DNA from: Prevotella sp.
GTDB taxonomy: Bacteria > Bacteroidota > Bacteroidia > Bacteroidales > Bacteroidaceae
Assembly: GCA_013333285.2 (NCBI GenBank)
Contig: JABCPF020000042.1
Coordinates: 12,302 to 76,301 of the forward strand
Direction of reading: 5' to 3'
DNA: 64,000 bases
The stretch's first letter is position 1; each line of letters opens with the position of its first letter. The position numbers and the translations under genes were made by a program. The notes below the pieces were generated by a model. That model did not search any database, was not told where the DNA came from, and saw nothing but the letters and a program-made list of their open reading frames with translations. Shown here in pieces: positions 1 through 64,000 of the stretch.

Positions 1-2
1 CC

Positions 3-2012
3 GTTATAAAAAAGTTTCTCTATTCCGATCATGAGATATTTTTGCGTGAACTTGTTTCAAATGCCGTTGACGCAACACAAAAGTTAAAGACCCTCGCTCA
101 AAAAGGAGACTTCGCTGGCGACATGAGCGACGCTTCTGTTCGTTTAAAGCTTGACAAGGAGGCTAAAACGTTAACGATAAGCGATAACGGTATAGGTATG
201 ACCGCAGAAGAGATTGATAAGTATATCAATCAGATTGCTTTTTCAGGTGTTACCGATTTCCTTTCTAAGTATAAAGACGAGGAAGTATCAATCATTGGGC
301 ACTTCGGATTAGGTTTCTATTCTTCATTCATGGTGTCAGATAAGGTTGAGATCATCACCAAAAGCTACCAAGAGGGTGCAAAAGCTGTACGTTGGAGCTG
401 CGATGGCTCACCTGAATTTACTCTCGAAGATGCAGAAAGAGAGAGTCATGGTTCTGATATCATTCTTCATATCTCTGACGATTGCAAGGAATTCCTTGAG
501 AAAAATAAGATTGAAGAGCTGCTGAACAAGTATTGTAAATTCATGGCTGTGCCCGTCATTTTTGGCAAAAAGACTGAATGGAAGGACGGCAAGCAGGTTG
601 AAACAGCTGAGGATAACGTTATCAATCATGTAGAACCCTTATGGACTAAGGCCCCATCGAGCCTTAAAGATGAGGATTACAAGAAGTTCTACCAAACGCT
701 TTATCCTATGCAGGACGAGCCTTTGTTCTGGATTCACTTGAATGTTGACTTCCCATTCCATTTGACAGGTATTCTTTATTTCCCCCGTGTCCACAACAGC
801 ATTGAGCTACAACGCAACAAGATTCAACTATACTGTAATCAGGTTTTCGTCACCGACCAAGTTGAAGGTATAGTACCTGACTTCCTGACACTGCTGCACG
901 GTGTAATCGATTCTCCCGATATCCCGCTGAATGTTAGCCGTTCATACTTGCAGGGCGATGCTAATGTGAAGAAGATTTCTTCTTATATTACAAAGAAAGT
1001 AGCCGACCGTTTAAGTCAGACATTTAAAGATGATCGCAAAGATTATGAAACAAAATGGGACGACTTAAAGCTGTTTATCAACTACGGCATGCTTTCACAG
1101 GAAGACTTCTACGACCGTGCGAAGGACTTCTCGCTCTTTAAAGACGTTGACGGCAAGTACTTTACCTTTGACGAATATAAAACTCTCATCAAAGATAATC
1201 AAACTGATAAGAACGGCGATCTGATATATTTGTATGCCACTAACAAAGATGAGCAGTACACATATATCAATGCAGCGCAGGCCAAAGGCTACAGCGTGCT
1301 GATGTTTGACGGCCAGCTTGACGTACCAATGGTTAGTATGCTTGAGCAGAAATTTGAAAAGAGTCGTTTCTCACGCGTTGATGCCGACATTGTTGAACGA
1401 CTGATTGCAAAAGACGATGAGAAGAAAGAAGAACTTGGAACTGACGAGCGTGACAAACTGTCAGAGCTTTTCCGTTCACAAATGCCATCAGGAGGCAAGG
1501 TAAATTACACCGTTGACGTTGAAGCATTAGGTGCAGAAGGTACACCTGTTATCATCACACAGAACGAATACATGCGTCGTATGAAGGAGATGAGTCACTT
1601 CCAAGCGGGCATGAGTTTCTATGGTGAAATGCCCGACTCTTATACAGTTGTGCTCAACTCTGACCACCGTTTGGTAAAGAATATTCTTAACGATGCCAAT
1701 GCAAGCGTGGCTGAAGCTCTGAAACCTATTGAAGCAGAGTTGAAAGGGCAACAGGCTCGTTTAGATGCGCTTCGCCAAAACCAGAGCAAGAAAAAGCCTG
1801 AAGAGGTTACTCAGGAAGAGAAGGACGACCTTCAGAACACTGAAAAAGCCATGAATGAGCAGCGCGAAAAGAAGAACAAAGTGCTTGCTGATTACGCACA
1901 GGGTAACAAAGTTGTACACGAACTTATCGACCTTGCTTTGCTTCAGAATGGCATGTTAAAGGGCGAGGCTCTTGACAAATTCCTGAAACGTTCAATTGAA
2001 ATGATAGGCTAA
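3..2012 (+). CDS. htpG: Chaperone HtpG (Hsp90), 5' end outside window
   Basis: Frame is open from position 3 (VIKKFLYSDHEIFLRELVSNAVDA); GHKL ATPase motifs DNGIGMT and IGHFGLGFYS; GVIDSPDIPLNVSRS. Confidence 0.97.
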   Translation, partial: VIKKFLYSDHEIFLRELVSNAVDATQKLKTLAQKGDFAGDMSDASVRLKLDKEAKTLTISDNGIGMTAEEIDKYINQIAFSGVTDFLSKYKDEEVSIIGHFGLGFYSSFMVSDKVEIITKSYQEGAKAVRWSCDGSPEFTLEDAERESHGSDIILHISDDCKEFLEKNKIEELLNKYCKFMAVPVIFGKKTEWKDGKQVETAEDNVINHVEPLWTKAPSSLKDEDYKKFYQTLYPMQDEPLFWIHLNVDFPFHLTGILYFPRVHNSIELQRNKIQLYCNQVFVTDQVEGIVPDFLTLLHGVIDSPDIPLNVSRSYLQGDANVKKISSYITKKVADRLSQTFKDDRKDYETKWDDLKLFINYGMLSQEDFYDRAKDFSLFKDVDGKYFTFDEYKTLIKDNQTDKNGDLIYLYATNKDEQYTYINAAQAKGYSVLMFDGQLDVPMVSMLEQKFEKSRFSRVDADIVERLIAKDDEKKEELGTDERDKLSELFRSQMPSGGKVNYTVDVEALGAEGTPVIITQNEYMRRMKEMSHFQAGMSFYGEMPDSYTVVLNSDHRLVKNILNDANASVAEALKPIEAELKGQQARLDALRQNQSKKKPEEVTQEEKDDLQNTEKAMNEQREKKNKVLADYAQGNKVVHELIDLALLQNGMLKGEALDKFLKRSIEMIG

Positions 2013-2042
2013 ACACAGTCAGAAATTGATAAAAATACGCTT

Positions 2043-2693
2043 ATGACGCGTAAGGAACGATACGATTATATCTTATCCTATTTTCGACAGAGAGAGCCGA
2101 ATGTGACCACAGAGCTTCAGTTTGGTTCTGCCTTCCAGTTGCTTTGTGCCACATTGTTATCTGCCCAATGCACTGATAAGCGCATCAACGAGGTAACCCC
2201 GGCTCTCTTTGCTAAATATCCAACGCCCGAGTTGATGGCAAAAGCATCAGTCGATGACATTTTCGAGTACGTTCGCAGTGTTAGTTATCCTAATGCGAAA
2301 TCGCGCCATTTGGTTGAGATGTCGCGCATGCTGGTCGAACAATTTGGCGGTGTTATTCCTGACGATCCAAAGGAACTGGTTAAGCTTCCTGGCGTAGGCC
2401 GCAAAACGGCTAACGTATTACAGGCCGTGTGGTTTGGCAAAGCTACAATGGCCGTCGACACACACGTTTACCGTGTATCTCATCGTCTTGGGCTTGTTCC
2501 TAAAACAGCGAATACCCCTCGCAAAGTAGAGGATTACTTGATGACACATATTCCCGAAACCGATGTTCGCGATGCACACCATTGGTTGCTCCTTCACGGT
2601 CGATATGTGTGCCAGAGTGCCCGACCGAAATGCGAGAAATGCCCGTTTGAAAGCTTTTGTCCCAAACTGTTAGAAGGTAGTAAATTAGAGTAA
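2043..2693 (+). CDS. nth: Endonuclease III
   Basis: LLSAQCTD, HhH motif LPGVGRKTAN, VDTHV, C-terminal 4Fe-4S motif CQSARPKCEKCPFESFC. Confidence 0.96.
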   Translation: MTRKERYDYILSYFRQREPNVTTELQFGSAFQLLCATLLSAQCTDKRINEVTPALFAKYPTPELMAKASVDDIFEYVRSVSYPNAKSRHLVEMSRMLVEQFGGVIPDDPKELVKLPGVGRKTANVLQAVWFGKATMAVDTHVYRVSHRLGLVPKTANTPRKVEDYLMTHIPETDVRDAHHWLLLHGRYVCQSARPKCEKCPFESFCPKLLEGSKLE

Positions 2694-2701
2694 ATAATGT
2701 C

Positions 2702-3415
2702 ATGGACACAAAACTGATATTCAATTTTCTTCGCGATATAGCAGCTAATAACAACCGTCCTTGGTTTCAGGAGCACAAAGCGGAATATGAGAAAGCCAAA
2801 GCCGAATTTGAAAAAGGTGTTGAAGAAGCTATCAATACCATTTCCAAATTCGACCCATCTATCTCACATCTTACGGTGAAAGACTGTTGTTACCGCTTTT
2901 ATCGCGACACGCGTTTTAGCTTAGACAAGTCGCCCTACAAGCGCCATTTTGGTGCTTATATTTCAGCCCACGGCAAGAAATCGTTACATGGCGGCTATTA
3001 TATTCATCTGCAACCCGGTCATTGTTTGCTGGCTATTGGCAGCTATTGGTTGCCTACAAATATTCTCACTTCGATGCGAAACGAGATTATGGGTAACATT
3101 GACGAGTGGCGAAAATGTGTTGAAGGTGGGCAGTTTATCAATACTTTCGGCTATCCTAACGCCTCAACATGGGAAGGCGAATTTCCTTCTGACGGAAAAG
3201 GCTTTGGCATAGGGCATCTGAAAAAAGCGCCAAGAGACTTTCCGAAAGACTACGAATTTCTGCCGTATCTTAAAATGAAAGACTATTGTGCTTGGCATTG
3301 CGTTGACGACGACTTTTTTATAAATGACAACTGGACACAAGCCATGTCGCGCATTTTCAAAATAGGCAAACCGATGATGGATATGGTTAACGACGTGGTT
3401 GACGACTACGAATAA
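2702..3415 (+). CDS. DUF2461 family protein
   Basis: NNNRPWFQEHK and YRFYRDTRFSLDKSPYK motifs typical of DUF2461. Confidence 0.88.
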   Translation: MDTKLIFNFLRDIAANNNRPWFQEHKAEYEKAKAEFEKGVEEAINTISKFDPSISHLTVKDCCYRFYRDTRFSLDKSPYKRHFGAYISAHGKKSLHGGYYIHLQPGHCLLAIGSYWLPTNILTSMRNEIMGNIDEWRKCVEGGQFINTFGYPNASTWEGEFPSDGKGFGIGHLKKAPRDFPKDYEFLPYLKMKDYCAWHCVDDDFFINDNWTQAMSRIFKIGKPMMDMVNDVVDDYE

Positions 3416-3504
3416 CATCAAATGCGCATGTACGTTTTACGATACATGCGCATTTTTTCTTGAATTACTTTATTTTCACCCTCTGTTCTTGTTGAAAAAC
3501 TGAT

Positions 3505-3594
3505 TGTACGGCGTTCGCAGTACACTTTGTACGACGGCCGTGTCACGATGTGTACGGCGACCGTCATACGCGCGTGCGACGGCCGCCAAACAAC
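3505..3594. repeat. Intergenic ~90-bp element, copy 1: four 22-23-bp palindromic units with CGGCCG-like core
   Basis: Cores at 3512 (CGTTCG), 3535, 3558 (CGACCG), 3580; same architecture at 27026, 39343 and 63460. Confidence 0.85.
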
Positions 3595-3876
3595 TACGCT
3601 TTGGCTGAAAAGTTTGCAGCATAAGCTTGTAAAATACACAGGATAAAACAGCAATCAACCAGCTATAAAAGTGTGTAGATAGAACGAATAGAACACGAAG
3701 ATATTTTGATACGTCTACCCAACCTTTTAAATTTTGATAAACAAACGTTATAATTACATAAAACAGAACTCACAAACATAACATTTTCGATAAAATTTCG
3801 TATTTTTACGTAGAAAAGTGGATTGCATAATAATAGGCATCTTCTTAAACAGTCCCATTTATTCCAAATCAAAATA

Positions 3877-4749
3877 ATGAGGCAATTAAAGATTCAGAAA
3901 AGTATCACTAACCGCTCAAGTGAGGCATTAGACAAATACTTAATGGAAATAGGGCGCGCTCCTCTCATCTCCATAGAAGAAGAGATTGAGCTGGCTCAGA
4001 AAATAAAAAAAGGCGGGCGAGACGCTGAACAGGCCAAAAACAAATTAGTAACGGCCAACCTTAGGTTCGTCGTTTCGGTTGCTAAACAATATCAGCATCA
4101 AGGATTATCGCTTACCGACTTAATTGACGAGGGCAATATCGGACTGATAAAAGCCGCTGAAAAGTTTGACGAAACGCGCGGTTTTAAGTTCATTTCGTAT
4201 GCCGTTTGGTGGATTCGTCAAAGTATTTTGCAGGCCATTGCCGAGCAAAGCCGTATCGTACGCTTGCCATTGAACCAAGTAGGCTCATTAAGTAAGATCA
4301 ACCAAGAGATTAATAAGTTCGAACAAAAGTACGAACGCAAACCTAGTATAGAGGAGATTTCGGACATCACAAACGTTGACGCGACAAAGATTGGCCAAAG
4401 TATGATGGCTGATGGACGCCACGTAAGCATTGACGCACCTTTTGAAGAAGGCGAAGATAACACCATGCTCGATGTGATGCCAAGCGGTGATGACAGCAGG
4501 ACTGACCGCTTAGTCGACTACGAAAGCATGTCGCAGGACGTGCTTGAAGTGCTTAAACGCGTATTGAATCAGCGCGAAATAACCATTATCTGCAAATGTT
4601 TCGGCATAGGATGCAACGAGTTAGGACTCGAAGAAATTGCAGATCAATTAGGGTTAACACGCGAACGCGTTAGACAGATTCGTGAGAAGAGCATTGTAAA
4701 ACTACGCGAGAGCGGCAATGTTAAAGTTCTCATGAAGTATTTAGGGTAG
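3877..4749 (+). CDS. Sigma-70 factor, Bacteroidota RpoD/SigA type (lacks region 1.1)
   Basis: ATG at 3877 gives MRQLKIQKSITNR; region 2 NLRFVVSVAKQY and GFKFISYAVWWIRQSI; region 4 LTRERVRQIREK. Confidence 0.93.
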   Translation: MRQLKIQKSITNRSSEALDKYLMEIGRAPLISIEEEIELAQKIKKGGRDAEQAKNKLVTANLRFVVSVAKQYQHQGLSLTDLIDEGNIGLIKAAEKFDETRGFKFISYAVWWIRQSILQAIAEQSRIVRLPLNQVGSLSKINQEINKFEQKYERKPSIEEISDITNVDATKIGQSMMADGRHVSIDAPFEEGEDNTMLDVMPSGDDSRTDRLVDYESMSQDVLEVLKRVLNQREITIICKCFGIGCNELGLEEIADQLGLTRERVRQIREKSIVKLRESGNVKVLMKYLG

Positions 4750-4780
4750 CATATTTGAATATACATTTGAAAACATTTAG

Positions 4781-4816
4781 TATAGGGTGGCTTTTAAAAG
4801 GCCGCCCTATATTTTT
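4781..4816 (+). terminator. Intrinsic terminator after the sigma factor gene
   Basis: TATAGGGTGGCTTTT/AAAAGGCCGCCCTATA hairpin followed by a T-run. Confidence 0.8.
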
Positions 4817-4960
4817 GTCTGCTTGACAACGATACCCACTAACTTGCTTTTATTCACTAAATTTCCGAAGAAAATATATTTGCTTATATAAAAGCCCCTT
4901 TTAAACCGTCTGAAAACCGAAAATACAACCTCCCACCCCTTCTATATCAATTAAAAGTTG

Positions 4961-4968
4961 TATCTTTG
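4961..4968 (+). promoter_or_regulatory. Bacteroidota -7 promoter element
   Basis: TATCTTTG, 44 nt before the ABC-F start. Confidence 0.65.
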
Positions 4969-5012
4969 CAGCCAAATTGCATTTTATATTCTATTAAGGC
5001 ATATTCATTTAA

Positions 5013-6635
<1,623 letters not shown>

Positions 6636-6666
6636 AAACAACAAGGTGTGTCATACTTTTAATAAA

Positions 6667-6682
6667 TGGCACACCTTTTGCA
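6667..6682 (+). promoter_or_regulatory. Sigma-54-type -24/-12 element upstream of grpE, inside a hairpin
   Basis: TGGCAC-ACCTT-TTGCA matches TGGCAC-N5-TTGCW; it overlaps the right arm of the inverted repeat AAGGTGTGTCAT/ATGGCACACCTT. Confidence 0.55.
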
Positions 6683-6713
6683 TTATATGCTCGTAAACAA
6701 TGAATTACCTACT

Positions 6714-7358
6714 ATGATAGAAAAAGAAACAAAAGAAAAGAAGATAAAGGTGGAAGACGGCCAGACTTCACAGGAGCAAAACTGTAACACTACACAGGAA
6801 GCAGAAGCTATGGCAACCAAAGAAACAACAGATACGAAGGCTAATAGCGACACCAAACAGGCGAAAGAGCAAACTGATTCGGACGTAGAAGCTACACAAG
6901 ATACCAATTGTGAAGATGCACTACAAAAGGCAAATGACGAAATTACTGCCTTGAAAGATAAATATTTACGCTCAGTAGCTGAATTCGAAAACTACAAAAA
7001 ACGAACGCTAAAAGAAAAAGCCGAATTGATTATAAACGGCAGCGAAAAAAGCGTTGCAGCTATTTTGCCTGTACTTGACGACTTTGAACGTGCATTAGCT
7101 GATAAAAGTGACGATCCCATTGCGATTAGAGAAGGTGTACAAATGATATACAATAAGTTTATCAAAACCCTTGAAAGTCTTGGCGTTAAGAAAATGGAAA
7201 CTGAGGATAAAGACTTTAATACCGACTACCATGAGGCGGTAGCGATGGTCCCTGGCCTCGGAGACGACAAGAAAGGAAAGGTAATAGACTGTATTCAAAC
7301 AGGCTACACCCTTAACGAAAAGGTAATACGCCACGCTAAAGTAGCCGTAGGTCAATAA
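6714..7358 (+). CDS. grpE: Nucleotide exchange factor GrpE
   Basis: YLRSVAEFENYKKR, LPVLDDFERAL, GYTLNEKVIRHAKVAV; start placed at ATG 6714. Confidence 0.95.
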   Translation: MIEKETKEKKIKVEDGQTSQEQNCNTTQEAEAMATKETTDTKANSDTKQAKEQTDSDVEATQDTNCEDALQKANDEITALKDKYLRSVAEFENYKKRTLKEKAELIINGSEKSVAAILPVLDDFERALADKSDDPIAIREGVQMIYNKFIKTLESLGVKKMETEDKDFNTDYHEAVAMVPGLGDDKKGKVIDCIQTGYTLNEKVIRHAKVAVGQ

Positions 7359-7421
7359 GAGAAACTACGCTATACAGCAACTTTTTCATAAGGATATCAG
7401 CATACACATTTAAACAATCGT

Positions 7422-8597
7422 ATGGCAAACAAACGAGATTATTATGAGGTGCTTGGCGTAGACAAGAATGCCTCACAAGACGAAATCAAGAAAGCTTACC
7501 GCAAATTAGCCATTAAATACCACCCCGACCGTAACCCCGGTGACAAGGAAGCCGAAAGTAAATTTAAAGAAGCCGCTGAAGCATACGAAGTACTGCACGA
7601 TGAAAACAAGCGTGCACAGTATGACCAGTTTGGCTTTGACGGACCACAAGGTGGTGGTTTCGGCGGATTCGGAGGCGATATGAATATGGACGATATCTTC
7701 TCTGCGTTCGGCGATATATTCGGAGGACGTGGTGGATTTGGAGGTTTCGGCGGATTCGGAGGCTTTGGCGGATCACGAGGTGGTGCGCAACAGCGTGTGT
7801 TTCGTGGTGCAGATCTCCGACTCAAAGTAAAACTATCACTACAAGATATAGCAAGTGGTGTCACCAAGAAATTTAAAGTTCGTGAAGATGTTACTTGTGA
7901 ACAATGTAGCGGTTCGGGCGCCGAGAGCGGTAGTAAACCTGAAACTTGTCCAACCTGTCATGGCGCAGGTGTAGTTAATCGTACCGTACAATCGATGTTT
8001 GGTATGATGACAACACAAAGCGAATGCCCCACTTGTCAAGGTGAAGGAACTATCATTAAGAATAAATGTAAGGCATGTGGTGGAAAAGGTGTGGTAAAAG
8101 GCGAAAAGGTTGTTGAAATAAACATACCTGCAGGTGTTGAAGAAGGCATGGTGATTAACGTTCACGGAAAAGGAAATGCTGGCCCTCGCAACGGAATACC
8201 AGGCGATATTCAAGTGTTGGTAGAAGAAGAAAAAAACAACACTTTCGTTCGTGACAAGCAAGATATCATATACAATCTGCTTCTCGATTTCCCTACTGCT
8301 GCACTAGGTGGCGAAGCTGAAATTCCTACTATTGATGATAAGAGAATTAAACTTAAGATAGAACCCGGAACACAACCCGGCAAAACCGTGCGCCTACGTG
8401 GTAAAGGTCTGCCTGCAGTAAAAGGCTATGGTTCGGGCATGGGTGACCTTATCGTTAACATGAGTGTGTTTGTTCCTAAAACCCTATCAAAAGAAGAGCG
8501 TAAATGTATTGAAGGACTGAAAGATAGTGAGAACTTTAAAGGTGATGCTTCTACAAAGAAAAGCATATTCGAAAAGTTCAGAAACTATTTCAGTTAA
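7422..8597 (+). CDS. dnaJ: Chaperone DnaJ
   Basis: J domain with HPD, G/F-rich region, four CxxCxGxG repeats. Confidence 0.97.
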
Positions 8598-8689
8598 GAC
8601 AACCATTTATATAAAACAACGCAACAGCCAGTCAAACATTTGAAAGATCAGATGCTTTGGCTGGCTCTGTCTTTATCATCTAAAAAACA

Positions 8690-9976
8690 ATGACTTACCA
8701 AGAAACCATACAATATCTTTTTAATAGCACACCTGTTTTTGAACACGTTGGAGCAACAGCCTACAAACCAGGGCTATATAACACCCGTGAACTTGACCAA
8801 CATTTTGGACACCCACACATCGCTTACAAAACAATTCACATTGCTGGAACCAATGGGAAAGGTTCGTGTTCGCATACCCTTGCAGCCATACTGCAGGAGG
8901 CAGGATACAAGGTGGGATTATATACTTCGCCACACTTGGTTGACTTTAGAGAGCGTATCCGAGTAAATGGACACCCTATTTCAGAGCAACGTGTGATAGA
9001 TTTTGTTGAGCAAGAGCGCGCATTCTTTGAACCGCTAAATCCCTCTTTTTTTGAACTTACAACGGCCTTAGCCTTACTCTATTTCAAAGAGCAACAAGTT
9101 GATGTGGCTGTTATTGAAGTGGGATTGGGTGGCAGGCTCGACTGTACCAACATTATCACTCCCGTATTGTCATTAATAACAAACATCAGTTTTGACCACA
9201 CACAGTTTCTTGGCAACACACTTGAACAGATAGCAGCAGAGAAAGCTGGAATTATTAAACAACACGTACCCGTAGTTATAGGCGAGACTGTACCAGAGAC
9301 ACGAACTGTTTTTAAACAAAAAGCAGCTATACGTAAAGCTCCTATTTACTTTGCCGAAGAAGAGCCAGAGGTACTTTCTTCAAAAGTTTGCCAAACAGGT
9401 GGACGCGATTATATCACCCAAAAATTTGGCAACTTACATGGCCAGTTGGGCGGCGAATACCAAGAGCGGAATGCAAATACAGTACTGAAAGCCCTACCTT
9501 TATTACAAAAGATTTTCAATATTACACCCTATAATATTGTTAGAGGTTTCGCGAATGTTACAACACTTACAGGCTTGCGAGGGAGATGGGAAAAATTAAG
9601 AGAAAATCCTGTTGTAATCTGTGACACAGGACATAACGTGGCTGGTTGGGAATGGCTCGCACCACAAATTAAATCAGCAGTATGTAGAAAGCTTCGATTG
9701 ATATTTGGCATGGTAGATGATAAAGATGTTGAAACGGTTATCAAGCTTCTGCCCAAAAATGCCACCTACTATTGGGCGCAGGCTTCAACTAAACGAGCCA
9801 TACCTTCAAACATCATAGCTGAAATGGGTAGAAAAAATCAATTGGTAGGTACTGACTGCGGTACGGTTGCAAAGGCTTATCACAGAGCTATAACAGATGC
9901 TTCGGCCGATGATTTTATCTTTGTAGGAGGCTCAAGTTATATTGTTTCCGACCTATTATTGTTAAAGGATTTTTAA
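8690..9976 (+). CDS. folC: Folylpolyglutamate synthase/dihydrofolate synthase
   Basis: HIAGTNGKGS, YTSPHLVDFRERI, EVGLGGRLDCTN, EKAGIIK. Confidence 0.95.
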   Translation: MTYQETIQYLFNSTPVFEHVGATAYKPGLYNTRELDQHFGHPHIAYKTIHIAGTNGKGSCSHTLAAILQEAGYKVGLYTSPHLVDFRERIRVNGHPISEQRVIDFVEQERAFFEPLNPSFFELTTALALLYFKEQQVDVAVIEVGLGGRLDCTNIITPVLSLITNISFDHTQFLGNTLEQIAAEKAGIIKQHVPVVIGETVPETRTVFKQKAAIRKAPIYFAEEEPEVLSSKVCQTGGRDYITQKFGNLHGQLGGEYQERNANTVLKALPLLQKIFNITPYNIVRGFANVTTLTGLRGRWEKLRENPVVICDTGHNVAGWEWLAPQIKSAVCRKLRLIFGMVDDKDVETVIKLLPKNATYYWAQASTKRAIPSNIIAEMGRKNQLVGTDCGTVAKAYHRAITDASADDFIFVGGSSYIVSDLLLLKDF

Positions 9977-10074
9977 CACCTAACAGTTCCATTATTTACA
10001 AGTTTTATTTTGTTATTATCGTTTATTTTTCTTTACTTTGCAATTATCAAGATGATAACTAAAAACTTACTCAC

Positions 10075-11166
10075 ATGATGAACACTGCAGAAACACCAAA
10101 CGCATGTGGTCTGAAGCGAGAAGACTTTCAGACCACAATTAATAAGAAAAAAACAGACCTTTTTATTTTACGTAACAGTCAAGGAAACGAGGTCGCTATA
10201 ACAAACTATGGTGGAGCTATTGTTGCAATTATGGTTCCTGACAAAAACGGCAACAAAGCTAACGTTATCATGGGGCATGACAACATCGAAGATGTGATAA
10301 ACTCGCCTGAACCTTATCTCTCAAGACTTATTGGACGCTACGGAAACCGAATTGCTAAAGGTAAATTTACACTGCATGGCAAAGAGTATTCTGTTCCGGT
10401 TAACAACGGGCCAAATTCGTTACATGGAGGAAAAAAAGGGTTTAACGACCGAGTTTGGGATGCCGAACTAATGAATGATCACACTTTGGTTCTACATTAT
10501 GTATCAGCTTACGGCGAAGAAGGTTATACAGGTGAGCTGAAAACCACAGTGGAATATACATGGACCGACAACAATGACCTTCAAATATTTTATCTTGCAT
10601 GTACTAATAAGCAAACAATCCTTAACCTTACACATCACGGATTCTTTGCTTTAGCTGGTACAGCCAACCCTACTCCTTCTATCGATAATGTTAATTTGGA
10701 GATTAACGCTAATTATTACCTTCCTATTGATGAGACTTCTATTCCTACAGGAGAAATTAAAACTGTAGAAGGAACTCCTTTTGACTTCCGCACAGCTAAG
10801 CCTATTGGCAAAGACATTGATGCAGATGATACACAGATTAAGAATGGATCTGGTTACGATCACTGCTATGTTCTAAATAAGAAAGAAGAAGGAGAATTGA
10901 GTCTTGCTGCAAAAGTTTGCGAACCAATCAGTGGTAGAACTATGGAGGTTTATACTACCGAACCGGGTGTGCAGCTTTATACGGGTAACTTCTTAAGTGG
11001 TTTTAAAGGAAGTCATGGGGCTACTTATCCACGTCGTTCTGCGATATGTTTAGAGTGTCAACATTTTCCTGACACACCTAATCATCCATATTTCCCATCT
11101 GTAACTTTAAAACCCGGGGAACAATACAAACAAACAACCATATACCATTTTGGTGTAGACAAATAA
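10075..11166 (+). CDS. galM: Aldose 1-epimerase (galactose mutarotase)
   Basis: GRYGNRIAKG, NSLHGG, GYDHCY, ICLECQHFPD; adjacent to galK. Confidence 0.93.
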   Translation: MMNTAETPNACGLKREDFQTTINKKKTDLFILRNSQGNEVAITNYGGAIVAIMVPDKNGNKANVIMGHDNIEDVINSPEPYLSRLIGRYGNRIAKGKFTLHGKEYSVPVNNGPNSLHGGKKGFNDRVWDAELMNDHTLVLHYVSAYGEEGYTGELKTTVEYTWTDNNDLQIFYLACTNKQTILNLTHHGFFALAGTANPTPSIDNVNLEINANYYLPIDETSIPTGEIKTVEGTPFDFRTAKPIGKDIDADDTQIKNGSGYDHCYVLNKKEEGELSLAAKVCEPISGRTMEVYTTEPGVQLYTGNFLSGFKGSHGATYPRRSAICLECQHFPDTPNHPYFPSVTLKPGEQYKQTTIYHFGVDK

Positions 11167-11234
11167 AAATAGAGAAACTACTCCTTATTGATTTAAAAAT
11201 TAAACAGAAAAAATAACCTTTAAAACCCAAAAAC

Positions 11235-12395
11235 ATGGAAATAGATTTCGTAAGAAGCCGCTTTATCAAGCATTTTGATGGTAAGACTGGAAACATCTAC
11301 GCTTCGCCAGGGCGCATCAATCTGATAGGCGAGCACACCGATTATAATGGAGGATTTGTTTTCCCCGGAGCTGTTGAACAGGGAATTATGGTCGAAATAC
11401 GCCCTAACGGACATCAAAGTTGTAACATCTATTCTATTGACATGAAGGACATGTGTCACTTCAAGTTAGACGATCCAAAAGGTCCAGATACCACATGGGC
11501 ACGCTATATTTTTGGCATTTGCAAGGAAATGATGGCACTGGGTATTGACGTAAAACCATTTAATGCTGCTTTTGCAGGCGATGTACCACTCGGTGCAGGA
11601 ATGTCATCAAGTGCAGCTCTTGAAAGCTGTTTTGGCTTTGCTTTGAATGATCTTTTTGGCGATAACAAGGCCTCAAAGTGGGATATTGCATTAGCGGGAC
11701 AGGCAACAGAGCATAAATATGTTGGTGTAAAATGCGGTATAATGGACCAGTTTGCTTCTGTATTTGGCATGAAAGGCAAGCTTATGCGCTTAGATTGTCG
11801 CAGTCGCGAATTTGAATATTTCCCATGGGATCCCAAGGGATACAAACTTGTTTTACTCAATTCAAAAGTAAAACATGAGCTTGTAGGCTCTCCTTATAAC
11901 GACCGTCGCAACTCGTGTGAAAACGTTGTTAAAGCCATGAATCAGCACTTTACAGATCGTAAATTTGAAACATTACGCGATGCTACATGGGAGGATCTGG
12001 AAGCAGTTAAGGCCCAAGTAAGTGCTGAAGATTACAAGCGCGCACATTTTGTATTAGGCGAAAAAGACAGAGTTTTAGCAGTATGCGAAGCTTTGGAGAA
12101 AGGCAACTACGACGTTGTTGGACAGAAAATGTATGAAACCCATGAAGGTTTAAGCAAAGAATATGAAGTAAGCTGCGAAGAACTTGATTATCTAAACGAA
12201 CTCGCAAAAGAGAATGGCGTAACAGGAAGTCGCATTATGGGTGGCGGATTTGGCGGTTGTACCATCAACCTTGTTAAAGAAGACGTGTATGATAAGTTCA
12301 TTGCCGACGCCAAAGTTAAGTTTGCTGCCAAGTACGGTCATGAGCCATCAGTGATTGATGTTGTCATAGGCGACGGATCACGCCGCATTTGCTAA
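11235..12395 (+). CDS. galK: Galactokinase
   Basis: PGRINLIGEHTDYNGG, PLGAGMSSSAA, CGIMDQF, GSRIMGGGFGGC. Confidence 0.97.
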   Translation: MEIDFVRSRFIKHFDGKTGNIYASPGRINLIGEHTDYNGGFVFPGAVEQGIMVEIRPNGHQSCNIYSIDMKDMCHFKLDDPKGPDTTWARYIFGICKEMMALGIDVKPFNAAFAGDVPLGAGMSSSAALESCFGFALNDLFGDNKASKWDIALAGQATEHKYVGVKCGIMDQFASVFGMKGKLMRLDCRSREFEYFPWDPKGYKLVLLNSKVKHELVGSPYNDRRNSCENVVKAMNQHFTDRKFETLRDATWEDLEAVKAQVSAEDYKRAHFVLGEKDRVLAVCEALEKGNYDVVGQKMYETHEGLSKEYEVSCEELDYLNELAKENGVTGSRIMGGGFGGCTINLVKEDVYDKFIADAKVKFAAKYGHEPSVIDVVIGDGSRRIC

Positions 12396-12422
12396 CATAT
12401 AAATAAACAAATAAGAAACATT

Positions 12423-12457
12423 AAGCCTGTCATTAATTATAAATGGCAGGCTTTTTT
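12423..12457 (+). terminator. Intrinsic terminator after galK
   Basis: AAGCCTGTCATT/AATGGCAGGCTT hairpin followed by a T-run. Confidence 0.8.
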
Positions 12458-12553
12458 AGTATTTCATTCTACAAAATCATTCTTTTATCCAATAGACACT
12501 GGCTGAAACTAAAATTCACACCCCTCTTCGTTGCCTATTCAAAGATAAAAGCG

Positions 12554-12561
12554 TAAATTTG
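12554..12561 (+). promoter_or_regulatory. Bacteroidota -7 promoter element for tkt-rpiB
   Basis: TAAATTTG, about 60 nt before ATG 12621. Confidence 0.6.
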
Positions 12562-12620
12562 CATTACTCAGATAATGAGAACGTTTGAGACTAAAAACAA
12601 AAACTATCTTTTCAATCAAC

Positions 12621-14645
12621 ATGAACAATATTAATGTAATGAACCGTGCGGCTAACAATATTAGAATATTGGCTGCAAGTATGGTAGAGAAAGCAAAGTC
12701 GGGCCACCCAGGAGGAGCTATGGGAGGAGCCGACTTTATTAATGTCCTATTCTCAGAATACTTGGTTTATGACCCCAAAGACCCAACATGGACAGGTAGG
12801 GACAGATTTTTCCTTGACCCAGGACATATGAGTCCGATGCTCTATAGCGTACTTGCGCTGTCAGGCAAGTACAGTATTGAAGATATAAAAACCTTTCGTC
12901 AATGGGGTTCTGAATGCCCTGGGCATCCCGAACTCGATGTTATTCGTGGCGTAGAAAACTCTTCTGGTCCTCTCGGACAAGGCCATGCCATGGCAGCAGG
13001 TGCTGCAATTGCAGAGAAATTCTTAGAAGCACGTCTTGGCAACACGATGATGCAGCATACCGTCTACGCTTATATCTCTGACGGCTCTGTTGAAGAAGGT
13101 ATCTCGCAGGAAGTAGGAAGATTAGCAGGAACATTGGGGTTAAATAACCTCGTTATGTTCTACGATTCCAACGAAATACAACTTTCGACAGAGACAAAAG
13201 TTGTTATGGTTGAAGACACTGCAGCAAAATACAGAGCTTGGAATTGGAATGTCATCGAGATAAATGGAAACGATGTTCAAGAAATTCGTCAAGCATTGAA
13301 TGCTGCTCTCGAAGAAAACGACCGCCCTACCCTTATTATTGGCAAGACCGTTATGGGCAAAGGCGCGCTCAAAGCTGATGGCAGTAGCTACGAACATAGC
13401 ATAAAAACACATGGTGCACCACTTGGTGACGGTGCTTTTACTAATACAATAAAGAATCTTGATGGCGACCCTGAGAATCCGTTTACTATCTTTGACGACG
13501 TTAAAGAACTGTACGAAAATCGCAGAAATGACCTTGTTACGATTGTAGCAAAACGTCGTGCAGAAGAAAAACAATGGGCAGAAAGCAATCCTGATAAAAA
13601 GCTATTGATGGATACTTGGTTTGCTGGTCAAGCTCCAAAAATTGACTGGACGAAAGTAGAACAGAAGAAAAACGATGCTACACGCTCTGCATCTGCTGCC
13701 TGCCTTGCTGAATTAGCCAAACAAGTTCCAAACATGATTTGTGCGTCAGCAGACTTATGTAACTCTGACAAAACAGATGGATTCCTCAAGCAAACCACCG
13801 AATTCAAGAAGGGAGACTTTAGCGGAGCGTTCTTCCAAGCAGGTGTATCAGAGTTGGCTATGTGCGATATTTGTATCGGAATGATGTTGCATGGCGGAAC
13901 CATTGCTGCAATGGGCACCTTCTTTGTCTTCTCAGATTATATGAAACCTGCTATCCGTATGGCTGCACTAATGCGTACTCCTATCAAGATCATATGGACG
14001 CATGATGCTTTCCGCGTGGGCGAAGACGGCGCTACTCATCAGCCTATTGAGCATGAGGCACAAATCCGCCTCATGGAGAAGCTACAAAATCATGAAGGAC
14101 AAGATAGCGTGCGCGTTTTCCGCCCTGCTGATTCTGACGAAACAACAGAATGCTGGAAACTTGCAATGGAAAATACAGAAACACCTACCGCACTTATCCT
14201 TTCGCGCCAGAATATTGACAGTCTTCCCGCAGACAACCAATACGAAATGGCTAATAAGGGCGCTTATATTGTTGCAGGTTCTGATGAGAATCCCGATGTC
14301 ATTTTGGTGGCAAGCGGTTCTGAAGTGTCAACACTTGAGGAAGGAGCCTTATTATTACGAAAAGACAATATCAAAGTGCGCGTTGTAAGTGCACCTTCTG
14401 AAGGGTTGTTCCGTCGCCAATCAATTGAATATCAAAATGCTGTTCTTCCTTACAATGTAAAGAAATTCGGACTTACTGCTGGCCTGCCATGTACCCTCGA
14501 AGGCCTTGTAGGTATTGGCCCACTTAGCAGTATTTACGGTATGCAAAGTTTTGGATTCTCAGCACCTTACAAAGTACTGAATGAAAAACTGGGCTACACA
14601 GCCGAAAATGTTTATTCACAAGTGAAAGAACTTCTAAAGCGTTAA
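12621..14645 (+). CDS. tkt: Transketolase
   Basis: SGHPGGAMG, RDRFFLDPGH, SGPLGQG, THDAFRVGEDGATHQPIEH; start placed at ATG 12621. Confidence 0.96.
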   Translation: MNNINVMNRAANNIRILAASMVEKAKSGHPGGAMGGADFINVLFSEYLVYDPKDPTWTGRDRFFLDPGHMSPMLYSVLALSGKYSIEDIKTFRQWGSECPGHPELDVIRGVENSSGPLGQGHAMAAGAAIAEKFLEARLGNTMMQHTVYAYISDGSVEEGISQEVGRLAGTLGLNNLVMFYDSNEIQLSTETKVVMVEDTAAKYRAWNWNVIEINGNDVQEIRQALNAALEENDRPTLIIGKTVMGKGALKADGSSYEHSIKTHGAPLGDGAFTNTIKNLDGDPENPFTIFDDVKELYENRRNDLVTIVAKRRAEEKQWAESNPDKKLLMDTWFAGQAPKIDWTKVEQKKNDATRSASAACLAELAKQVPNMICASADLCNSDKTDGFLKQTTEFKKGDFSGAFFQAGVSELAMCDICIGMMLHGGTIAAMGTFFVFSDYMKPAIRMAALMRTPIKIIWTHDAFRVGEDGATHQPIEHEAQIRLMEKLQNHEGQDSVRVFRPADSDETTECWKLAMENTETPTALILSRQNIDSLPADNQYEMANKGAYIVAGSDENPDVILVASGSEVSTLEEGALLLRKDNIKVRVVSAPSEGLFRRQSIEYQNAVLPYNVKKFGLTAGLPCTLEGLVGIGPLSSIYGMQSFGFSAPYKVLNEKLGYTAENVYSQVKELLKR

Positions 14646-14655
14646 CTTAAAAATT

Positions 14656-15099
14656 ATGGATATTAAAGTTGTAGGCCTTGCCAGCGACCATGCAGGCTTT
14701 GCTCTGAAAACGTTTGTCAAGCAATATCTTACTGAAAGGAATATTCCTTTTAAAGACTATGGCACAAACAGCGAAGAAAGTTGCAATTATCCCGATTATG
14801 CCCACGCCTTGGCACAAGGAATTGAGAAAGGTGAGGTTTATCCGGGTATTGGAATCTGCGGTTCTGGTGAAGGAATTGCTATAACTTTAAATAAACATCA
14901 GAGCATACGAGCTGGATTAGCATGGGCTCCTGAAATAGCCCATCTTATTCGCCAGCACAACAATGCAAACGTGCTCGTAATGCCTGGGCGTTTTATCAAT
15001 CAAGAGACGGCTAAGAAAATATTAGACGAATTTTTCGAAACAGATTTTGAAGGAGGACGCCATCAAAACAGGATTGATAAAATACCTGTAAAGGAATAA
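14656..15099 (+). CDS. rpiB: Ribose-5-phosphate isomerase B
   Basis: SDHAG, GICGSGEG, RQHNNANVL, FEGGRH. Confidence 0.95.
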   Translation: MDIKVVGLASDHAGFALKTFVKQYLTERNIPFKDYGTNSEESCNYPDYAHALAQGIEKGEVYPGIGICGSGEGIAITLNKHQSIRAGLAWAPEIAHLIRQHNNANVLVMPGRFINQETAKKILDEFFETDFEGGRHQNRIDKIPVKE

Positions 15100-15262
15100 A
15101 AAGCAATTGGCTTAACATATCGTGCTATTTAATAGCATATTACTTGCTATCACAACCTCCTTATAACAAGCGGTTTATGCTGATGGCTTTGTATTGGCGA
15201 CACAAAGTTTGCCACTTTACAGAGCAATTACACGCATACGTTTTTTATTATTAAAAACACAC

Positions 15263-15298
15263 AAGTAAAGGGTAGCCATAGTGGGCTACCCTTTACTT
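15263..15298. terminator. Strong hairpin, probable bidirectional terminator
   Basis: Perfect 15-bp arms AAGTAAAGGGTAGCC/GGCTACCCTTTACTT between convergent rpiB and the lipoprotein gene. Confidence 0.75.
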
Positions 15299-15482
15299 AT
15301 TATCATGGTACTAAGACTATCAAATCTTAGAATATCATCATTACAAATTTGCAAACTCGTTCACAAACAAAGCCCTGCTCCATACATTTATAAAGATAAC
15401 AATACTGACTATAGCCAACACTTGTTTATGCTACGCAAGTATTTAACGTGAATTCGACGAATTCACGTTAAAATGGATGATT

Positions 15483-15995
15483 TCATTGTTTATATTTATC
15501 AATATTCTTTGTCCACGGCAATGCTTTCCCATTAGAAAAAGATTGCCAAATATTATTTACATCAAATGTTTTAAGATTAGATAATCGACAATCTGATGCA
15601 AATAAAAGAAAGTCTTTTTGTGTCTTAAAGCCATAAATCCTATTCTCATTAGCATTAATAATAAACCATGCTTCTTTGACTGGCTGTCCGGAAACTATCG
15701 GTTCTCCTTTACAATATAATAATATATACGGAGGATATACGCCCACTCTCTTAACATCGCTCGGTCCCTGTATATTTTGAATAGTTGTCGGAGGAATTTT
15801 TGTATCTACAATCCACTGGACATTATCGGTGCACGTTACTTCGAAAGGTTTAATTAGAGGTATCCTCATGTAATCCCAACCTGAAGTCCTTGTATAAAAA
15901 TCCTCTTTGCTATCTTTTCTGTTATTTGTATTTGTACAACAACAAAAGAGTACAAAGGAGAGATACATTATTAATTTCATTTTTTTATTTGCCAT
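15483..15995 (-). CDS. Hypothetical lipoprotein (cargo of the IS982-derived element)
   Basis: 170-aa ORF; basic N-terminus, hydrophobic stretch and Cys (LSFVLFCCC); AT-rich; no family recognised. Confidence 0.75.
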   Translation of the reverse strand: MANKKMKLIMYLSFVLFCCCTNTNNRKDSKEDFYTRTSGWDYMRIPLIKPFEVTCTDNVQWIVDTKIPPTTIQNIQGPSDVKRVGVYPPYILLYCKGEPIVSGQPVKEAWFIINANENRIYGFKTQKDFLLFASDCRLSNLKTFDVNNIWQSFSNGKALPWTKNIDKYKQ

Positions 15996-16008
15996 TTTGC
16001 TTCTATTG

Positions 16009-16089
16009 TTATTTTGTCATTGCATCAAAAAACTTGCAGAAGTCATCTGCCATACAAAATATTTCAGTAACTTTGTTTTCAATGATCAT
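16009..16089 (-). pseudogene. IS982-family transposase N-terminal stub (26 aa)
   Basis: Reads MIIENKVTEIFCMADDFCKFFDAMTK-stop, matching the recalled Bacteroidales IS982 transposase N-terminus (KVTEIFCMADDFCKFFD); lies about 100 nt inside the terminal repeat; too short for the ORF track. Confidence 0.8.
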
Positions 16090-16127
16090 GGCGATCTTTG
16101 TTTGTAATTATTTGAATGTTAACACCT

Positions 16128-16159
16128 TAAAGTTACAACAAATTTCGCTAATCACCAAA
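16128..16159 (-). promoter_or_regulatory. Element-internal promoter facing the transposase stub and cargo gene
   Basis: Minus strand TTTG (16159-16156), 20-nt spacer, TAACTTTA (16135-16128); one mismatch to TAnnTTTG. Confidence 0.55.
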
Positions 16160-16328
16160 TTTATAGACTCTTATAATTCATCGAACTCACGTTATTTATA
16201 TCATAGCAAATTCACATATAGTTTTGATTGCTAAATTTATAGACCCAAAAAGAAAATCAACTCCGAATTACACATCAAAAACTATCTAAATTTTGATAGT
16301 AAAAACCCCTTATGACAACCTGTTTTTG

Positions 16329-16428
16329 CCATTACATCATAATCGGGTTACGATTACGTCGAAAACAGCGAACGTTTACGACGTAAACGCGTTGCGTTTA
16401 CATCGTAATCGGATTGCGATTACATAGC
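16329..16428. repeat. Tandem array of 22-bp degenerate palindromic units
   Basis: Units start at 16329, 16351, 16373, 16395, 16417; consensus CGWTTACRWCGTAAWCG plus 5 nt; unit 3 contains the perfect palindrome CGTTTACG-A-CGTAAACG. Confidence 0.8.
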
Positions 16429-16723
16429 TTTTCGCACAAGATTTTACAAGCATTGTACACGCTGATAATCAACTTATTACAAATATTATGATACCATTAC
16501 GGTAGAATCGTTTTCTCTTTAGCCCGTAAACGTCTTTATCACAATATTCACCGCTTACAAAATTATCATAAGCAGAAACAAATACAAAGATATCTCACCT
16601 CCAAAATATGATATACAACTGCAATATATTAATAAATTATAAGCATTAAAAGCTTGCCGTATAACATCTATTATTTAAATACAAAAAAATATAAAACAGA
16701 GTTTATTTCTTAGACTATTATCA

Positions 16724-16731
16724 TATATTTG
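16724..16731 (+). promoter_or_regulatory. Bacteroidota -7 element upstream of the malolactic enzyme gene
   Basis: TATATTTG about 220 nt before ATG 16955; region is AT-rich, so a chance match is possible. Confidence 0.4.
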
Positions 16732-16954
16732 CCATATAAAATTGCTGATTAATTTATTTTTCAGGGCAAAGCTTAATGAGGTGAGTTTACTCATAATTTA
16801 AAGCTTAGAACATATTGCTTGTTAACACGTCATTTAAAATCGTATAATATAAAACATTGCTATAACTGAAAGATGTTATAAGCATACTTACAGACAACTT
16901 AATATTAAAATATAGCACAGAATATTCTGTAGCCATTAATAAACTTGAATAGGC

Positions 16955-18577
16955 ATGAACACACCCAAAGACATTCTCAACAATCCCTTTATTAACAAAG
17001 GAACAGCCTTTAGTTTGGCCGAACGCGAACAACTAAACATTGTCGGCTTGTTACCCCCTATTGTACAAACGCTTGAGGAGCAAATTGAAAGAACTTATTT
17101 GCAATATCAGAAAAAAGTAAACGATTTGGAGAAACGCGTTTATTTAATGACCCTTTTCAACACCAATCGCACACTATTTTATGCTTTGATGGCTCTGCAT
17201 GTAGAAGAGTTTATGCCGATAGTTTATGACCCTACTGTTGCCGATGCTATTCGCCAATATGACGAGTTGTTTATGAAGCCACAAGATGCAGCTTTCCTAT
17301 CTATTGACCATTCAGAGGACATGGAGAAAGCACTGCTTAATGCTTCAAAAGGTAAAAACGTAAAACTAATTGTGGTAACCGATGCCGAAGCCATTTTAGG
17401 TATTGGCGACTGGGGTGTAAACGGCGTAGCAATAGCTATTGGTAAGTTAATGGTTTATACTGCTGCCGCAGGTGTTAATCCGAATGAAGTATTACCACTT
17501 GTGCTCGATGTTGGAACGGATAACAAACAATTGCTTGATAATCCGCTATACTTAGGCAATAGACATGCACGTGTACGTGGAGAGAAATATTACAATTTCA
17601 TTGATAAATTTGTAAATACTGCTGAAAAGCTTTTCCCAAATCTTTATCTCCATTGGGAAGACTTTGGACGTCCTAATGCCGCTGCAATTCTCGAGCGATA
17701 TCAAGATAAAATTACTACTTTCAACGATGACATTCAAGGAACTGGCATTGTTGCACTTGCAGGTATTTTGGGAGCGTTAAACATTTCGAAGGAAAAGTAT
17801 ATCGAACAGCGCGTAATGATATTTGGAGCAGGCACTGCAGGTGCAGGGATTGCACACCAAATATATGAAGAATTCATACAACAAGGTCTGACGTCTGACG
17901 AGGCAAAACAACATATTTATTTAGTAGACAAACAAGGATTGCTTACTGATAACATGCCCGATTTAACTGAAGGACAGCAGTTTTTCGCCCGTCGGTCATG
18001 CGAATTAAACCAACCTCTTCCAACCTTACAAGATGCGGTTACTGCCCTACACCCCACTGTGCTGATAGGAACCTCAACACGTGCAGGAGCTTTCACAGAA
18101 GAAATTGTTAGAGAAATGGCTGCCCACACCAAACGTCCTATTATTTTCCCACTTTCGAATCCTACAGAATTAGCTGAAGCAACTGCAGCCGACTTAATAG
18201 AATGGACTGAAGGCCGTGCCCTCATTGCTACAGGAATACCAAGTAAACCCGTTAACTACAAAGGTGTAATCTATACCATTGGACAAGCTAATAATGCCTT
18301 GATGTACCCAGGACTTGGACTTGGTATAATGGCCTCTACTGCACGTTTTGTCAATCAAGCCTTACTTTCGGCTGCAGCACACGCCTTAGGAGGTATTGTA
18401 GATACAACACAACCTGGAGCTGCCGTGCTACCACCCGTAAGTAAAATTACATCATTCTCGCAGCACTTAGCAGAAGTAGTAGCACAGCATGCTATTGATC
18501 ATCAAAATACGAAAGAGCCTATTACTGATGCTAAAGAAGCTGTTGAGCGCATAAAATGGTATCCAAAATATCAATAA
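16955..18577 (+). CDS. mleS: Malolactic enzyme (NAD-dependent malic enzyme family)
   Basis: 540 aa; [69 protein letters not shown] end; closely follows lactic-acid-bacterial MleS as recalled. Confidence 0.8.
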
Positions 18578-18613
18578 AACATATAGCAAACGGCTAATAA
18601 TAAATAGCATATA

Positions 18614-18658
18614 AAAGAGCAATATCTAAAGCTAATAAAGCTTTAGATATTGCTCTTT
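18614..18658. terminator. Long hairpin after mleS, probable bidirectional terminator
   Basis: Perfect 20-bp arms AAAGAGCAATATCTAAAGCT/AGCTTTAGATATTGCTCTTT. Confidence 0.75.
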
Positions 18659-18852
18659 ACGATAGGTAACTATAGAAGACTAACTAAATTGAAAGTTAAT
18701 TACAATATCAATTCAAAGAATAATTTGAATTAATACTATGAAAAAGTTACCAAAAATAAACGTTTGATACTATACTTTTATCAAACAACTATTGTTGAAA
18801 ATAAAAATTGACTTAGAAATGTGCATGGGCAAAATAGAGGGGCGTCGCTGAT

Positions 18853-19494
18853 TTAGCAAAAAATTTCCTCTGGTTTGCTCACTAATGTAGTGGCACCGTG
18901 TTCGAGAAGAAAATCGCGACTACGAAATCCCCACAACACGCTGATACACGGCATACCACAGTTACGCGCCGTTTCAATATCCACATCGCTATCACCAATA
19001 TACACAGCCGTTTCGCGCGGCATTCCTAATTGTCGCAGGGCCTCAACAACGGTATCGGGCGCGGGCTTCTTTTTGATATTCTCGCGCTCGCCTATAGCAA
19101 CAGGAATTGTATCGCCAAAGAAATGACGCACCAAAGCTTGCGTAGCATCGTAAAATTTATTGCTCACTACCGCCACACGCTTTCCATGCGCTGTAAGACG
19201 TTGAATAAGTTCGGGAATACCAGGGTAAGGCGCTGTTGTATCAAGATTATGGAGAAGATAATGCTGGCGGAACATATCGTAAACCTCGTTAAAATGGGTG
19301 TTATTCAGACCGTCGGGTATGGCACGTTCAATAAGCTTTTTAACACCATTACCTACAAATTGGCGAACCTCATCAAGGCTTCGTTCAGGCATTCCATAGC
19401 TTCGCAGAGCATAGTTGCAACTCAATGCCAAATCGTCTAAAGAACTAATAAGTGTTCCATCTAAATCAAAAATATAACTTTCGTAATCTTTCAT
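18853..19494 (-). CDS. HAD-family hydrolase, phosphoglycolate phosphatase-like
   Basis: Start placed at MKDYESYIFDLDGTL (19494); VVSNK, KKPAPD, YIGDSDVD. Confidence 0.9.
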   Translation of the reverse strand: MKDYESYIFDLDGTLISSLDDLALSCNYALRSYGMPERSLDEVRQFVGNGVKKLIERAIPDGLNNTHFNEVYDMFRQHYLLHNLDTTAPYPGIPELIQRLTAHGKRVAVVSNKFYDATQALVRHFFGDTIPVAIGERENIKKKPAPDTVVEALRQLGMPRETAVYIGDSDVDIETARNCGMPCISVLWGFRSRDFLLEHGATTLVSKPEEIFC

Positions 19495-19533
19495 ACAATC
19501 GACCTCTAAATAATATGCTCTATTTTTCGAATG

Positions 19534-19541
19534 CAAAGTTA
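19534..19541 (-). promoter_or_regulatory. -7 promoter element for the HAD gene
   Basis: TAACTTTG on the minus strand, about 40 nt before the start. Confidence 0.65.
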
Positions 19542-19581
19542 CGGCTTTATTAGCCAAACTATAAAAGATAAAGACAAAAGT

Positions 19582-19612
19582 TTTGTGATATCGGCCTTTT
19601 AGTGTAACTTTG
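19582..19612 (+). promoter_or_regulatory. Bacteroidota -33/-7 promoter for mltG
   Basis: TTTG-N19-TAACTTTG. Confidence 0.75.
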
Positions 19613-19639
19613 CACCGTTTTTTAAACGATACCATTGAA

Positions 19640-20686
19640 ATGAGAAAAGGATTTAAGAAAGGTTATTTGGTACTTGCCATTGCCTGCTTGCATGTTTTAT
19701 TTGGAATAGGATACTATTATTTCTTTACGGCTTTTTCATGCAAGAAATCAACCACATATCTTTATGTTGACAACGACGACAATTATGATTCGTTGATAAC
19801 CAAGCTGAAGCCTGTTGCGAACAAACATGCTTTTCATGCTTTTAGCATACTCAGTAGACATAGCGATTTGACAAAGAAAGTGCGCATTGGACGTTATGCT
19901 ATTGAGCCTTCGACCAGTACTTTTACCATTTTTAGGCATATCAAAAGCGGTATGCAGACACCCGTTAGCCTTACCGTTCCAAGTGTTCGTACAATGGAAG
20001 ATATGGCTGGTGCGCTTAGTAAGAAACTCCTTCTTGATAGTGCAACCATTGCAAATGCTTTAAAAGACGAGGCTGTCTGCAAAAAATACGGTTACGATAC
20101 AACTACTATTGCTGCGCTCTTTATTCCGAACACCTATGATGTTTATTGGAATATTAGCTTAGATGGCTTGTTGGAACGCCTAAAAAAAGAGAACCAAAAC
20201 TTTTGGAATGACGAGCGTATGAGTAAAGCTACAAGCTTAAAACTCACGCCCAACGAAGTGGTTACCATAGCAAGTATCGTTGACGAAGAAACTGCAAATA
20301 ACGCCGAAAAGCCAATGATTGCAGGCATGTACTACAATCGTTTAATGTTGCGTAACAGCGAGTATCCGAAAGGAATGCCGCTACAAGCTGACCCAACCAT
20401 TAAGTTTGCATGGAAGAATTTTGCGCTTAAACGCATTTACAATAGTTTGCTTCGCATCGATAGCCCGTACAATACGTATGTAAATCCAGGGCTTACTCCA
20501 GGGCCAATTCGTGTTGCTTCTATAGCTGGTATTGATGCGGTTCTGAACATGAAAAAACACAATTATTTGTATATGTGTGCCAAAGAAGACTTTAGTGGTA
20601 CACACAACTTTGCAGCAACCTATGCTGAACACATAGCAAATGCAAAACGATACTCTGCTGCACTGAACGAAAGAGGAATAAAATAA
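19640..20686 (+). CDS. mltG: Endolytic transglycosylase MltG
   Basis: N-terminal transmembrane helix; LFIPNTY, IASIVDEET, MPLQADPT, SPYNTY, GLTPGPI; start placed at ATG 19640. Confidence 0.93.
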   Translation: MRKGFKKGYLVLAIACLHVLFGIGYYYFFTAFSCKKSTTYLYVDNDDNYDSLITKLKPVANKHAFHAFSILSRHSDLTKKVRIGRYAIEPSTSTFTIFRHIKSGMQTPVSLTVPSVRTMEDMAGALSKKLLLDSATIANALKDEAVCKKYGYDTTTIAALFIPNTYDVYWNISLDGLLERLKKENQNFWNDERMSKATSLKLTPNEVVTIASIVDEETANNAEKPMIAGMYYNRLMLRNSEYPKGMPLQADPTIKFAWKNFALKRIYNSLLRIDSPYNTYVNPGLTPGPIRVASIAGIDAVLNMKKHNYLYMCAKEDFSGTHNFAATYAEHIANAKRYSAALNERGIK

Positions 20687-20741
20687 GTTAAATTTAAAGC
20701 TATTATCCCTCTGCCATAATAGAAAGATTTACAATATAATA

Positions 20742-20832
20742 CAAAAGAAAATGGCACTTGCTTCACAGTAAGTGCCATTCTACTCAATAGGTATTAGTCC
20801 TTTTAAGGTAAAAGATTGTATTCAGGATAACG
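20742..20832 (-). ncRNA. Candidate ~90-nt small RNA
   Basis: Canonical minus-strand promoter (20868-20837), no ATG-initiated ORF before the terminator stem, terminator AATGGCACTT/AAGTGCCATT (20779-20750) followed by TTCTTTT. Confidence 0.65.
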
Positions 20833-20836
20833 ATAG

Positions 20837-20868
20837 CAAAGGTAACGAAATTTTATTTTTTATGCAAA
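20837..20868 (-). promoter_or_regulatory. Bacteroidota -33/-7 promoter of the sRNA candidate
   Basis: TTTG (20868-20865)-N20-TACCTTTG (20844-20837). Confidence 0.7.
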
Positions 20869-20930
20869 TCTTTTTGCAACTTTTTTTAAGAAAAAATTAT
20901 CAGCAGCAAGCAATATTAGTATAAAATGCG

Positions 20931-20938
20931 TAACTTTG
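20931..20938 (+). promoter_or_regulatory. -7 promoter element for glnS
   Basis: TAACTTTG, 26 nt before the ATG. Confidence 0.7.
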
Positions 20939-20964
20939 CGTATACTTTAAAACAAACGTAAAAC

Positions 20965-22698
20965 ATGGAAATCAAAGAAAATACTGCAAATGAAGAAAAA
21001 CGAAGTATAAGCTTTGTTGAACAACTTGTAGAGGAAGACCTTGCTGAAGGTAAAAACGGCGGACGTATACAAACCCGATTCCCCCCAGAGCCAAACGGAT
21101 ATTTGCACATTGGTCATGCAAAGGCCATTTGTATGGACTTTGGTGTTGCTGAAAAATATAAAGGCATCTGTAATTTACGTTTTGATGATACCAATCCATC
21201 AAAAGAGAATAATGAGTATGTTGAAAATATTCTAAATGATATTCATTGGCTTGGTTTCGAATGGGGTGATATTTACTATGCTTCTGACTATTTTCAGAAG
21301 TTATGGGACTTTGCTGTTTGGTTGATTAAGAATGGACATGCTTATGTTGATGAGCAAACTGCTGAACAAATTGCTGAACAGAAAGGAACTCCAACAACAG
21401 CTGGTACAGCAAGCCCTTACAGAGACAGGCCTATCGATGAAAGTCTGCAGCTGTTTGAGCAAATGAATACGCCTGAAGCGGTAGAGGGTTCTATGGTGCT
21501 TCGCGCAAAGCTTGATATGGCAAACCCAAACATGCACTTCCGCGACCCAATCATTTATCGTATTATTCAAACTCCGCATCATCGCACAGGAACAAAGTGG
21601 CATTGCTATCCCATGTACGATTTTGCACACGGACAAAGCGACTATTTTGAAGGAGTAACCCACTCTATTTGTACACTCGAGTTCGTTCCTCATCGTCCAC
21701 TTTATGACAAGTTTGTTGATTTCTTGAAAGAATACGACGGAACTGCTGAACAAGGACTTAACGATTCTCGTCCTCGTCAGATTGAGTTCAATCGCCTTAA
21801 CCTAACTTATACCGTTATGTCAAAGCGCAAACTTCATACGCTTGTTGACGAAAAGTTGGTTAATGGTTGGGACGATCCACGCATGCCTACGTTGTGCGGA
21901 ATGAGACGTCGTGGCTATTCGCCCGAATCGGTAAAGAATTTTATTCGTTCGATAGGCTACACAAAATTTGATGCTCTAAACGATGTAGCCTTGCTTGAAG
22001 CAGCCGTTCGTGACGACTTAAACAAGAAAGCTATTCGTGTTTCAGCAGTTCTTGACCCTGTAAAATTAGTAATTACAAACTATCCTGAAGGTCAAACAGA
22101 AATGATGGAGGCTGTCAACAATCCTGAAGATGAGACAGCTGGCACACACGAAATTTTATTCTCGAAAGAGCTTTGGATTGAACGTGCCGACTTTATGGAG
22201 GACGCACCCAAGAAGTTCTTCCGCATGAGCCCGGGCAAAGAAGTGCGATTGAAGAATGCGTATATCGTAATGTGTACAGGGTGTACTAAGGACGCTGATG
22301 GCAATATTATAGAAATTCAAGCAGAATACGATCCTGAAAGCAAGAGCGGCATGCAAGGTTCTGACCGCAAAGTAAAGGGAACCCTCCACTGGGTAAATGC
22401 AAACGACTGTGTGAAAGCAGAAGTTCGCGAATACGACAGACTATTCTTTGTAGAGAACCCTGCAGCTGATGAGCGTGACTTTCACGAGCTTCTTAATCCT
22501 GATTCATTGCAGGTTCGTACGAACTGTTACGTTGAACCGTTTGCTGCTTCAATGCAACCTGGCCAGTATTTACAGTTCCAGCGAACAGGCTATTTTATGG
22601 CCGACCCAGATAGTAATTCGACTACTCCTATCTTCAATAAGACAGTAGGACTAAAGGATACTTGGGAAAACAGAACAAGAAATAACACATTATTTTGA
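20965..22698 (+). CDS. glnS: Glutamine--tRNA ligase
   Basis: TRFPPEPNGYLHIGHAKA (HIGH), VMSKRKL, GWDDPRMPT, QFQRTGYF. Confidence 0.97.
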   Translation: MEIKENTANEEKRSISFVEQLVEEDLAEGKNGGRIQTRFPPEPNGYLHIGHAKAICMDFGVAEKYKGICNLRFDDTNPSKENNEYVENILNDIHWLGFEWGDIYYASDYFQKLWDFAVWLIKNGHAYVDEQTAEQIAEQKGTPTTAGTASPYRDRPIDESLQLFEQMNTPEAVEGSMVLRAKLDMANPNMHFRDPIIYRIIQTPHHRTGTKWHCYPMYDFAHGQSDYFEGVTHSICTLEFVPHRPLYDKFVDFLKEYDGTAEQGLNDSRPRQIEFNRLNLTYTVMSKRKLHTLVDEKLVNGWDDPRMPTLCGMRRRGYSPESVKNFIRSIGYTKFDALNDVALLEAAVRDDLNKKAIRVSAVLDPVKLVITNYPEGQTEMMEAVNNPEDETAGTHEILFSKELWIERADFMEDAPKKFFRMSPGKEVRLKNAYIVMCTGCTKDADGNIIEIQAEYDPESKSGMQGSDRKVKGTLHWVNANDCVKAEVREYDRLFFVENPAADERDFHELLNPDSLQVRTNCYVEPFAASMQPGQYLQFQRTGYFMADPDSNSTTPIFNKTVGLKDTWENRTRNNTLF

Positions 22699-24152
22699 GC
22701 GATAACACCTTCCAAAGTAAGGAATTTAAAAATAATCTTGAAAGGTATGAGGCTGCCCACAATGCTGGTAAGCCGCTTTATCTTGACCCTGACGAGCTGA
22801 CCGATATTGCAGAATATTATCATCTGCACGGCCAGCTCGGCAAGGCTCTTGACGCTATTCATCTGGCTATTCAGATGTTCCCGGGCTCCACGCAGCCTTT
22901 AGCTTTCCGTGCCCGAGTAGCTATTCTCCTTGATAATAACGCAGAAGAAGCGATACATTATGCCGATCAGATAGAAGACAAAAGCGACCTTGACTACTAT
23001 TATATTATAGCAGAGATCATGATTGCTGGTGGAGATGACGATAAAGCCAATCGTTATCTAACCGAAAAAAGCGCAGAAATAAGCAACGAAGACATTGATG
23101 ACTATTATCTCGATGTGGCTACTCTTTTTGCTGATTATGACAATTTGACTATGGCAAAAAAGTGGCTTGCGCTTATGCATGATACAGATTCAGACGATTA
23201 TCATGAGCTACAAGGGCGCATTGCAATGAGTCAAGGCAACTTCACGGAGAGTGAACGCATCTTTAATAAGCTCATTGACCACGACCCTTATCACGCTCCT
23301 TATTGGAATCAACTGGCGTCAGCGCAGTATCTTCACAACGATGTTTCGTCGAGCATTGAGAGTAGCGACTTTTCGTTAGCGATTAATCCCGATGATGCCG
23401 ACGCCATTGTTAACAAGGCAAATGGGCTTGCTTTACTGGGCAAGTATACTGAAGCACTAAACTATTATAAGCGTTACAAGCAATTGCAACCCCACAGCGA
23501 GATAGGCGACATGGGCATTGCCACTGTTTTTATGGGCGAAAACAAGTTGGAAGATGCCCTTAAACATTGGAAGATAGCAGAAAAATTGTGTAACTCTCAA
23601 TCAGTTAACATGATTGACATCTTGCGAAATCAGTGTCTTGTTTCGGCTACATTAGGACATTTCGATGAAGCTTTCCAATGTATTAGTAAGCTTGAAAGCA
23701 TTGCTGGCACAAGCCATCCTGACGTTCATATCATCAAAGGCTATATCCATTTACTTAACAATCAAACTGAAGAAGCAAACATTTGCTTCAACAAGGCTAT
23801 AAATGAGAGTAGTGACCAAGAGAAGAATCGTGCACTTTTCTTTATTGCATATTGTTATTACGATTGCGGAATCATGCAAAAAGCGCATAATATCATGCGA
23901 CTGATTAGCCAATCAGAGCAAGCCGAACAGTTCCCAGACCTATGGCTTTATTTGTCGGTAACTGATTACGAACTTGGCCTACAAGCCGATTTTACACATG
24001 ATATCGCTAAGGCAATTGCAAAAAATCCCCAAGAAGTTAGAAGCGAATTCCACGAATATTTCCCCCATCATCTCACAGACGATGAGCTTCTACCCTTCGT
24101 TAATTCACACCCCATTACCGATAAGAATAACCCATTAACCCCACAAAAATAA
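22695..24152 (+). CDS. Tetratricopeptide repeat protein
   Basis: Multiple TPR-like helical repeats; TTG start overlaps the glnS stop (TTGA). Confidence 0.8.
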   Translation: MSDNTFQSKEFKNNLERYEAAHNAGKPLYLDPDELTDIAEYYHLHGQLGKALDAIHLAIQMFPGSTQPLAFRARVAILLDNNAEEAIHYADQIEDKSDLDYYYIIAEIMIAGGDDDKANRYLTEKSAEISNEDIDDYYLDVATLFADYDNLTMAKKWLALMHDTDSDDYHELQGRIAMSQGNFTESERIFNKLIDHDPYHAPYWNQLASAQYLHNDVSSSIESSDFSLAINPDDADAIVNKANGLALLGKYTEALNYYKRYKQLQPHSEIGDMGIATVFMGENKLEDALKHWKIAEKLCNSQSVNMIDILRNQCLVSATLGHFDEAFQCISKLESIAGTSHPDVHIIKGYIHLLNNQTEEANICFNKAINESSDQEKNRALFFIAYCYYDCGIMQKAHNIMRLISQSEQAEQFPDLWLYLSVTDYELGLQADFTHDIAKAIAKNPQEVRSEFHEYFPHHLTDDELLPFVNSHPITDKNNPLTPQK

Positions 24153-24157
24153 AAGAC

Positions 24158-24823
24158 ATGAACATTTTTTCTACTCTGTTGGACAATTTGAATTATGCCA
24201 CAATTTTCTTTCTTATGCTGCTTGAGAGCACTGTTATACCTGTGCCTTCCGAGCTTGTTGTATCGCCAGCAGCCTATCATGCCGCCAATGGCAACCTCGA
24301 TATCTTCCTTGTTATTCTCTTCGCTACACTTGGAGCTGACGTTGGCGCTTCAATAAACTATCTTGCAGGCCACTATCTTGGACGCCCAATCATTTATCGA
24401 TTTGCTAATAGTAAGTTCGGAAAGCTATGTATGCTTAATCAGAAAAAGGTTGAGCAAAGCGAAGCTTATTTCAACAATCACGGAATGATCGCTACTATTA
24501 CAGGTCGACTTCTCCCTGGCATACGCCACCTTATTTCCATTCCTGCTGGTCTGGCGAAGATGAATTACTGGAAATTTCTACTTTACACTACGATAGGTGC
24601 AGGCTGCTGGCATACCATTCTTGCCGTATTGGGTTGGTATCTTCATTCTATCGTTCCAGAGTCGGAGTTAGATAATAAAATCATGGAGTATGGTGAATAT
24701 ATTAAGATTATAGCCCTCGCGCTTCTTTCTATTGCCATCGTTTACTTCCTTGTAAAGTGGTATATTAAGCGTCGTCGCACAACCGAAATAAAATCTTTAG
24801 AAAATAACAAAGAGGAAAAGTAA
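24158..24823 (+). CDS. DedA family membrane protein
   Basis: LESTVIPVPSE, GRLLPGIRHLISIPAG. Confidence 0.92.
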   Translation: MNIFSTLLDNLNYATIFFLMLLESTVIPVPSELVVSPAAYHAANGNLDIFLVILFATLGADVGASINYLAGHYLGRPIIYRFANSKFGKLCMLNQKKVEQSEAYFNNHGMIATITGRLLPGIRHLISIPAGLAKMNYWKFLLYTTIGAGCWHTILAVLGWYLHSIVPESELDNKIMEYGEYIKIIALALLSIAIVYFLVKWYIKRRRTTEIKSLENNKEEK

Positions 24824-24934
24824 GATTTATACACCTTGAATAGTTCTTCTATCAGATAATAATAAACTCCACAATAAGGTTTATAGTATAAACAACTTTC
24901 CACATAACACCTCAAGATTATTCCACATTCAATG

Positions 24935-24968
24935 AAGCATTGGGCAATAAATCGCTCAATGCTTTTTT
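24935..24968 (+). terminator. Intrinsic terminator after dedA
   Basis: AAGCATTGGGC/GCTCAATGCTT hairpin followed by a T-run. Confidence 0.7.
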
Positions 24969-25046
24969 GTTTTGTAGAGTAAATGTAAAAGAGGACATAA
25001 AACAAAATCTTTTACATGGTACGTCAACTATTCTGTAAATAATATG

Positions 25047-25054
25047 TATATTTG
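25047..25054 (+). promoter_or_regulatory. -7 promoter element
   Basis: TATATTTG upstream of the kinase gene. Confidence 0.55.
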
Positions 25055-25136
25055 TGCTGGAAACAGAGCAGATACAACATCATGTTCCTTGTTTATCAGT
25101 TCTAAAAACTATCCTTACACCTAAAAATAAATCTAT

Positions 25137-26234
25137 ATGACTGAAAATGAGTTAAAGCATATCGCCGAGCAATTCTCCCTTCAAGGTACTATCAAAGACA
25201 TTAAACCGATAGGAAACGGACTTATTAACGAAACGCTGCGTGTCACAACAGCCGAAGACCATTGTCCCGACTACATTTTACAGCGCATCAATCACGCCGT
25301 TTTCACCGATGTTGACTTGTTACAACATAACATCGAACTGGTCACAAACCATATTCGCACAAAGCTACAGGCGTGCCAAGAACAGGATATTGACCGCAAA
25401 TGTCTCCGCTTTATAAGCACCGCTAACGGCCAAACCTATTACCATGATGCCCAAAACGGCTTCTGGCGTATGAGCCTTTTTATTCCAAATGCTATCACAA
25501 AGGAAGAAGTAAATCATGATAGTGCTTTCTGCTGTGGCCAAACGTTTGGAAACTTTGAGCAAATGCTCGTTGACCTACAAGAGCCACTTGGCGAGACTAT
25601 TCCGAACTTTCATAATATGGAATTGCGCCTGATGCAGTTGCGCGAAGCCGTAGAAGCTGACAAGGTAGCACGCGTAAGTACTGTTAGTGATATGCTTAAC
25701 GCCCTTAGCCGAGATGCTAACGACATGTGCCTTGCCGAACAACTTTACCGTCAAGGCGCGCTTCCGAAGCGTATTTGTCACTGCGATACCAAAGTAAATA
25801 ATATGATGTTCGACGAAAACGACAAAGTATTATGCGTGATAGATTTAGATACTGTCATGCCGAGTTTTGTATTTTCGGATTATGGTGACTTCCTACGCAC
25901 GGGGGCAAACTTTGTTGCAGAAGACTGCGATCAATATGAATCAGTAGGCCTCAACGAAGAAATATTCTGTGCTTTTACCGAAGGTTATCTCAGCTCTGCG
26001 GCACCTTTCCTCACCCCTATCGAAGTAAACCACCTGCCTTATGCCGTAGCTCTATTCCCTTATATGCAATGTGTGCGCTTCCTAACCGACTATATCAATG
26101 GCGATATCTATTATAAAACCGCTTACTCTGAACATAATTTGGTGCGTGCGCGAAACCAAATGCTGCTTTATCAAGACGTACGACGCCATGATAAAATGAT
26201 GACAGAGTTTGTTCAAAAAACCGTAAAACAATGA
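25137..26234 (+). CDS. APH-fold phosphotransferase, N-acetylhexosamine 1-kinase/MdsC-like
   Basis: GNGLINET, YILQRIN, HCDTKVNN, VIDLDTVMP, RFLTDY, HNLVRARNQ. Confidence 0.85.
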   Translation: MTENELKHIAEQFSLQGTIKDIKPIGNGLINETLRVTTAEDHCPDYILQRINHAVFTDVDLLQHNIELVTNHIRTKLQACQEQDIDRKCLRFISTANGQTYYHDAQNGFWRMSLFIPNAITKEEVNHDSAFCCGQTFGNFEQMLVDLQEPLGETIPNFHNMELRLMQLREAVEADKVARVSTVSDMLNALSRDANDMCLAEQLYRQGALPKRICHCDTKVNNMMFDENDKVLCVIDLDTVMPSFVFSDYGDFLRTGANFVAEDCDQYESVGLNEEIFCAFTEGYLSSAAPFLTPIEVNHLPYAVALFPYMQCVRFLTDYINGDIYYKTAYSEHNLVRARNQMLLYQDVRRHDKMMTEFVQKTVKQ

Positions 26235-26884
26235 GACAAATTGAAGTTTCTTCTATCCAAAACAAGCTACTGAGTGCCGCAGATATACCTGCACACTTTG
26301 AAAAAGAAAACATAACATACCACAAAATCAACATAGCAAACTGGGCTGATAAATATCCTTACTGTCCGAACGTTGAATTTGCAATAGCCCATCAAAACGA
26401 TGCCATATTGCTTCACTATCGTGTTGAGGAAAACAGTCCTCGAGCAACAGTAGCCAACGACTTAGGTAACGTTTGGGAAGACTCATGTTGCGAGTTCTTT
26501 TTTAGCCTTAACACCGATACTGATTACTACAACCTCGAGAGCAATTGTATAGGTAAAGTGCTTCTGTGTAACGGCAAAGAACGCGACAATCGCACGCAAG
26601 CCCCAACAAACATACTCAACCAAATAAACCGTTGGGCATCGTTAGGGCGCAAACCTTTCGGACAATGCGAAGGACAACAACTATGGCAACTCGCATTAAT
26701 TATTCCTGTCAGTGCATTCTTCCATCATCATATAGAAACCCTTTCGGGCCAAATACTACGTGCCAATTTCTACAAATGCGGTGACAAAACACCCCAACCC
26801 CACTTCCTTTCATGGAATGAAATAAATATTCCTTCGCCTGATTTTCATCGCCCCGACTTCTTTGGGCAACTCACTTTCTTATAA
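26231..26884 (+). CDS. Carbohydrate-binding family 9-like protein
   Basis: VWEDSCCEFF, YYNLESN, ANFYKCGD, PHFLSW, PDFHRPDFFG. Confidence 0.85.
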   Translation: MRQIEVSSIQNKLLSAADIPAHFEKENITYHKINIANWADKYPYCPNVEFAIAHQNDAILLHYRVEENSPRATVANDLGNVWEDSCCEFFFSLNTDTDYYNLESNCIGKVLLCNGKERDNRTQAPTNILNQINRWASLGRKPFGQCEGQQLWQLALIIPVSAFFHHHIETLSGQILRANFYKCGDKTPQPHFLSWNEINIPSPDFHRPDFFGQLTFL

Positions 26885-27025
26885 CAAACAGAACAGCAAA
26901 TTAGCTTTCCATATTATCAGTATATAATACTGCTATTATCAAAGAATAAAAATGTATATAAAATTATTACATCATAATAGTTAATTTCTTATTATCTCAT
27001 ACTCTATTTACACTGTAATACAGGT

Positions 27026-27115
27026 TGTATGGCGGCCGTCGTACGCGCGTACTGCAGCCGTAGTACAATCTGTATGGCGACCGTCGTACACATCATTCTA
27101 CGGCCGCCACACCAT
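27026..27115. repeat. Intergenic ~90-bp element, copy 2
   Basis: Cores at 27033, 27055 (CAGCCG), 27078 (CGACCG), 27101. Confidence 0.85.
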
Positions 27116-27162
27116 CAGTATAACGTAAGAAAAGGACTACGATTATGCCCTATATAAAGCAA

Positions 27163-27199
27163 GATCCCTTGCAAAACACGCGGTGTTTTGCAAGGGATC
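27163..27199 (-). terminator. Terminator hairpin of the SusC/SusD cluster
   Basis: Perfect 17-bp arms GATCCCTTGCAAAACAC/GTGTTTTGCAAGGGATC. Confidence 0.75.
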
Positions 27200-27247
27200 A
27201 GTCAATGAAATGCCACTAAGGACACTCATTTCATAAAAGCAGATATT

Positions 27248-28366
27248 TTATTTTACTACTTTCTTTCCGTTAACAATTACAAGCCCCTTATAACCGTTAC
27301 CAACACGTTGGCCCGAAAGATTGTAACGTTTCTGTACAGTATTACCAGAAACAACAACACCCTCAACACCTAACGTTACACCGTCCGTATCCTTAATGTT
27401 TTTAGCATCTTCGCCCGACAGGTTTAAGGCTGTAGCATAAGCAGCCACAGTGCCAGCAGGAACAGTGATAATTGCACGCTTTAAAGCCGAAGCAAGCATC
27501 CACTGACTGCCGAACGTTGGGGGCACAGCGCCAAGGAATGTCATCTTAGTTACCTTTGAAAGGTTTAAGGCTTTATTACCGATAGTTTTTAAAGTAGCAG
27601 GAAAAACAACTGTAGTTACCTTAGCACTCTGCAAACTGCTTTCATCAAAATTTTCGATTGCGGTCTCGCTAAAGTCAAGTGTTCCTGCATCACCCGATTG
27701 TTTTGCTATATTAAGAAAAGCGCGATTACCCACAGTTTGCAGCGAAGTGCAGCCTTTAAGGTTAACGCTTGTCACGAAATAATCGTTACAAAAAGCTCTC
27801 TCGCCCAACATAATCAGTGATGAACAACCCTCAAGAGAGATGGTCTTAATGTCCGTCCAGTAGAAAGCATAAGCATCAATTGTTTGCAAAGCTACGAGGC
27901 CAGCGAGGTTTGCTTCTTGCAGATGGCTTTGGCTAAAAGCGTTAGTACGAATCTGCTGTAGGCTCTTACAGTTAGAGAAATCAACGGTAAACCCTTTTAC
28001 TTTTTGCCCTTCAAAAGCACTCTTACCAATTTCAACAATGCTTGATGGCAATACTATTTTTGACAGAACATTATCTTCCTTAAAAATGCTATCAGGCAAA
28101 ACATGGTCGGCATACAACACACGGCCTACTGTTTCCTCAGCAATTGTAACGTCCTTGATATTGAGTTGCTTGACATGATTGCGAAGATAGTGCAAATCAC
28201 TTCTATTGATTGATCCTGTTAATGTGAGGTCGTCAATTACACGACCTGTAGTATCGACAAGTGTTTTCAAAGTACCTGCCGTAGCAACATGAACCGTTTC
28301 AGCCTGAACGAATGACGTAAAGCTGACAAAAGCACATAAGAGTAATGATTTAAATTTCATACGCAT
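27248..28366 (-). CDS. BspA-type leucine-rich repeat surface protein with T9SS-like C-terminal domain
   Basis: Signal peptide; LRR_5-like repeats (LPSSIVEIGKSAF, LQTVGNRAF, FPATLKTIGNKAL); C-terminus YNLSGQRV...IVNGKKVVK. Confidence 0.85.
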   Translation of the reverse strand: MRMKFKSLLLCAFVSFTSFVQAETVHVATAGTLKTLVDTTGRVIDDLTLTGSINRSDLHYLRNHVKQLNIKDVTIAEETVGRVLYADHVLPDSIFKEDNVLSKIVLPSSIVEIGKSAFEGQKVKGFTVDFSNCKSLQQIRTNAFSQSHLQEANLAGLVALQTIDAYAFYWTDIKTISLEGCSSLIMLGERAFCNDYFVTSVNLKGCTSLQTVGNRAFLNIAKQSGDAGTLDFSETAIENFDESSLQSAKVTTVVFPATLKTIGNKALNLSKVTKMTFLGAVPPTFGSQWMLASALKRAIITVPAGTVAAYATALNLSGEDAKNIKDTDGVTLGVEGVVVSGNTVQKRYNLSGQRVGNGYKGLVIVNGKKVVK

Positions 28367-28427
28367 AGTTTAAAATAAGCCTTTTTTATAATTAAATTTT
28401 ATGTAATATATTTTATTAGATGCTGTG

Positions 28428-29942
28428 TTATAAGCACTTGCTAAACCAGGTAACGCGACCCGGAATAATATCAGTGTACTGACGAATAAGCGCTCCTGAC
28501 ACCGTGTTGAACACGTAGAGAGAGGACGTGTTTTTGCTACGATTGTACAGCAAAGCCACTGTAAGGTAATCTTCATCGCGCAAGCCCGACCCTGTTATTT
28601 GCGGAAGCACGTCAACAACCTCATATTCACTACCGAAGGTTAGCAGCTTACGGGCTGAAGACGGCTGAAATTGAGTCATCTCATAATAATCGAAACGGTA
28701 AACCGAATTGTCCTGAAGATAGAAGCCATAGTTCTCACCGAATGAGCCCCACCATAGTTTTACGCTATTGGCAAAGGTGGCATCAATATCCATTATTTGC
28801 ACCAACGCAGCGGGTTGCACCACACGATTGACATACTTCACGAGGAATTGATACATCTTATACTGCGCACCTTGCTTGCCAATTAAGTAAACATGGTACG
28901 ACTGATTAGAGCCTAAGCCTGTGGCTTCAGTAAAGCAACCCACCAACGAATCAAGCTGAAGGGTTTGTCCACTCACCTGAACCCACTGCATTTCATCGTT
29001 ATAAACATGGTAGCAACCTACGCGACCATCGTCGTGAAGCACAAAGGTGATTTTCTTAAAACGCTGAAATTGCTTGCTCGATATGGCTTGTTTCACATTT
29101 CTGCTTTTCACGAACGTTTGCTCATTGTAGATAGGGAGTTTGCGGTCAAGACCGTTAAACACGTACAATACCTTATTCATAACAAGGTATTTAGAGGCTC
29201 CGTAACCAAAGATTATATCGCGAAAACGGAGGTTTTGCGCTATTCCTTTATATACAGAACCCTTAACCGTGCCCGTGTATTCGCCCAGCTGATAAGGAAA
29301 TCCGCCTTGTGGGTCAGCATTTTTCATGCTTATTGTGCGACCGTAATCGTCAGCATGATCGGTGAATATAGCCAGTTCGTTGGTTGAATATAATGCTCCG
29401 CTGTAATTGCCACGCAAAGGTTCGGCAGGACTGATACGCGAAATCATATCATCAAACCATCGGGTAAAACCGTTGGGAGTGCCTTGAAGCGATATCCATT
29501 CAATACGTCCGTCACCCTTTTCATACACAGCAACATAGGAGGGCGTGTAGTTACTAAGCACTTTAAACGCAAATGTCTGTCTGAATTCCAGTCCGTTTTG
29601 TTTATTGCGCACAACGAAAGTACCGGGTATTTCGCCTGCCATGCTATAGCCTGCTGGCAAATTAACCTGCCACTCCAGATTGCGTTCACGACTAATTACC
29701 ATGCTTTTGCCTATCACCCAACGATATTCGTACACCGTTGTATCAGCTCCTTCGCTAAAGCTTACTATAGGTTTCAGGCGCAGAGTATCGCCTTGATACA
29801 GCGTGTAATCGTCGGCCGAAATTCCCTCAACACCCGTAACCTGCTGCAGATTCTGGTAAGCTTCGCGGTCCTTACCGCCATAACAAGACAACAGAAGAAG
29901 CGAAAATAGGGCCTGAAAAGTGAAGTATATAATCTTTCGCAT
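28428..29942 (-). CDS. PKD-like family lipoprotein
   Basis: Lipobox LLSC; N-terminal Ig/PKD-like segment (GDTLRLKP..YEYRW); typical position after DUF4843. Confidence 0.7.
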   Translation of the reverse strand: MRKIIYFTFQALFSLLLLSCYGGKDREAYQNLQQVTGVEGISADDYTLYQGDTLRLKPIVSFSEGADTTVYEYRWVIGKSMVISRERNLEWQVNLPAGYSMAGEIPGTFVVRNKQNGLEFRQTFAFKVLSNYTPSYVAVYEKGDGRIEWISLQGTPNGFTRWFDDMISRISPAEPLRGNYSGALYSTNELAIFTDHADDYGRTISMKNADPQGGFPYQLGEYTGTVKGSVYKGIAQNLRFRDIIFGYGASKYLVMNKVLYVFNGLDRKLPIYNEQTFVKSRNVKQAISSKQFQRFKKITFVLHDDGRVGCYHVYNDEMQWVQVSGQTLQLDSLVGCFTEATGLGSNQSYHVYLIGKQGAQYKMYQFLVKYVNRVVQPAALVQIMDIDATFANSVKLWWGSFGENYGFYLQDNSVYRFDYYEMTQFQPSSARKLLTFGSEYEVVDVLPQITGSGLRDEDYLTVALLYNRSKNTSSLYVFNTVSGALIRQYTDIIPGRVTWFSKCL

Positions 29943-29947
29943 AGCTT

Positions 29948-30676
29948 TTACTCAAAATAAATACGGTTTCCGTTTGCATCATATTCAGCATGTTGCTCAA
30001 AATATTGCTTGCAAATACTAATCCAATAATCTAATATTCCCGTAGTCCCATCATCAGTCCAGTCGGGGCTTGTAATACCACTAACTTCAAGGAATACAGC
30101 ACATTTGCGTGCTGAATATGTAATGCGGCGTAGCTTGCTATTGTTATTCCACAATGGAGGTGCAGTGCTAAGATTCTTGGTAAAGCTAATATCAACATAC
30201 TGATATTGAGCCTGTCCTACCCCGAAATCGGCATTAGGAACAAGCGCAATACGCATTTTGTAGTTGGTTGTATCGCTCATTGCCGCAACGTGTATGGTGA
30301 CATGTAAACTGTCTTGCCACATACCGCGACGAAAAATCTGTTCACGATTAAAGGTGTAAACGGCAGGAACAAGTCCATGACTGACCGAATCGACAATGGC
30401 AATTTGATAGCGTCGGTCGTGAATCGTATCAACAACACCTTGAAGTCGCACAGGAATATTAAGCACATAATCAGTAACTCGGCCACCAAGAAAATAAGCA
30501 TTGAACGCATATTCTTCAGGATAGTCGGCAACTCTACCAAACACAGAGCCTTTGGCGATGTTCAAAGCCGATCGTGATGTGTCGTAAAGCTCAAGCTTTT
30601 GCTCACTGCACGATACCGTAAAGGTTATTATAACGGCAAAAACAAAGGCCGTAATCCATTTATTTATTTTGCCCAT
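29948..30676 (-). CDS. DUF4843-like lipoprotein
   Basis: Start placed at MGKINKW (30676); lipobox TVSC; IPVRLQG..DRRY, LVPNADF, PPLW, ends DANGNRIYFE. Confidence 0.7.
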   Translation of the reverse strand: MGKINKWITAFVFAVIITFTVSCSEQKLELYDTSRSALNIAKGSVFGRVADYPEEYAFNAYFLGGRVTDYVLNIPVRLQGVVDTIHDRRYQIAIVDSVSHGLVPAVYTFNREQIFRRGMWQDSLHVTIHVAAMSDTTNYKMRIALVPNADFGVGQAQYQYVDISFTKNLSTAPPLWNNNSKLRRITYSARKCAVFLEVSGITSPDWTDDGTTGILDYWISICKQYFEQHAEYDANGNRIYFE

Positions 30677-32108
30677 AACCAAACTGTTTTTCATATTCAG
30701 GCAACGGTAACGTGTAAGCACCAGTGGGCACCGCAACCGTATTGCCATTATAATTACCATCATCAACGGTCGACATATTCATGCGCTTGTAATAATAAAA
30801 GAGCTGTCCCTCACCTTTAAAATCGCATATATACTCGCGCGTTATTTCACGACGAAGGTCGGCAGCCGATGCCGACGCACTTACTTCAGCTGTTCCGCGC
30901 GCGCGCTTCAGCTCGTTAAGCATAGCACGTGCGTCAATACCCGTAGAGGCATTCTCCAGTCCACACTCAGCGGCAATGAGGTACATCTCACTCAATTTCA
31001 GCATAGGTACGATAGGATCACCATATTTTTTGCTTTCGGATACTTGCGTAGAGCGCTCGTAACGCACAAGATTTATCTTACCCCCTGCGGAAGGATTAGC
31101 GAAGAACCACGCCGAACGCACGTCACCATCAGCATAGGCTTGGGTGCTCTTGACAAAGTCTTGAGTGAGCCCTTCATAATAGGATCGCGAAACCGAAAGA
31201 ACATTTTCGGCATATAAAGCAAATATCATTTCGGGCTCAAATAAACGGTCTGATTTTTGAACAACGCCGTACACATCCGTTTTTTCTATCTCATTAGCAT
31301 GAATAAATCGGAATTTTCCCGACTGAATAACCTCCAGTGCATAGCGCGCTGCTTGCGTATAATCGCCACGATAAAGGCATATACGCGCAAGCAAAGCTGT
31401 GATAGCGTAATAGTTCATGCGCTGAACACGGTTATACTTTACATACTTATCGGCAAGCATCTGCCCCGTTTTCAAAGGGTCATCAGACAATAATTGACGG
31501 GCCTTTTGCAAATCATCAACAATATTTTGCAACAGTTGAGCAGACGTAATACGCTGTCCGAGCGAAAAACCAAAATCGGTTTTGTATGGTACATTCTTGG
31601 CTAAACTGTCGACCTTAAAAGAAGGATTATACAACCGCATAAGGTCAAAATACATCAAAGCACGCAAACCAAGTGCCTCGCCACGCATGATATTGCTTAC
31701 CTTTTCCTGTATGCCCACAGGGGCTTTATCGCCCAATTTCGTCAGAAGCATATTGTCGTTGACAATGGTATTAAACATTGTCAGGAAAATATCATTGTTT
31801 AAAGTCTGTCCCGCATCGGTCGTATAATTGAACTGTGTCCACGCAATGCGGTCGGGATTATCACTACTTACCGTGTACTGTTGGGTTAAAGGTTCGAGCG
31901 CATACAACGGCAGATTCCCACCATAAAGACTTTTTGTACCCAAGTTTGTGTACAAACCAGTGAGTGATGAGTAATATCCCTCGGACGAAGAAAACATATT
32001 TCCTTCGTCCACTTCTGAGTCATTACCCACGTCAAACCACGAACACGCAGTCAGCATAGGTAACACAAGGAACAGAGATATGATATATAATAGTTTTTTA
32101 AACGTCAT
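30660..32108 (-). CDS. SusD/RagB family lipoprotein
   Basis: Lipobox LTAC; GEALGLRALMYFDLMRLY, MNYYAITALLAR, LKLSEMYLIAAE, EGQLFYYYKR. Confidence 0.93.
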   Translation of the reverse strand: MTFKKLLYIISLFLVLPMLTACSWFDVGNDSEVDEGNMFSSSEGYYSSLTGLYTNLGTKSLYGGNLPLYALEPLTQQYTVSSDNPDRIAWTQFNYTTDAGQTLNNDIFLTMFNTIVNDNMLLTKLGDKAPVGIQEKVSNIMRGEALGLRALMYFDLMRLYNPSFKVDSLAKNVPYKTDFGFSLGQRITSAQLLQNIVDDLQKARQLLSDDPLKTGQMLADKYVKYNRVQRMNYYAITALLARICLYRGDYTQAARYALEVIQSGKFRFIHANEIEKTDVYGVVQKSDRLFEPEMIFALYAENVLSVSRSYYEGLTQDFVKSTQAYADGDVRSAWFFANPSAGGKINLVRYERSTQVSESKKYGDPIVPMLKLSEMYLIAAECGLENASTGIDARAMLNELKRARGTAEVSASASAADLRREITREYICDFKGEGQLFYYYKRMNMSTVDDGNYNGNTVAVPTGAYTLPLPEYEKQFGYGQNK

Positions 32109-32111
32109 AAT

Positions 32112-35100
32112 TTAAAAGTTTACATGTGCTGAAAATGTAACCGAACGCGTGTAAGGATAAGCCAATCCTCGCTCTTGGTGAATAGAACTTAGATAGAAGA
32201 GGTCGTTGGCTGTGACTGAAAGTTTCACCATACTAACCCAACTGTTAAGCAAACGCTGATGCGGAAGCATGTAACTTAGGCGCAAAGAGGTAAGACTTAA
32301 GTATCTTTCTTTTTGAACAAAACGCGAAGTTGCCTTTGTCACACTGTTATCGCGAATAGCTTTATAGCGCGCAATGCTGCCTGGATTCTGCCATCTTTCA
32401 GTCAAGGCACGGCGGTCATTGTTAACCATATAGTTCACATTCTCTATCTTTTCAGCCAATGTATAGTTGTACTTATCGGCACCAAACGAATACCCTGCAT
32501 TCGCACCCATCTCCCAAGAATGATATCGAAGGTTCACGCCCATGTAACCACGGAGCGTGGGTTCATTCACACCAACGGGTACTTGATTGTTAGCACTCCA
32601 TGTGTATGTGGTGGTTTGGTCACGGGAAACAAAAATTTCCTTGCCTGTTCCTGGATCAATTCCGAGTGACGGAACGGCATAAATGGTATTCATTGATTGG
32701 CCTTCTGTGAAGAGGAATACGGTTGAAGCTGTCGACGATGATTGTGCCTGACCGTTGACCATATCGTTATATCGCTTCAGGAAATCGGAAATTTTACGAA
32801 TCTTATTCGTATTATGCGCACCATTCCATGAGAAGTTTAACATCATGTCTTTGGTCTTAACAGGCGTATAACTCAAGCTAAATTCATAACCTTGATTCGT
32901 TAAATCACCCATATTTGCCTTGTAAGAGTTGAAGCCTATCGATGGCGCGATTGTGATTGTAGTAAGGTTTCCTACCGTCGTATTATAATAATAGTTCAAC
33001 TCAAAGTTCAGTTTACTATTGAAAACTGTACCATCAAGTCCGATATTTCTGTTGTAAGTGCGCTGTCCTCGCAGGTTAGGGTTTCCTAAAGTAGAGATAA
33101 CTGCCCCAAAATATCCACCATAAACCGATCGAGTATACGAATACATGTTACCAGCTTGATTGCGACTATAGCTTTGGCTTCCTGTAGTACCCACATTCAA
33201 TCGAAGCGCAAGATTTTGAACATTCTTATTTCCACGAAGGAACTTTTCGTTAGAAATGTTCCACCGAAGGCCCACAGACCAATAAGAAGATGCGCGTTCG
33301 TGTTTGCCATAAAGCGAAGAACCATCAAGTCGGCATGTCATATCCATAAGGTAACGATTATCCCAAGATAAGTTCTGATTGCAGAAAACACCTGCCGTTC
33401 GTGTCGTAGAACGCAATCCGCTTACACGCCCAAAGCTCTCATATTGCACCGCATACGACAGGTAATCCTGCGCATCTCCGAGGAAACCTGTCATAGAATA
33501 CCCATCGTTTTCTGTCGTTGTTTGACGAGCTTCTGCGCCAATAATGCCTTGCCAATCGAACTTTCCCCACGAATGTGTGTACGAAAGCACCGTATTTCCA
33601 TTATAGGTAATACCTGTCGAATTGTTGATATTATACCTCCCGCGACGGTAAAGCACGTCGGGATTTGTCGACGAATTGTTGTTATTATTGGTGTAAGCGA
33701 AGCTTGCTGGCGACACATAAGCATCGTCACGACTAAAGTCATAACTCATTGAAAAGCTGCCTTTCAAGCGCAATTCTGGCAAAATCAGCCAGTTCATACT
33801 AAAGTTATTAGTTACGCTTGCAACCTCAGCTTTAGAGAAACTGTTCAGATACTTCGCCTCATATACAGGCGATTGCTGCGAGGCCAGCACGCCCAGCGCC
33901 ATTCCTGACGGTGCAAAGTTGGCAATAGATAACAAGCGATAGTAGTTGCCGTTGTCGTCACGCTCTTGATAATACGGCAGTGCACGTGTGTAAGTTGAGA
34001 AGTTTCCGTAGGGCGAATCAGCGCTATTGGTTAACGAAAACTGCAGATTATTCGTAATGTACAGCTTACGTGTTTGGAACATTAGCTTTGTTCCAGCTTC
34101 GTATGTCGTTCTTGACGACCCCTTCATAGCGCCATCATTCGTCCCCATTCCGAGGTTAACCGAATATCTTACATTCCCTTTCGTTCCGTTTTGACTCAAC
34201 ACACTACCATCAATCATAACGGTATGCTTGCGATTAAAGCCAATACGCAAAGGCTTTTTCAACCAATAAGTATCAACCCCATTCATCACATTGCGAAGCA
34301 CTGCATTGTATGAATTAAGGTTCGTTCCTCCGTCCTCGCCCGCTGAGTACGGATCAAACACACCCGCTGCCTTTTGAAATTCCAGAGCTTCTGCAGCGTT
34401 CATCAGATTGTACGACGTAAGATCGGGCACCTGAACACCACCATTAAGCGTATAACTTATTTGCAGTTTTCCCGTTTCAGGACTCTTAGTTTCAATTACA
34501 ATAACGCCGTTAGCAGCCCTACTTCCATAAATAGCCGAAGCCGAAGCGTCCTTTAAAATAGTAACGCTTTTGATACGATTCATGTCCAAATCGTACACTT
34601 TTTGCACGCTCACTTCAAAGCCGTCAAGAATAAAAACGGGCAGCGAGGTTTGTGTTTCTAACGTACTTCGGGAGATGTCGGGCATTGAATTCTGTCCTCT
34701 TAACTCAATTTGCCCAGGCACATGATTAGGGTCAGAGCCAAACATTCCGCGTGTATCTACTATCTGTAACGATGGCTCAAAGACCTTCAAACTATTAAAG
34801 AAACTTGTGTTATTGACCGAACGAAGTTCATCTCCGCCCACCTGCACAGCTGTTCCAGTAAAGCTATTCTTCGCCTTCGAATAGAAACCCGTTACCACTG
34901 TCTCTTTTAATTCATGCTCGTCTGGCGTAAGTTGTATTGTAATATTGGCGTATTTGCGCGCTCTTACTTCATAAGTCTTGAAACCAACATACTCTACAAT
35001 AACAAACAATTGAGCGTTTTTCACGTCAAAAGAGAACCTACCCTCTCCGTCAGTTACAGCCATTGATATGGTCTTAAACTTAGGAACGCGACTCACCAAT

Positions 35101-35303
35101 TGCACCTTCGCACCCGGTAAAGGTTGTCCGCTCTCGTCCACAACGGTGCCACGCATCAGCTGTTGCGCTGGCACCACAGACTTAGGTTGCTGCGAACCCT
35201 GCACTTTACTGTCTTGAGCGCATAAGTTTATAGGCAGCAACAACAGCAAAAATAGCAGTTGCGGAAGCTGATTTATCATCTTGTTGAACATGATTCTCGA
35301 CAT
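32112..35303 (-). CDS. SusC/RagA family TonB-dependent transporter, full length
   Basis: N-terminal GTVVDESGQPLPGA domain, TonB-box region LKETVVTGF, ILKDASASAIYGSRAANGVIVIETK, C-terminal aromatic residue (HVNF). Confidence 0.95.
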   Translation of the reverse strand: MSRIMFNKMINQLPQLLFLLLLLPINLCAQDSKVQGSQQPKSVVPAQQLMRGTVVDESGQPLPGAKVQLVSRVPKFKTISMAVTDGEGRFSFDVKNAQLFVIVEYVGFKTYEVRARKYANITIQLTPDEHELKETVVTGFYSKAKNSFTGTAVQVGGDELRSVNNTSFFNSLKVFEPSLQIVDTRGMFGSDPNHVPGQIELRGQNSMPDISRSTLETQTSLPVFILDGFEVSVQKVYDLDMNRIKSVTILKDASASAIYGSRAANGVIVIETKSPETGKLQISYTLNGGVQVPDLTSYNLMNAAEALEFQKAAGVFDPYSAGEDGGTNLNSYNAVLRNVMNGVDTYWLKKPLRIGFNRKHTVMIDGSVLSQNGTKGNVRYSVNLGMGTNDGAMKGSSRTTYEAGTKLMFQTRKLYITNNLQFSLTNSADSPYGNFSTYTRALPYYQERDDNGNYYRLLSIANFAPSGMALGVLASQQSPVYEAKYLNSFSKAEVASVTNNFSMNWLILPELRLKGSFSMSYDFSRDDAYVSPASFAYTNNNNNSSTNPDVLYRRGRYNINNSTGITYNGNTVLSYTHSWGKFDWQGIIGAEARQTTTENDGYSMTGFLGDAQDYLSYAVQYESFGRVSGLRSTTRTAGVFCNQNLSWDNRYLMDMTCRLDGSSLYGKHERASSYWSVGLRWNISNEKFLRGNKNVQNLALRLNVGTTGSQSYSRNQAGNMYSYTRSVYGGYFGAVISTLGNPNLRGQRTYNRNIGLDGTVFNSKLNFELNYYYNTTVGNLTTITIAPSIGFNSYKANMGDLTNQGYEFSLSYTPVKTKDMMLNFSWNGAHNTNKIRKISDFLKRYNDMVNGQAQSSSTASTVFLFTEGQSMNTIYAVPSLGIDPGTGKEIFVSRDQTTTYTWSANNQVPVGVNEPTLRGYMGVNLRYHSWEMGANAGYSFGADKYNYTLAEKIENVNYMVNNDRRALTERWQNPGSIARYKAIRDNSVTKATSRFVQKERYLSLTSLRLSYMLPHQRLLNSWVSMVKLSVTANDLFYLSSIHQERGLAYPYTRSVTFSAHVNF

Positions 35304-36764
35304 TTATTGAATAGCATTAAACAAGTCGGCAGGCAACGGAAAGGTGTATTGATTCAGCGTTACCGTCCGCATGGTGCCATCAGCAGCCTTAACTGACGTC
35401 AAACCAAGCCGCTTATTAAGATAGAAAAGTTGCCCTTCGCCAAACAAATCGCGACGTGCTTCATCATAAATCAGCTCTCGAAGGCTCTCCTTTGTCACGC
35501 TTGTCGCCCTGCTGGCATAGCTTATATCCTTATAGCCTTGCATCTCTTCTAACAGCGACCGCGCCGCCGACGTCTGCCCCATCTCGTTCAAAGCCTCAAC
35601 CTTAATCAACATAACCTCACCTAATTTAATATAAGGGATTGCCGCAGGCAGACTGGTTGCCGTGGCCGAAGTGCTGTACACATAATCGGTTAGCAGCGTA
35701 GCCGAGCCAAACTTATTGCTCATTGCATAGCCGCTTCCTTGCTGACGAAACCATGCGCGGTATCTAATATCGGCATTATCAGCGTAGATATCACGAAGAC
35801 TCGTTGTGGTTTGAATGCCTTTTGTTTTAAACATATCGTCGCTCAAACGAGCAAAACCTGTTGGTGTTGAGGCTATACCAAACACATATTCGCGCGAAAA
35901 GCTGAAATCGCTACCATAATGTCCTGGAGTAACCCAATAGAAAAGACGATAACGCGCCACTGTATTCTGCAGATGAGCCAACACACTATCAGCCTGTGCC
36001 ACAGCCTGTTCGTAATTACCTTGCCATAGCGCAACACGCGCCTGAACAGCTTTAACGGCATAGTAATTCATCTGAAACGTGCGCAGACGACGGTCAAACT
36101 CGCCTACACCTACAATGCTATTACGCTCTTTTAAAATAGGATCGGCAGTTTTTAATAACTGTGCCGCATGTGCAAGGTCTGTATTTACCGCCTGCAAAAT
36201 TTGCGTTGTTGTCAAGGCTTCAGGCACATTTGCGCTTGTGTGTGTGACGTAAGGCAGACCGCGAAAACCTGCATCGGTTGCAGGTGCAGGGTGGAAAAGG
36301 CGTAGCAAATCAAACTGCACCGCTGCCCGAAGTGCATAAGCTTCAGCCGTAATTATTTTCTTTTTTCCTGCCGAAGTAAATACAACCTTCGTACGTTCAG
36401 CTTCATCAATCAATTTGTTACAGGCAGCAACCACGCGGTATGCCGCATGCGTCATCGAGTCAACACGCGCTGCAAGAGCCGCATCAGCAAAGTTTAGTTG
36501 TGCCGCTGCCGACGAAAAGGCATCGTGTGGAGCCATGTTTTGATTGGCAAACTCCATCATTTCGAGCGTCAGCATACCCCCATAAAGGTCACGCGAACGC
36601 ATTAAAGTGTAACAGTCGGTAAGCGTACTGGCAAAGGCTGTCTCATCTCCAAAGAACTTCTTATCGGTGATATGCTGTTCGTCACCTGTTTTATCAAAGT
36701 AGTCGTTACACGATGATAGCGTCATCATCAGCAACGCAATAAGGAAAAATATCGTTTTTTTCAT
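35304..36764 (-). CDS. SusD/RagB family lipoprotein
   Basis: Lipobox LSSC; AEAYALRAAVQFDLLRLF, MNYYAVKAVQAR, GEGQLFYLNKR. Confidence 0.92.
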   Translation of the reverse strand: MKKTIFFLIALLMMTLSSCNDYFDKTGDEQHITDKKFFGDETAFASTLTDCYTLMRSRDLYGGMLTLEMMEFANQNMAPHDAFSSAAAQLNFADAALAARVDSMTHAAYRVVAACNKLIDEAERTKVVFTSAGKKKIITAEAYALRAAVQFDLLRLFHPAPATDAGFRGLPYVTHTSANVPEALTTTQILQAVNTDLAHAAQLLKTADPILKERNSIVGVGEFDRRLRTFQMNYYAVKAVQARVALWQGNYEQAVAQADSVLAHLQNTVARYRLFYWVTPGHYGSDFSFSREYVFGIASTPTGFARLSDDMFKTKGIQTTTSLRDIYADNADIRYRAWFRQQGSGYAMSNKFGSATLLTDYVYSTSATATSLPAAIPYIKLGEVMLIKVEALNEMGQTSAARSLLEEMQGYKDISYASRATSVTKESLRELIYDEARRDLFGEGQLFYLNKRLGLTSVKAADGTMRTVTLNQYTFPLPADLFNAIQ

Positions 36765-36784
36765 TCGTTCGTCTCTCTTTCAAG

Positions 36785-39100
36785 TTAAAACTTTACGCTG
36801 GCCGACAAACTCAGACTGCGTGTTAATGGATAGCAAATACCTTCAGCAACTTTTGCCGAGCGCCATGTCAACAAGTTGCTTCCTATCAACGACCAGTGTA
36901 TGGCACTGACGTATTTACCCTGCAATTTCAGCGTATGAGCCAGCCATAACGAGGCCAACTGCAAACGGTTATCATTGTGTACCATGTACGCTGCCGACAG
37001 ATAATCAACCTGTTTATTACCAGTAACACCTGCGACGGTGGCACCTACGCTCCATTGTTTCCACAGCGCCTGCAAGCCTATACTACCACGCAACGTTGTT
37101 TGTTCAAGGCCAACCATCATTGAAGGAGACGTAGCGATAACGCGTTCACGATAGTAAGCAGGCACGTCGGCCACACGATTATGATTCAAACGCAAAGCTG
37201 TCCACCCATTTAATGAGAAGTTATTACGCGCGAAAAGCTTGTCTGAAGCTGTCAATTCAAGGCCTGAGTTGATAACGTTTCCTCCATTTGCCACCTGACT
37301 ATAGAAGCCTTCGTATGCAGGCAATGGTCTTAATGTCAACTGGTCAGCCGCATGATTGCGATAGACCTCAACATGAAATTGCCCAGTTTTCGTCCTCATT
37401 TCAACACCTGCAGCCAACATCAGCATCTGAATAGGCTTTAAACCTCTGTTGGGTTTATGGTTAAGGCGAGCGCCAATCTGATAATAATTATAAATATACT
37501 CGTCATGCGTATCGTTGGTGTACGTGCTATAAAAGTCGGTATAACTAAAGGGAACTACGCCCGTTGTTCCTGCTTCCACATACAAACGAAGCGTTTTCAG
37601 CCAATCGGTCTTCAACCATGTCTCATTGTGCATATTCCAATAGGCTTTTCCTGCACTATAAAACATACTGCGATTATCGGGCGCAAGCAAATTCGAACGA
37701 TTCAGATTTCCTGCCAGCATTATGCCATATCGTTGATTGAAATGATAATCGGCCGTAACAAATAAGCGCAATGTGCGCTCATAAAGTCGGTTTGCTACAG
37801 GTGTCTGTAGCGTATCGTAGCCTTGTGTAAAGGTAATGTACGCCATACGGTCACTTAATATTCCACGTCCGCCATAGCTTTCGCCTGTTCGATGTCCGTC
37901 AAAAATGTTAAAGCCCAAAGTGCTAATAAGCCTACCTTTACCCACGTTGGCTTGGTAATTTAACGACGCACCGCCTTCATAAGACACATAGCCTGAGCGG
38001 CGAATATGGTAGGTTCCGTTTGCACGCAAGTCGGTATTGGCCATAAAAATAGCCGATGAAGGAGAAACGAAATCGTCATAACGCACATACTGTCGTGCAT
38101 AACTAAAGTTACCTTTAAACTGCAAATGGTACGGAAGGTCAATATCCACACCCAAACGATCAGTCAGCGTTCCCGTTTGTTCCTTAAAGAAAGAGCCTAA
38201 CGAGTGCTCATATACAGGATTAGGAACTTGTTTACCGTTAACGTCAACAAATGGTCTAAGCATTCCCAAACCATCGTAAGGGCTTTCCGTTCCGCTAATC
38301 AACGCCATGTCGCCCCAACGACCAAAGTTCGACGTTCGGGCTTTATAATAGTCGAAAGCTAAATCATTATATACATTAATTGCTTTGTGACGATAGCCTA
38401 CATAAGCACGAAGGTTAAGATCATCATTACCCGAACCCTTCATCACCCCTCTGTTAGCAGGTGCAAACGAAGCTGTAAACTTATAGGAAACAGCCCCATC
38501 ACTTCCGCCCACATCAATTTGATGACGTTGCGAAAAGCCCGTTTGCAGCGGCTGTGAAAGCCAGTTTGTAGGCCCACTTACGCTTTTTTGCTGTGCGCTA
38601 TACGGGCTTTTATCGGCCGTAAACATCGAAAGGTTGAGATGATATGTTACTTTTAACGGCGTCACCGCAGGACGAAGGGTTGTAACTTCAACCACACCAT
38701 CGGCTCCGTTTATGCCCCATGCCGCCAAACTAACAGCATCGGTTATTACGCGAATTTCCTTTATATCGCTGACATTCAAGGCACGAGCGGTACTCAATGG
38801 CACGCGATTACCATCAATTAAAAACAAGATATTGCGACTCTTGGCACGCGAAGTCCAACGGCTGAAGCCCCCTACGGCCGACTCCTCAGGCACATAGCCC
38901 AATACATCACCCTGATATGCACGATCAGCCATAACAAACGAGGGTTCTAATACTGACAAAGCATACCAGAAATTAGTCTGACTTACCTGTTGCAATTCAG
39001 CCGAAGTAATAACTTTGTCCTCAGCAACAGCAGAAATAATAAAACAGGGAGAAAAGGTGAAAAATAAAACAACTGCCCCAAAACTCCTAATTCTATTCAT
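36785..39100 (-). CDS. Shortened SusC-like TonB-dependent receptor (771 aa)
   Basis: Signal peptide followed directly by a plug (LFLIDG, DAVSLAAWGINGADGVVEVTT); barrel collinear with the neighbouring SusC; ends YPLTRSLSLSASVKF. Confidence 0.85.
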   Translation of the reverse strand: MNRIRSFGAVVLFFTFSPCFIISAVAEDKVITSAELQQVSQTNFWYALSVLEPSFVMADRAYQGDVLGYVPEESAVGGFSRWTSRAKSRNILFLIDGNRVPLSTARALNVSDIKEIRVITDAVSLAAWGINGADGVVEVTTLRPAVTPLKVTYHLNLSMFTADKSPYSAQQKSVSGPTNWLSQPLQTGFSQRHQIDVGGSDGAVSYKFTASFAPANRGVMKGSGNDDLNLRAYVGYRHKAINVYNDLAFDYYKARTSNFGRWGDMALISGTESPYDGLGMLRPFVDVNGKQVPNPVYEHSLGSFFKEQTGTLTDRLGVDIDLPYHLQFKGNFSYARQYVRYDDFVSPSSAIFMANTDLRANGTYHIRRSGYVSYEGGASLNYQANVGKGRLISTLGFNIFDGHRTGESYGGRGILSDRMAYITFTQGYDTLQTPVANRLYERTLRLFVTADYHFNQRYGIMLAGNLNRSNLLAPDNRSMFYSAGKAYWNMHNETWLKTDWLKTLRLYVEAGTTGVVPFSYTDFYSTYTNDTHDEYIYNYYQIGARLNHKPNRGLKPIQMLMLAAGVEMRTKTGQFHVEVYRNHAADQLTLRPLPAYEGFYSQVANGGNVINSGLELTASDKLFARNNFSLNGWTALRLNHNRVADVPAYYRERVIATSPSMMVGLEQTTLRGSIGLQALWKQWSVGATVAGVTGNKQVDYLSAAYMVHNDNRLQLASLWLAHTLKLQGKYVSAIHWSLIGSNLLTWRSAKVAEGICYPLTRSLSLSASVKF

Positions 39101-39121
39101 ATATTTTTGCGATTAAGACAT

Positions 39122-39129
39122 CAAAGTTA
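39122..39129 (-). promoter_or_regulatory. -7 promoter element for the SusC/SusD cluster
   Basis: TAACTTTG on the minus strand, 21 nt before the ATG. Confidence 0.65.
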
Positions 39130-39342
39130 CTTAAATTTTCCCATTCGTTGTTTGAATGAACTATCAATTATTAAAAAGATAGAAAAAATACTTAAAAATG
39201 AGTATAAGCAAACTTGTCGAAGCAAAATATACTCATCATATCTATAAATAAAGCGTGAGTATATCCGTACGAAAACGCCAATATATTGTAGGCCTTCGCC
39301 CTATACGCAATAATAGTTTACACTTTTAGGCATAAGACTAAT

Positions 39343-39432
39343 GATACGACGGCCGTAGTACACACTATATGACGGCCGTAGCACAATGTGTACCACGGCC
39401 GTCAACAACGCGTTTGGCGGCCGCCACACGCT
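39343..39432. repeat. Intergenic ~90-bp element, copy 3
   Basis: Four perfect CGGCCG cores at 39350, 39373, 39396, 39418. Confidence 0.85.
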
Positions 39433-39539
39433 CACGAAATAATCGTTATTGAAGCGCCTGACAGCCGCCAAATATTTAAGGCAAGCCTATCAACACGTAT
39501 CGAAATCTACCAATTTCGATTAAAAGAATAAGATAGTTG

Positions 39540-40745
39540 TTATTTTTTTGCCTCGTTATTTTCCTGTATAGCCTTCCTTAGCTTTATTTTATAAAGCGCA
39601 TGCCACCAACGACTTATAGGACGACCCCATAGCGTTTCGGAAGGAAAATCGAGGGCAAAATGTAGGTTGCGGTATATCTCTAAAAAATATTGTCGGTACG
39701 GAGACATACCTTGGAACGAATAACGCTCATCAGAGAATCCGAAGTTTCCGCTTAAAATAATCTCTGAAAGCAACAAACGCCCTATTCGTTCATGGGGCTT
39801 CATCAATAAAAATTCGTCTTCAAGACCTAACGTATACTTCATAATGTACATCAAACCAGAGGCAAATTTCAACATGCCTACACGACGAAGCACATCAAGT
39901 GTTTCTTGTTTCTCTTCAGGAGTAAAGCCACGACGAAGCAGGTAGTAATAATCGACGATTTGTCGTAAGCCAATTCCTTCGAAGAAAAAATGATGCATCA
40001 GGTGCGACAATTGGAAAACACGGTTAAACCCATCAGTGGGTACACATATCGTCCCTAAATCGTCAGGCAAACGAACTATGTTCGTAAACTGTTCTGACTT
40101 ATGCTCTTCAAACCATTGGCGCAGGCGTTTTTCATGAACAATATTGCCCATAAATGATGGGAAAAAATGCAGTTCAACAGGGGTCTGCAAAATGTTTAGC
40201 TCGATATGATGATAGCCTATCTCGCCCTGTTTATCCTGCTGACGCGCAATCCTGATGAGCTTTACAATCTCGGGATCAACCGTCCAAAAATAATTCTTAC
40301 GCTTGGTTGTCGATTCTTTCTGTCCTGAATCTGCACCGTTTTCCGTTTGCGTTTGGCACCAAATATCAATATCTCCTGGTGAGCGCATGTAAGGATCGGG
40401 GTACATTATGGCGTTGCCCTGTCCCTTTAACACGCAGCTTTTAACAAGGAAATCGCGATAAAGACCTGTGGTTAAGTGCGAGGCGTCACGATAAACCTGC
40501 ACGTTTAACTTCTTAACAGCTGCATAGGTGGCATACCATTTAAGAATAGTTACGTGGTCGGGCTTATAAGGAGAATCGCCCATTCGCTCCAAACCATGGT
40601 ACAACACACCCGAAATAGCCTGCTTTCTACCAAAGTCTAACAGTCCATTCCAATCCATGTTGCGTGCCGATTCTGGAACAGGCGCACTATCGTTTAACGA
40701 AAATCGGAGGAAATCTAAATAAGCTTGTGTTTTTTCTTCTTGCAT
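39540..40745 (-). CDS. Nucleotidyltransferase family protein (NTP_transf_5-like)
   Basis: VLKGQG..YPDPYMRSPGDIDIW, VELHF, HHFFFEGIGLRQIVD. Confidence 0.82.
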   Translation of the reverse strand: MQEEKTQAYLDFLRFSLNDSAPVPESARNMDWNGLLDFGRKQAISGVLYHGLERMGDSPYKPDHVTILKWYATYAAVKKLNVQVYRDASHLTTGLYRDFLVKSCVLKGQGNAIMYPDPYMRSPGDIDIWCQTQTENGADSGQKESTTKRKNYFWTVDPEIVKLIRIARQQDKQGEIGYHHIELNILQTPVELHFFPSFMGNIVHEKRLRQWFEEHKSEQFTNIVRLPDDLGTICVPTDGFNRVFQLSHLMHHFFFEGIGLRQIVDYYYLLRRGFTPEEKQETLDVLRRVGMLKFASGLMYIMKYTLGLEDEFLLMKPHERIGRLLLSEIILSGNFGFSDERYSFQGMSPYRQYFLEIYRNLHFALDFPSETLWGRPISRWWHALYKIKLRKAIQENNEAKK

Positions 40746-40757
40746 GATATAAACAAG

Positions 40758-41759
40758 TTAACCTTGATGTAGATGGAAAAAACGTTTCATGAAAAGAACG
40801 TAAACAACCGATAACACAAGCACTTGCAAGAACATTGTAAGGTAGCCAGGGCAAGCAAAATACCACGCACAGCACAAAGCCTGAACCAACATATAAACTA
40901 ACGATACAATCACATGGGGAATATGCAGTTCGTTTGCCATAATTTGGAACAAATGTTTACGATGGGGTAAGGATATTTTTTCATGAAGCATGAGTCTGTG
41001 TATAATCGTCAGACAGCCGTCAACACCATATACAACCAAGAACGACAGCAAGGAAAGGTCGTGCGTTTGTACAATAATGAATCCGAGGGAAAAGAGTATA
41101 ATAAAGGCAATTGAGACAGAGCCGACATCGCCTGCAAAGCATTTTGCCCGAGATCTGAAGTTAAAAAAGCAGAATACGACATCAGCCAACAACGTAATTG
41201 TAACCAACGACGAAACCCAGTGAGCCAATGATTCTCCGGCCTGTATAGTATGGCAATTCAATGTATAAAGAATAGCCGCAAGCACAATCAGCGAATAACC
41301 GCCCGTAATGCCGTTGATACCATCCATGAAATTAAATATATTCATGGCACCGGTACACACAATAAGTCCGGCGATTACAAAAAAAAGAATATAGAAAATA
41401 TGCGCTGAATCAGGACATAAACCATTGCAAGTAGACCAAATAAGCTGGCAAAGCAATAACAAGATACCAACAAACTGCAAGGGCAGACGTAAACGTGGAC
41501 TGAGAGAATGGACATCGTCAACAAAACTTAATATTGAAACAATACTAAGTCCAGCAAAGAACAACCAGAAATGAAAGCCTGAAAGCAGGAACCATATCAG
41601 TGCACCGAAATAAAAAATTATACCTCCACCACGTAGGGTTATATACTTTGAAGAGCCTCGTTCTGAAGGTTTATCAATAATATTAAAGTGGTCGGCCACT
41701 TTAAAATAAGCAACCTCAAGAATAAAAAGCAGTAGAAATATAATTGCTAATTGCCACAT
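40758..41759 (-). CDS. MraY/WecA-family undecaprenyl-phosphate sugar-1-phosphate transferase
   Basis: IIDKPSERGS, SFVDD, NIFNFMDGINGITG, FAGDVGS, PHRKHLFQ; polytopic membrane protein. Confidence 0.92.
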   Translation of the reverse strand: MWQLAIIFLLLFILEVAYFKVADHFNIIDKPSERGSSKYITLRGGGIIFYFGALIWFLLSGFHFWLFFAGLSIVSILSFVDDVHSLSPRLRLPLQFVGILLLLCQLIWSTCNGLCPDSAHIFYILFFVIAGLIVCTGAMNIFNFMDGINGITGGYSLIVLAAILYTLNCHTIQAGESLAHWVSSLVTITLLADVVFCFFNFRSRAKCFAGDVGSVSIAFIILFSLGFIIVQTHDLSLLSFLVVYGVDGCLTIIHRLMLHEKISLPHRKHLFQIMANELHIPHVIVSLVYMLVQALCCAWYFACPGYLTMFLQVLVLSVVYVLFMKRFFHLHQG

Positions 41760-41876
41760 TTTTATAATTGTTTTAATATCAATTCGAAAAGAGTAAACCG
41801 TATCCTTCAGCTAAAGGGACAAAAAAAGAATGGCTTTTATACCATCTGCAAGAACAAATAATACTTACAATTACAG

Positions 41877-42425
41877 CTATATTGTATTATTATTTATAAT
41901 ATCACTGATTTTATAGTGACCTTTTTGCCCTATTATTTTTACCTGATATGAGTTCTTTTGTTGCTTGCCAAAGCTTATGTTATACCAATTGTCGCCTATA
42001 AACACCATCTTCATATTGCGAATATTAACCTCCGGATTATCGTCATTTCCACCAGTTACAAATATCCATACTGCAAGACAACCTCCATCTTCGCAATCAT
42101 ATTCTTCTAAATATTTCTTTTCTAATTTATGAATGAACTCCGTTGTTAAGCAAGACATTGCAACGCTATCGCCTCTATTTAACGAACCTCCCAAAATATA
42201 CCTTTGCATAAACCTTTTATAAAAAGAAATGACATCCTCTGTTTTAGGGGAGTCTTTTACCGATTTTTTTCCTGTAATATATTTATTCGAGAGAACAGAA
42301 TCTTCGTAATTCGTAGCTTCTGTTTTAGCAATGTCTTTACTTTTCTTTTTAATAACAGTACAACTTATTAAGCCTATACTTAATAATAATACTTTTATAT
42401 AAACTCTAAATTGCCTGTTAATCAC
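41877..42425 (-). CDS. Hypothetical lipoprotein, possibly DUF3828-like
   Basis: Lipobox LISC; ISFYKRF..CLTTEF..and C-terminal YKISDI pattern; GTG start. Confidence 0.6.
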   Translation of the reverse strand: MINRQFRVYIKVLLLSIGLISCTVIKKKSKDIAKTEATNYEDSVLSNKYITGKKSVKDSPKTEDVISFYKRFMQRYILGGSLNRGDSVAMSCLTTEFIHKLEKKYLEEYDCEDGGCLAVWIFVTGGNDDNPEVNIRNMKMVFIGDNWYNISFGKQQKNSYQVKIIGQKGHYKISDIINNNTI

Positions 42426-42470
42426 CTCTTTTATAGAATATATGGGTAAAACAGAGTCAATAAACCTGCA

Positions 42471-42866
42471 TTATTTTAATATGTCACACTCCTGGATAGG
42501 CATGTAAGGACCATCTTTTGTCTCAAAAATAACGGTGCCAGAAGCTAATACTTCCATTGCGTGCCAAACGCCAGCAGGAATATGTATGCCGTAATTGGCT
42601 GATTCAGAGCTTAGAATAGTTTCTTCTATAATTTCTTTATCGTCATTATAAAACATCATTCTAAGCTTGCCACGTAACAAAATATAGGTTTCCGATGTAT
42701 GCTGATGACGATGAATTGGCACTATCGTTCCAGGCTCTAAAGCATTAAGTAATCGCTGGCATGGGGCGTCTAATGAATCATGAAAGTTATAATTCATTCG
42801 TAACCTATTAGATTCTTTCGCGCCAGAAGTTACTGTGTCAAGCAAACTTTTATCAATTAACTTCAT
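42471..42866 (-). CDS. WbuC family cupin-fold protein
   Basis: RLRMNYNFH, QRLLNALEPGT, PIHRH, PAGVWH, FETKDGPY. Confidence 0.9.
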   Translation of the reverse strand: MKLIDKSLLDTVTSGAKESNRLRMNYNFHDSLDAPCQRLLNALEPGTIVPIHRHQHTSETYILLRGKLRMMFYNDDKEIIEETILSSESANYGIHIPAGVWHAMEVLASGTVIFETKDGPYMPIQECDILK

Positions 42867-43808
42867 TTATTTATCCTCATTAAAGCTACGAATGGTGTGA
42901 GAAAGTCCTTCGCGTGCCGACAAAGGCATTTTATCTATTCCCAATGCACGTTTTACCTTGGTATTGTCAACCACATAATTTTCGGTAAGTTTTGCCAAGC
43001 GCTCTGTCGTGAGTGGCAAATGCAATTTGTCGCCATTTTTTGCTAAAAATGTCATGGCAGCACGACCAAACTTCCATATTTTCGCTTTGCGACCTAAACA
43101 ATCACATATAATTTCAATCAGTGTATTTGTTGATAAAGCCTCATCGTCAGCAAGGTTATAAACACCACTATCGACATTTTGCTCCAAAAGTTGCCCTACA
43201 ACAAAGCACACATTCTGTATGGCACAGAAAGAACGTTTGTTCTCAAAGGCTCCTAACGGCCAAGGAAAACCTGCATTTACTACCTTGTATAATAAATTTA
43301 AATTGCCTTTATTGCCTGGTCCGTGCATCATGCACGGACGTAGAATATAAAGCTGTCTGCCGTCAGTATGCGTAGAAGGCGCTTGTTTCCAAACGTCGTT
43401 TAATTGTTTTTCGGCCTCGGCTTTGCTCTCGCCGTATGGACCTTTCGGGGTTGGGGTTACATCTTCTGTCAATATATCACCAGCCACTTGGTCAGCAGCA
43501 GCCTTTACTGAGGAAAAGAAGATGAACTTTTTTATATCTTGATGATTCAGGAAATAGGAAAAAACTTTCATAGTTAAATCTCTATTCACCTTGAAATATA
43601 CGTCTGCTTCAGTCTGGTTTTTTGTATCATGGGCCTTTCCTGCCAAATGAATAATGGCATCAACGTGAGGAATACGGTCGCCGTCGAGGTCGTCCCAAAC
43701 ATAATCTCCTGAACGTCCGAGTCCATAAACCGTATGTCCTTTCTCCTTCAAATAAGGCAGGATATTCTGCCCTACAAAGCCATGATAACCCGTTATCAAT
43801 ATATTCAT
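42867..43808 (-). CDS. NAD-dependent epimerase/dehydratase
   Basis: ITGYHGFVG, IIHLAGKAHD, SSVKA, YGESK. Confidence 0.9.
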   Translation of the reverse strand: MNILITGYHGFVGQNILPYLKEKGHTVYGLGRSGDYVWDDLDGDRIPHVDAIIHLAGKAHDTKNQTEADVYFKVNRDLTMKVFSYFLNHQDIKKFIFFSSVKAAADQVAGDILTEDVTPTPKGPYGESKAEAEKQLNDVWKQAPSTHTDGRQLYILRPCMMHGPGNKGNLNLLYKVVNAGFPWPLGAFENKRSFCAIQNVCFVVGQLLEQNVDSGVYNLADDEALSTNTLIEIICDCLGRKAKIWKFGRAAMTFLAKNGDKLHLPLTTERLAKLTENYVVDNTKVKRALGIDKMPLSAREGLSHTIRSFNEDK

Positions 43809-43809
43809 A

Positions 43810-44952
43810 TCAATATAACTTTTCTATTTCGTTCCAAACGATATGATTTTCAAAATTGGTTTGCACCCATTCGCGAGCCTTATTGCCATCAACGCTACTG
43901 CTTGTATCGTGAATTCGGCGGATAGCATCAGAAAGTTGGTCAACATCATGCTCAACAAACAAGCCTGTAACACCTTCTAGAATGGAGTCGCAACAGCCTG
44001 TAGCGCGAGTTGTTATAACAGGAACTTGCATAGCCTGAGCTTCTAAAACACCCGTCGGGAAGCCCTCACGGTAAGAGGCCAACACGTAAACATTCATCAT
44101 AGAATAGAAGTATTCCATATCCGAATTTTGAAAATCGGTCCATACAATCTGGCTATCATTCTTGATATCTTGCTGTACATCGTCGGGCAAAGCATCACGA
44201 ACTTCAAACATTCCTACTAATAAAAGCTTATAATTTGCGTGTTCTTTCTTCAGGTTACGAAAAGCTCTTACCAACTCTATAATGCCTTTGTCGCGGACCA
44301 ATCGGCCAGAATAGCCAATCACCCAATCGCTATCAGTAATCCCCCACTTTGCTTTCATGTGAGCTAACTTTTGCGAATCAATGTTTTTAGGATTGAATTT
44401 TCCTTCTGTATCTATTCCGCAGCACGTGCCTTTATGAAGAATAAGTTGCTTAGAAGCAGGCGCTAAACGGTCTTCGATAGAATGTTTGAGGACAGAAGGA
44501 GATACACAAATGATCTTGGTTGCACACAAAGAAGCAATGCGATCAACAGTCATTAGAATAAAGCGTTTCAGTCCGTGTGAAGTCTGATAAACAAGTCCAT
44601 GACGAAAATATATTCGATTAGGAACTCGCATTATCCATGCAGCGATCATAGATAACAAGCCACCTTTAGGTGTATGTCCAACAACCACACCGATCTGTTT
44701 CTCTCTTATATATCGACATATTCCTACAACTGTTTTAAAATCTTGCAAGAAATTGATTGCTCTTAAAACAGGTAATACACGATAATCAAAGAAATTTTCT
44801 TTTGCGTATGCATCTAAATATTCCGATTCAGAGCATACAACATGAAGACGATAACCCTTATCTCTAAAATATTTAAATTGGCCACCGATGAAATAAGGAA
44901 GCACAAAGTAAATATTAACTACATGGAGTATATTCTTGTTATTGTATTTCAT
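43810..44952 (-). CDS. Glycosyltransferase family 4 (CapM-like)
   Basis: HTPKGGLL, GRLVRDKGIIEL, SYREGFPTGVLEA. Confidence 0.92.
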   Translation of the reverse strand: MKYNNKNILHVVNIYFVLPYFIGGQFKYFRDKGYRLHVVCSESEYLDAYAKENFFDYRVLPVLRAINFLQDFKTVVGICRYIREKQIGVVVGHTPKGGLLSMIAAWIMRVPNRIYFRHGLVYQTSHGLKRFILMTVDRIASLCATKIICVSPSVLKHSIEDRLAPASKQLILHKGTCCGIDTEGKFNPKNIDSQKLAHMKAKWGITDSDWVIGYSGRLVRDKGIIELVRAFRNLKKEHANYKLLLVGMFEVRDALPDDVQQDIKNDSQIVWTDFQNSDMEYFYSMMNVYVLASYREGFPTGVLEAQAMQVPVITTRATGCCDSILEGVTGLFVEHDVDQLSDAIRRIHDTSSSVDGNKAREWVQTNFENHIVWNEIEKLY

Positions 44953-44987
44953 GATAAAACGCTATCGTATAATAAAAGAAATAGCTA

Positions 44988-46097
44988 TTATGATTTGCAC
45001 ACGTCTTTATAAACTTGATCGTATCCAGCAACCATCTTACTGATATCAAATTCTAATGCGCGATTGAAACAACGTTCGGCTATTTCATTATAATAAGCCT
45101 CATCATCGGCCAAACTATTAATAACTTGAGCTAATGTTGTAGCATCTTCGTGTGGAAATAAAAGGCCATAGTCCTTCGTTACCTCTCTCAATCCATTCAC
45201 ATCTGATGCTATAAAAGGCTTGTGCGCACTCATGCCTTCAACATTACTAAGGCTCAAACCTTCCCAATGAGAAGACATAATGATAATATCAGCTGCACGA
45301 AGAACATTCGGTATATCTGTACGTAAACCAAGGAATCGAACTCTATCACTGACGTTTAAAGAGACAGCTAACTGTTTTACTTCTTCCATTCGCTCTCCGA
45401 CACCAGCAAACCAAACTTCAAACTTTTCCTTGTCAAGATTACTTAATGCTTTAACTATTGTGTCTTGATCCTTAGCGTCTCTGAAACCAGCAACCATTAA
45501 TATTGCCTTTCTATTTCCTTTCATCGCCAGCAAATCAGCATTAGGAAACGCTTCACTAATAGCAGAAACGTCTACACCATTATTAATCGTAGATATCTGA
45601 CTATACAACGTCTTGCTCTCATCTAGCCAAGCTCCTCCCATATATTCTCTTAACTTCTGCTCTGCAACTTTGCTAATACAAATAACATGATTGTTTTGCC
45701 TGTACATCCAACTTTCAATTGGCACATACCATTTCCATTCTCGTTTGCGATTAGAAGTGGTATGTTCTGTAGAAACCAGCTTTGTACGACAACATATATT
45801 AGCAATTGCGACGAAAAGCTGCGGTGAAGAATTGTGCGTATGAACAATATCATATTCTCGCATTATCTTCGTCAATTTTAAAATATACAATGGATTATAA
45901 ACACCACTCCCCAAAGCATAAATCTTCGTTTGTGGACTACTTTCTTCTCTCAATCTCTGCATTAGCGGAGTTTCCTCACCATTAAAAACACATATATCAA
46001 CAGTGTGTCCTAAAGCCTGTAATCTTGGTATTAAATTAACCACCAACGTTTCAGCTCCTCCCATCTCCAACGATGTAATAACCTGAAGAACCTTCAT
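44988..46097 (-). CDS. Glycosyltransferase family 4
   Basis: GGAETL, INNGVD, KDQ, SHWEGLSLSNVEGM. Confidence 0.92.
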   Translation of the reverse strand: MKVLQVITSLEMGGAETLVVNLIPRLQALGHTVDICVFNGEETPLMQRLREESSPQTKIYALGSGVYNPLYILKLTKIMREYDIVHTHNSSPQLFVAIANICCRTKLVSTEHTTSNRKREWKWYVPIESWMYRQNNHVICISKVAEQKLREYMGGAWLDESKTLYSQISTINNGVDVSAISEAFPNADLLAMKGNRKAILMVAGFRDAKDQDTIVKALSNLDKEKFEVWFAGVGERMEEVKQLAVSLNVSDRVRFLGLRTDIPNVLRAADIIIMSSHWEGLSLSNVEGMSAHKPFIASDVNGLREVTKDYGLLFPHEDATTLAQVINSLADDEAYYNEIAERCFNRALEFDISKMVAGYDQVYKDVCKS

Positions 46098-46101
46098 TAG
46101 C

Positions 46102-47028
46102 TTATATTATTTTAAAAAATTTGAGTATCTTACGAATCCACATTCTATCAAAACCCAGAGCATCTGTCACAATAACACCCTTATATGAATTGAACGTGTG
46201 ACTGCCAATATTCAATGTTGGATGCACTGAATATAATCTTCTAATTTCTTTAAAGGAAAAGTTTGTTATATCTGTCTCCTGTAATGTAACAGCATGACCA
46301 TATTGTGTATTACATTCTTGAGTTGGTCGTATAAGCTTATCCCTATACTTAAAGAAGCTTCCTGACATACGAGCAATATTTTCTTTAAATGGAATATCTT
46401 TTAGAAAATCAAACTTTCTTTCTGTATGAGACCAAATATAGATATGTAATACACTGCCATTAGGGTCTTCTTTTGGTGTGCAAAATAAATAAACTTTGTC
46501 TTCGATCTTCACAGGAACTGCGTCCGCTACAGCCTTATCTAACACACTTTGCAAACAAACTATTCTATTTGAATCTATAAAAAATTTGTAAATAGTTAAA
46601 TATCCACTTTCTCCATTTTCTGGTAACAAATATATGTAAGGCTCTGCAGAACTGTCAGGTTGTAAATCTATATCTTTTATAAAGTCTTTCAAACCTTCAT
46701 CTTTTCGGATAATAACTGGGAAAGATAGATGGGTGGGCAATTCTAAAATAACATCACATCTTAAAAGTTCATTTGTTTTTTTGTCAATGGTCAGTTTTGA
46801 TATTCTTCCCCTATTTATAGGCTTATAAAACTCTTCAACCAATAAAATAATTTCGTTTTCTGTTACATTTAAAACAAATGGGTCTGCAAACCAAGAGTCC
46901 TTTAGTTTATGTTTTATCCATTTTACATCAATAGTACATCCGTTTATAACATCGTTAACGGAATTTTGTACGAAGCCAACATTCCAACGTTCTTCAGTAA
47001 GTTTCTTGATTTGTGTTTTAATAAACAT
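46102..47028 (-). CDS. Beta-propeller protein (GINT1 N-terminal/GH43-like fold)
   Basis: WFADPF, HLSFPVI, LLPE, ARMSG, LIRPTQEC..YG repeated-blade pattern. Confidence 0.6.
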   Translation of the reverse strand: MFIKTQIKKLTEERWNVGFVQNSVNDVINGCTIDVKWIKHKLKDSWFADPFVLNVTENEIILLVEEFYKPINRGRISKLTIDKKTNELLRCDVILELPTHLSFPVIIRKDEGLKDFIKDIDLQPDSSAEPYIYLLPENGESGYLTIYKFFIDSNRIVCLQSVLDKAVADAVPVKIEDKVYLFCTPKEDPNGSVLHIYIWSHTERKFDFLKDIPFKENIARMSGSFFKYRDKLIRPTQECNTQYGHAVTLQETDITNFSFKEIRRLYSVHPTLNIGSHTFNSYKGVIVTDALGFDRMWIRKILKFFKII

Positions 47029-47099
47029 ATGTTATAAAGTCTTTTATCGCTTGGTAATAATAAGAGAGAGTATATTTTTTAAATAAATGATGATGTGTA

Positions 47100-47969
47100 T
47101 TACTTCGTTACTAATCTGTCTTTAATATGAAAAATCAAGCCGACTGGTAATAGACATATCCATAATGGAGCTATTTTTTTCTCTGCTTTTGGTTTATTTT
47201 TAATACATAAATAGAATCGCCAATAATTTATAGCTGCTTTTATTTTACTTTTTATTGGAATATCTAAATCCAACATTTCACCATAACATATTGTTGATGC
47301 AATAGGGCTTTTCATTCTTATTTTAACTATTTTCGAAGTTAGTCCTCCATCTAAATAATCACGATAATAAACAACTTGATTAAAGAAATATAATGTATAT
47401 TTCCTTGCTATTCTATTCCAAACTAAATCTTCCGGGCAAAACTTCTCATTATATATCTCAGGAAACGGGAATTCACGTAATACATCTGTCTTAAAGACTT
47501 CACAAACATCGCCTAAAAAGCCATATTTAAAGCGCATATCTATAGAACTAATGTTTCCCTGTGGTAATAAATTATAATTTCCGATAACTATATTATCATG
47601 ATGGGCCATTAAGCCGCAGACTCCGCCTACAGTAGCATCCTCTCTGATTTTTAAATATTGATTATTTATAATTAATAATGAATCTTTTGGAAGAGTGTCA
47701 TCACTATCTACAATAATAATAAGCTCTCCTGTAGAGATTTTTACTCCTGCATTAATCGCAGTATGTTTCCCTCCATTAGATTGCTTGATATATTTTATAA
47801 CTATCTTCTTGTCTTCTTTAAAATGAGTTATAATTTCACTTGTTGAATCTGTTGAGCCATCATCAACAACAATCCACTCAAAATCATCAAAGATTTGTTC
47901 TCTCAAACTTTGATATAGATTTTTTAGCAGGTCTCCTCGATTATAAGATGGTGTAAGAACTGTTATCAT
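47100..47969 (-). CDS. Glycosyltransferase family 2
   Basis: VLTPSYNR, VDDGSTD, NGGKHTAIN, DSDD. Confidence 0.93.
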   Translation of the reverse strand: MITVLTPSYNRGDLLKNLYQSLREQIFDDFEWIVVDDGSTDSTSEIITHFKEDKKIVIKYIKQSNGGKHTAINAGVKISTGELIIIVDSDDTLPKDSLLIINNQYLKIREDATVGGVCGLMAHHDNIVIGNYNLLPQGNISSIDMRFKYGFLGDVCEVFKTDVLREFPFPEIYNEKFCPEDLVWNRIARKYTLYFFNQVVYYRDYLDGGLTSKIVKIRMKSPIASTICYGEMLDLDIPIKSKIKAAINYWRFYLCIKNKPKAEKKIAPLWICLLPVGLIFHIKDRLVTK

Positions 47970-49114
47970 TATCGATAGAATTTATCTATAGCATAATTTT
48001 CATCATATTCGTAAAGTTCGTAAACAGGATCATAATCCCTCACTCCATTTGTAAAAAATGTTTTGTATGGAGAAAGCATGAAACTCCATTGGAATACGAT
48101 TCTAATAAATAATATCACGCTAATAACCATTACTAAATTCTTTGCAAATTTGTTTTTTCGCACACCATTACAAATAGTAGAAAGTGTAGCTATTAATCCC
48201 ATAAGATAAAACCACCCCAAACGTCCACCATTTAAGGACAAAACAAAAAGTAATAATATAGCACAAAAACCCAAAGCTGTATTCAGTAATACTATATCTT
48301 TCTTTGTATTAGGAATCAAAGCATAATTCTTTAAAATTAAATAAAGAAAAATAAGTGCTTCCATAATATACTCAAATTTAAAGCCTATATCTCGCTCCAT
48401 ATAGTTATCTGTTCTAGCATGCATATCTACGACATCTCCGTATATTTGAAAAATAGCAGAGGGACCACCAGATAGACCAATGAATAAACATATAGCCATA
48501 AAGAATACAATATTCTTCACTTTGAACTTCTTCACTGGTATAAAGTAAAGCGGCAATAAAATAATTGCAGAATTATGGAAAGAAGTTGCTAACAACACAC
48601 AAATTAAAAATTTATATAACTTTCTTTTATAAATATATTGTAATGCTAACCAACCTATACCAACTCCTATCATTTGACGTAAATAAGTAAATGTAAAGAA
48701 GAACATCAATCCCATAAAAAGTAATAATGCATATGGATAATTTATACAATATTTTTTTAAGGAAAAATAATGTAGTAGATAAATTACAAAAGTTATCAGC
48801 AAAATAAATATATATCTATTAGATGTAATTTTTGATATCAAAATATTACATCCAACATAGCCCATCTCCTTTGGATATACATTAAAGATCAATGCATCAT
48901 TATAATTTCCGTGAAAATTCATGATATCTGCAACACCATCAAAAAGCTCACCATAGATATATCTATCATATCCTCCTAGCATATCAGAAAATCCGACAAA
49001 AATTGATAAGATTAAAAATGAGAAAGCTAAAATAAGATCTTGTCTATAATTATATTCTGTAGCTATATAATTAGCATAAGTTATTACAATAAAAACTATA
49101 ATATATAATAACAT
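47969..49114 (-). CDS. EpsG family protein, probable Wzy polymerase
   Basis: Polytopic; GGYDRYIY, FTYLRQ, SFHNSA. Confidence 0.85.
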   Translation of the reverse strand: MLLYIIVFIVITYANYIATEYNYRQDLILAFSFLILSIFVGFSDMLGGYDRYIYGELFDGVADIMNFHGNYNDALIFNVYPKEMGYVGCNILISKITSNRYIFILLITFVIYLLHYFSLKKYCINYPYALLLFMGLMFFFTFTYLRQMIGVGIGWLALQYIYKRKLYKFLICVLLATSFHNSAIILLPLYFIPVKKFKVKNIVFFMAICLFIGLSGGPSAIFQIYGDVVDMHARTDNYMERDIGFKFEYIMEALIFLYLILKNYALIPNTKKDIVLLNTALGFCAILLLFVLSLNGGRLGWFYLMGLIATLSTICNGVRKNKFAKNLVMVISVILFIRIVFQWSFMLSPYKTFFTNGVRDYDPVYELYEYDENYAIDKFYR

Positions 49115-49122
49115 ATCTATTT

Positions 49123-50115
49123 TTAATTATATTGATTACCAAACATGAGTAAGTTTATTATTTTTACTCTTTTAAGGACCAAAATACAATAATAACAGGT
49201 AATAACAGTAAATAGACCTATGAGGGGTGCTATAATAAAGTCTGTTATCCAATATGGTAAAAACATCGTATTAATGTGAAGATATGAAATAAACAATCGT
49301 TGAAGGATAATAGATTGCAGACCATAAATACCCAAAGTATAAGTACCCAACTCTGCCATCTTCTTAATGATTACATTATCATTATTAAAACATTTGCAAA
49401 GATACCATATACATCCAAACAATGATAATGAGCCTGACAATCCAGTGATAAATTGCGAAAATAATTGCCATGGCGTAGAAAACAGAACTTGATAAGTAAG
49501 AACTTTGGGTACTTCATGTACACCAAACAATATAAAAATAGATAAACTGATCAATGTCACGCTAGCCTGGTATTTTGCATATATTTCTCTATAATATCTT
49601 AAGAAATACCCTATCCAAAAGAAAATTAACATCCAATTAAATTGTAAAAAATAGCCATGAGGAAAAACAAGAGCTAATACAATAGAGCCTACTGCCAAAA
49701 TAAAATTATGGTATCCCGTACGTTTAACAAGATAAATATACACATAACAAAAGAACAAAGTTCGTAAAAACCACATTCCACCTATAGCTTCATTCCTTAC
49801 AATACTTTTTATATCTTGATAATTAATAAAAAAACAAACTAAAATTGTTAGTAAAGAAATAGTAATTACAGGAAATAACAGCTGACTTGTTTTTTGTTTT
49901 AAGAATTTAACAAAAGGTCTATCAAAAGAGCTTAAAGAAAAAAAACCACATAGCATCATAAATAAAGGCATGTGAAAAGAATAAATGCAATTATATAAAA
50001 TTGAACGATAAGACATATCAATCATCGGATAAGAATGACCTATACAAACCATCCATATAGCCAAAAACTTAACCACATCTATATAAACTATTCTTTTAGA
50101 TTTTTGTTTCTTCAT
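49123..50115 (-). CDS. Acyltransferase family 3 (membrane O-acyltransferase)
   Basis: RIVYIDVVK..IGH, YSFHMPLFMMLCG, WFL, LGTYTLGIY. Confidence 0.9.
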   Translation of the reverse strand: MKKQKSKRIVYIDVVKFLAIWMVCIGHSYPMIDMSYRSILYNCIYSFHMPLFMMLCGFFSLSSFDRPFVKFLKQKTSQLLFPVITISLLTILVCFFINYQDIKSIVRNEAIGGMWFLRTLFFCYVYIYLVKRTGYHNFILAVGSIVLALVFPHGYFLQFNWMLIFFWIGYFLRYYREIYAKYQASVTLISLSIFILFGVHEVPKVLTYQVLFSTPWQLFSQFITGLSGSLSLFGCIWYLCKCFNNDNVIIKKMAELGTYTLGIYGLQSIILQRLFISYLHINTMFLPYWITDFIIAPLIGLFTVITCYYCILVLKRVKIINLLMFGNQYN

Positions 50116-51152
50116 GGGTTCAACTCTATTTCCTCATAAGGTACATTATTTAACATAGCTGCTCTTTTAGGAAAACCGCTTTGAAAAAGTTTTTTATCTG
50201 TCATTTGAAAAACTTTTTTGGCATTACTCAGCATGAAGTAATCAACAAACGATTTCATATAAGTATCCTGACTTGCATCAAAGGTAAATCCCATATGAAC
50301 AACTGTACCAGGAATAACATATACGTAATCTAGATTAGAAAGTTGGTCCAAAAAAGTTTTACTATCACTAGTAACTAATACACGCTCATCTGGATATTGT
50401 GTATGTAAACTTCTAATTCCTCGAATACATTTCTGTATATAAGTTTCTCGTTCTGATATTGGTAAAATATCACCACCTTCTTTAAAGTCACCTAATAACT
50501 GTCGAAATCGAAAAGTTAAAGAAATATATTGTCGAGCCCCTCCCAATTGAGTTAAATGAAAATCAATATGCTGCTGAAGACGTTCAGAGGGACGGAAAAG
50601 TTCCTTAAATAAATCACTAAAAGTATTATCAGCAATCGCCATATTAGAATATATATGAATCTGTTTATACGATTTTTTCAGATAATATCTTAAAGTACTC
50701 TTTTGTGCCTTTATCTGTGCACTATTCTCCAAATTATTATTATAAGTTAGAAGAGTACAGGGATATACCATCTTGGTATCCCAACATATGTTTTTAGGTT
50801 CAATTTGCCAATTGTATTCATTTGGTACTAAATAGTCTTGTAAATGTAATGGTTCAAAAACTATTTTGAAAGGGAGATTATTTCGTTTACACTCTTCATA
50901 TATAGAAGTAATACCTCTAAGACGGTCTGATAGACCTCCAGAAAAAGTAGTCTCTGGCTGAACCATATAAATAACAACTGTATTGTTACTTTCACACCTG
51001 CAATCCTTTAGTTTTTTCTTATATAAAGGTAAAAGCAACGTTCTTCTACATACAAAATTATGTCTAAAAATTAAGAGAATGTAAAATAGAGAAGATACAA
51101 ATTGAATAAAACTTTTATACATATTATATATAAACCTCATGCATTTAGTCAT
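50112..51152 (-). CDS. O-fucosyltransferase-superfamily (NodZ/GT23-like) protein; start uncertain
   Basis: GGLSDRLRG, SLTFRFR, VLVTSDS, VDYFMLS..SGF match GDP-fucose-binding motifs I-III. Confidence 0.6.
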   Translation of the reverse strand: MTKCMRFIYNMYKSFIQFVSSLFYILLIFRHNFVCRRTLLLPLYKKKLKDCRCESNNTVVIYMVQPETTFSGGLSDRLRGITSIYEECKRNNLPFKIVFEPLHLQDYLVPNEYNWQIEPKNICWDTKMVYPCTLLTYNNNLENSAQIKAQKSTLRYYLKKSYKQIHIYSNMAIADNTFSDLFKELFRPSERLQQHIDFHLTQLGGARQYISLTFRFRQLLGDFKEGGDILPISERETYIQKCIRGIRSLHTQYPDERVLVTSDSKTFLDQLSNLDYVYVIPGTVVHMGFTFDASQDTYMKSFVDYFMLSNAKKVFQMTDKKLFQSGFPKRAAMLNNVPYEEIELNP

Positions 51153-51162
51153 AACTCCATAT

Positions 51163-52371
51163 CTAACAATTATTTTTAAATAAAGAAAACAGTTGTTGTG
51201 CAATACTTAAACCGCTATGGTACTCTAATATTACTCGTCTTCCTTCCCTTGCTATATCTTCATAACAAGATTGATTAGAATATATTTCTTTTAATATTGT
51301 GATAATTTCTTTTGTATCATTATACTGTAAACACGAAATATTATTTTTAACAGATATATTTTCTAGTGCATACAACGAACCAATAACTAATAAACCATTT
51401 GCGAATGCATCGAGTACCTTCCCCTTCGTCCCCGTACCAATACAAATTGGTGTAACCTGTATATCATACTTAGTAATTTCCTCAATATAATTAGGAGCAA
51501 ATTTAATATGACAAACATCGTATCCTACATTACGAAGAGTTATTGCATGCTGTTCCCATCCTTTTCCTAAAAAAGTAAATTGATAATGTTCCTTCAATGC
51601 TGACACATTATGTTCTTTACTTAACTGAGTTATCATCTCATCTGCATCTTGCTGCATATAGAGATCATATTGTCCAGCTATTAGCACTTTAATTTTTGGT
51701 GATGAGAAAGAAATTGTTTTTTTGGGTAATGCAACTTGATAATGCGGATGTCGAATAAAATGAGCTTGAATACCAGGCGCAATTTCCCTTAAAAAATCCA
51801 CATCAGCTTCACCTACCAAATGATAATGTATATTTGATGAGGTATCAAACTCGTTCTCCATTTTTAGATACTTAGGATACATAAATATAGATCTCCAAAA
51901 TCTGATCTTATTTTGCATTGCAAAACGTTTTCCAAGCATCCTATAATAATATAACGATTCGCAATCAGGCAAAGTATGTATTCTTTTAAATCCCTTTAAC
52001 TGCATGCTTATACGGGACAACTCCTCTCCATAAATCCAAATTCCATCTGGATTTATTCTAACTATTTTATCTATTTGTTGTGAACTTAAACAAATATAAT
52101 TTCCAATTGGATATTTTAGAAAAAGTCTGAAGGGTGAAAGGTATTTAAGAACAAACGTATACCACCACGGAACTGGCAATAAATGAATCTTAATATTTAA
52201 ATCTTTAGCTACAGATTCTATTTGTTCATTTGACAACTGATTTAAATTATATGAATATAATTCTATGTCTATATCTTTATCTCTATCTACTAATAGATGA
52301 TAAGGCAATGCACTTGTGCCGCGAATATTTTCAGCAGCAGGCATCATTACAGAAATCATTACTATTTTCAT
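51163..52371 (-). CDS. Probable GT-B glycosyltransferase
   Basis: C-terminal PICIGTGTKGKVLDAFANGL, similar to the GT4 donor-binding motif. Confidence 0.75.
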   Translation of the reverse strand: MKIVMISVMMPAAENIRGTSALPYHLLVDRDKDIDIELYSYNLNQLSNEQIESVAKDLNIKIHLLPVPWWYTFVLKYLSPFRLFLKYPIGNYICLSSQQIDKIVRINPDGIWIYGEELSRISMQLKGFKRIHTLPDCESLYYYRMLGKRFAMQNKIRFWRSIFMYPKYLKMENEFDTSSNIHYHLVGEADVDFLREIAPGIQAHFIRHPHYQVALPKKTISFSSPKIKVLIAGQYDLYMQQDADEMITQLSKEHNVSALKEHYQFTFLGKGWEQHAITLRNVGYDVCHIKFAPNYIEEITKYDIQVTPICIGTGTKGKVLDAFANGLLVIGSLYALENISVKNNISCLQYNDTKEIITILKEIYSNQSCYEDIAREGRRVILEYHSGLSIAQQLFSLFKNNC

Positions 52372-52418
52372 CTGTTATAAACTTCTTGTACTTACAACAT
52401 ATTATCTAAAACAAGTTT

Positions 52419-53201
52419 TTATTCAGACATACGTATTTTATAATAGAATTTCGCAAGCCTATAAGTTATTGGATCCATATATTTTTTTAAAATGTAAAAA
52501 TGGCTTTGCATGCCGTATATACTTCTTGCTGTGTTTGAAGAGCTCTCTCCTTCAAGATGAATTATTTTGGGTGAAGTAATAAGCATTCTTTTATAACCTT
52601 TCTTCATCATTCGATATTGTAGTTCACCTTCTTCACCATAAAGAAATATATTTTCATCAAACATTCCTGCTTCTTCTATTGCTCTTTTTGGCATAAACAT
52701 ATCTGCACCACAAATGCATTCTACTTCTTTATCGGTATAATCTGGTTTATAATTATGTGGTTTAACTAATCGTTTCAAAAAATCTTTTATAGTAAATGCA
52801 GGAAAATAAAAGAAAGAGTCTCTATATGTACCGTCAGGCCCCTGTAGATAGCAGCCATAAATAGTCTTTAAACTACTTGAAGTTGCATACTTAAAAAACT
52901 CTCCGATTGCATTATTAAGCAAAAGAGTATCTGAATTTAATAAAAAAAGATAATCTCCCTTAGCAATCTCGATTCCACGATTATTACCATAACCAAATCC
53001 ACCATTCTTTTCTGAATAAATATATTTTATCCTTGAATCTGTCTCAAATCTATCTTTAGAGCCATCAGTTGACGCATTATCTACTACTATAATCTCATAA
53101 GAGATATTAGTAGTATTTTCTATAATACTCTCTATACAAGCAGAGGTTAATTCATAAGTATTGTAATTAACTATGATAACTGATACATCCATAACTTTCA
53201 A
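52419..53201 (-). CDS. Glycosyltransferase family 2
   Basis: VIIVNYN, VDNASTD, NGGFGYGNNRG, LNSD, FDENIFLYGEE. Confidence 0.93.
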   Translation of the reverse strand: MKVMDVSVIIVNYNTYELTSACIESIIENTTNISYEIIVVDNASTDGSKDRFETDSRIKYIYSEKNGGFGYGNNRGIEIAKGDYLFLLNSDTLLLNNAIGEFFKYATSSSLKTIYGCYLQGPDGTYRDSFFYFPAFTIKDFLKRLVKPHNYKPDYTDKEVECICGADMFMPKRAIEEAGMFDENIFLYGEEGELQYRMMKKGYKRMLITSPKIIHLEGESSSNTARSIYGMQSHFYILKKYMDPITYRLAKFYYKIRMSE

Positions 53202-53286
53202 CTAAATGTATTCTTAGATAACTATACAGATTAATAATTCTTTATTTTATACCATTTCAAACGTATTATAACGTATCCATACAATA

Positions 53287-54543
53287 TTAAAAGATTTTAA
53301 ATAATCTACGTGAATAAAAAAATACCAATAATGCTTCTATACAAGATGAAAACATACTGATATATGCTGTATATAATACAGAATATCTTGTCAATAATAG
53401 AGAAAGACCTAAATGGATAATAGATACTCCCACTGTCATAAACATTAATTCTTTTGTTTTTTTATAGTAAAATAGAAAATTGCAAAATTGCAAATACACA
53501 CATTGAAAAAATGTGCTTAGACAAAGAGGCAAAAGATAAATTACCGATTCTTGATACTTGGGGAATAATATTGGAATAAGTAAACGACAGGCTACGTATA
53601 AAATAAAGCTAAATCCTGCATAAAACATTAGCAATAGAACTGTTTGTTTTTTAAGTTTATCTTGGATTGAATCATCTTCCTGAGAGAGGGACTCAAAAAT
53701 ATAAACAGAATTAGATTTATTAAAGGCTGCACCAACCGAATAAATGATAAATGCAAAATTAATAGCAAAACTAAATAGACCTACAGCTTTAGTTGCAAAG
53801 TAAGCATTGATAATATACCGATCCATTCCCTGACGTAAGAAACCATTTATACTATGAGGAATTAATGGAATACCAAACAATAGAGTTTCTTTGTAAATTG
53901 CCTTTGTAGGCATCACACGTCTTATATAGCCTTTACGAACTAAGTTAATACATCCCCAAATTAAAAAAAATGTAGAAGCTATTAAATTTGCTTCCACACG
54001 TCCCATCCAATCCTGTTCAAACCCAATTACAAGTACAAGTGAAAGAGCAATATTTATAAGTGTAAATAAAGTTGTTAAAACACCATATGCTAGCGTTTTC
54101 TCTTCTAATCTGTATATATCCAATAATAAATTATAAACTACCGTTGTTGCACATAAATAGATGCAAAGAACTTGTATTGTTGGTTGAATATTAGAAATTC
54201 GAGTTACGAAATCAGGGAAAAGACCAACTATCAATAATAATATAGCCGAAACTATAAGAGTAGAACTTAAAACAACATTAATATATCTTGCTAATGTTTC
54301 ACGAGACTCTTTAAAATATTTTATACTAACAATGCCAGAAGTACATAAACATATTACATATCCAACTACTCCTACCGCTGTATAAAAAAGATTTAAGCTT
54401 CCATAAGAATCTGTCAGAATATAGTTAGATAATATTAATAGCAAGAAAAAATTTAGACCTTGATTTAAAAAAGAGAAAAATGCAAAGAGACTACCACTTT
54501 GCACACTCTTATTATAAATGAGCTTATGAAGAATATTATTCAT
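53287..54543 (-). CDS. wzx: Oligosaccharide flippase
   Basis: Polytopic, about 12 TM segments; FGIPLIPH..DRYII..VGLFS. Confidence 0.85.
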   Translation of the reverse strand: MNNILHKLIYNKSVQSGSLFAFFSFLNQGLNFFLLLILSNYILTDSYGSLNLFYTAVGVVGYVICLCTSGIVSIKYFKESRETLARYINVVLSSTLIVSAILLLIVGLFPDFVTRISNIQPTIQVLCIYLCATTVVYNLLLDIYRLEEKTLAYGVLTTLFTLINIALSLVLVIGFEQDWMGRVEANLIASTFFLIWGCINLVRKGYIRRVMPTKAIYKETLLFGIPLIPHSINGFLRQGMDRYIINAYFATKAVGLFSFAINFAFIIYSVGAAFNKSNSVYIFESLSQEDDSIQDKLKKQTVLLLMFYAGFSFILYVACRLLIPILFPKYQESVIYLLPLCLSTFFQCVYLQFCNFLFYYKKTKELMFMTVGVSIIHLGLSLLLTRYSVLYTAYISMFSSCIEALLVFFYSRRLFKIF

Positions 54544-55444
54544 CTTTAGTTATTTCCTTATCTTCAAAAAGGGTATCTAAGATCCTTTTCTCATATGCAT
54601 CAATAAAAGAGCCTGTAGTTCTATTGAAAATCTTAACGTTCATATAATCTGCAAATTCCTGAAGATACAGATGGCCTGTAAATGTAACTAGTTGAGAACT
54701 TAAAAAATCTATTAACCTAATAGGTGTTCCGTCATAATTACGCCATACAGTCTCGTTTTCTCCATAATAATGTCTATCTACGACTACTACTTCATTGCAA
54801 TTATTAACCCTTATATCTTTCATCCACGAATGTTCAACACCTAAAAGATTTATTTCCTTATAGCCACATAATATAGCAGCATAGATAGCTGAAAGACTTA
54901 CATTTGAGAAATTAGGAGACACCCAACCTTTCTTGTATAGCCACATTTTAATTCTGTTTGCATATTTTGTTTCTGGTTCCCAACTATTATTTGCATATCT
55001 ACGCACGGTAACATTTTTGTTCTTCTCAAATGCCTCTTTTATATAATGAGGGAAATCATAAGGAATAAATATTTGAATTGCCCAATCAATACGTTGAATA
55101 TTATCCCATGCTTTTTTTATATGCTCTGACTCTGGTTTCTGCCAAAACAGCATATCAACCATTACAAGCATCTTAGGTTTCAACTTGAAGAACAAATCTG
55201 TATTCACACTTAAATTTACTGCACAGAAATCAAAATCCTTCAATTGGTCAAGATGTTTTTCAATTAAAGAAAAGCTTGGACCATTGCCTAATAAACAAAG
55301 TTTTCTATTTCTAATACTATAATCAAAATCATTACCAAAGTGCTGAAATTGTAGTTGATAAAATAGAGGTCTACCTAAAAGACTTAAATAGTCTGATATA
55401 TATGCTATAATAATATGTACTATATGACGAAAACGTTGAAGCAT
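54536..55444 (-). CDS. GT42/Maf-like putative nonulosonate (sialyl) transferase
   Basis: LLGNGPS, FCAVN, AILCGYKEINLLGVEH resemble the CstII/Maf fold; directly after neuA. Confidence 0.65.
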   Translation of the reverse strand: MLQRFRHIVHIIIAYISDYLSLLGRPLFYQLQFQHFGNDFDYSIRNRKLCLLGNGPSFSLIEKHLDQLKDFDFCAVNLSVNTDLFFKLKPKMLVMVDMLFWQKPESEHIKKAWDNIQRIDWAIQIFIPYDFPHYIKEAFEKNKNVTVRRYANNSWEPETKYANRIKMWLYKKGWVSPNFSNVSLSAIYAAILCGYKEINLLGVEHSWMKDIRVNNCNEVVVVDRHYYGENETVWRNYDGTPIRLIDFLSSQLVTFTGHLYLQEFADYMNVKIFNRTTGSFIDAYEKRILDTLFEDKEITKDE

Positions 55445-55481
55445 GATAAAATTAACAAGACTATTATCAATAAATTGTATT

Positions 55482-56162
55482 CTAATTTTGTGTCATTATA
55501 ACCTTAGCTAATGCTAAATCTAATGGGCCATCAATATCTATAGAATCCTCTGTTGTCATTATATATGATAAACTCTTCGCACCAAAAAAATGTCTCTGAT
55601 GAAGATAACATTCAGGTTTTGCTATAAATATAGCCCCATTAGGAGAATAATCTTTATAACCTTGTCTTCTATAGTTAGAAAAATCAGTATCAAAATATTT
55701 CAAACTTTCGTCTTCATCTATAGGGTTAACAAGTACTTTCGCATGTTCCGACTCCTTTACCGATACTAAAAAATCAAACTGATCATATTTCTTTTCGAAC
55801 TTTTCAATAGCCTCTTTAATATGCTCTGCATTACGTAATGGGGAAGTAGGTTGGAGAAGAACAAAATAATCATATGATTCTTGAAGTTTATTCATCAGAA
55901 TATCTTCTATAACCATATATGTTGTTGCATTATCGTTAGATAAATTTTCTCCTCTCATAAAAACTTCCGCACCATATCGACGAGATATTTCCGCGTAGGT
56001 ATCAGAATCTGTAGATACTATAACCTTATCAAATAGTTTCGTATTAAATGCTGCTTCTATTGAATAGGCTATAAGAGGCTTGCCACAAAGATCTATAATA
56101 TTCTTATCCTTTAAGCCCTTTGAACCAGAACGCGCTGGTATAATCGCTATTCTCTTCATCAT
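55482..56162 (-). CDS. neuA: CMP-N-acetylneuraminate synthetase (single domain)
   Basis: IIPARSGSKGLKDKN, STD, LLQPTSPLR, NGAIFI, SIDID. Confidence 0.93.
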   Translation of the reverse strand: MMKRIAIIPARSGSKGLKDKNIIDLCGKPLIAYSIEAAFNTKLFDKVIVSTDSDTYAEISRRYGAEVFMRGENLSNDNATTYMVIEDILMNKLQESYDYFVLLQPTSPLRNAEHIKEAIEKFEKKYDQFDFLVSVKESEHAKVLVNPIDEDESLKYFDTDFSNYRRQGYKDYSPNGAIFIAKPECYLHQRHFFGAKSLSYIMTTEDSIDIDGPLDLALAKVIMTQN

Positions 56163-56170
56163 TATTCAAT

Positions 56171-57325
56171 TTATACATTCAAAGGCTTGATATCATAAAA
56201 AAGCTTGTACTTTTCCTTCTTTTCATGAAGAATATCCATTGTCGTGCGATAATATAATTCTGCAGAATTCTCTTTATAATATGGAGTATCAGTTATCACT
56301 TCGTCTTTGTGTGCAATCACAAATTCAATAGCTTGAGCTATTTCCTTTGAGTTACAATTAACGTCCAATATACTTTTACTTTTCACACGTCCTGTTTGGC
56401 GTCCACCGATATTTACAGTATAACTTCCAAGTGAAGGGACCTCTATAATACCACTACTTGAATTACCAATCAATGCCATTGATTTTTTTACAAGGTAATG
56501 ATAAGCATCTGGATGTAAATTGGTATAAAAGACACAATTCTCATGCTTATCACAAAACTCTTTAACACGTTTTGTTATCTGGTCAGCGTGGGTATCGGCA
56601 TTAGAACCTATAAATGCAAAATGATAATTACTTGTAAAAGGTTCTATGGCGGCAAACACCTCGTTTATCTGTTCTAAAGGAGACACATCATTCAATGTTT
56701 CTGGGTGGAATAGAACTACAAAACTAGTCTCATTATTAACAAGCTCTGCAGGAACATTCTGCATGTCAATATGAAGACAATTTTCTGCACCAAGCGCACC
56801 AAGATAGTATACATTATTCGGATTTTCACCAAGCTGTATAACACGCAGCTTATATTCTAACGTGCTTGTGAAATGCCAAGTAGCCATCTTTGTAATAGAG
56901 TGACGAATAAATTCATCATAGTTTGCCATTGTAAGCTCGCCACCATGCAAATGTAAAATAGGAATTCGATGCATAGCAGCTGCTATTGCAACACTATAAA
57001 TCTCATAACGATCTCCTAGTATTATCAACAAGTCTGGTTTGTTTTTAGCAAAATATCCACTAAAGTCTGCCAAAGTTTTAGCCATGATACAACATGTATC
57101 ATCAAGCGAGTCCATCTTCACTTGTACAGCATCTTTATAATCTATACGAAAGCCGTCCTGCTCAATAATATCTATAGCATTTCCAAATTCTGCAGATAAA
57201 AGAGCGCCTGTAGCCAGTATATAAAAATCTATCTCTGAATCATGATTAAGTTTTGATATATAATTACGAACTATGCCGTAGTCAGCACGAGATCCTGTAG
57301 CAAACGCAACTTTATATTTCTTCAT
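56171..57325 (-). CDS. neuC: UDP-GlcNAc 2-epimerase (hydrolysing)
   Basis: TGSRADYG, LGDRYE, HGGE, DEFIRHSITK, FHPET, GNSSSG. Confidence 0.94.
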   Translation of the reverse strand: MKKYKVAFATGSRADYGIVRNYISKLNHDSEIDFYILATGALLSAEFGNAIDIIEQDGFRIDYKDAVQVKMDSLDDTCCIMAKTLADFSGYFAKNKPDLLIILGDRYEIYSVAIAAAMHRIPILHLHGGELTMANYDEFIRHSITKMATWHFTSTLEYKLRVIQLGENPNNVYYLGALGAENCLHIDMQNVPAELVNNETSFVVLFHPETLNDVSPLEQINEVFAAIEPFTSNYHFAFIGSNADTHADQITKRVKEFCDKHENCVFYTNLHPDAYHYLVKKSMALIGNSSSGIIEVPSLGSYTVNIGGRQTGRVKSKSILDVNCNSKEIAQAIEFVIAHKDEVITDTPYYKENSAELYYRTTMDILHEKKEKYKLFYDIKPLNV

Positions 57326-57338
57326 TATTCTTCTTCTA

Positions 57339-58352
57339 CTAAAGTTCTATTAATTCATCTTCAAGAAAATCACGAACAGCAACAGAACCAATAACATGAT
57401 ACCATTCCATAGGGCTAATTCCATTGCCGGGGCGCTTGCAGGTGAGGTTTTGTTCATTTAAGATATCACCTTTCTTTATTGCCTTACGCGCAACGATTGA
57501 TTTTCTTGCAATATTAATATTACGTCTTTCTGACTCTGTAACTTTTTTCCCTCCTTCACCTGCTAAAACTTCTATTCGGCGAACATTATGACATAATTCT
57601 TTCAGTTCTTCGGGAGTAGCAGAAGCTTTATGGTCAGGACCTGGCAAATTTTTATCTAATGTAAAATGCTTTTCAATAAGTACAATATCCTTCATACAAG
57701 CACCTATCGCAGCTACATAACCTACAGAGTGATCAGAGAAGCCTATCTCAATACTAGGAAATTCTTTATGTAAAGTTTCAATTGCACTAAGATTTACATC
57801 TTCATCAGGGGTTGGATACTCTGTATTACAGTGAAGTATTACTAAGTTTTTAGCATCTTCATATTTACATATTATATCAACGGCTTGATGAATTTCTTCA
57901 ATAGTGCACATGCCTGTTGATAATATTATCTTCTTGCCTTCTATCTTAAACTTTGCTATTCGTTCAAGAAATGGCAAATTGGTAACTTCGCCAGAGGGAA
58001 TCTTCCATACTTTCTGCCCGCTATTCTCCAAGAATTCTATTGAATCCATATCAAAAGGAGTCGAGAATGTATCTAATCCAAGACTTATAGCGTAATCACG
58101 CAGTTTAATGAATTCATCATATGGAAGCTCTAGCTTACGTGTCATCTCCAGCTGATTCTCTTCTTCTCCTGTTGTCAATTTCTGGTAATCAGCTTTCGGA
58201 GCAAATTTCGAAATCAACTCCGAAGCCTTAAATGTTTGAAATTTGACTGCATCAACACCGCATGCTTTTGCTTCATCAACCATACGTTTTGCCAAATTAG
58301 GATCACCGCAATGATTGCATCCTATCTCTGCAATTATATAGACATGTTTCAT
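57339..58352 (-). CDS. neuB: N-acetylneuraminate synthase
   Basis: IIAEIGCNH, VKFQTF, KIPSGE, LHCNTEYP, SDHS, EKHFTLD..GPDHKAS, C-terminal SAF domain. Confidence 0.94.
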   Translation of the reverse strand: MKHVYIIAEIGCNHCGDPNLAKRMVDEAKACGVDAVKFQTFKASELISKFAPKADYQKLTTGEEENQLEMTRKLELPYDEFIKLRDYAISLGLDTFSTPFDMDSIEFLENSGQKVWKIPSGEVTNLPFLERIAKFKIEGKKIILSTGMCTIEEIHQAVDIICKYEDAKNLVILHCNTEYPTPDEDVNLSAIETLHKEFPSIEIGFSDHSVGYVAAIGACMKDIVLIEKHFTLDKNLPGPDHKASATPEELKELCHNVRRIEVLAGEGGKKVTESERRNINIARKSIVARKAIKKGDILNEQNLTCKRPGNGISPMEWYHVIGSVAVRDFLEDELIEL

Positions 58353-58355
58353 CGT

Positions 58356-58994
58356 TTAATTGTACTTATGACTATCAGAATTAATTTCTTTCGCAGGAAC
58401 ACCTACTACTACTGTTCGTTCCTTAACATCTCTAATGACAACTGCTCCTGAGCCAACCAAAGCCCATTCACCTATTGTTAACTGACCATTTATTACTGTG
58501 CCTGAACCAATAAAGCTACCATTCTCACAGATAACATCTCCATTAAGTGTTGAATTCGTTGAAATATTAACATGGTCTTTAATACAACAACCGTGTTCAA
58601 TCAGAGCACGAGTATTAATCACACAATTGTCACCAACGGAACTTCCGTGATTAAGTATTGCTAATTTACCTATAAAACATCCTTCGCCTAGAGTTGCAGC
58701 ATGTGAAACTATAGCTGATTTATCAATCACATTAATAAGTGAAAGATTACGTTCTTTTAGTCTATCAAACCACAATTTCCTCTTGGAATTGTTACCAATC
58801 GCTACAAAATAAACAAACGTTTCAGGATTTTCTATACAATCTATCGTATTGCCCAGTACTGGATAGCCTTGATGATATACACCTTTTTCTTTAATATCAT
58901 CTATGTATCCTGCCATTTCAAAATTCATATGGTCTACAGAATCTAATACCGATTTTGCATAACCACCAGCACCTACTATTATTAACTTTTTCAT
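58356..58994 (-). CDS. neuD: Sialic acid O-acetyltransferase (NeuD/PglD family)
   Basis: KLIIVGAGG, hexapeptide repeats, INTRALIEHG, GVPAK; first gene of the neu cluster. Confidence 0.88.
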   Translation of the reverse strand: MKKLIIVGAGGYAKSVLDSVDHMNFEMAGYIDDIKEKGVYHQGYPVLGNTIDCIENPETFVYFVAIGNNSKRKLWFDRLKERNLSLINVIDKSAIVSHAATLGEGCFIGKLAILNHGSSVGDNCVINTRALIEHGCCIKDHVNISTNSTLNGDVICENGSFIGSGTVINGQLTIGEWALVGSGAVVIRDVKERTVVVGVPAKEINSDSHKYN

Positions 58995-59607
58995 ATCGTT
59001 TTTATCTCTTTTAAATGAAAGAGGGATATAAAAAAACCTCTTCTTTTAGCTAATAAAGATATTTCACATTATAGTGTATGAAAAAACATATATATCGAAA
59101 CTTATTATATTTGCTATTACTGAGAATTAATTATTGTCTGATAGACCAATGCAAGAACCATTTATATTTGTAACTCCCTATATTTTGTGTTGAGACGTAA
59201 GTTTCATCTCATCTACCCCATAAGATATGCATTACGATAAGCGTTTATCCATCTCTTTTTAACTTTACCGTTATTTATAAAGGTTTCAAAAATAAAGGAT
59301 ACTCCCTGCAAGCACATAAATGCATGCAGGCTAACAACTATAACGGCTCTTCCACATATGAACGGCAGAGTAGTATATCTACCTCAAGTGTTTATCATAA
59401 AACCGATAAATGTAATTCCTTGATTAATACCTACCGAATGCAACGTTCGCAGATTCTTGCTATAATAGCTTCTCTCGTTAATAACGGTGTAAAAGTAAAC
59501 ATTTAATTTGAAATTCAGAAAGAATATCCAATATATATTAATTCATCGTTACACATTTCACAACTGTTAACGATGCAAAGAGGTTATTCTATGGTGATTT
59601 GCTTGCT

Positions 59608-61620
59608 TTACCACAATCGAATACGTTTTTCTGTATCAAGCCAAAGCTTGTTACTCCCTTTTATATTAAAGGCTTCATACCAGCCTTCTATATGCGGTAA
59701 AGCACCGTTAACACGTAATCGTGCAGGCGCATGAACATCGGCTTTTACACTGTTTATTAACGTTTCTTCGCGCATACTTCCTGCATAATTCAGCGCAAAC
59801 GCCAAAAAGAAACGCTGTTCGGCCGTAAATCCATCTTTGATAGGCAATGGTTTTTCTTTCATTGAGAGTTTGAAAGCGTCCCATGCAATATTCAGACCTC
59901 CATTGTCACCGAGATTCTCTCCCAACGTTTGCCGTCCATTTACTTTAGCTCCTGCTATCACCTCCATGCCGTCAAAATGGCGTATCATGACCTCTGAGCG
60001 ATCCTGAAAACGTTCTTCATCTTCCTTCTTCCACCAAGAATTCAGATTCCCCATTGCATCAAAGCGTCTACCTTGATCGTCAAAACCATGAGTCATTTCG
60101 TGTCCAATAATTGCTCCTATTGCACCAAAGTTATACGCATCGTCCTCATCTACACAGAAAAATGGAGACTGAAGAATACCTGCAGGAAACGTAATATCGT
60201 TATTTACTAGATTATAGCAGGCGTTAATAGTGTGTGCATTCATATCCCAAAGCTTCCTGTCCACAGGCTGATTAACCGTTTTACGCACAAACTCGTCATT
60301 CTCATGGGCGGCTATATTCCACATATTCTCAAAATAAGATAACCGTTCATCTACTTTCAAATCGCTATAATCGTCCCACTCTTCCTCTTCAGGATATCCT
60401 ATTTTTAACTTCATGGCGCTGAGTTTTTCCAACGCCTTTTCGCGAGTTTCTTGCGACATCCATTCTGCCTCACTGATACGAACAGCAAAGGCTTCGCGCA
60501 TACGTTCAACCATTTCGGTTACTCGTCGACGTGACGATTCGGGGAAAAACTGCTTTACATACACCCTTCCCACAGCGTCAGGGAGTGTATTTTTAACTGT
60601 ATTTACGCCACGTTTCCACAACGGCATGTCCTCTTTCAAGCCTGAAACAGCACTACTAAACTTAAAGTTTATGTCACGAAACGTCTGTCCTAAACACCCA
60701 GAGGCATTGCGCAAAAGCACAAATATAAGTCGCGAACGCAACTCTTCTATGGGCGTTTCTGCTATCAAGCGGTCAGCTTCAGCCAATGGTTCGGGTTGTT
60801 CTACGTTTATATCTACAAACTCTGGAAACTTAATGCCTTCACGTAAAGTCTCCCATTCTATATGGGGATAATCGCGTTTTACGCTCTCCCACGTCGTAAG
60901 GTGATAATTCTCCTCCACTTCACGTAGTTTCTCTATAGGATAAGCAACACGTGCCATGCGTGTTTCAAGCTTGATAACATGCTGCATCATTATGTCGGCA
61001 CGTAAATTATCATATCCTGCAGCAGTAAGAATATCAACAATGTACGTCTTATATGCGTTCAGAATTTTACAACTATTGTCGTCGTCATTCAAATAAAAGT
61101 CGCGCAAAAGATAATATCCTCCCTGACCTATTGAAACGATATTACGCGACGAATCATGCAAGTCGGGACCTGCTCCTATCCCAAACGGAAAGGCATTATA
61201 ACCGTGGTGGCATAATCGTGAACAAAAAACCTGCCAATCATGCAGATTATCAAGCGCTTCGGCTTCATCGAGCAGAGGTTGAATAGGCTTTGTACCTTCT
61301 CGATTACAACGCTCTTGATCAGTCACCAAATGGTATAAACTCGCCATCTTTTGTTCCAGCGAGTCTTCTTCTTGTGGCTCTGCAGCTATACGCTCTATCA
61401 TTTCGCGAAGCACCTTTTGCAAACGTTCCGACAAGAGCGTAAACTGTCCGTTGCTCACCTGATCATCACGAAGTGGGTGGCGTTTAATCCAGCCCTCACA
61501 GGCATAACGATAAAAGTCATCGCCCGCGTTAACCGTCAGGTCCATATTTTCTTTACTAATTCCTCCACAAATCTCATCGAAATCAGCATCCGCTTCTATC
61601 ATACTGCCTTGTTTGTTCAT
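59608..61620 (-). CDS. M13 family metallopeptidase (PepO-like)
   Basis: GDDFYRYA, INACY, FPAGILQ, GHEMTHGFDDQG, GENLGDNGG; no signal peptide. Confidence 0.93.
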   Translation of the reverse strand: MNKQGSMIEADADFDEICGGISKENMDLTVNAGDDFYRYACEGWIKRHPLRDDQVSNGQFTLLSERLQKVLREMIERIAAEPQEEDSLEQKMASLYHLVTDQERCNREGTKPIQPLLDEAEALDNLHDWQVFCSRLCHHGYNAFPFGIGAGPDLHDSSRNIVSIGQGGYYLLRDFYLNDDDNSCKILNAYKTYIVDILTAAGYDNLRADIMMQHVIKLETRMARVAYPIEKLREVEENYHLTTWESVKRDYPHIEWETLREGIKFPEFVDINVEQPEPLAEADRLIAETPIEELRSRLIFVLLRNASGCLGQTFRDINFKFSSAVSGLKEDMPLWKRGVNTVKNTLPDAVGRVYVKQFFPESSRRRVTEMVERMREAFAVRISEAEWMSQETREKALEKLSAMKLKIGYPEEEEWDDYSDLKVDERLSYFENMWNIAAHENDEFVRKTVNQPVDRKLWDMNAHTINACYNLVNNDITFPAGILQSPFFCVDEDDAYNFGAIGAIIGHEMTHGFDDQGRRFDAMGNLNSWWKKEDEERFQDRSEVMIRHFDGMEVIAGAKVNGRQTLGENLGDNGGLNIAWDAFKLSMKEKPLPIKDGFTAEQRFFLAFALNYAGSMREETLINSVKADVHAPARLRVNGALPHIEGWYEAFNIKGSNKLWLDTEKRIRLW

Positions 61621-61625
61621 ACTTG

Positions 61626-61658
61626 CAAAGTTAACAAAAAGCCACTATTTCCCACAAA
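61626..61658 (-). promoter_or_regulatory. Bacteroidota -33/-7 promoter for the M13 peptidase
   Basis: TTTG (61658-61655)-N21-TAACTTTG (61633-61626). Confidence 0.7.
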
Positions 61659-61697
61659 TTATGCTACAATTATACAAAGCTTCTAAACTAAAATGCG

Positions 61698-61705
61698 TAC
61701 CTTTG
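61698..61705 (+). promoter_or_regulatory. -7 promoter element for the phosphatase gene
   Basis: TACCTTTG, divergent from the M13 promoter. Confidence 0.65.
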
Positions 61706-61800
61706 TGACGATTCACAACCCACTATAGCTCTGTAGCGTGGTGTAAAAACAACTATTACGCAACTAACTTTTTCCTTTAACACAAAGAAAAACTTTCAAT

Positions 61801-63294
61801 ATGAAAAAAATTTTTGCATTTATCTCAGCCCTACTTCTTTCGTTACCACAGATGGCACAGGTCGAACGCCCACGCCTTGTAGTAGGTCTTGTAGTTGACC
61901 AAATGAGGTGGGACTACTTTTTTTATTATTACAACCAGTTCCAAAAAGACGGTCTTCGTCGCTTCGTTGACCAAGGATTTAGCTTTGAGAACACCTTTAT
62001 CAACTATGTTCCAGCCGTAACTGCCGTTGGTCATAGCTCTATTTACACAGGCAGTATACCTGCTTTCACGGGCATTGTTAGCAATAGCTTCCGCATGAAT
62101 GGGCAAAAAGTTTACTGCTGTGCCGATACTACCGTACAGAGTGTAGGCTCAAACAGTCGCGAAGGACAGATGTCACCCCGTAATCTTTTGGCTTCGGGCA
62201 TTGGTGATGAACTCAAGCTTGCCACCGATTTTAAGTCGAAAGTAATTGGTGTTTCACTCAAAGACCGCTCTGCAATATTACCTGCAGGTCACGGCGCTGA
62301 CGCAGCATACTGGTGGGATACATCAGCAGGCCACTTTGTTTCGTCTACTTATTATATGCAGGAACTGCCCGAATGGGTTAAACGCGAAAACCAAAACATC
62401 GCCACGAAACCCGGTACAGAGGTAAAGACATCGGTGATGGGTGTGACAAAAACTTTCCAAATGGCTGAGGCAGCTTTAAAGAACGAGCAAATGGGAAAGG
62501 ACGATATTACCGACCTTTTAACCATAAGCGTATCGTCAACTGACGCACTTGCCCATAACTTTGGCACACGAGGGAAGGAGAATTTCGACTCTTTCATGGA
62601 ACTTGATCGACAGGTAGCACGTTTCTTCAAAGCGCTTGACGAACAAGTGGGACGAGGTAAATATCTTGTATTCCTTTCGGCAGACCATGGCGGTCCTCAC
62701 AATCACAACTTCCTAACTGAGCATAAAATGGCTGCAGGTGGCCTTGATATGGGTAAAAAACTAAAAGCTATAGAAGCTGATTTAGTAAAGGAACTTGGCA
62801 TCTCACCTATTATTATTGGTCATATCGATTGCAAACTCTATCTTGACCATGAGGCTATTGAACGTGGCGGAAAGACGATAGAAGAGGTTCGTGCTGCTGT
62901 ATGCCGTAAGTTAGAAGAGAACGAAAACATTATGTTTGCTGTTGACTATGATAAGGTTATGGAGAGCAGCATTCCACAATACCTTCGTGAAATGATTATC
63001 AATGGCTACAATAAGAAACGCAGTGGCGACGTAATATACGTGGCTCGTGCCGATTGGGAGAACGTGCCTGCAAGCAAAAACTTCAAAGGTAACACCCATG
63101 GCCAGTGGAACCCATACGATACACACATTCCGTTTGCACTGTATGGCTGGGGCGTTGGACATGGAAGAACTGCCGAAACAGTGTATATTACCGACATAGC
63201 GCCAACCATTTGCTCCATGCTGCGTATACAAATGCCTAACAGTTGCGTAGGTTCTTCGCGTGAGGGTATGATTAGCAAGCCCAACAAGAAGTAA
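61801..63294 (+). CDS. Alkaline phosphatase family protein (PafA-like)
   Basis: Signal peptide; GLVVDQMR, TAVGH, SLKDRSAILPAGH, SADHG, THG..YDTHIP. Confidence 0.9.
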   Translation: MKKIFAFISALLLSLPQMAQVERPRLVVGLVVDQMRWDYFFYYYNQFQKDGLRRFVDQGFSFENTFINYVPAVTAVGHSSIYTGSIPAFTGIVSNSFRMNGQKVYCCADTTVQSVGSNSREGQMSPRNLLASGIGDELKLATDFKSKVIGVSLKDRSAILPAGHGADAAYWWDTSAGHFVSSTYYMQELPEWVKRENQNIATKPGTEVKTSVMGVTKTFQMAEAALKNEQMGKDDITDLLTISVSSTDALAHNFGTRGKENFDSFMELDRQVARFFKALDEQVGRGKYLVFLSADHGGPHNHNFLTEHKMAAGGLDMGKKLKAIEADLVKELGISPIIIGHIDCKLYLDHEAIERGGKTIEEVRAAVCRKLEENENIMFAVDYDKVMESSIPQYLREMIINGYNKKRSGDVIYVARADWENVPASKNFKGNTHGQWNPYDTHIPFALYGWGVGHGRTAETVYITDIAPTICSMLRIQMPNSCVGSSREGMISKPNKK

Positions 63295-63384
63295 AAAACA
63301 TTCACGATATTCTGCAACGATGCTCGCCATTTTTGTAGACCGTCGTATTTTCTTATAAAGCGCTATCCTTAAACGATAGCCCAC

Positions 63385-63419
63385 AAGGTGGCCAACTTTC
63401 TTACAGTTGGCCACCTTTA
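63385..63419 (+). terminator. Terminator after the phosphatase gene
   Basis: Perfect 13-bp arms AAGGTGGCCAACT/AGTTGGCCACCTT. Confidence 0.75.
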
Positions 63420-63459
63420 TTATATATAAATGGTTTTTCGGCTACAGTTGTTTTATCGT

Positions 63460-63550
63460 TGTACGGCGACCGTGATACACATCGTTACACGGCCGTCACA
63501 CAATGTGTATGGCGGTCGCCATACACATTGTACCACAGCCGCCATACAAC
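63460..63550. repeat. Intergenic ~90-bp element, copy 4
   Basis: Cores at 63467, 63490, 63513, 63536; includes CAATGTGTATGGCG-GT-CGCCATACACATTG (63501-63530). Confidence 0.85.
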
Positions 63551-63644
63551 AAGCCTTACATCGTAAAAAATCGAATAAAACAGCTAAAACAACGTAGCAA
63601 ACCGATATAAAAACCGAAGGAAAAGTATTATAACACACATAAAC

Positions 63645-63728
63645 TATATGCGATATAATATAAAATACTATCTGTTTTAATATTTTATATGCGACAACAT
63701 ATAAAATCAATATTATTTTGTATTTTTG
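63645..63728 (+). promoter_or_regulatory. Putative operator pair and -7 element of the toxin-antitoxin locus
   Basis: 22-bp direct repeat at 63645 and 63686 (19/22 identical); second copy lies within ATTTTATATG-N6-CATATAAAAT; TATTTTTG at 63721. Confidence 0.55.
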
Positions 63729-63751
63729 CATTCGAACTAATATAGTTTGGT

Positions 63752-63955
63752 ATGAAAATAACACAACTATCAAGAGTAGTAAAGAATCTGCGCAAGGAAC
63801 ATGGACTTACGCAGGAAGATCTTGCCATGAAGTCGGGTGTTGGACTCTGTTTTATTCGCAATCTTGAACAAGGAAAAGCATCGTTAAGAATGGATAAGGT
63901 AAATCAATTACTTGATTTATTCAACTACGAACTTACTGCAACGAAAAGGCTATGA
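63752..63955 (+). CDS. HipB/y4mF-type XRE helix-turn-helix regulator
   Basis: RKEHGLTQEDLAMKSGVGLCFIRNLEQGK..LRMDKVNQLL. Confidence 0.88.
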   Translation: MKITQLSRVVKNLRKEHGLTQEDLAMKSGVGLCFIRNLEQGKASLRMDKVNQLLDLFNYELTATKRL

Positions 63956-64000
63956 GACAAGCTGAGATATACAGAAAAGGCATATTAGCAGGCCTATTAA
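63952..64000 (+). CDS. HipA N-terminal (couple_hipA) domain protein, truncated by window end
   Basis: ATGA overlap with the HTH gene; MRQAEIYRKGILAGLL resembles the start of this family; only 16 codons visible. Confidence 0.65.
   Translation, partial: MRQAEIYRKGILAGLL

Follow-up and report, generated by a model that had tools for sequence, protein, structure and literature searches.

The window, a 64,000-nucleotide stretch of Prevotella sp. contig JABCPF020000042.1, carries a single-gene cassette between rpiB (14656–15099, plus strand; PF02502) and a malic enzyme gene (16955–18577, plus strand; PF00390 and PF03949), both of which lie outside it. The cassette is a 747-bp unit (15446–16192) bounded on both sides by TATTTA (15440–15445 and 16193–16198), the two copies of a target-site duplication. 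Its 18-bp ends agree at 16 of 18 positions. Read inward from the right on the minus strand, it consists of an IS982 left inverted repeat that forms the right terminus (16175–16192), a Bacteroidetes-type −33/−7 promoter motif (16159–16128), a 26-codon stub ORF (16089–16009), a 13-nt gap and a 170-aa lipoprotein ORF (15995–15483), hereafter the passenger. The left terminus is the first 18 bp, an inward-facing IS982 end, of a 23-bp palindromic IS982 scar (15446–15468). A first-pass annotation had already described the repeats, both TATTTA copies, the motif, the stub and the lipoprotein gene, and all of them lie where it placed them. The 18-mer end pattern has three matches in the window against 0.22 expected, a number that 0 of 100 shuffles reached.

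A metagenome scan anchored in the 3' end of rpiB returned four loci; two are this locus (L027 and L029) and two are unrelated (L028 and L030). L029 is an empty allele. Its alignment with the window covers 12566–15445 (95.7%) and picks up again at 16193 (97.4%); TATTTA is there once, and what L029 lacks is exactly 15446–16192 plus one TATTTA. This is the orthologous site with a single TATTTA that the first-pass annotation had suggested looking for, and it bears out the proposal that the unit inserted as a whole. We consider it virtually certain that insertion occurred via IS982-type ends. L027, from a second strain, has the same left junction as the window and is identical over its 133 cassette bases, ending inside the gene. 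Its intergenic flank matches the window at only 298 of 349 columns, with 5 differing columns in the last 100 and 30 in the preceding 100, which suggests either that the filled allele spread by short-tract recombination or that a second insertion took place at the same target. The 401 genomes sampled from the genus do not include the host's own species, and the best rpiB identity among them is 74%. Outside the cassette, a 37-nt direct repeat (73% identity; 15144–15180 and 16293–16329) flanks the insertion site. To the right, positions 16326–16423 hold short 22-nt-spaced repeats with hairpins and form the most variable stretch relative to the empty allele (22 differences per 100 columns).

The first 177 nt of the element, counted from the right terminus, are 93.8% identical to an intact 1,026-bp IS982 (L017). 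The 301-aa protein of L017 scores 252 bits on NF033520 (IS982), for which the cut-off is 130. Stub codons 1–25 are 88% identical to the L017 transposase (tblastn, E = 2e-9), which confirms the earlier recognition of the stub as an IS982 transposase N-terminus; not noted then was that the last two stub codons and the stop are passenger-derived DNA. The cassette was also correctly described as transposase-less: codons 1–25 are the sole piece of IS982 transposase in the window, and the element has no complete DDE transposase of ~290–300 aa. By its sequence, it is an IS982 derivative and not an autonomous member of the family. Both ends start AC(N)6T; relative to the end consensus used (5'-AC, AC(N)6T(N)5TT), the TT comes two bases later, as it does in intact Prevotella copies. 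TA precedes 38 of 41 distinct IS982 end junctions, a count that includes inner palindrome arms. Several intact or internally deleted IS982 copies have 6–8-bp TA...TA duplications, and others have unmatched flanks.

The left end has a different history. The third match to the end pattern (15451–15468, minus strand), missed in the first-pass annotation, makes the left end one arm of the 23-bp palindrome, which together with its flanks has 15-bp perfect arms. As RNA, the palindrome would form a hairpin of −16.2 kcal/mol (z = −3.9); it was not called as an intrinsic terminator. Nine genome loci hold a relative of the passenger, and four of them (L001–L004) hold the gene itself at 99–100% identity, in two uncultured Prevotella, Segatella salivae and Prevotella pallens. 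The five full-length genes (the window and these four genomes) lie at unrelated loci and have 0–3 differences per 513 nt. The exact passenger protein is present on 630 contigs.

The palindrome follows the stop codon in all five other carriers, namely L001–L004 and L031, the last at the end of a G167 contig. In L001–L003 the palindrome is identical, the donor sequence runs on past it and there is no IS982 sequence upstream; the left end of the cassette is therefore the passenger's older scar. In L004 and L031 the sequence switches to TAATTA no more than 3 bases from the palindrome. The native target in L004 (P. pallens) can be seen in a duplicated 147-bp copy. For L031 no empty site was found, the best relative being 76% identical, and the G167 contig starts inside the gene. 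L004 is an independent and longer IS982 capture, in which the IS has the opposite orientation and 1.2 kb of array DNA is included. An exact 147-bp duplication (L004:4577–4723 and 6550–6696) flanks the L004 capture, and its truncated transposase joins via a short shared sequence.

Similar 23-bp scars stand alone in two genomes (G026 and G061). They read as an 18-bp end followed by the last 5 bp of the other end, which is consistent with collapse of an IS982 via homology between its ends. Four such scars in these genomes (L038, L039, L041 and L042) stand just behind genes and have TA-rich flanks with no exact duplications. A 46-bp version stands behind a mobC-like gene (L035:615–660), again with TA-rich flanks and no exact duplications. 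A passenger variant (P0016), whose frame reads through into the palindrome, is a further case of gene–scar linkage.

The junction between the two parts can be placed at a 7-bp microhomology, AATGACA (16015–16021, minus strand). The same heptamer occurs in an intact IS982 (L011), within transposase codons 23–25, and in L003, where it lies 26 nt ahead of the start of the passenger. The DNA from 15996 to 16021 (minus strand) is passenger-derived, includes the stop that closes the stub, and matches L001 and L002 up to 16021. Given a scar already resident behind the gene and a separate IS982 left end, the cassette is best read as a capture between the two that was trimmed by deletion. We hold this two-origin capture, with one IS982 left end and one resident scar, to be very probable.

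The right end may also have given the passenger a promoter. The motif TTTG-N20-TAACTTTA (16159–16128, minus strand) lies at the same position in intact IS982 copies and is presumably the transposase promoter. It is one mismatch off the −33/−7 consensus reported for B. fragilis (PMC9330008). A relaxed form of the motif occurs 15 times in 128 kb, so the promoter argument is carried by position and conservation rather than by the match alone. The window motif lies 132 nt upstream of the passenger start. L001 and L002, which share one event, have an IS256-family end 29 nt ahead of the start and a perfect −33/−7 motif 137 nt upstream. Within 700 nt, the motif is missing from L003 and L004, where the gene stands behind array neighbours. 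Supply of motifs by two IS types is consistent with selection for expression of a gene that has left its operon, and the putative IS promoter probably drives passenger expression.

The stub–lipoprotein junction was seen only in the window and was absent from the viral scan, the plasmid collection and the sampled genomes. The viral collection had no relative of the gene, no palindrome and no junction. Among plasmids, 14 records match the IS part only, and a search for passenger homologues found none. IS982 left-end stubs at L024, L026 and L043 have no second end in the stretch read and were not counted as cassettes. L043 is an 8.9-kb Bacteroides plasmid in which 170 bp of IS982 left end, promoter motif and stub included (2201–2370), overlap the 3' end of a DJ-1/PfpI gene; matches H5–H14 are similar.

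IS982 ends around other cargo, for which the first-pass annotation had proposed a search, were found twice in P. pallens. At L010 (862–3610), two 389-bp IS982 deletion derivatives bracket a gene for a 554-aa lipoprotein with a Thiol_cytolysin domain (PF01289), and the outer flanks carry a TATTTA duplication; the unit looks like a MITE-bounded composite. At L012 (933–4999), two derivatives of ~488 bp enclose two genes, read from sequence as transporter-like and as an AraC-like regulator, with a TAATTA duplication in the outer flanks. Cargo movement by IS982 is thus not unique to the passenger gene. A further locus (L085; G270:C2:287600–307400) has at least six IS982 deletion derivatives scattered among numerous small genes with signal peptides, and no matching duplication pairs among the derivatives.

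The passenger has a signal peptide with a hydrophobic leader and a near-invariant cysteine (Cys20). Its family has 223 representatives at E ≤ 0.001, mostly 23–40% identical. No Pfam or NCBIfam family matches the passenger, DUF3997 being found in 2 of 101 members below the cut-off, and no PDB sequence match was found. The predicted structure has a pLDDT of 91.8. It gave no Foldseek match at E ≤ 0.001 and a best Z of 4.2, which implies neither a new fold nor a difference from known immunity folds. In L003 the passenger closes an array of RHS toxin and lipoprotein genes that lies next to mobC, DUF3408 and excisionase-like genes. The RHS toxin upstream of it matches our toxin profile weakly (E = 0.08–0.36) and is followed immediately by another lipoprotein, which leaves the passenger an orphan in L003 as well. 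No relationship to the passenger was detectable (hhalign, 11.7%) for the 155-aa lipoprotein that lies upstream in L003 and L004, and the toxin domains of L003 and L005 gave no significant match to each other in BLAST.

Profile searches found passenger homologues in 2 of 301, 15 of 351 and 9 of 251 sampled genomes. We examined 31 loci, of which 29 hold distant homologues, ~25–34% identical to the passenger. At 6 of these 29 loci, in five genomes, the homologue stands directly behind one family of toxin domain; neighbours at the other 23 are unrelated or absent. Four of the six loci have whole toxin domains (L005, L052, L056 and L069; BLASTP E = 1e-11 to 1e-61), at least three of them on RHS-core proteins, and two have 62-aa toxin fragments upstream of the homologue (L057 and L063). 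L069 also has a second copy of the domain (1995–2936) downstream of the toxin–lipoprotein pair, as in polymorphic toxin arrays.

The toxin domain has no Pfam match. Its structure was compared through a model built from 11 sequences (pLDDT 77.6). The best 12 Foldseek matches were colicin M-family chains only (probability 0.85–0.99, E = 2e-3 to 8e-3), and the matches include BtpeA, pectocins, PaeM, colicin M and syringacin M. All five chains with Z ≥ 5 are of the colicin M family; the best Z, 7.7 (rmsd 4.8, 147 aligned), is in the range that the tool calls common. The matches agree with one another but are modest in strength. The Atlas lead for the domain is a cluster in which 47% of members are Colicin_M. 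The alignment shows a conserved D-x-[LF]-D motif, which may correspond to the colicin M catalytic motif DxxD...R. Colicin M cleaves lipid II in the periplasm, and a periplasmic target would fit a lipoprotein antidote. The first-pass annotation had suggested a possible vehicle for single surface or immunity genes, and the six linked loci point to a probable immunity family. The passenger itself is a candidate immunity lipoprotein, an assignment that we regard as reasonably likely; the window encodes no colicin M-like toxin domain.

Together, these observations suggest a history in five steps. The gene would have started out in an array of RHS toxin and immunity genes next to ICE mobilisation genes, with the 23-bp collapsed IS982 scar already just after its stop. 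An IS982 would then have landed upstream with its transposase reading toward the gene, which put the gene between the left end of the IS and the scar. The junction seen in the window could reflect a deletion through the 7-bp microhomology in which the remainder of the IS was lost together with the DNA in between, so that the end, the promoter motif and 25 codons came to be fused 13 nt ahead of the start of the lipoprotein. The segment was inserted at TATTTA behind rpiB, duplicating TATTTA; the transposase was presumably that of IS982, acting in trans or from a copy not yet deleted, and the deletion and the insertion may have come in either order. Finally, the IS promoter would transcribe the stub and the lipoprotein, and the lipoprotein, placed in the envelope, would neutralise the colicin M-like RHS toxin of competitors. 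A transposase-less, MIC-like IS982 cassette carrying one orphan immunity lipoprotein, formed according to this scheme, is the account that we favour as likely.

Other histories would leave some of the same marks. TA-rich flanks are the target preference of IS982, and short matches in them are not rare, so a resident gene beside two unrelated IS scars, or chance repeats, might imitate a cassette; the empty allele, which lacks exactly the unit and one TATTTA, refutes this, and we give it almost no credence. The first-pass annotation proposed instead that the lipoprotein took the place of the transposase within a single IS982, between the element's two original ends. The 16/18 inverted repeats and the clean duplication are what such an exchange would produce. 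It is contradicted by the identical palindrome in L001–L003, where no IS982 lies upstream, and by the absence of IS982 right-end or transposase 3' sequence inside the left end; we find it very improbable. A further possibility is that the insertion behind rpiB was a longer composite (a whole IS982, array DNA and the scar) and was cut down at that site, leaving the 747-bp form as a remnant that has not itself moved. This differs from the favoured scheme only in the order of deletion and insertion. That the junction is known from one site, that L004 is a longer and differently oriented capture with 1.2 kb of array DNA and that internally deleted IS982 copies are common all speak for it. On the other side, both cassette ends are still intact, and deleted derivatives of IS982 are multi-copy and carry duplications of their own (L088 and L089), from which it follows that short IS982 forms do move. 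We put trimming in place at a little under an even chance, and mobility of the 747-bp form as such at an even one.

A separate doubt concerns function. The lipoprotein may not be an immunity protein in these hosts, or may protect against nothing present, and may simply hitch-hike because its scar eases pick-up by IS982. The 23 of 29 homologue loci without such a toxin directly upstream are in keeping with this, as are the lack of a known family or fold for the passenger and the number of substitutions, which is too small for a test of selection. Hitch-hiking sits poorly with the repeated linkage to one toxin family (including the fragment-plus-lipoprotein arrangement of L057 and L063), with a gene that is intact in all five full-length carriers, and with two unrelated IS types that have placed a promoter motif 132–137 nt upstream. 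We therefore regard it as rather unlikely and retain the candidate immunity role.

Among described elements, the cassette most resembles the MICs, which include MIC231 of Bacillus cereus (IS231/IS4 family) and 'mic' elements with qnrD or qnrS2 (PMC6199540, PMC3913671). As in these, there are two IS inverted repeats, no transposase, one passenger and a target duplication; the size also agrees (747 bp within ~0.7–3 kb), as does the stretch of IS kept beside the left repeat (PMC6199540, PMC3913671). In structure, then, the cassette can be classed as a MIC. Unlike MIC231, whose ends are from IS231, it has IS982 ends; these are of separate origin (one is the passenger's own 23-bp scar), and upstream of the passenger the cassette retains 25 transposase codons and their promoter motif. 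Mobilisation in trans has been shown for MIC231 and may extend to the cassette.

The cassette shares with the IS982 family (IS195, IS1187 and relatives) the 5'-AC ends, a 6-bp duplication within the 2–10 bp range and the transposase N-terminus (PMC7335449). IS1187 supplies −7/−33 promoters to cfiA (PMC7335449); the cassette differs in that the promoter it would lend points inward, not outward, and in having no complete transposase. The main text of the IS982 review describes no passenger-carrying derivative and uses the word 'passenger' 0 times (PMC7335449). Composite transposons, TMo and transporter IS likewise mobilise adjacent host DNA by IS ends (PMC3281130, PMC9330008), but the cassette has a minimal IS scar as its second end, where those elements use a second IS or a surrogate sequence, and little is left of its driver IS. 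AID-1 and rAID systems also move orphan immunity genes across species, down to ~30% identity with the cognate (PMC12247911). The cassette differs in being one gene in oral Prevotellaceae, with DDE IS ends, no tyrosine recombinase and no array. Classification as a rAID system was rejected, since a single gene stands here without a tyrosine recombinase and a co-oriented immunity array (PMC12247911).

With the colicin M-type systems (ColM, PaeM, pectocin M and BtpeA–BtpiA of B. fragilis), the likeness lies in the linked toxin domain, whose model gives modest matches to their fold. The passenger matches no solved chain and would be a separate immunity family. A literature search in a collection with few subscription journals returned no report of an IS982 cargo cassette or of this passenger.

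MICs, promoters lent by IS and orphan immunity are general ideas already known. The locus adds a natural case, clearly delimited and with its empty site, in which the IS982 family has built a one-gene cassette. The IS982 transposition pathway is described as still unknown (PMC7335449); a 23-bp scar that can act as a working end offers a direct substrate on which the minimal IS982 end can be defined. Two further families emerge that can be tested as a pair: an undescribed one of lipoproteins (223 representatives) and a linked one of colicin M-like RHS toxins. More tentatively, and with greater doubt, a 23-bp scar behind a gene may be a permanent transposition handle: an IS982 end arriving upstream would make a cassette and could supply a promoter. 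In oral Prevotellaceae this might form an IS route apart from AID/rAID, by which an undescribed family of immunity to colicin M-like RHS toxins has spread repeatedly between species, with the 747-bp form open to mobilisation in trans. If protection by the passenger proves true, an IS-based route would join the recombinase- and ICE-based spread of orphan immunity in Bacteroidales.
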